From positions 21,824,001 through 21,888,000 of the forward strand of contig OZ116701.1 of the NCBI GenBank assembly GCA_964199315.1: a stretch of 64,000 bases of DNA, given 5' to 3'. Made by a program: the position numbers and the translations under genes. The DNA comes from Orbicella franksi. Lineage: Eukaryota. Numbering within the stretch: position 1 is the stretch's first letter; each line of letters begins with the position of its first letter. Positions 1 through 64,000 of this stretch are shown here, in pieces. The notes below the pieces were generated by a model that was given only the letters and a program-made list of their open reading frames with translations, was not told the origin of the DNA and searched no databases.

Positions 1-24484: not shown

Positions 24485-26586
24485 GTGACCTCTCACACAA
24501 AAATGTACACTATGGCTATCCGTTTGAACGCTTAAAAACCGTGCACTTCCCATCTGGCGTCCATTCGTGATCAATGGGATGCCATTCAAACGGACTGGAT
24601 CATCCGTTCAGAAAAAATTCTAGTCGTTCGAATGGCTGCTGCTATCCGTTCGAAAAAATCTTCATCAATTCGAATTTCTGAGGTTATGCGCTCAAAAAAA
24701 TCATCTTTTCGAACGGCTGAGGTTATCCGTTCCAAAAAATTGTCATTCATTTAAACGGCTGAGGTTATCCATTCGAAAAAAAAACTGCAGCTGTTCGAAC
24801 AGCTGATGTTATCCACTTGAAAGGAACTGCGGTGGTTTGAACAGCTAATGTCGCCCGTTTGGGAAAATAGTATTCAGCTGTTTGAACAGCTGCTGCTATT
24901 TGTTCACACAAAACTGATCAGTTGTTCGATTGGCCAGTGGTATCTGATGGGATTCAGGCTTTTGAAGGGCTGAAATTATCTGTTTAGAAGGAACTTTATA
25001 AAGCCGCCCAAATGGCTGTGTTCGTTTAAAACAAACATTCAACCTTTCCAATTCAAACGGTCACGTTTGGCCATTCTGAGAGAAAAACTTTATTTAAAAT
25101 CACAGTTCAAGAAATAAATACTTTGAACAGATGTCATAACGGCTCATGTTATGCTGTGTTACGATTGTTTCAAGCGGATTGTCAAGGAAACTTTAAACGA
25201 TAGCAATTAAACCCGCACAACACGAAAGCCCGCTCACAATTTTCACTTTAACAGTGAAAAAAGTTATTTTGAAAAAGAGACGAAATGTTTTCTTTCTGAA
25301 TTTATGTTTGATGGGACTACCAATGTTGACAAAGGAAATTATGCAACAACCACTGTGACAGGTAACGCAACACGATAACAACAGCCAATCCATATCAATC
25401 GCTAGGACAGAACATTACGTTGTCGTGGCAACTACACAATAATTATTTCGCATATTACTTCTATAAGGTATTCCATAATTATCATAATTATCAAACTCGC
25501 GCGACCTTCAGCATGACGGATTGCGATTTTTGGAATTAGTCAACAGTGGGGGGATTGAAGTGAAGGTTAAGGTTTCTAGAAGATGGCTGTGGGTGTTCTC
25601 GAGGAGCGAATGGTGGCTACTGCTCTCAGCATTTTCAGGAGGAAGCTGTACTGTCTAATTTAAACAACTGCCTGGAACCATCCAGTGGAGAACTCGACCT
25701 GGTTATATTGGCATCCATCCAAGTGTTCACCAGGATCAACATCATTGGCAAAAAAAGAAAGCGAAATGCAAGATGCAGTTTCCTTTACCTAAACTGTCCT
25801 ATGTGCAAAGAAATGTTCTTAAACCTTTATGGGATAAGCTATTCATGTTTTCGCATATTAAAAGAACATTACGAAGAACATGGAATATGTCAAAGGGTCC
25901 ATGGAAACAGCAAAATATTACCTCACAACACTTTGCCACAAGCTGTAACTGCAAATTTCCGCACATTATTGCGAAGAGACAGATTCAGGTCTGTGATGGA
26001 AAACAATTATTGCCGGTTCTATTCTGTTAAAAGCTTTTGGTGTCCATTTCTAAGTTTTGTCAAGTTTTGAAAGCAGAAATGAAGAAGTGTGTAATAAGAA
26101 TTAAAGCTATAGACCTACGAAAGGGGAGCAAAAACTTGTCCTTTATCAAAACATAAAGATCTCTGGCATTTTCACCATTTGTTCAAGATGAACCCTTTTC
26201 TTCGGCCCTTCTAATGCCTGGAATAATATGTTCCAAATATTTCTCTAGCCATTCGAATGGGTGGCATCATTCATTCAAAATTTTTTGTCAGCCGTTTGAA
26301 TGGCTGGCATCATCCGTTTGAAATTTTTCGTTAGCTCTTTGAACAGCTGGCATCACCCATTCAAAATTTTTTGTTTGCTGTTCAAATGGCTGGCGTCATC
26401 CATTTGAAATTTTTCCAGTGCCGTTCGAATGTTAATAGCATCTGTTCAAAATTTTTCTTTGGCTGTTTGAATGGTACTTAAAATCATTGTGAACGGCTAG
26501 AACATCTGTTTGCTATCCGTTTGTTAGCCGTTCGTTTTGACCGTTTAACAGATATCCATTAGTGAAGTTTTCTTGTGAGAAGTCAC
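24485..26586 (+). mobile_element. Sola-like DNA transposon, internally deleted
   Basis: ATAT|GTGACCTCTCACA ... TGTGAGAAGTCAC|ATAT; arrays of CCGTTCGAACGGCTG-like subterminal repeats; transposase-like fragment 25708-26000 (CKEMFLNLYGIS..HYEEHG..RVHGN); superfamily call tentative. Confidence 0.55.
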
Positions 26587-26739
26587 ATATGATCTGGAGC
26601 CCCGTTCTGTGCATTTGTAGTAAAGCGATCAATTAATAAGTTTGCAACATGTTTAGGAAAACTGTTCCACAATAAAAACTTTCTTATTAGCTTGAGCTCC
26701 GTTTTAATATTGTTGGGAGTGCAGATTCGGTGTACGCAG

Positions 26740-27535
26740 TCAGTCAGTGCTCTAACCCAAGAAATCTTGTGTCGCCAAGGGACAAAACCTTCAAAATTAG
26801 TGTACTGTGTGGTAAAAGTATCTTTTCCATAGATGCCAAGGCCATCACTAGTGATGTTGATGTCCAGAAAGTGCAGAGTGGTAATTTGTGAAGCATCTCT
26901 TCCTCCAGTTTCTCATCCCATTCTTTCTCTGAGGCCCACAATAATTCTTGAAGGAAGGGTTTTCCTTGAAGAGTTGCAGGAGTAAAGAATCCCAATGGGT
27001 TGAAAACTGCAGTGATGGAATTTAGCACTTCTCTTTTCAAGGAATATTCTGTTGGTGCAGGATCTTTGACAAGCAGTTGACTTTGACAGTGTTCCACAGT
27101 ATTCCAAGGACTATGGTTAGAGTTTCCTTTACTCTGTCCTGCTCTGGAATTGACTTCAGAATTTCCTTTGAGTTCAACCCCCATTCTCTTAGATTCATGG
27201 ATGCACGTTGAACTGCTTCCTTTGATTCTGAATAAAATGCTTTTGTTTCTTTACCTGAGTTGACACCAGTCAAAAGATTGTCCACATACAAGCATTTCAT
27301 AATCTTCTTAGATTAAGTAGGAGTTCCAACTTGTTCCAAGTTCTGTAGACTGATGGCTCCAAGCAGAAAGGGACTTGAGATCACTCCAAATGGGGCCCTT
27401 GTAAAGCGATAAATTTGGCTTAGTGGAATCTTTGAGCCACAGGAATCTAGTGACGTCTCGATCTGCAGACTGGAGGCCTACTTGCAGGAGGGCCTTTTCA
27501 ATGCCTGCTGTTAAGGAAACTTTGTGAGTCCTTAA
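26740..27535 (-). pseudogene. BEL/Pao RT-RNase H fragment
   Basis: IEKALLQVGL..DRDVTRFLW; LYVDNLLTG; MNLREW; VLGILWN; KREVL..VFNPLGF..WDEKL. Confidence 0.85.
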
Positions 27536-27961
27536 TCGTATGAAAAGGCCACTATTCCACTTTTTGCAGTGGAAGAGTAAATTTAAAGTAAAATGTAAAT
27601 GTGATTTTATCCTTGGTGATATTAACCTCGCTCTACTACCACCTGTCGCTGAGGATGATATAACATTTTACATTTCAACTCTAAATTTACTATTCCACAG
27701 CAAAAAGTTAAAGAAAAAGTTCAATGTTCGTTTGTTTTGGCCACGTTTTTGGTTCCTTAGTAGCCCTGCCTGAAGCTTAGGAATGGGGTTGAGTTCACTC
27801 TTTGTACGTTTTCGTCATTTGGGTTAGTTCATAACTGTTTTCACATTGTTGTTTAGAGCACTGATATCTCTCGCTGTTCAAATTACTATCCAGTAGTTTC
27901 ATGATGGTAATAAAAGTTGTTGGAATTTTGAAGTTTGTGTCTTCCTCTTTTCAGATAAAAA

Positions 27962-29134
27962 CTATGATAACTTTTCTACTCCTTTAATTAGTGTTACATG
28001 GACATCAAGTGTTTCATTTACACCATTAGGTGGGTGCAATCCTAGTGCATTCATAACAGTCAGGGCAAATTCTTTGAACTCTTCACTACAATCTGCCAGG
28101 CACATGGTTGATTCATCAATGAATTCCTCAAGTTCTAACAGGTACTTTGTAGTCTTCAAAGTTGTATACAGTAGGTGGGGAAAAAAACACGGAGTCTGGT
28201 CTTCCTCTTGGGCTGCTGCTATTCCAAACATGCTTGAAGCTATAGGATGTTGGTCCAACATCTCAGCCACTTGATGAAGCTCATTTCTGAAAATTTGCAT
28301 GAAACAAAACCGAATACATTCCAAGTGCACTAGGTCTGAGCTGATAAAGAAACCTAGGTCTGACAAATCTTTAAAAACGAAATCCACCAACCAGGACCAT
28401 CCTTTACAAATTGTGACCAACAGGATTTCATTCTTTGATTTGCAGTAGATGTGCCAATAGTGAAACATCCCAGGCCACCATTTTCATCATTGTGGGATGA
28501 CCTGAGGAATGTAGGAAGTGCCTCAATTGTGCTGTTTTCAGTCCCATCATCAGATCTAATTTTCCTGGGTACACAACCTAAATTGCTTCACAGCATCAAG
28601 GTTGTACTAAGCAATCACTTCTGGGTTCTTATTTGTGGGGCGCACCTCCAAGCACAGAAGTCTTCTTGAAAGCCTGTCGATACAGCCATGCACACTGAAC
28701 CCAAAAGGCTTTAATTTGTCATGGCCATCAGTATGCCATATAAAATTTGGCCTTTTTGCATGATATGCTCTGCAACGTAATCTCTTCTTTTGCCTGCCTT
28801 CTACGCCATCAGGATCAAGTTCCCTGAGAAAACTCATGACCCTTGCTCTTTTGACAATAATTCCCTTAATTCTGAGCTGTGCCAACAGCTTGCTGTATCG
28901 CACAAAACAACCACTTCTACCAAGTTCCTTCTAGATGGCACTTCTCAATTCATCATCAGGGACAAAATTTCTTCTTAATAATCCTAAAGAGGTAAGCCTT
29001 CCCTTTAGAGTCGAGAAGCCAATGTTTATGCCATGGAGCTTCAAAATATTCAGGTATTTCAAGGTGGTTGTAGCCATGTTTGAAAAATGGAGATACAAAC
29101 TCCAAGGAATCCATGTATACACTGGCAAAGGCAC
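27962..29134 (-). pseudogene. DDE transposase of the integrase-core / IS3EU type, frameshifted
   Basis: HGINIGFSTLKGRL; FLRELDPDGV..RR..Y..PNFIWHTDGHDKLKPFGFSVHGCID.LSRR; PRKIRSDDGTEN; FKDL.D.G..HLECIRFCF..EL. Confidence 0.82.
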
Positions 29135-29244
29135 GTTCTACTTTGTAAATTCAGTTGCACACAAAATGGCTGTGTTAAAATTCCTGCCTTTTTATCAATC
29201 TGAGAGAGACTGGTGATGTCTCACAAAATTGAAACTGAACTGTG

Positions 29245-29400
29245 AAAAATTAAAAATGGACTGCGAAGAGAATAAAACTAGACTGCAAAAACTGGACTGT
29301 GGATAGAATAAAACTACAAAATTAAACTGGACTGTGAGAAATTAAAGCTGGACTGTAAAGAATTAAAACTGGATTGTGAAAAATTAAAACTCGACTGTGA
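29245..29400 (+). repeat. Subterminal ~20-bp tandem repeats of the IS3EU-like right end
   Basis: About 7 imperfect copies of AAAATTAAAACTGGACTGTG. Confidence 0.75.
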
Positions 29401-29594
29401 GTCTTCTGGGCCATCATAATTGAACGGGTGAGTGCAAAACCATGCTAAGTGACAATTTTGGGTGAATTTTTTATCTTAAAAGTGCTTGGCCTTCAATGTA
29501 GTAGAAAAACATGGTCCTGTATTTTTGCCTCTGTTTTGGCTTCACTTTCAAGATACAATGTATGCAAAAAATACTCAACTTCAAACACAGTGAA

Positions 29595-30070
29595 ATGTTG
29601 ATTTCACGAAAATGCATAAGCTCAAAGATGTTGATTTTACTTCAAACACAACAAAATGTTGATTTCACAAGAATGCATAAACTCAAAGATGTTGATTTCA
29701 CAAGAACGTGTAAACTCAAGGATGTTGATTTCACGAGACTGCATAAGCTCAAAGATGTCGCTTTCACTTTAAACACAGGAAAACGTTGATTTCAAAAGAA
29801 TGCAAAAACTCAAAGATGTTGATTTCATGAGAACGTATTAACTCAAAGTTGCTGATTTTACAAGAACGCCCAAGCTCAGATGTTGATTTCACTTCAAAAA
29901 CACTAAAATGTTGAATTCAGGAGAACACATGAGCCCAAAGAGATGTTCATTTCACTTAAAGAAAACAGTTAAATGTTGATTTCATGGGAATGTGTAACCA
30001 CAGAGATGCTCATTTCACTTAAAAAACACTTCTATCTTGATTTCATGTCAACGGGAAAGCTCAGAAATGT
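29595..30070 (+). repeat. Imperfect ~33-bp tandem array
   Basis: Repeated ATGTTGATTTCACAAGAATGCATAAACTCAAAG units interleaved with shorter variants. Confidence 0.85.
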
Positions 30071-30468
30071 TGATCGCAATACATGCCGGGAAGGTTCTCT
30101 ACAACTCACACCCAGGAAGCATGGATCTCGATGCAAGACATATTTTATCACACTAAAATCAGTTCTCGCTTTCCAAACTTTGACGACAGCAATGCTTCGC
30201 AAATGGGCCACAACTCATGAGAGGATTGCTTTCTTGGGCAAGACTTGCTCTTTGACTTTGCTGTCTGGATCAGGCTGACTTCAAACACCGATACATTGAT
30301 TGTATCAGTTTGTTCAAACATCAGAAAGCACATTTTGGTTTTTTAAAAAAACATGCTGGTGACTTACGGGTTGTAGTGTATTGAGCCAGCGGTTGACATT
30401 ATGAGCATGCGCACTTATGCGCATTCTGTTCCATGTGCTTCGATTGAAATAAACCAAATACATGACAG

Positions 30469-30480
30469 TGGCGACGAGGA
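30469..30480 (+). promoter_or_regulatory. Primer-binding site, complementary to a tRNA-Ser(GCU)-type 3' end
   Basis: TGGCGACGAGGA, 1 nt after the 5' LTR; complement ends ..CCTCGTCGCCA; tRNA identity from memory of metazoan tRNA-Ser. Confidence 0.75.
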
Positions 30481-30506
30481 TGAAGTCGTAGGAAAACGTT
30501 GAAAAT

Positions 30507-33500
30507 ATGACTGCTATCGGGAAGATAGAGAGTTTTGATGAGACACAAGAGAAATGGGAAACTTATGCGGAATGTGTAGAACAGTTTTTCTTAGCAAATA
30601 ACATCCATGAGGACCGCCAAGTGCCAACCTTGTTAAGCTTGATCGGCAGCAAAACGTACACATTGTTGAGGGACCTTCTTTCACCGGATAAACCAGCCAC
30701 GAAGAGCTTCCAAGAAATCGTCACGACCCTTCAGCAACACTTAAGTCCTAAACCATTGGAAATAGCAGAACGCTTTCGTTTTTACAAACGAAATCAGCGA
30801 GAAGGAGAAACCGTGTTGGCCTACGTAGCAGAACTGAAGAAACTAGCGACTCACTGCAATTTTGGCACGAACCTTAACGAAGCTTTACAGGATAAATTGG
30901 TCTGTGGCCTTCAAAATATGCAGATACAAAGGCATTTGCTTTCAGAAGCAAAACTGAAATATTCCAAGGCTTTGGAGATAGCCGTAGCGATGGAAACTGC
31001 CGTTCGTGATGCTTCGGAATTGCACAGTGAGCTGCATGCAGAACCTCGAGTTGACAAGATCTCAGATAATAGCAAACCACCGCCACCGCTGCCGCCGCCG
31101 CCGCCGAACCTCATGCCTAAGGGTTGCTATCGATGCGGAGGAGACTCGCACGCATCACACAATTGCAGATTCAAGGACCAGACATGTTATCATTGTGGGA
31201 AGGTGGGCCATATTTCCAGAGTTTGTAACTCGAGACGACAAGGTAAGCCAAAGCAACCACTCAAAACACCACAAAACACTCAAGTCCATACTGTTCAGTA
31301 CAGTGAAAGTGATGAATTTGAAGATGTGTTAGGAAGCATGAAGATACACAATGTGAGGAAACCAAGCAGTAATGTAATCTGGGTAGATCTGAAAGTAGAA
31401 GGGAAACCGTTGAAAATGGAACTGGACACAGGCTCGGCTGTGTCGATCATTCCACATGATTTGTACGAGGAGAAATTTAACGACAAACCCTTGCATAAAA
31501 CTGAACTAATGTTGAAAACCTACACGGGGGAAAGCATTGTTCCACTGGGAGTGCTTAAGGCAAATGTTGAGTACAAAAGTCAGCAACCTTTACTGTTGGA
31601 TCTGTATGTGGTTAAGAATAAGGGCCCTGTGTTGATGGGAAGGGATTGGCTCTACAAGATATGCCTGGATTGGTATGCTATTAAATCACTGAAAGCTTCA
31701 CAAACCCCACCAATTGCTAACGAACGTCTGCAGACCATGCTAGACAAATACTCTGATGTTTTTGAAGATAAACTGGGAACATTCAAATCAGCTAAGGCAA
31801 GGCTAACCCTCAAAGAAGATAGCCAAGCTCATTTCTGCAAAGCTCGTGCCGTACCTTACGCCTTGAGGCCCAAGGTTGAAGAAGAACTGAGAAGACTTCA
31901 GAATGAAGGTATTCTCACGAAAGTTGAGTGGAGCGACTGGGCAACGCCCATTGTACCTGTCCCAAAGAAAGATGGGTCTGTCAGAATTTGTGGTGATTAC
32001 AAAGGCACAGTGAACCCAGAACTACAAGCTGAGCAGTATCCTTTACCCCGCATTGAAGATATCTTTGCAAAGCTTAGTGGTGGGCAGAAATTCTCAAAGA
32101 TTGACCTTCGTCAGGCATACCACCAACTAGAGATGGAAGAAGATTCCAAGAAATACCTCACCATCAACACACACATGGGCCTGTTTCAGTACAACAGACT
32201 GGTGTTTGGCATCACATCAGCACCTGCAATCTGGCAGCGCACCATTGATCAAGTGCTGGAAGGAACATCTGGCACAAGCTGTATCCTTGATGATATGATC
32301 ATTACTGGCAAGGATGACGCAGAACACCTGGCTAACTTAGAAGAAGTTCTACGACGGCTTCAGCTTCATGGGTTGAGAGCAAACAAGGCAAAATGTGAGT
32401 TTTTCAAGGAGAAGATAACTTATTGTGGACATGACATCGACAAAGATGGCCTACACAAGTCAGCAGAGAAAGTAGAAGCAGTATTGAATGCGCCACGTCC
32501 AAACGATGTAGTTGAAGTGAGATCTTTTCTCGGGCTAATCAATTACTATCACAGGTTCTTGCCTAACCTGTCGACAGTAGTACATCCCCTGACACAACTT
32601 TTGGAGAAGAATCATCAGTGGAAATGGACAGAACAGTGCGAGATAGCATTCCACAAAGTGAAAGAAATGATCACGTCAGAGCAAGTTTTAACGCATTATG
32701 ATCCCAGCCTACCACTAAGGCTTGCTTGTGATGCATCCCCTGTCGGTATTGGAGCGGTGCTATCTCACGTGATGCACGATGGTACCGAGCGACCCATAGC
32801 TTTTGCTTCAAGGACACTCACCAAAACTGAGCAAAAGTATGCACAGATTGACAAAGAAGCCTTGTCAATAATCTGGGGGGTAAAGAAGTTCCATATGTAT
32901 TTGTTTGGCCGCTCTTTCACATTGTACACAGATCATCAGCCCTTAACGTCAATCTTTCATCCGCGGAAAAGCATCCCTGTAGTCACTGCAGCTCGACTGC
33001 AACGTTATGCCTTGTTCCTGGCGGGCTATGATTACACAATTGAATACAAGAACACTAAAGTTCACAGTAATGCCGATGGTCTTTCCCACCTTCCACTCGT
33101 AAAGGAATCCAGAGATGAAGAAGTTGTCGACCCTGTGGGTGTATTTAATTTGATGCAGTTTGATCCACTGCCAGTCACAGTGGATAACGTGAGATGAGAA
33201 ACACAGAGAGATCCTGTTTTGGCTCAAGTGTATGAGATGACCAGCAAAGGTTGGCCACACAACACTGCTCCTGCACTCAACCCCTATTTTGTTCGCAAAG
33301 ATGAGATCACATTACAATCAGGCTGTCTGATGTGGGGAATAAGAGTTGTAGTACCTCCAAAGTTGCGCCCTCAAGTTCTCGAGGAACTGCATCAGGGACA
33401 TATGGGGGTCGTGACGATGAAGGCCCTCGCCCGAAGTTACATCTGGTGGCCTGGAATCGACAAGGAAATTGAACTGACGGTTAAGTCCTGCTCAGGTTGC

Positions 33501-34502
33501 CAACTAACACAGAGAGAGCCCAGTACAGTACCAGTACACGCATGGGAGTGGCCTTCGTCCCCCTGGCAACAAATTCACATTGATTTTGCAGGTCCGTTCC
33601 TCAACAGCATGTTCTTGGTGGTAGTGGATGCACATTCAAGATGGCTAGAAATAGAGAGAATGACTAGTACAACCTCAGAGAAGACCATTGAAGTCCTTCA
33701 GAAATTATTTGCCAGATATGGAATACCAGCCCAGTTGGTAAGCGATAACGGATCGCAATTTACATCAGAAGAGTTTCAGCAATTCCTTAAGAGAAACGGA
33801 ATCAAACACATCACGTCAGAACCTTACCACCCTGCCACCAACGGGTTGGCGGAACGCGGTGTGGGGAGCTTCAAAAGTGCGATGAAGAGCGAAACTGAAG
33901 TGAAATCCTTGAATCTTAAGTTGGCAAGATTTTTGCTGGCTTATCGGAACACTCCCCACTCAACCACTGGAGAGCCACCATCCCAGTTGTTCTTGGGAAG
34001 AAGATTACGCACTCGACTGGACCTTTTAAAACCAGATCTCAGCGTCCAGGTAAACAACCGTCAGATAGACCAGTCTGTCGCCAAGGGTGGTTCTGTAACG
34101 CGGCATTTTTCCATTGGCCAGAGAGTAATAGCACGAAATTACAATGGAAAATCAAAGTGGGTACCAGGTATTGTGCATGCACAACTAGGACCCCTGTCTT
34201 ATGAAGTGGAGATTGGGCCTAACTTAGTTTGGCGTCGACACACAGACCAAATCAAAGATTCCAATGTTACTGTTGCAGACAACCATACACCAGTTATCCA
34301 GCCGTTGCTCTTCCCGCCCCCAGTTGAATGCCACGGTGACCAAGTAGCTGAGCCGCCTGAGCAGACAGAAACCGTCCCATGGGAAACGTGTTTTCAGCCA
34401 TCCAATCCAGGGGCTAAACCTTCAGTTAGCAGCCTGCCAAGCCAGATTGAACATGTTCCTGTTAGAAGATACCCTACCAGAGAGAGGAAGCCCCCAGCTT
34501 GA
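30507..34502 (+). pseudogene. Gag-PR-RT-RH-IN polyprotein with one in-frame TGA (33195-33197)
   Basis: Two CCHC knuckles, LDTGS, ILDD, CDAS, HQGH..CSGC, DFAGP, SDNG, NGLAER; ORFs 30507-33197 and 33219-34502 are in the same frame. Confidence 0.95.
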
Positions 34503-35809
34503 CTGGACCTTTGAACATTGAACTGCCCATTTCTAAGGCTCTGACTTTATTTTAAGAATAGCATGTTGTGTTGAACTTTTGGGGTACGAGACTGGCTTAA
34601 GGGGGAGGAGTTGTAGTGTATTGAGCCAGCGGTTGACATTATGAGCATGCGCACTTATGCGCATTCTGTTCCATGTGCTTCGATCGAAATAAACCAAATA
34701 CATGACACGGGTTTATCAAGGCTCTATGATGCTTCTCAACCAGGCAGGCAGGCATGCAAATATGTACTTTAAAAGAACACTTCAATTGTTACTTGACGGA
34801 GCTCTAAAGCATCCCATCTCTTTTCTGTTCCACATCACAATAACCGATCTAAACAATGTTTCCCAGATTCCTGCTTTTTATGCTATTCTTCAACTTCCAA
34901 GGAAGATAGCTAACTGATACTGCAGGATTTGATTTTGACTTCAAACACTATAAACAAAAGCTGCATTTACACATCATATTAATAAGACACCACCTTCATT
35001 GCTCCAGAGAAAGCTATTTTGTCACAGGGAGACTTTCTTCCAACGATGTGCAAACGAGTGAGAAAAGTCCAGGTCAGTCAATTTACTGAGAATGAGGCCC
35101 TTCATTTGAGATTTGTTCAACAAATAAACTCCTAAAGACGCAGCTAAGAAAAGCCAAGTGTTTTTGCATATGTTATAGCTTAAAAACAAAGCAAAAACCA
35201 GCAACAAAAATACACAACAATTTTCTTCTATTACATTGATGACCATATGCAAAAATTTAGGCACTTTTGACCAAAAAAAATTCACCCGCATCGTCACTTA
35301 GCATGGTTTTTACCAACCCTTCAATTATGCTTGATGAGGATAAAAAACTTTGGTGGCTCTTTTAATGATGTCATATGAAAATGCTTTAAAGGATTACAAT
35401 CAAGCACCAAAGAAAAACGTTTTTAGCACTGTTGACTTTGTCCTTGAGGAGTTAAGGTCAGCTGAGTTGTTGGACCAAAAAGAAGTTAATTACCTTGGTA
35501 CAAAAAACTACAAATCATCTCTGTTTCCTGATTACATCTTTCTTCTGAGAGTTATTTGTTTAGTGCATCACTCCAGCATCAAACTATAATGATTCTAAAA
35601 TTATTGCGCACTAAACAAAAGTGACACTATTAATGAAAATTATATTTGGTATTTCTATCTGTTGATTATCACCATTATAATTTCACTTGTTTGCTGTTAT
35701 TTTTTACAATCAGTAGTTTTTATCCTACAGTACAATGATTGATCCTGCTTTAGTATCTCTTAATTCATATGTTCAATTTTACTCTAATACTGCTAGGTAC
35801 CCTTTGAGA

Positions 35810-36165
35810 CAAAAAGATAGACTTACTTTAAAGAAGAACAATGCTTGAACAAACACTTTTCAGCATAGTTTTTTAATTGTATTGTAGACATGTGGAATTT
35901 GCCACCATTTATAGTTAGATCAGTGCTTAGTATTTCAAGTTTTGAGCATGGTGTAATGAGCTTCTTAATGAATACCAACTGAACTGGTTAGCTTATATAA
36001 TATATTAATTTTAATTTTTTTTCATATATTTATAATGTAGGTGGACTGTCTGAGTGTGGGGTGTATGACTCCTTTAAGGACTACCCTTATTGGATCTCTG
36101 TTTTTGTTGATTTGATGTGATTAAATTGTAATAAATAAATAAAGAAAGAAAGAAAGAAATAAGTA
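35810..36165 (+). mobile_element. CR1/L2-type LINE 3' fragment
   Basis: FQHSFFN.IVDMWNLP-like terminal peptide, then an (AATA)n(AAGA)n tail at ~36130-36160. Confidence 0.55.
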
Positions 36166-37648
36166 TACACTATAACCAATGAAATCATGCTATGCCTATA
36201 CAAATAATTTGTTAATTTGTTACACACAGTTATGACAGTTATAATAAGTTGCAAACTGATGAATTCTATTTAACACCATTATTATAACTTCTGTTGAAGC
36301 CACAAAGAGAGTGATAAATCTCTAATACTGAAGAAGACATTTTTACATCTCTTTGAGACTTAAGCTTCCTACTTTATAAATAATGCAGATATCATCATCA
36401 TTCCAATAATTAGGGACCTTAATATATCAGGACAGGACAAGCTAGTGTAGGATAGGTACAGGAAGTAAATTTACACAACCAGGCCTGTGCAAGAGAACTC
36501 TCAACTCATCTCTCTGCCATCCTCTTCTCATCAAGGATGCCATACCAAGCACTTAGCCATGGTATCAAGAATGTAAGTATTTCACTCTTGTTTTGGTTTA
36601 ACAACTGTTCCAATCCATGTTATTGTCAGTTATGTTGACGAAAATGTTTATTAAGTTTGCTTTTTTTTGTGACTGTAGAGTAAAAATAATATGGTGGAAA
36701 ATGTGATACTATATTCCTTGTCTGCTCATGTTTTTGTCACCAGTGGATGTAATTGTGGAAGAGCAAAAGAAAATATGCATCAAGAATAAATCAGTGTTAA
36801 GTACAGTTTAGATAATTTTGCACAAGTGTCTTGAAAGCATCTATTGAGTGAAACAAACAAACTGGACCCAATTGAATTCAATCCATGAAATTGTGTTTGA
36901 GCAAGTTTGACAACTGAACCTAATTGAACACATTCCAATGGATTGTGTTCGATTGTTTGGTGAATAAATTCCCTTGAACAAAGGTCATTTTATGTGGTCT
37001 GAGAAACACCACAAACACATGTTATACTGAGGGTATTTCAGCCTCCTAAAATGTTTTACTGCTTTTCAACACCAGTTTTACAAAAATCAAGAGTTTGCAA
37101 ATCACGCACTAGATTGAGTTCAATTGTCCAATTTTGTGTATTCAACTTCGTTTGATTGCCGAACTCAATCCATGGATTCAGATTGATTGAAATTCACTTC
37201 AAATGGGTTTGATTGACTAAGCTGGGAATATTATATGTACACCTAAAGTCAGGATTCTCAAATGCTCTGGTGGCAAAAAGCCATCTGACACAGGTTTATC
37301 AGATCATTTGCATGTATACATGTAATTTCTTCATAAAGATATTCTAGATTCATTATTGAATACTGACAGAGACATTTGCCTCATATACATAAAGAAGAAT
37401 AAATTCAGGGTCATCTCTTTACCATCAATAAGGCTTAAAAAGATAAGATTTCTACCATCTATAGAGGATGTCATCATTGGTTGTGTGAAAAGCTTTTGCT
37501 ATTGATTTCGCTGTCCTATATGAAAATACACATCTTAAGCATGTAGTCTTTGGTTACAAGACAGATCCTGCAAAAGTTTCCCACATCCACTGCTTTTCCT
37601 GTCCTTGTATCTTAAGGTCCTTACTACTATTGCCGTTACTGTAATTAC

Positions 37649-37692
37649 CTCTGATATGGTGAATTCATAAGATTTGTCACAAATTTCCAGCA
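37649..37692 (-). CDS. Candidate micro-exon of an unidentified gene
   Basis: Strong acceptor TTTCTTTGTTTCATTTCTTTTAG, donor GAG|GTAATT; 44 nt; open as LEICDKSYEFTISE or CWKFVTNLMNSPYQ. Confidence 0.2.
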
Positions 37693-38559
37693 CTAAAAGA
37701 AATGAAACAAAGAAACAATTGAGCTGCTTCCACAGTGACCCTTAATGTGTGATTAAAGTAAAGCTGTCTGTCTAAAGAAACATTATTTTATGAGTACAGA
37801 GAAGTTCATATTTGTTCCATTTTGTTCCAGGCAGATCATAAATACCTATCATCATGTACCTGCTCTCTGGTCTTTGATACATTCTCTTTCGTTTCACATG
37901 TCATCACCCCCACTACATCAACACTCATCCAAACCATGTGTATCGAAAATTTATTAGCCCTTAGTTTTGGAGCTTCAGACAGGGAATTAGGTCTGATTTT
38001 GTTTATACACCCTCTGCACCACATGTTTTCCACAAAAATCCAGGAACATTGGTTTGAATTTTTTCCTGGGAAAACATTGCTCCATTTTCTAGCATCTTAT
38101 ATATCTCAATATGTGACCGTCGGTAAGTTCCAAGAGATCATACCCACGGCTTGTAAACGAACTGCCACATCTTTAATTTTGCTACATCTGATACACAAGT
38201 CTTCCATACCTTCCTTGCCTTAAGACTTCCGGCGTGTAGTTCAGAATTATCACAGTCTTTGACGAAAGAACCGAGGTGAAAATAGTACCTTTACAAACTG
38301 CCAAGGTTCGACCTTGTTCGGAACAGCAAAACTCATGTGCTTTTTTGTCACGTGACTCTACATCAAGGGAAAACTGGTGCCTAGTGCGCAATACCACTGT
38401 TCAACTCAATGCAGTAGCATTTATATGGCTCCTCTAAAATGTTCGTCATTTTAAACAAAACAGTCCTTCATCCTATTCTATGTCTCTGTATCTAGATCTT
38501 ACAGTGTCTCTGCTAAATGTTTATACTTCAATTCACTCTAATCTCGTATGGCTCCTCGT

Positions 38560-41500
38560 CAGGGATTCCCAGTCTCTCTTGTGATGACTCTAGCAGAAGA
38601 ACCAGCTTGTTAATAGGTCAATCCAGTGTGGATCCCTTTGAAGTTCGGACAGTTACTGATCTGACCTGACCTTGATCGTCTTGATGAGTAGTGAGCACTT
38701 TAACCAAAGACCACTGGTTTCTGCATGTGTTGTTGTCCTTCAGCAATACATCACCTTCGGTAAAATTTCTATGTTGTCTTGTCCATTTGTTTCTTACTTG
38801 TAGGCTCTGTAAGTACTCTTTGCTCCATCGGACCCAAAACTCATTACCAATGTGTTGCACACACCTCCAATGTCGCTAACAATAGACATCTTCTGTTTGA
38901 AACTTTCCAGGAGGTGGAAGAATGAGCTTCGATTTGCCAGTTAGAAGGGTGTTTGGGGTAAGCGGTTGTGGTGAAAGTGGATCACTCAAGGTGTCAACCG
39001 TAAGGGGGCGACTGTTCACAACCGCTTCGGCCTCGCACATTAAGGTTCTCAACGCTTCATTGTCCAGACTGTGGCTGTGTTCTCTCATGAGTGCCACCAT
39101 AATGTTTCGCACAGACAGAATTTGCCTTTCCCACACTCCTCCAAAGTTGCTTGCTGTGGCGGGGTTCCTAACCCAGTCAATGTCATCCTTTAGAAGCTCT
39201 CCCTTAATCTGATCATCATCCATTTCTTGGAGCGCCCTCTCCAACTCGTTGTCTGCTCCCACAAAATTAGTTCCTTGGTCACTGCAGAGCTCTCTTGTGG
39301 GCCCTCTTCAGCTAATGAAACGCTGTAAAGCTTGTAGAAATGAATCTGTTTCCATTGAGTGTGCTACTTCAATGTGGATAGAACGACTAGCCATACATGT
39401 GAATAAGGCTCCATACCTTTTGACTTCTTTCCTGCCTTCCTTAACATGCCATGGTCAAAAATAGTCTACTGCACAGTATGTAAATGGGGGCGCAGGCTCA
39501 AGACGTGACTTTGGAAGATTGGCCATTTTCTGTTCTCCAGTACTTCCACGAAGATAGCGACAACTGACACATTTTGAGATGAAATGCTGGACAGCTGCAT
39601 TCCCATTAATGATCCAATAACCGTTTGTGCATAGCTCATTCAACGTGACACCTCGTACACTATGTTGGGTCTTCTCATGAACATGACGGATTATCAGTGT
39701 TGTGACATGGCCAGCTTTCCGCAAGATGATAGGGGTTTTGATCCGTCCTCCAACTCTTAGAACCCCATTGCTATCCAAAAATGGATCCAGTGTATGCAGA
39801 CTGCTGGTTCTCTTCATTGCAACATTTTTATCTTTATCCTCCTGTCGACATTCACGCTTTCCATCAGCTTGAAGGCCCTTTAAGACTGTAATTTCTTTTT
39901 CAAAGGCGTCAGCTTGCACTAACTTGATAACTTTTATTTCGGCCTGTTCCAAGTCGTTCACCATAACAGGTACAACAACAGAACAACTTGTATAATCGCT
40001 ATTTCGATCACTGTTCTGAGAGGTTTTTTTCGCTGAAGATCCACTAATTGCTTTGCTTATGCTCACTTTCAGCCGCTGTTTGTACATCATGCATAAAGCG
40101 ATCGCTGTCTTCAACCTTTGCCAATTGGAAAATCTTTCTAACCTGCTCAGCATGTCTTTCCTCTCTTCTACGATGGTAGAATTGGCAGTGGTCTTTCTCA
40201 CTTCTGGACTGCTGGGGTCAATTTCATCTTCATATGAACTTTGCTTTGGCCAGTGATTTTCACTTTGCCACAAGAAACCTGGACCATTGATCCATTGTGA
40301 TTTCTGCAGAAAATCACTTGCATTCAGACCTCGTGAACCTTCATCTGCTGGGTTTGATGCCGACTCTACGTATCGCAATTGTGCTGGTGAAGTGTAATCT
40401 CGTATCAACTGCACTCTATTTGCTACATAGACATGGAATCTTCGAGACTCATTGTTGATGAACCCAAGAACCACCTTACTGCCCGTCCAATGAAACTCTT
40501 CTATTCTCTCATAATCCAACTCGTTCTTGAGCACATCAGCCACTCTTACTGAGACAGCAGCAGCAGCTGCTAGTTCTAGCCAGGGAATGCTGACTGTTTT
40601 CCTTGGTGCAACGCGTGCCTTGCCCATGACAAAAGAGCAATGTACCTGATTGTTGTCATCAACTAAGCGTAGATACGAGCATTGCCCATATCCAGTTTCT
40701 GAGGTATCTGACATATGCAGTTGCGCTGAGACAATCTGAGCAAAGTCAGGGGGCTTGAAGCTCCTTGGAATGTTGAGTTACTCTAGGGGGGGCATTTGAC
40801 TTCTCCACTTGTCCCAACGGGCAAGAACATCACCTTGGACTGGGTCATCCCAACTGTTGCTGTGACAAATTTCTTGCAATATCTGCTTTCCAACGAGGAT
40901 GACAGGTGCTATGAATCCCAAAGGATCATAGACTGAGCTGACTGTTGACAGCATTCCCCTACGAGTACAATGCTGATCTTTCAACTCTATCCTGAACTTA
41001 AACGCATCTGATTCAATGCACCATTGCACGCCCAAAGCTCTCTCTATGGGAAGCCTGTCTTGACCTAAGTCTAGGCCCTTAATTTCCTTTGCACTATCTT
41101 CGGGCGATACTGACATAATCACCCTTCAACTGTTGCTGACAAACTTCGTGAGGTTGAATCCTCCCTTTGCGCACATCTTCTTAACGTTATGAACAAGTTC
41201 TATGGCATCTTCCTTGGTCGGCACTGATTTCAATATGTCATTGACGTAAAAGTTCTTAAGCATTTCTGCAGCCTTCACACCAAACTCCGCTTCACTATCA
41301 CCTGCAGTACACTTGAGCGCAAAGTTTGAGCAGCCCAGTGAAGATCCACCACCGAACAGATGCACTGTCATACAGTATTCTTCAGGCTCCACTGCCAAGT
41401 CTCCGTTGGGCCACCACAGGAAACGAAGAAAATCCTGATCTTCTTCCTTCACCTTAACCCGGTAGAACATCTTTTCAACATCCGCCATAAAGGCAACTTT

Positions 41501-44500
41501 CTCTTGTCTGAATCTTGTTAACATGCCAGTTAGTTTGCTGGTCAAGTCAGAACCCTGTAAAAGGTGGTCATTGAGTGATTCTCCCTGATAGCGTGCTGAA
41601 CAGTCAAACACCAGACAGATGCTACTTGGTTTTTTCGGGTGATAAATGCCATGGTGAGGTAGATACCACACCTTACCCTTCTGGGTTACTAACTTCCCAG
41701 AGTCTACCTTACGAGCATGTCCCTTGTCTATTGTGTCAGCCATAAAGTTAACATAATCAGCATGGTACTTGTCATTTGCTTGCAGCCTCTTCTTCAAACC
41801 AGCAAGTCGCTGAACTGCTTGAGGGCAGTTATCTGGGAGCTGGATATTCTCTTCTCTGAATGGGAGTGGCATCTCATATTGTAAGTCCTCACGGTGATGA
41901 ATTCCCTCCTCAGCCTTCCTTAGAAATTCACGATCTTCTTGAGACATAGCTGTTCTGTTTTCCCTTTCAGAAAAGTCCAGTTCAAACATTTGTACAACTC
42001 GAGGCGTTATCTGTTCCTTGACGCTTCTCTCAGCTACTATGTAGCCACTAACATCCTAAGCAGCACTGGTCTTGTGGATCTGGATTCTGTTACAATGCAC
42101 CACACCGTTGCCTTTGCATTCAATTGGCCCATTAATGTGCCATCCCAAAAGTGACCGTACAGCATATGGATCGTTCTGTTCTCCATGAATGATATCCCTT
42201 GGCCATACTGCACTAGGGCAGCTAAGTCCAATCAGGAGCCCTATCTCTACATCTTCCATATACAGTGGTATGTGCTCGACGACTTTTTGCAAATGTGGCC
42301 ATCCACTAGCTGTCTCTGGTCTAGGGATTTCATCTCGGTCTGCTGGAATGTGTTGCTTAACATAGGCTCTGGGAGTGTTTAGATGTACATCATTTTCACT
42401 AAAGTGAGCTGCCACCAATCCGTCAACTACCTTGGTGTCAATTTCTTGTATGCCATGCATGGTGGTTAGCAATAATTTAGTCTCAGTTCCCTTAACGCCA
42501 AGCTTTTCCAACGACTCTTCTTTAATGAAAGTTCCACCACTTGCATTGTCAAGAATAGCACAGACTCTTATTTTGCGTTTGGGACTGTCCTTATGGTACA
42601 GCCAGATAGGGACTATGCCCATGCTCACAGGAATATCACCAGCCTCTGTCACATTACAAATGGTGTTACAAGCATTAGTGATTTGGCCACCATCTTTCTT
42701 TCCATCAATCTCCTGTACTTTACCTTCACCACTCTGAGCTTCAATTGTCACTGCTTCTTGTTTCCAGTCGGGATCATGAAGTGATGTCGGATGTTTCTTA
42801 CTACAAGTCTGACAGGACTTTCTACTCTTGCAGAGCTTGGCAATGTGCTCAGAGCTGTAACATCCAAAACATAAACCTTTCTCTTTAACAAAGTTCCTTC
42901 GCTCTGTTAAAGGTTTCTTCAGAAACTCAGCACATTCGTCTAGATCATGTGCCTTGGAACATAAGGTGCAGCTGCGGGAATGAGGGTCTCGCGTGCCACC
43001 ATCTGGTTTCGAGATATTTGTCCCAAACCATGAACCTTTACCTCTCTTGAATCTTTGATCTCCTGGTTTACGGAATTTCTCATCTGTCTCCCTTGATTTG
43101 CTGACCACCTCTTCTGAATAAATGGGATCTGTAGCCAAATCAGCTTGCTCTGACACAAACTGACAAAAGTCACCGAAATTAGCCATCCGTTCCTTGGTAC
43201 TTCTAATTTTCCTAACTCTTTCAGTCCATTTACTGCGCAGGTGTCGTGGTAACCTCTCCCACAATTGACGAAGAACATTTGCAGTGTTCAAGTCATTCAT
43301 GTAAGCCATGCCTGTCATAGCATTCCTTGCTTGCTCAAGAACAATGGAAAATTCCTGCAACCCTGATCCATCATTTGGCTTCACAGAAGGCCAGTTAGGT
43401 ATTTTGAAAATGTATGCCCTTGCAATTTTGTACAGGTCTCCAAAATGCTTCTTCAGTAGTCGTCTAGCTTCTCGGTATGAATCTTCACTTTTCATTTGCA
43501 AACAACCCTTCATCAGTTCCTTTGCTTTGCAACTGGTATACTGATCTAAATAATACAATACCGCTCAATAGAATTTTCAACCTTAGATTCTATGAGTCTC
43601 AAAGGCTGTTATGAATGCTGGGTATGCCATGACATCTCTGGAGAATGTAGGTGGTTTATGTGAGGGCAATTGACTTCTAGCTTGTTGTGCAACAATCGTC
43701 TCTGACAGTTCTGTTTGTTTCTTTTGGACCTTTAGAAACTCTTGACATTACTGTCATTAACAATAGAACTTGAATCTCTTCTTGATAAGTGTTCACTTTC
43801 TTGCTTGTCATGTGACTGCTCAGCAACAATGGGTATTTCAGGTTGTTCTACTTCTGTAAATAGGTTTCCAGGAACGAAGGGTTGTGCGGATGGATTCATA
43901 GCACAAGTTGTAAATACAGCACTAGTTGTGATAGGAGTGGTGGAGGGAGTAACCATGGAAATTGTATTAACTGAATTCACAACAGCTGGCACTTGCAGTT
44001 TTCCAGCAGTAACAGTACTTATTCATACAACTGGTAAAGTAGCTTGATTACAAGAAATGGCTTGAGACGAAATGGGAGTTGAGGTGTATTTCACTTTCAT
44101 GGTTTCCAAATAATCATTCATGCCATCAATGTTTTGTTCCATTTCAAATTGCTTGTAAACATTTTCTTCTAAGAATGCTGCCTTAATCTCCAAGGCGGCA
44201 GCCTTAGCCTTAGCTTCCATTAACTTTGACTTTGAAGAAGATGAGGAAGTGAGAGAACGCTTAGAACGACCAGACAATCGTAATTTTATTGAGCCAATTT
44301 CATCATCATGTTGCTTCTTTGCCTGGTTTAGGAATGCAATCACACTGCTTGAAGATAAACACGTCTTTATCGTGTGTATCAAACCATTCTTGGGCCACTT
44401 TGATCTCATGATCATCAGTCAAAGCATTAGTATATCGCTCATGCACTTCTTGTAGCCTTGAAAACACTTGATCTAACACCTGCGATTCTATGCTCACTTG

Positions 44501-44788
44501 TTCAACATTCGTCAAACTTAATAATAATGGTCGCACTTTGTTCATTTGTTCAGTTAAATTCAACAAAGCATTTCTTCGACTATCTTTTAATCTTCGAACT
44601 TCAAATTCCCTACCCTTTCCTGTGGGAATCCTTCGGCAGATGGCAGCTCCAGCCAACATGTTTTCTGCACCTTCGAGCTCTTCAATATCGTTCAGCGGTG
44701 ATATCGCGTGTGGTGAACATTCTGGTGACGTCTCGAAAGGCAGTGACTCCAAGTCTTCTTGTTCCTTTTCCATTTCAAATTTGCCCAA
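38560..44788 (-). pseudogene. BEL/Pao gag-pol with several frameshifts
   Basis: Gag with three Cys/His knuckles (CTLCSKAHDLDEC, CFGCYSSEHIAKLC, CQTCSKKHPTSLH); protease ILDNASGGTF; RT WYLPHH..VFDCSA..FYVND; RH SDTSETGYGQCSY; IN CVSC..PPFTYCAVDYF..ASNFGGVWERQI; FW.RWSKEYL. Confidence 0.92.
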
Positions 44789-45116
44789 AATATGTTCCTT
44801 TTCTTGATCCTCTTCGAATGTAACACTCTTTCACCGTAAATTGGTGTCCATAACCAATGTTTACCATTTGTAAGGTCGAACTGTGACCGTCGGTAAGTAC
44901 CAAGAGATCATACTCACGGCTTGTAAACGAACTGCCATATCTTTAATTTCGCTACATCTGATACACAAGTCTTCCATACCTTCCTTGCCTTAAGACTTCC
45001 GGTGCGTAGTTCAGAATAATCACAATCTTTGACGAAAGAACTGAGGCGAAAATAGTACATTTACAAACTGCCGAGGTTCGGCCTTGTTCGGAACAGCAAA
45101 ACTCATGTGCTTTTTT

Positions 45117-45126
45117 GTCACGTGAC
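45117..45126. promoter_or_regulatory. Palindromic E-box GTCACGTGAC in the BEL LTR (also 38347-38356)
   Basis: Perfect 10-bp palindrome conserved in both LTRs, next to an A-rich run on the element's sense strand. Confidence 0.5.
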
Positions 45127-45359
45127 TCTACATTGAGGGAAAACTGGCGCCTAGTGCGCAATACCGCTGTTCAACTCAATGCGGTAGCATTTACACAATA
45201 CTATGCTATGCACAATACTTAACAGGAAATTACACAGTTACCAAATTGGTCAACGAATTATCAGGACAATCTGTCCTATTAAAAAAGCCACCAGGATCTT
45301 AGCTGGTACCTGGAGGTATTTTCACCTATAAGTTGGGTGCTGGAAATCCCACTACAATA

Positions 45360-46720
45360 GAAATTTTGGTGAGATCCTTGCAAGGAATCATGTACCTTCC
45401 AAGAATCTTGCCACAATCGTGGAGAGATTTTGACCACCATGAGTCCTCAAAGTGGGAATCTTTCCATTAATTTGCTGAGAATCTCACTGAGAAGTATTCT
45501 CAGAAGAGAGAATGTTCCTCCCGAGAAAATTGCTGCTAAATGTGATAACACACTCACAGCATGCACTTCCACTTGAAAAAAACAACTTATTCTCGCTAGC
45601 TTTAGCACATTAAGTTAATTGTCTCATTAGCTTTTTGTTTTGATGGACATGCCTAACACAATAAAAAGTGAGAAATCCAACACATCAAACAGTGAAGCAT
45701 GCAAATAGCAAGTGACCCAACAAGTGCTTTTAAATATCTTAATGGTAACAAAATTGCTCATTGGTCAATTTTTTTGCCTAAATCTCAGCCATATTGCTGA
45801 GATTGGTGAAATCTTTACAAGATGGGTGAGATCTCACCAAGATCTTGCCATGATGTTTGGGTCTTTCTAAATCTCAGCGAGATTGTGGCAAGGTTGCCTA
45901 TATCTTGCCAAGAATGTTGAGATCTTGCCATGCTTGAGAGATTGCTGCGATCTTGCCATGATGTGTGTCTTTCTAAATCTTGGTAAGATCTTGCCAAGAG
46001 TTGGAAAGACACAAACCAGAATGGCAGGATCTTCCAAGACTTGTTGAAGTGACCTTTGACTGAACTGTGTACACTGAATTATTAGCAAAGTGCAAAACTT
46101 GACCAGTGGATAAAGATAAACCTTTTTACAACATTTGCTCTGGGATGAAGCTGTACCCAAGCCAAACAAATTTACAAATATAGTTAAGTAAATCAGGTTA
46201 ATTATTATTATTGTTTGCTTGAGTAAAGAATCGGATATTGACCTAGGGATAAAGGTTAGTTCTCCTGTATTTCTATTTCAGCATAATAACAATTTTCCTT
46301 TCATAAAATGTGAACTGAAGGTGAAAGCATTTGATACTATATAAGCTTTTCGTGACAATCTTTTCTGTAAATAAATCTGATTGTTTTTGATACAGTGGAG
46401 TCATATTTCAATGTGCTTACTTTGTCTGCTAGAATTTCTCTCAACATTGACATTGTGTTAACTTTCCTAAATTTTGTAAATTTATGATTACTGGATCTGC
46501 AAGATCTCTATGAGATTCTTGGCAAGTTTTTTGTTTTAACATTTTGATATTCTCAGGAAGAAATTTTTTAGCCAAGAAATCTCCGAGATTCCAGGCAAGT
46601 GTTTGGCCTCAGAGATTTTGACATCTTGTTGAGAATCTCAGCGAGGTTTTGAGATCTCGCCAGCCAAAAATTTGCAGAGAATCTCAGCAAGATCTCAGTC
46701 AAAGTTTTGCACAAGTTTTC
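45360..46720. repeat. Clusters of short AGATCTTGCCA / GAGAATCTC subterminal-type repeats, probably a decayed TIR element
   Basis: Dense imperfect repeats at 45360-45530, 45780-46040 and 46490-46720; boundaries unresolved. Confidence 0.5.
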
Positions 46721-47101
46721 ATCAACAACTACCATTGACCCAATTAACAGCCATGCATTACAGCAAAAGCAAACCAGCATTAAAGGAAATTGCTGCAGCT
46801 GCTGCACTGAATTCACCTAAGCTGTCTTAAAAATGTCATGGTTCTATAAATGATGCAGAAGATGGTGCTACACTATACTTCATCTGACTTCAATGAAGTC
46901 TACTTTGGCTGAAACTACAAAGAAAAACCATACAGTCTAGAAATAGTCAAATAGAGGCCGAGAAAGTATTTTGTGATACTGTTTTTTAAGATGATGGCAT
47001 CCTTGGGGATGAAGAGAAGACTGACCTAAAATAATAATAATAATATTTATATTGTGCAAATTCCAAACAATGTTCAAGTGTGCATAACAGTTTTAATCCA
47101 G

Positions 47102-47187
47102 GTGACTATGAGCCACTTAACTTGGAAAATGGATTGTCAGTAAACAGTGGCAATTTGGATGGCACTGATGAACTGAGTTTGAAATCC
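47102..47187 (+). CDS. Candidate exon or decayed coding fragment
   Basis: TTTTAATCCAG| ... |GTATGT; open frame GDYEPLNLENGLSVNSGNLDGTDELSLKS; no homology recognised. Confidence 0.15.
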
Positions 47188-48745
47188 GTATGTCATACAT
47201 ATGCGAGTGGAGTGGAGCCCTGAGTGAGTGGAGTCCCATACCTTAGAATATTTGGTAACCCATCAAGTTGAGAAAATTTGGTTATGACATCACTGTATGA
47301 ACAAACGTCCATCCATACAGACTCTGGGGGAGGAGGAGGGAATCTCAAGGTAACCCTAATGGGGGAACACAACAATGTAATCTTCTCTTGGTGGAATGTG
47401 AGAAAAGAAAACTCATTTCTATTTGTTATGTCATCAAACAATAGTGAAGGTTGATCTACCATTTTCGAGATAGGTTTTAACTGAAGCAGAACATGAAAGT
47501 AAACGGCAGAGAGCAAGAGTGAACAGGCATGGTAAAAAAGGTTGCAAAAGAGAGCAGGCCAGGGCTAGGGAAAGCAGGCGAAACAGTACTAGACAATGCC
47601 ATGTATTATGGTGAATCAGCCTGATAGAGACTGGAGTTGATATAATACTGAACAATGCCGTGAAGCAGAGCAAATGAGGGCTACAGAAAGGAGGCACAAT
47701 ACCCAAAAAATTCACTCAGAAGACTGCCGAACTTCCCAAGTTAATTTGAGCTTCGGAATGTGCAAGAAAAGTCACAATTCATAAGGTGATCAACAAGGGA
47801 AATCAAATGTGTTTGGTGAGGTTAGAGAAATTGCAAAACGGTTCACACAGCGGTAAAAAGTGGTTGATTCGTCTTCACAACTTTTGCAGCATGTTTCTGC
47901 CTAGAGGATTCACACTGAAGTGAACTGTTTAATTGCAGTAACCATTTTGTTACACTTTAGATACTTTTGCATATATTTTTTACCCATTTAGCTGTAATAT
48001 TGCTGATGTGTTTAATAATTAAACATATCTTGGCTTGGCTGACCAAATGCACTTATTCATCAAAACATCCTAGTGTGTTTGATTGTCTACATGTAGTGAA
48101 GACGATTTTTTGGCATAATTTAATAACAAAATTTCATAATTAAGAGGACATGTCCACTAACATAGCACCAGTTATGGCAGATTATGAAAAATCAAAATTC
48201 TTAAAATTTCTCCCAGACATAGCCTACGATAAGCCTTCAAACCTGGTGGGATTTTTTTCTCAAAGTAGTTTTTAAAACCTGCCAAAAAAATCACAGATTA
48301 GTTACAACCCCAAGTGTGGTGAAAAACAAGCCAAATGTAGTGACTTATACCTTATCATAAACTTTGGTCTGCTCAATCCACGTCACAATAAGACTCCATT
48401 TTCAGCCTGTAAATTTATTGTTGAGAGATTTACAAGTCTTTTGAGGCCAATATTACTTCTGTGGGTTTGGACCAGGCACTTAAAATCATTAAAATTTGCT
48501 TTCTCAAAATTCTTAATTATGCACACAATTTTTTATTAGAAACTGTAAAGATTAGAGAACCTTTTCAAGACTTTCGATGAAATTTTCACAGAGTGATCAA
48601 TTCTACTGTAATTTCAAATCTGTTAAAATTTCTTTGCTAGGATTACCCATATTTTCACACATCACTATTGTAAATAACGTAATTTGTTTTAATTGTAAAT
48701 AAAGTAATTTAACAGAGAAGGGCTACCTCGTGGATCTGTTAAACC

Positions 48746-48782
48746 ATTATTATTATTATTATTATTATTGTTGTTGTTGTTG
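48746..48782 (+). repeat. Compound (ATT)n(GTT)n microsatellite
   Basis: Read directly from the sequence. Confidence 0.95.
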
Positions 48783-48866
48783 CATTTGATTTCCTTGGTA
48801 TTTCGACTTAAACTGTGGCAGAAAAGTCATGTTTAGGTCACCTCATGTAAGGTATTGCATTCAAAT

Positions 48867-49031
48867 CAGTGGTGGATCCTGACCTTGAGCTAAGGGGGAA
48901 ACCCATTTTTTTTTTGTTTGCCCTGCCGGCTTTTCTTCCTTAGGTGATTTTCTTGTAACCCAAAATAAGGGGATGCCAGGGTTATGGTTAGGGTTAGGGT
49001 CCCCCAGACGCCTCCCCTAGAACTGCCACTG
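48867..49031. mobile_element. Small hAT-like MITE
   Basis: CAGTGGTGGATC ... GAACTGCCACTG termini; TSD not evident. Confidence 0.55.
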
Positions 49032-49378
49032 CACATATTAAGTACTGGTGTACTCAGAATCCACTTTTGTTGTCAAATATTCTGATGTGTGGAGTACAAA
49101 TCTGCCAAATACATCATCTCCTTTTTGACATTCAACTTATGTCTCCAAGATAATCAACCTCATGCCTATCCCTTGTTCTAATCAAGTAATAAGTAGTGAA
49201 GCATTCCAGCATGAAGCATTCCAGCATCAGATCCTTGCTTGCTAAACCAAAATCCTTATGTTCTGTTCTCCACGCTCATGCTGAAATGTAGTGGCGTCCA
49301 ATGTCGATTAAATTCTCTGTCACACAGCAGTCACTTCTTAGGATTTTGTCACGTGTTGCCAAAAATGGGTGAGAGAAT

Positions 49379-49686
49379 CCAGGGAGGGGACTCTGATATA
49401 AAAGGTACGGGGGTGCTCATCTTACCTTTTAGGGGTTAAAAAGTGGATATGCTACCTCTTAGGGTGTTCAACATCAAAAGGTCCTACAGCAGGAGCTTTT
49501 GCAGTACCTTTGTACTGACACAAAAAACGTTGGTGTCAGTTAGTGTTGCTTTAGAATTGGTACTTCTTAAGGGTGAAAAAAAATTCAAGCCACACCCAGA
49601 AATCAGGGTCTTGGTACCTCTTAGGAGTTTTTTTCAAACATTCCAATGAGCACCCCTGTCCTTTTTATATGGGAGTCCACCCCAGG
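49379..49686. mobile_element. MITE
   Basis: CCAGGG..ACTCTGATATAAAAGGTACGGGGGTGCTC ... GAGCACCCCTGTCCTTTTTATATGGGAGT..CCAGG inverted ends. Confidence 0.65.
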
Positions 49687-50896
49687 AAGAGAATAACAAA
49701 TTGAAAGATTACATAACACTTTTCAAACACATAATTTTAATTTCAAAGCTCTCTGAACATACTTTGTAACATACTTCAAGCGAAATAGGATATGGAAACA
49801 TTTAAATCCAAATGTGACCCATAAAATATTGCACAGAAATTTCCCTGGCAAAGGAACTGCATTTAAATGTATTTTGGGCTCAGAACGGAGAGGGGGAGGG
49901 GATAACTCCCCAATATGGGGTGTCCAAGGTACGTGCAGCCCAAAAGGGTATGGTGTTTGAGTTGTTTATGTCTGAAATAGGGTGTGTTTTTCGTTCTGGC
50001 TTGGCATTGGGTATTTTGGTTACAAGGAACCAAATATTATTTCCGCAGCAACATTGGCAAATTTGAAGACCCTCTCAAATGGTTACATGGAGGGGCCTTT
50101 TCTGGTTAGCGGTGGTCATATATTAGAGCTGTGTACTAATTTCATAGGTCTGAAAACTGGGTATCGATTTTTGGCAGAGATCTGAAATTGGATATGGAAA
50201 AGCACAGATTTTGGAAGGGTTTCAAGGTTTTGGCCATACACCCACACCAAAACTTTGGGGAGTACCCCACCTGGGGAGGGGATTTAGGAGTTGTATGACG
50301 TCTTGTATCTAACTATTTCATGTGAGAGATCAATGCCAAATGATATATACTCTCTTGGAAAAGGCACCCACCTCCCTTTGAGAGTTGGTATAGCCATTAT
50401 ATTTGCTTCTAACAAAGTTTTGCAGCCTGTGGTAATACCACAGGTCACCCAAGCTCGCAACACATAGATTAGTTCTCAGGTTTTGTAGCAATCAAAATAT
50501 AGGGAGTATGGGGTCTGTGAATGGTTATATTCTAAAGCCTTAAAGAGATGAAGAATTATGAATAAAAATAAACCTACCATGCTTCAAGTATGTTTTCTTT
50601 TTTCTCATGAGGTTTCTAGGCCAATTTATGGTCATTTAGGTGGTTTTTAGCCTCATTGCTTTGTCTTCCATCTTTTCCCAAGGTAGGGCACTGCATGACC
50701 CCGGCTCAATGGGTCCATTAAACAAAAAAGGCTGTAAATTCGCTTCAAATGCTCCGATCGCCTCGAAATTTCAAATACATCATGGATGATGGTTTTCTGG
50801 AGCATTTGGAGCGAATTAACAGCCATTTTCATTCAGTGGACTCGTTAAGTTGGATTCACCCAGTGCCCAAGCTTGGGAAAAGACATAAATACTATG

Positions 50897-51950
50897 TGGG
50901 CCTGTCCCGATTGTGCTGGGTATTTTTTTGGCACTTTTTCGAATTTGGAGTACTATTTAACATTTCCAGCACTCTTGAGCACTTAACTGACTTTTGAACA
51001 GAAATCGAGCATTTTTTGGCTTTTTAGGAAACATCTCAGCAGATTTTTCACAATTTTTCATACGTTAAATGCAATATTTTGTCCTTGAAATGTTTTCAGT
51101 AAAGCCGAGTAATTCTGTTATCATGAGTTATGAATAATTCCACCTTGTCACCTGACTGGCTGACTGTTGTCATGGAAATGCATGAGCTATGATCCTTTTA
51201 ACCGTGGGTTTGTGACTTCGTGTTTCTCAGAACTTTTAGCGCTCTTTTCTGTTCAGTGCAGGTGCTGACGAAAGCATTGTTTGTGTTGTATAGCACTGTT
51301 TCTAAACCAGTCAAATAGTATAAAGATAGAAGCAACAAATCAGCTCAGCGAGTCTGAAGACGAAAACATAATTGACCCAGTTACGGTAGCAGTAAATTCT
51401 GGAGCATTGTTAAGTGCACCACAAGCCACATCAATAGCATGGAATTGAAAATTGCCTACCAACAAAGGAATTAATTAGCAGAGCGGAAGCGCTAAAACCA
51501 CTAATGTGAGTGCATGGGAGTGTCTGAAAGAGTACCGAGGTCAACACTTTGCTGTAGTGGGAGGAGAACTTAGATGTAATGCCTGCAGAGAAAATCTCAG
51601 AGACAAGAAGAGTTCTATTGAGAGGCACACAAAATCTAAGAAGCACGAGCTGGGCTTGGCTAATATTACAAGAAATACGGCAAAAAGTTAGTCAATTTTT
51701 GTTCCTCAAATGTTGTTATACTTTATGGTCACCTCAGTATATTAGAAAATTGAGAGTTAAAAGTTTGATAAAAACAGGAGTATGTATAAACATTTGCTAG
51801 GAAATAAACAAAACACAATTGTGAGCAACTTTCATGCACTATTTCTAAATTTCAAGCACTTTTTATAGAAATCTAGCACTATTTGAGCACTTTTTTGTCG
51901 TGTTTTGAGCACTTTTTGGCAATTTTTTCAGCACAATCGGGACAGGCCTA
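50897..51950 (+). mobile_element. Internally deleted hAT element with a CGGBP1/BED-like zinc-finger remnant
   Basis: TIR TGGGCCTGTCCCGATTGTGCTG / CAGCACAATCGGGACAGGCCTA; 8-bp TSD ATACTATG / GTACTATG; ORF 51506-51691 reads GELRCNACRENL..KKSSIERHTKSKKH. Confidence 0.8.
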
Positions 51951-52047
51951 GTACTATGCATACATAAGTACTATGTCATGGAGAAAAACCATTTTCAAAA
52001 AGTTGAAAGATTAAATTCATGCTATGAAATCTCTCCGTCTTGTAAAT

Positions 52048-52460
52048 GTGACCTTTCATGTGAAAATGTGCTTTAACGACTTTCCGTTACACGGGTGAAA
52101 AGAAGAGCCATTGAACGGGTTACAAACGGGTCACCAAGCCATTGGAAACGGGTTTCAACGAGTGTTTGAACGGGTGATTAAGTATTCCGAACAGGTAGCC
52201 TAGCCGTTTGAACGGCTCAGGAAAAATTGCGAACAGAGAGCCTAACCGTTTCAATGGCTCATAACACTTTCCCAATGGGTAATGAAACTGTTCGAAGGGC
52301 TCATAAAAAATTCCGAACAGGTAACCAGACCATTTGAACAGCTCATAAAAAATTCCAAACGGGTATCTAAACCATTCGAATGGCTCATAAAAGAATTTTG
52401 AATGGGTGATCTAAACATTCGAACAGCTCATGAAATCTTCAAATGAACAGTCACTAACGG
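52048..52460 (+). repeat. Partial end related to the Sola-like element at 24485-26586
   Basis: AAAT|GTGACCTTTCA followed by CCGTTTGAACGGCTC-type arrays; partner end not found. Confidence 0.45.
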
Positions 52461-54656
52461 CTTATAAACTTGATGATTATAATTCGTTTTGTTTATTTTG
52501 AATGGTGCTGTGCCACTACACATCTCACTTAAAAATAATTTCAAATGGATGGCTTTTAATCATTGAAACTGCTCCTGTTACTACTTAATTTCACCACTGA
52601 AAGCTAAAGAAAGTAAACTTGAAAAGCAGAGAACATTCGTAACTGAGTTTGCTGAAGCAGATCAAAAAAGCTGAATTCTTATATACACAGTCGTTTATGG
52701 GAGTCCTTGTCAATTCTTTGTCTTTCAGTACAGCCCAAAAATAATGCACATGCAAGAACTTCTTTTTGCCTCCGCAAGCTGACCACTTCTTGCGGCTTCT
52801 CCATAAAAAGTCTAAACCTTGTTGAAGTCATTCTTGCTGAGAGTTTTCATTCACGAATAAATCATTTGGTAGATTTTTATAACTGATGGTGGAAGATTTT
52901 GGTCAAGTGCAAGCAACGTGTGAATCAAGAATGTCTCAAAATAACTTTTCAGATTGAGACAGAGATAAGGCCTTTAGCAACAACAGTTTGGCAACAGTAC
53001 ATTTTCGTCTCCTGGGTTCACTTAGTTTTCTTTTTCGATGACATGGAGGAAATTTCACTGTTTACAATTATTATTGCGATGTGTCCTAGAGTCCCAGACC
53101 TGCGGTGTGGTAGTGGTGTGAAATCCCACATGAAATGAGCTTGTTTGAAATGGCTTTTTCTGTTCGGAGTGTCCCTTGTGGCAAAGGTTAAAGAAACAAC
53201 ATATTTACTGGGAAGTGTAACCCAAATTTTAAAACAAGCAAGCTTCTCAGTCGACGAAAACAAGCACAGGACTATGCATGCATGGCAAAAGCGTGACTCA
53301 GTTTTCACGCATCAGTGATGTTTTAAACTCGATGCAAATTCAGTGTGTCACAACAACATGATCTTACCTATTCAAGCTCAGTGCATGCTGCTGTCCTCAA
53401 GTTTTTATTCAGTGGATTCTCTTCAAAATAAGAGGAATGCACAAGGCAGACTGATGAGATTTCAGTGTTCAGAAAATCATTTACAGTGTCTGTGCTTATC
53501 ACAACCATAGTTATACTGGTAATGTTTATTAAACTGCATTGTAAACAGGGTAGAATTTAGGAAGTTCAGCTTCTATAGGTGACTTTCAAGATTCCTTGAT
53601 TACCGTATGTTTAGAAATGCAAAATATAATTATTTTCTGCAAGAGCTCTTCACCTCTAACAATAACTTTGTGAGAAGTTTTTAAAGAAATTGACAACATC
53701 GTAGTTCTCATTTGTTTACACAAGCAGTGGTTCAGTGTGTGCTTTGAACAAAAATTGTCTTCTCTCGCAGATCACGTAAGACCCAGGTTGTTTGAATGAA
53801 TGCAAATTTCTTTCAAATGGCTTCTAAACAGAATTCCGTTTGAAAACGTAAAGCCGTTAAAGCACGTTTTTTTCGGCAATGAAATGTTGTAAAAAGATAT
53901 TTGTTTTTTTTGTACATTCAACACGTGACAATTTTTATCACCTCTTATGTGGCATGGTCACAAAGCACGTAATCAGTAATTTGCTTTACACAGCTAGGTA
54001 ACAAAAATAAGGTTTTATACTGAGAGAAATGTGTTCGTGGTGCGCAGTTTTAGCATATGGATTACATCACATCAGTCTTTTTTAATTGTTTTAAATCATT
54101 GCATCAAGGTTTGTTATGTCTGGGGGTTGGGGGTCAATTTGGCAGTTTCTTGACCTGCAAGGACGTAACGTCTTTGAACTGTGATGTTTTCTCAAAAGTC
54201 AAGCTCCCAGTCACAGTTGATGACATCCCTGCTTGAAGAGAAGTGGAAAGGTGTTTAAACCTGAAACCTTCTACCGATGCCGATATTGAATTGCTCATAG
54301 GCAATGTGCCCAAAGCTCTTGAGCCTCAAAAAAGCAGAGAAGTGAAGATGGTGATCCATATGCTGTGCAAACATTGCAAGGATGGACCATCAATGGCCCA
54401 CTTGGTAGGCCAAGTAAGTCAAGCCATACTACAAATCGTATCCAGTTTCATGCCATCTTCGTATGTTTCTGTGAAATGGAATTCAATGATTAGCAGTTCA
54501 GCATCGAGAAAGAAATGTTGCAAGACAGAATATTTTGCAGAATATTTTGACAAAGACACCATTCAGAGAGTGAGGAGAAATTTCTATGTTGATGATTGCT
54601 TGAAGTCTGCAGAAGATAACCAACAAGCAAGTTGACTGGTCAATCAGCTACGTCAG

Positions 54657-57600
54657 TGTAGTGTTTCTGTTGTGACGTGTCAGTCACATGATCACTGGTC
54701 TATTATGGGATGCGATTTACCGAAGCATGTGGTCGGAGAAATGGGAGCAGAAATAAATCTTGTTGTTGTTATTGTATAAGCTCTTTTGGTCTACTTGCGC
54801 CCGAACCACCACATTTGGCGACGAGGAAAACCGGATAAAAAGTGGATAACGAGTTTAAACAGTGGAAAACTCGCACAGATGGCCGTATCCTTGAGCGGAC
54901 TGCCAGGTTTACAAACATTCAACGCTGTGGGTGAGCCAGCTACACTCGCACAACGATGGCTAACTTGGAAAGACGAATTCGAATTGTATGTGACTGCCTC
55001 GGGAATCAGCGACCCAACACAGAAGGCGCTTCTACTTCACCTCGCCGGGCCCCAAGTCAGAGACGTTTTTAATAACTCAATTCCTGCCGACAAACGAGGC
55101 GAAGCGAAGGATTACGAGAAAGCTATGGACAGCCTATCCGAACATTTCAAACCGAGAAAAAACGCGCCGATGGCAAGACAGGCGTTTCTCGCAGCTCAAC
55201 CAACCGCTGAAGAAACCATTAACAATTTCATCACACGCCTGCAGAAATTAGCCGAACATTGTGAATACGACGGTGAAAGGGACAACCAGGTGAGAGATCG
55301 TGCGATTTCTTTCATTCAAGACAAAAACCTCAAGGCCAAGTTGTATTGCGAAGAAACATTTACATTGAGCAAACTATTGGAAATCGTTAGTCAATACCAT
55401 GACAAAGAAGCCCTCGTTCTTATCCGCGATGGCCGAGTGAATAACATATCTCCAGACGCCAAACAAGGGGGAAAATGTTGGCGGTGCGATAAAGCGGGAC
55501 ACTTCGCGAAGGAATGTCTTCGTTCGCGTGACCACAAATGCGGGAAATGTGGCAACATGGGTCATTTCGAAGTGTGCTGTCACTCCAAACAGAGTAAAGG
55601 GCGAGATTCTAGTTGCAGTTCGAGTCGTGGTTGTGGAAACGAATACCGTGGAAACTCTGGAAGAAAGCAAAGCCGTGGATGAAGAGGAGGAAGTTCACAG
55701 GGCCAACGTGATGTACGCCAAGTAACCGAAGACGTGACTACTGGAAACTCCGCAAGGAAGGATGATTTCTACGTGTTCTACACTGGGGAGACAGATGACG
55801 GGAACACTCTGAAGCTGGAGATTGCAGATAAGACTATGAACGTTATTATAGACTCTGGTGCTAGTTGTAATTTAATGTCCGAAGAAGTATTTAACCTTGT
55901 AACGGGGGTAATGTTAAATTGTTGGAGTGCAACAAAAGAGTTTTTGCTTATGCATCTGAAGAGCCACTCCAAATCAAAGGAAAATGTAATCTTGATGTAC
56001 GTGTGCCACAAACCCAAAAGTCCCTGAATGTTGAGTTTTATGTTATGCTTGGCAAAGCTGCGACGCTATTAGGCCGCGATGCATCTGAGTTGCTTGGTGT
56101 TTTAAGGGTTGGTATCCCTGTTAACAGCTGTGATGTTGAATCTGATGGTGCTAGTGACAATCCAAAACAAGCAGATAGAAAGGCCTCCCTAAGGGCAAAG
56201 TTTCCCAAAGTTTTCCAGGGCCTGGGGAAGCTCAAAGGGTACCAGCTCAAGTTACACATTGATGAAAAAGTACAACCAATTGCTCAACCCCCACGCAGAA
56301 TTCCTTTTAGTAGACGAGAAAAAGTCACGGAGAAATTGGAAGAGTTACTGAAGCTTGATGTTATCGAAAAAGTAGAGGGACCTACCAGCTGGGTCAACCC
56401 CTTAGTAGTGGTCGAGAAGCCTAACGGTGACATTAGAATCTGTCTAGACATGAGACAAGCGAACCAAGCCATTGTGCGGGAGAAACACCCAGTCCCCACC
56501 GTAGAGGAAACACTCCAAGAAGTCTCGAATGCCAAAGTTTTCTCTAAATTAGATTTAAATATGGCTTTTCACCAAATTGAGTTACACCCAGACTCAAGGG
56601 ACATTACAACCTTTGCTGCACCTAATGGCCTTTACAGATACAAGCGCCTGCTTTTTGGTGTAAACATGGCCACGGAAAAATTCCAGCAAATTGTTTGGCA
56701 GATCATCCAAGACTGCCCAGGGGCATACAACCTGCACGATGACCTACGAGTTGTTGGCACAAATGATGAAGAGCATGACGAAAACTTAGAGAGGGTCATG
56801 CGCAAGCTTGAAGAAAGTGGGCTTACGCTTAACTATGATAAATGTGAAATTGGTGTTGGCAGCATGATCTACATGGGTGATGTACTCTCTGGGGAAGGGC
56901 TGAAAGTGTCTAGTCAACGTGTGAAAGCTATTGTTGAGGCACCAGCACCCCAAAACCCATCAGAAGTAAGAAGTTTTCTTGGCTCCGTGCAGTTCTGTTC
57001 AAAGTTCATTCCCAACTTTGCATCAATATCGAGTCCATTGTGGGACCTCACCGCAAAAGACATCAAGTGGAAGTGGGGAGTAAAGGAAGCAAAGTCATTC
57101 CAAGAGATAAAAGACCGGCTGACTCGTGCACCAGTGATGGCATATTTCAGACAGGGCGCAGAAACTCGTCTGACAACCGATGCATCACCAGTGGGAGTTG
57201 GGGCGATTCTGGAACAGAAGCAAAAAGATGGAAGCTACAGGCCAATATATTATGCCAGCAGAAAGCTGAGTAAGATTGAAATGAGGTACTCCCAATTTGA
57301 AAGAGAAGCTCTGGCTGTAAGGTGGGCTTGTGAAAAGTTCTACTTGTACCTCTATGGCATTAGCTTTGAAATCTGCACTGATCACAAGCCTCTTCTCATC
57401 GTACTCGGAGCAAAGTCAAAGCCCCCATCAGCACGAATAGAAAGATGGTTTCTCTACTTACAGCAGTTCCAATACAAGTTGACACATATACGGGGCAAGG
57501 ACAATGCTGCAGACGTCCTGAGCCGCCTACCGGTGGGTACTACCCATGATCACGAAACTCAAGCTGCAGAAGAGTTTGCGTACAGCGTAGTAAGTGAGGC

Positions 57601-59255
57601 TGTACCAGCTGCGTTGGTGCCAAAGGAAGTTGAAATCGCTTCTGAAAAAGACCCAACGCTAAAGATGTTACGGCAGGCTGTAATGACAGATGATTGGAGC
57701 CAGTTACAAGGCACAATTTACAAAGCAGTTAAAGATGAACTGTGGGTGGTAGGACAGGTGGTGATGAGAGGAAGCCGTATCCTCATTCCACAGAGCCTTC
57801 AAAAGCGCACCATAATGTTGGCTCACGAAGGACACCAAGGTATGGTCCGAACTAAAGCCAGGTTGCGAGAGAAAGTATGGTGGCCACGAATGGACAAGCA
57901 AGTAGAGCAAGCAATACGAACATGTCACCCCTGCCAGCTTGTCGGACCCCGATCCAAACCAGAGCCGGTGAGATCAACCAGACTACCAGACTCCCCGTGG
58001 CAAGAAATCTCAGTTGACCTTCTCGAGATTACAAGTGGAGATCACCTCCTGGTAGTTGTAGACTACTATTCTCGCTGGATCGAAGCTGTCGTTCTCAAGA
58101 AAACAGATGCACAAAATGTAATCAAGTCCATGGAGGCTATTTTTAGAACACATGGTCTACCAGAGACTGTCCGTAGTGATAACGGACCTCCATTTGCATC
58201 CAAGGAATTCGAGGGATTCCTAGAGTATCTAGCAATTGAACACAAAAAGGGCGTGCCCTATTGGCCCCAAAGCAATGGAGAGGTGGAGCATTGCAATGGG
58301 ACCTTACTGAAAATCGTGAGAATCACGCGCCTAGAGGGTAAAGATTGGTGAAAAGCACTCGCAGACTTTCTATTCCAGTACAGAGTTACCCCTCATACTG
58401 TTACTGGGATATCACCAGCAGAACTACTGATGGGGAGGGAGCTACGTGACAAACTTCCAAAAGTCCAAATCCCCAAGGATCGAGCCACTGAAGCACAGTG
58501 GCAGCTGCTCTTAAAAGAGAGGGATGCTCATGCTAAACTTAGACAGAAGGAGTATGCAGACAGAACACGCGCTGCCAAATTCAGCGACATTGAAGAGGGT
58601 GATCAAGTCCTACTGAAACAGGTTCGAGAGAACAAACTCTCACCCAATTATGAACCTGAGCCATACAAGGTCGTTCACAAAGATGGAAATGCCGTCATAC
58701 TGGAAGATACCAATGGGAACAATAAAATGCGAAACATAGCCCACATGAAGAAATTTGTTGCACCTGAAACCACTGAAAAGGAAGACCAGGTACAGCCAGC
58801 ACAACTACCCCAAGAGCCAGACCAGGTGGAACAAACGCATCCAATGACAATTGCAAGCCAGCCAGCAGAGGTGCAAGAGACTCCACCCAACCCTTTGCCG
58901 GACGATTCAGTTGTTTTGCGACCTGCGCGCTCTAGACAACCACCCGCCTATTTAAAAGACTACGTATGCACTTAGTTTTAGAATGTGCAGGAGACATAAA
59001 GAGAGAGACTGTTTGTTTTAAGGACTATTAATTAGATTTGTAATACTGTTCATTTAGTTCTTCTCTAGTGCTGACATTTGTAATAACTTAGGGGGAGATG
59101 TAGTGTTTCTGTTGTGACGTGTCAGTCACATGATCACTGGTCTATTATGGGATGCGATTAACCGAAGCATGTGGTCGGAGAAATGGGAGCAGAAATAAAT
59201 CTTGTTGTTGTTATTGTATAAGCTCTTTTGGTCTACTTGCGCCCGAACCACCACA
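54657..59255 (+). mobile_element. Young full-length Ty3/Gypsy LTR retrotransposon (Mag-like)
   Basis: 157-bp LTRs (54657-54813, 59099-59255) with 1 mismatch; 5-bp TSD GTCAG; PBS TGGCGACGAGGA 54816-54827; PPT AGGGGGAGA 59090-59098. Confidence 0.97.
54879..58975 (+). pseudogene. Gag-pol with two in-frame TGAs (55680, 58349) and one frameshift (~55905)
   Basis: Two CCHC knuckles, IDSGA, LHDD, TDAS, HEGHQG..CHPC, VDLL, SDNG, QSNGEVE; frames checked from the ORF coordinates. Confidence 0.93.
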
Positions 59256-59482
59256 GTCAGTTGTTACCCAAAGGAGGTTTCCATTTAACAAAATGGATTT
59301 CGAATGCCTATAATGTCATCCAGTCAGTCCTGGTGTCTGAGAGAGCTGGATCCATCAAAGAGCTCGGGAACTTACCTGTTGAGCGTGCCCTCGAAATTCA
59401 GTGGGATGTCCATTCAGATACACTCCATTTCAAGATTGTTGTGATGGACCGACCCCCAACAAGGAGGGGTATTTGGGCATTA

Positions 59483-62400
59483 TGTAATGTGTCACATTAT
59501 GTGACTGAGTGTGTGACATTATGACATCAACAAAATCACGTGATATGAGAGAGTCCGACCTCATGCGAGATATGTTTTTGTACTGTACTTTTACAGTCGG
59601 TCGATATATTGTATGACTGTAGGTGTTCATAGTCAGTTGGATTATTTACTAGTTCCAGCACAGTAAAGGACAATTCACCAATTAAAGCAGATAATATGTT
59701 GGCAACCCTGCCAGGATGGACAATTGTTTTGTGTGGAACCCGTTCTCAAGAACATGTGTTCAAAGAAATGCTGATCAGAGGAACGGAGGCAAATTACCGT
59801 GGTCTACATATCCTCTAATAAATGCAATAGGACACAAGTAGAGACAAGTGAGGCCTTACTGGAAGAAAGATGACAGATTCAGAGCTCGAAGAATTACAAC
59901 TCCAAGTTGAGGGAGGAATTTGTAAGTTCCCAATCTCGGAAATGGAGCAGTTAGTGGACCACATTGGTCTGGAATTGAAGGAATACAAAGGAAAGAGTAA
60001 GCTTGCCATGTTGAAAATTGTCTGTGTTAAAGTCAAGGATGAGCTTAGAAAAACAGAAAACAAGTTTGAATATCTTACAGAACTCCAGAATTTTATTACT
60101 GGGATGCTGCTGCCATTCGAAGATGTAAAAACTGCCCTGAGGAGAGATTTTAAGATTATGGGTGTTGTTGGAAAGAGAGGAACAAAAGGACTGATTGCCC
60201 TTCCTCAGTTTAATTCACCAAATAGATGCAGGGATGGAGAAAGGATACAAAGAACATGAAATAATTGATGCAGTTATTCGTGCTATCAGCCCCAGTTTAA
60301 AGTTGAGATCGCATTTAGAAATCATGAAAGAGCTTACATTGGCAAGCCTAAGGCAGATGTTACCAGCCTATTACCAGCAGAAGTCAGGCACTAAACTGTA
60401 TCAAGAACTTACAACAATGTGCCAATCACCGAGGGAAACTCCCCAAGACTTCTTAATCAGGGCCCTTGATCTAAGGCAACAGGTCTTCTTGGTATCACAA
60501 GCTAAGGGTGGTATTGTTGAATAAGAGCCATCGCTGGTTCACCCCTTGTTTTTGCATGCTAGTGAAACTGGTCTTCAGGATGAAGCTGTCCGAAAGAAAC
60601 TGCAGCTGCTCCTCCAAAAAGCAGAAGTCACAGATGAAGAGTTGATGGAACAAATCAATATGGTTGTATCTGAAGAGTCTGAGTGGAAAGGTAAGCTTGG
60701 AGCAACCTATCACAAAGATGTCAGGGTTAACTCCCTAGAAGTCAACAGTGATCAGGCTGAGCTAAGTGGTCAAACACAGCCGAAGAAGTCTGGGTCAAAG
60801 AACGAAATGAAGTCTGATAGGCCTGACAGGCTAATGGTCAATCTAGAGATGGTTCAATTGGATATTGCTGTTCTGAAAGAAGCTATGGCCTCCCAGAATG
60901 CCAGCAAAAGAGAGAGAGAGTCCAATACAGGTACCCATTCAAAAATCACAGGAGAAATGTCTGCCAATCATGCCAAAGAACAAACCAAGAGTTCTGTGAC
61001 CATTGTTTCAGCTGCGGTTCAAGTGACCATTTTGCACGGGGATGTCAAAGGGGTGCAGCCAGTGTAAAGGTAAAGGTAAACTTTATTTAGCCAGGGTGGC
61101 CCATTCAGCAACAAGAGGGGCCCTGGACTAAAAATATCATACTTAAAAATACAAGACATCATGATAATCTAAAAATACAAGATAAAATTTAAAAAATACA
61201 AGAAAATACAAGTGTACCAAATCAGGGAAACTAATGGAGGCTACCAGTGCAGGACAGGGAGTAGCTGATCACCATGTGAAAAGGTGCCATGTTTGTGTTA
61301 AGTGTGGCAGGAAAGGAGTATCCCTAAAGCAGTGATCCAAGTTTCAGTCTGTATATTACTGTTCTCAGAAATGCCAAAGCACCTGTCTAACAAGGAGAAA
61401 AGGGGAAGAGATGCATGGGTCAGTGTGTTATGAACAATGTGGAGACCCAAGCTTTGCGGGACACTGGTGCCCAAGTTTTATTGTTTCTAGGGATTGGATT
61501 GCTGATAACCTGTCCACAGCTGGAGTTGTTGAATGGATGAACATCTTAATGACAAAGTACTTGATCTGAAAGCAGCTAACAGTACTGAAATCCCATATGA
61601 AGAATGGATTGAAGTTTCTTTCAAACTTGCGACCTCAGATGACAAACATGGTATGTCAGTGCCCTTCCTGGTTTCAATGGATACTCTGGATCACCCTATT
61701 GTCAGATACAACGTAATCAAAGGAATTGTGAAAACCCTGTCAATGATTCTCCAAATGATCATAAAGAGACATTAGTCAATGCCTTAAGCACAAGCCTTCC
61801 AAATGCAAAGAAGGAAAATGTTAAAGCCTTAATTGGTCTCATCAGGACAAACATCTCGAGAGAACTGTGTGGAGTAAAAGTAACAAAGAAGGATGTGGTA
61901 ATTCCAAAGAGTGAGACAATGGTAGTTTCTTGCTCTGTAAATACTGGCCCAACTGAATCAAGACTTCCAGTATTGTTTGAACCAGACATTGAATCACCTT
62001 GGCCACCAGGGCTTGAGGTCCCTGAAACATTAGTAACTCTCAGAGGTGGTGCTTCGTCGCATATCAGAATTCAAGTCAAGAATACCACAGACCACGACAT
62101 CACCTTGAAGAACAGGACAATGCTAGGCAAACTTGAATTAGTCAAATCTGTAACACCACTGGAAGTAAAAAAGAAAGAGAATGAAGAAAGGTCAACAGAC
62201 TGCATTTGTCCTGCCAACAACTCATCTGAGGAGGGAGAGGAAGTCAGATTGCAATCAGATACACCTGTCATGAAGGAATGTCAAAGTGAGGCCAGCAATC
62301 CAACTCCAGATGTCTACTTGGGGGACCTAACAGAAGACCAGAACATTCCAGTGGAGACCATGCTTATAGAGAAAGCAGATTCCTTTTCGAAAGATGACAA

Positions 62401-64000
62401 TGACGTAGGGTGTAGGGAAGGTATGTAACTCAAGATCAATTAATCAGATAATCGTTCAGTCCAGAAAAACTATACATCTATTCCAAAACCTCTATACTTT
62501 GAAGTGAAGCAGTGTGTTGAAGACTTACTCAATCACTGATGGGTACAGAAGTCACATTCAGCCTACTCATCACCAGTAGTTTGTGTGTGGAAAAGGGACA
62601 GCTCTCTGAGACTGTGTGGACTTTCGTGAGCTGAACAGGAGAACAGTACCCGACAGGCATCCACTCCCTTGGGTACAAACAACCATTGAGAATCTTGGTG
62701 GGAACAAGTGGTTTTCTCTTTTGGACCAAGGAAAAGCCTACCATCAGGGATTCGACAATCCTCAATGTCAACACGACTACATTTGTAACACTGTGGGACC
62801 TGTATGAGTGGGTGCGGATCCCAGTTGGTCTCTGGAATTCCCCAGGAGAATTTCAAAGATTTATGGAGGACTGTCTGGAAGGACTTAGAGATGAAATTTG
62901 CGTACCTTACCTAAATGATATGATCGTCTTCAGCAGAACCTTTGATGAGCACATCGAAAATGTACAGTGCTGAGGAGACTACGTGAGCACGGAATAAAGC
63001 TGAAAGCCAGAAAATGTAAGATGTTCAAGAAGGAGGCCAACTACCTAGGAAGAATTGTCTCTGCTGATGAATATCAGGTGGATACTTCAAATGTTAAGGC
63101 AGTCTTGGCACTCAAAGAGACTAACCCAAAGACCATTGGTGATGAGAGAAAACTCCTGGGTTTGTTAGGATATTAGGGAAAGTACATACAGGACTTCTCC
63201 AGAATTGCACGGCCTCTTTTCAAACTCTTGAAGGCACCCGTGGTTAAGATCAACGAGCGTCCTACTCAAACAGAAAGGCGTAGTCAGACAGGAAATGGGA
63301 CGCAAGCACAATCCAGTCATGCTATTGTTTGGACACAGGAACATCAAGGAGAGTTGGAAAAACTTGTTGACTGTTTAGGTAACCCTCCAATCCTCGGTTA
63401 TCCAGATTATGGTCTCCCATTTGTCCTACACACAGATGCATCCAACAAAGGACTTGGAGCAGTACTTTATCAGCAGCAGTCTGGTAAAATGTGGGTTATA
63501 GGATATGGATCCAGAACCCTCACCCTTACCACCTTCATTCTGGAAAGTTAGAGTTCTTAGCTTTGAAGTGGGCCATCTGTGAGCAGTTTAGGGACCATCT
63601 GTACTATGCACCGTCACTCACAGTGTACACAGACAACAACCCCAGACATGGGTTTTATCAACAGCGAAACTCAATTCTATGGGACATCACTGGGTGTCCG
63701 AATTGGCCAATTTCAATTTTGAGATCAAGTACAGACCTGGTAAAGTGAATAAGGACGCTGACACTTTGTCCAGACTTCCTTTGCACATCAACCAGTACAT
63801 TCCTTCCTGTACACAGGGAACTTCTCGGGATGTGATCAGTGCAACTCTGTCCAGTATAATGGAACTCCAGAATAGCGATGCAGTTTGGATAACAGCAGTC
63901 AGTGGTGGAATGGAGGCATTGAACGTTGACTCTGATCTTCTCGATTCAAGAAATTACCATCAAATCTAGCCTCAAGTCATCCTGGCAGCTCAGAAACAAG
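59483..64000 (+). mobile_element. Older Ty3/Gypsy element (putative 5' LTR 59483-59808, gag, PR, dUTPase-like, RT, RH), running off the window end
   Basis: Gag IIDAVIRAISP..LYQEL..ETPQDFLIRALDLRQ; knuckle CFSCGSSDHFARGC; DTGAQV; RT YSSPVV..DFRELN..YEWVRIP..FQRFM..PYLND; RH HTDAS..KLEFLALKWA..TDNNP..KYRPGK.N.DADTLSR; many frameshifts. Confidence 0.88.
61065..61243 (-). mobile_element. 5'-truncated LINE/SINE 3' end inserted in the Gypsy gag
   Basis: Minus strand ends AATAAA GTTTACCTTTACCTTTA; 6-bp TSD CCAGTG (61059-61064, 61244-61249); removal restores the reading frame. Confidence 0.7.

Follow-up and report, generated by a model that had tools for sequence, protein, structure and literature searches.

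Tf1 needs no tRNA to begin reverse transcription: the 5' end of its mRNA folds back, is cut by RNase H and serves as its own primer, as shown in the studies that PMC4600332 cites on this point (Levin 1995, 1996; Lin and Levin 1997). For the wider Tf1/sushi group, and for Tj1 of S. japonicus, self-priming has been predicted from sequence complementarity (PMC4600332), and it has likewise been predicted in plants for Tcn1 (Ty3/gypsy) and for the TAR/Houba/Osr-1 lineage of Ty1/copia, the criterion being complementarity to the LTR over at least 10 bp, beginning 0-5 bp after the 5' LTR (PMC6317226). The third superfamily, BEL/Pao, is described differently, since the ICTV profile gives it an 18-nt site for tRNA-Arg or tRNA-Gly and tRNA-primed replication (PMC8742986). 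Here we compare with these systems a BEL/Pao element from Orbicella franksi, and we argue from the comparison of related families that the lineage to which it belongs probably starts reverse transcription in the manner of Tf1, from its own RNA and without a host tRNA.

The window (the whole stretch of DNA that was analysed, 64,000 nt in length) carries the element on its minus strand, and the features of the element, as read from the window sequence, are collected in Table 1. The LTRs begin with TGT and end with ACA, and their boundaries were set by the target site duplication (TSD) together with 10 further LTR copies, nearly all of them solo. The structure is that of BEL/Pao, with TG...CA LTR ends, a 5-bp TSD and a polypurine tract (PPT) before the 3' LTR, and so are the domains that Pfam recognises in the window ORFs, namely PF05380 in pol and DUF1759 in gag; two relatives, L074 (87% nt identity) and L075 (80%), have DUF1759, RVT_1, Pao, rve and DUF5641 all present. 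In most related families, (A/G)GGGGAGCCA stands directly before the 3' LTR. A word search with a 419-aa piece of pol placed the closest named protein relatives in Actinia tenebrosa and Acropora muricata. According to the ORF list, the interior is split into at least six pieces, with the reading frame broken at several places, and many of the differences between the 5' and 3' LTRs are CpG transitions. The window element is an old, inactive BEL/Pao (Belpaoviridae) copy, and because its ORFs are broken, its LTRs 6% diverged and the motif in its 5' LTR mutated, this particular copy is unable to self-prime now.

Table 1. Features of the BEL/Pao element, and LTRs of a neighbouring Ty3/gypsy element, in window coordinates
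Feature	Position	Strand	Description
TSD TATTG, upstream copy	45196..45200	-	read directly; equals 38107-38111
5' LTR	44882..45195	-	314 nt, TGTAAATG...GGTCACA; direct repeat with 38112-38425, 94% identity
Candidate promoter element GTCACGTGAC (CACGTG box)	45117..45126	-	about 32-41 nt upstream of the motif; putative promoter role
Self-primer motif, 5' LTR: AAGGCCGAAC	45076..45085	-	9/10; private T>C
Candidate poly(A) signal ATTAAA	44942..44947	-	within the LTR and about 130 nt farther downstream than the self-primer motif; putative function
PBS GTTCGACCTT, proposed self-primer docking site	44872..44881	-	adjoins the terminal ACA of the LTR
gag-like ORF fragment (DUF1759)	42056..43558	-	Pfam PF03564, E = 8e-7
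pol fragments, Pao retrotransposon domain	39455..41122 (ORFs 40778-41122, 39455-40714)	-	Pfam PF05380, E = 4e-14, 2e-14
Polypurine tract region AGAGGAGCCA	38426..38435	-	abuts the 3' LTR on its upstream side
3' LTR	38112..38425	-	314 nt; start TATAAATG (one G>A change), end GGTCACA
Self-primer motif, 3' LTR: AAGGTCGAAC	38306..38315	-	10/10; family consensus
TSD TATTG, downstream copy	38107..38111	-	equals 45196-45200
Ty3/gypsy LTRs	54657-54813, 59099-59255	+	157-158 nt, 99% identical, TSD GTCAG

Read on the sense strand from 44881 downwards, the bases after the 5' LTR are GTTCGACCTTACAAATGG, and TGG is absent within 0-5 nt. The primer-binding site (PBS) at this place, GTTCGACCTT, is the exact complement of AAGGTCGAAC, which stands at LTR position 111-120. 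When the two are annealed, the final C of the motif faces the first base after the LTR, the position where a minus-strand primer must end, and the same register is found in all six families that we compare below. Against a threshold of at least 10 nt, 0-5 nt after the 5' LTR, the pairing with the family consensus is thus 10/10 at offset 0, and the motif of the window element is continuous. An earlier note on this stretch had pointed to the TGG-less bases at 44881-44872, to their complement in both LTRs (complete in the 3' LTR, 9/10 in the 5' LTR), to the placement of the motif's 3' C at the LTR edge, and to an A-rich run 26-31 nt upstream of the motif with an E-box above it; reading the sequence again bore out every base and coordinate, and the A-run and GTCACGTGAC (45126-45117) are where the note had put them. 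Its description of a local hairpin, CAAGGT-CGA-ACCTTG, holds in part: a stem exists, but its full length is partly an artefact of a CpG>TpG change in the 3' LTR, and the family consensus at this place, ...AACCTCGG, leaves a stem of 4 bp (AGGT/ACCT). Partial self-complementarity is seen in the primer 10-mers as AGGT-CGA-ACCT, which includes 2 nt after the motif, and as GTC-TTT-GAC, which lies within the motif.

A search of the whole genome (497 Mb, 805 contigs) returned 10 more LTR copies (L002-L008, L010-L012), nearly all of them solo and with 5-bp TSDs. AAGGTCGAAC is present in all of these except L012 (83% identity), in which the motif region is deleted, and since the other genomic copies read AAGGTCGAAC, the T>C change in the 5' LTR of the window element is private and arose after insertion. 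The window element is the sole full-length copy of its own family in the genome, no other LTR match running past the LTR end. A divergent LTR, L013 (73% identity), retains GTTCCGAACAAGGTCGAAC along with the CACGTG box; at that locus a second LTR copy or a PBS was looked for and none was found. When RNA-derived contigs with the motif were sought in a metagenome collection, the 18 contigs recovered were all genomic, either solo LTRs or, in one case, a full copy. Several of these JGI metagenome contigs (L091-L093, L096, L098) hold solo LTRs flanked as in L002 and L005, for example by ATATGAATCTGTAAAAG and TAACCCAATAGC, and because these flanks are shared, the host DNA in the JGI samples comes from the same species or a very close one.

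Relatives were collected from other assemblies by contig look-ups that followed a word search with the 419-aa piece of pol, and one further family came from the element's own genome. Six families (A-F) have an intact 5' LTR junction and were counted, and they amount to about 3-4 independent lineages rather than six because families A-C share ancestry, as do families E and F. Family A, that of the window element, is represented by L076 (94-95% nt identity), L074 (87%) and the metagenome contig L097, with both pairing partners unchanged. In family B (L075) about 80% of the interior is identical, the LTRs have diverged strongly from those of family A, and its own two LTRs are 99.7% alike; the motif, AAGGTTGTAT, lies at the homologous place in the LTR and pairs with the PBS GTACAACCTT. 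Here PBS positions 3 and 5 have changed together with LTR motif positions 8 and 6, and a third change turns a G:C pair into G:U, so that the 3'-terminal pair of the primer would be U:G, which counts against self-priming. Family C (L077, L078 and L080) pairs TAGGTCAAAC with GTTTGACCTA and adds two further compensatory double changes.

The remaining families have 10-mers quite unlike that of family A, and in each the motif and the PBS are complementary at 10/10 positions. Family D comes from the genome of the window itself (L039; pol about 43% identical in amino acids) and pairs AGTCTTTGAC with GTCAAAGACT. Its PBS was read in L039 where an LTR runs into the leader of the next element, and a query with this junction of LTR end, site and leader found 9 genomic copies at 96-100% identity, with the expected distance upstream of pol. 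The locus (G000 C9:373750-381097) is a tandem array of LTR-interior-LTR-interior, with two LTR-PBS-leader junctions 7,046 nt apart. Family E is from the sea anemone Actinia tenebrosa (L082, GCA_009602425.1; TSD CCTGT) and pairs GAGTTTTTAC with GTAAAAACTC. Family F (L084) pairs GAGTTAAAAC with GTTTTAACTC; its motif is homologous in place to that of family E, and between the two families TTT and AAA are swapped, with compensation on both sides.

Over the six families, 59 of the 60 pairs are Watson-Crick and the one remaining is G:U; the duplex spans 10 nt in every family, its first pair involving the base that directly follows the terminal ACA, and 8 of its 10 positions covary across families. 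In a permutation test, the observed score is reached by only 1 of the 720 assignments of sites to motifs, the true one, the mean score being 37. Control 10-mers with a perfect complement in their own LTR numbered 0 of about 8,900 when all families were taken together and 0 of 1,056 for the interior of the window element; together with shuffled LTRs, which gave at most about 1e-3, the latter count agrees with the chance of roughly 3e-4 estimated in the earlier note. That note had also proposed covariation across related BEL families as the test of its main idea, and the outcome is positive in 6 of the 6 families with an intact junction; its suggestion that this BEL lineage self-primes in the Tf1 manner thereby gains support, and in our judgement is likely to be right. 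From these alignments, we take it as established that the pairing of motif and PBS is exact, in register with the LTR edge and kept by compensatory change in six families from corals and a sea anemone.

Four other relatives gave no usable junction, and none of them contradicts the pattern: L079 has a truncated 5' LTR, L083 a deletion, and L081 and L085 no 5' end. In L079 (7270-7377 and 12063-12400), the 5' LTR breaks off exactly 2 nt past the motif (TAGGTCGAACCT) and runs straight into the gag leader, with the loss of R-U5, the PBS and about 660 nt; this is most simply read as a plain deletion, but the position of the break point right after the motif is curious. L083 (4397-4730, compared with L084:5509-5900) is a family F copy with LTRs 99.3% identical, in which 52 nt, counted from a point 3 nt after the 5' LTR, have been deleted and the PBS with them, and the end of the 5' LTR has changed from ACA to ATA. 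Outside Cnidaria, a relative from Priapulus caudatus (L086, TSD GTCAG) matches at 9/9 positions in the same register (GTGAAAACT with AGTTTTCAC), with AATAAA between the motif and the LTR end; given a control rate of 0.5% for such a match, it is no more than suggestive.

Some of the contigs that hold these relatives contain further insertions. In L081, a Ty3/gypsy element (2142-6976; 1,436-aa pol, 146-nt LTRs 98.6% identical) is nested in the BEL/Pao pol gene. In L075 (1-3853 and 16308-17417) and L084 (1-3481), the BEL copies adjoin genes matching the Pox_A32 packaging ATPase, DNA_pol_B_2 and a YadA-stalk-like protein, which suggests that these host contigs may contain Maverick/Polinton-like or giant-virus-like insertions.

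If the lineage self-primes, the replication cycle would begin as follows. The 5' end of the genomic RNA would coincide with the 10-mer AAGGUCGAAC in the LTR or precede it by a few bases, and the 10-mer would then mark the start of R. The 10-mer would fold back over R-U5 and pair with the 10 nt that directly follow the LTR, the element's RNase H would cut after the 10-mer, and the 3' end set free in this way, facing the first base after U5 in the duplex, would prime minus-strand strong-stop DNA, as in Tf1. In minimum free energy folds of an RNA assumed to start at the motif and taken to just beyond the PBS, the 10-bp helix closes R-U5 in every family, with a mean pair probability of 0.74-0.99. 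Families A-C also have a conserved CTCGGC after the motif that is able to pair with the U5 end in cofolds; this pairing could form a second stem like the U5-IR of Tf1, or could act as a conformational switch.

The strongest alternative accepts that the helix between LTR and PBS is real and selected, and holds that it serves RNA packaging, dimerisation, translation control or the holding of an initiation complex, with some other molecule as the primer. Covariation, after all, proves pairing and not priming, and among retroviruses the U5-leader and U5-IR stems adjoin the PBS, as established in work cited by PMC4600332. However, the helix occupies exactly the 10 nt with which the interior begins after the LTR, the place where the 3' end of a primer must sit, and leaves no room for another one; moreover, a TGG within 0-5 nt of the LTR is absent in 6 of 6 families, and the leader downstream of the PBS shows no conservation across families A/B, C, D, E and F. 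Hence, we consider it unlikely that the helix exists for another purpose. A displaced tRNA site was considered separately: TGGTAAACATTGG, located 15 nt downstream, was rejected as too far from the LTR edge and as absent in families C-F.

According to a second alternative, the element does prime itself, with the 3' copy of the motif as the source of the primer. The transcript would then start downstream of the 10-mer, the motif would belong to U3, and its copy at the 3' end of the RNA would pair with the 5' PBS either in cis, through cyclisation, or in trans. The motif is indeed present in both LTRs, and the start site is not placeable from sequence data. What can be read around the motif, however, fits a start at the motif itself. 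A pyrimidine-purine step, the usual start dinucleotide of Pol II, is found at its first base in 6 of 7 families, family C being the exception, and the motif start has an Inr-like ACAGT context in family D and in the Priapulus element. Families A, B and C, as well as L079 and L013, have a CAC(G/A)TG box at a similar distance, about 35-40 nt upstream in A-C, and families B, C, D and E and the Priapulus element have ATTAAA or AATAAA in the LTR's 3' part. From the pyrimidine-purine step, the CACGTG box and the downstream poly(A) signal, we infer an RNA start at or near the motif. In addition, the local fold of R-U5 and PBS is already predicted to be very stable, and we know of no precedent for priming from a 3' copy of such a motif, all of which makes this route quite improbable.

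A third alternative is that a host RNA primes, be it half of a tRNA, an internal piece of a tRNA of the kind known from copia, or some other small RNA, and that the LTR motif merely resembles this primer. GGTCGA-like strings do occur in the variable and T-arm regions of tRNAs, which would speak for such a primer, and half-tRNA priming exists in Ty1/copia lineages (PMC6317226). As an internal contrast that favours self-priming of the BEL lineage, the Ty3/gypsy element of the same window (54657-59255, plus strand) has an ordinary tRNA-type PBS, TT+TGGCGACGAGG, so that tRNA priming as such is available in this host. (This compact neighbour, whose pol ORF of 810 aa carries RVT_1, RT_RNaseH and rve and whose PPT is AGGGGGAGA, looks young.) Against a host primer stands the behaviour of the site itself, for families in the same or sister genomes have PBSs that differ from one another at 2-7 of 10 positions, and each version matches its own LTR; conserved host RNAs cannot track such differences between sister families, and a host RNA primer is therefore disfavoured. 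The searches for a host primer point the same way. In the 497-Mb genome, the 15-mer complement of the PBS has no exact match except in the element itself, and the reverse-complement 15-mer with at most 2 mismatches gives 721 matches, compared with about 2,190 for a reversed control, and thus no enrichment. No tRNA gene was found at the 29 best near-match loci of the 15-mer complement or in the window, the 655 kb of sequence examined contained a single tRNA, which does not match the PBS, and the Rfam search gave no match. A host primer is, on this evidence, highly improbable. Chance complementarity in a decayed element, of the kind that events of 3e-4 will produce when very many windows are scanned, is refuted by the pairing with different letters in 6 of 6 families with an intact junction, by the control 10-mers and by the permutation test.

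Self-priming is to be preferred over a host primer because a self-primer predicts a compensated helix at the position of the primer and a host primer does not. The best explanation of these sequences would thus be a known mechanism at work in BEL/Pao, a superfamily for which, in agreement with the earlier note, a search of the full-text literature returned no report of self-priming; most subscription journals lie outside the coverage of that search, and an older report is possible. It is a broader and more doubtful proposition, which we hold only tentatively, that self-priming is the normal replication mode of a large and still active BEL/Pao clade across Cnidaria, and possibly beyond.

If self-priming in BEL/Pao is confirmed, all three superfamilies of LTR retrotransposons would hold self-primed lineages. 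Such a distribution bears on the origin of priming in LTR retroelements, and it would revive the idea, raised in PMC3601003, that hairpin or self-priming, and not tRNA priming, is their ancestral state. A self-primed clade would also change the ICTV description of BEL/Pao as tRNA-primed, and would explain why LTR annotation pipelines that rely on a tRNA PBS fail on, or mis-score, many cnidarian BEL elements; the corresponding annotation rule would be that the 10 nt after the terminal ACA pair with a 10-mer inside the LTR. Elements independent of host tRNA would, in addition, escape silencing by 3'-tRNA fragments aimed at the PBS. For the window, the gain is a fully annotated dead element.

Compared with the canonical members of BEL/Pao (Belpaoviridae, Semotivirus: Tas, Pao, BEL, Roo and others), the element has the same gene content and order, a 5-bp TSD, TG...CA LTRs and a PPT, but the tRNA site is absent in the putatively self-priming lineage. 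Its membership in Belpaoviridae stands despite the missing site, because tRNA priming is a described habit of the family and not its phylogenetic definition. With the half-tRNA priming of copia it shares a PBS that lacks the TGG matching a tRNA 3' end; however, the primer of copia is a fragment of a conserved host tRNA, whereas the BEL site changes together with its own LTR. The plant Tcn1 and TAR lineages show the same complementarity, by the same criterion, as the BEL lineage, and they illustrate that self-priming occurs in more than one superfamily; they belong to the other two superfamilies, and the support for the BEL lineage adds compensatory changes between families.

The closest likeness is to Tf1 and Tf2 of S. 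pombe, to Tj1 and to the Tf1/sushi Ty3/gypsy elements, in all of which the PBS directly after the 5' LTR complements the element's own LTR and a tRNA PBS is lacking. In the Tf1/sushi group, as here, the duplex closes the R-U5 region; the PBS complement of Tf1 comprises 11 nt at the 5' end of its mRNA, and the duplex of the BEL lineage comprises 10 nt. The start, the RNase H cleavage and the priming of Tf1 were shown by experiment, whereas those of the BEL lineage are predicted from sequence; the published evidence for the sushi group and Tj1 is sequence complementarity, and hence of the same kind as that presented here. In descent, however, the two are separate, since the BEL lineage belongs to another superfamily, with DUF1759, Pao and DUF5641 and without a chromodomain, and its pol is of the Pao type and not of the type with RT_RNaseH and a chromodomain integrase that defines the Tf1/sushi clade. 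The best reading, and one we hold with good though not full confidence, is that the element in the window belongs to a lineage that works like Tf1 and yet stands outside the Tf1/sushi clade.
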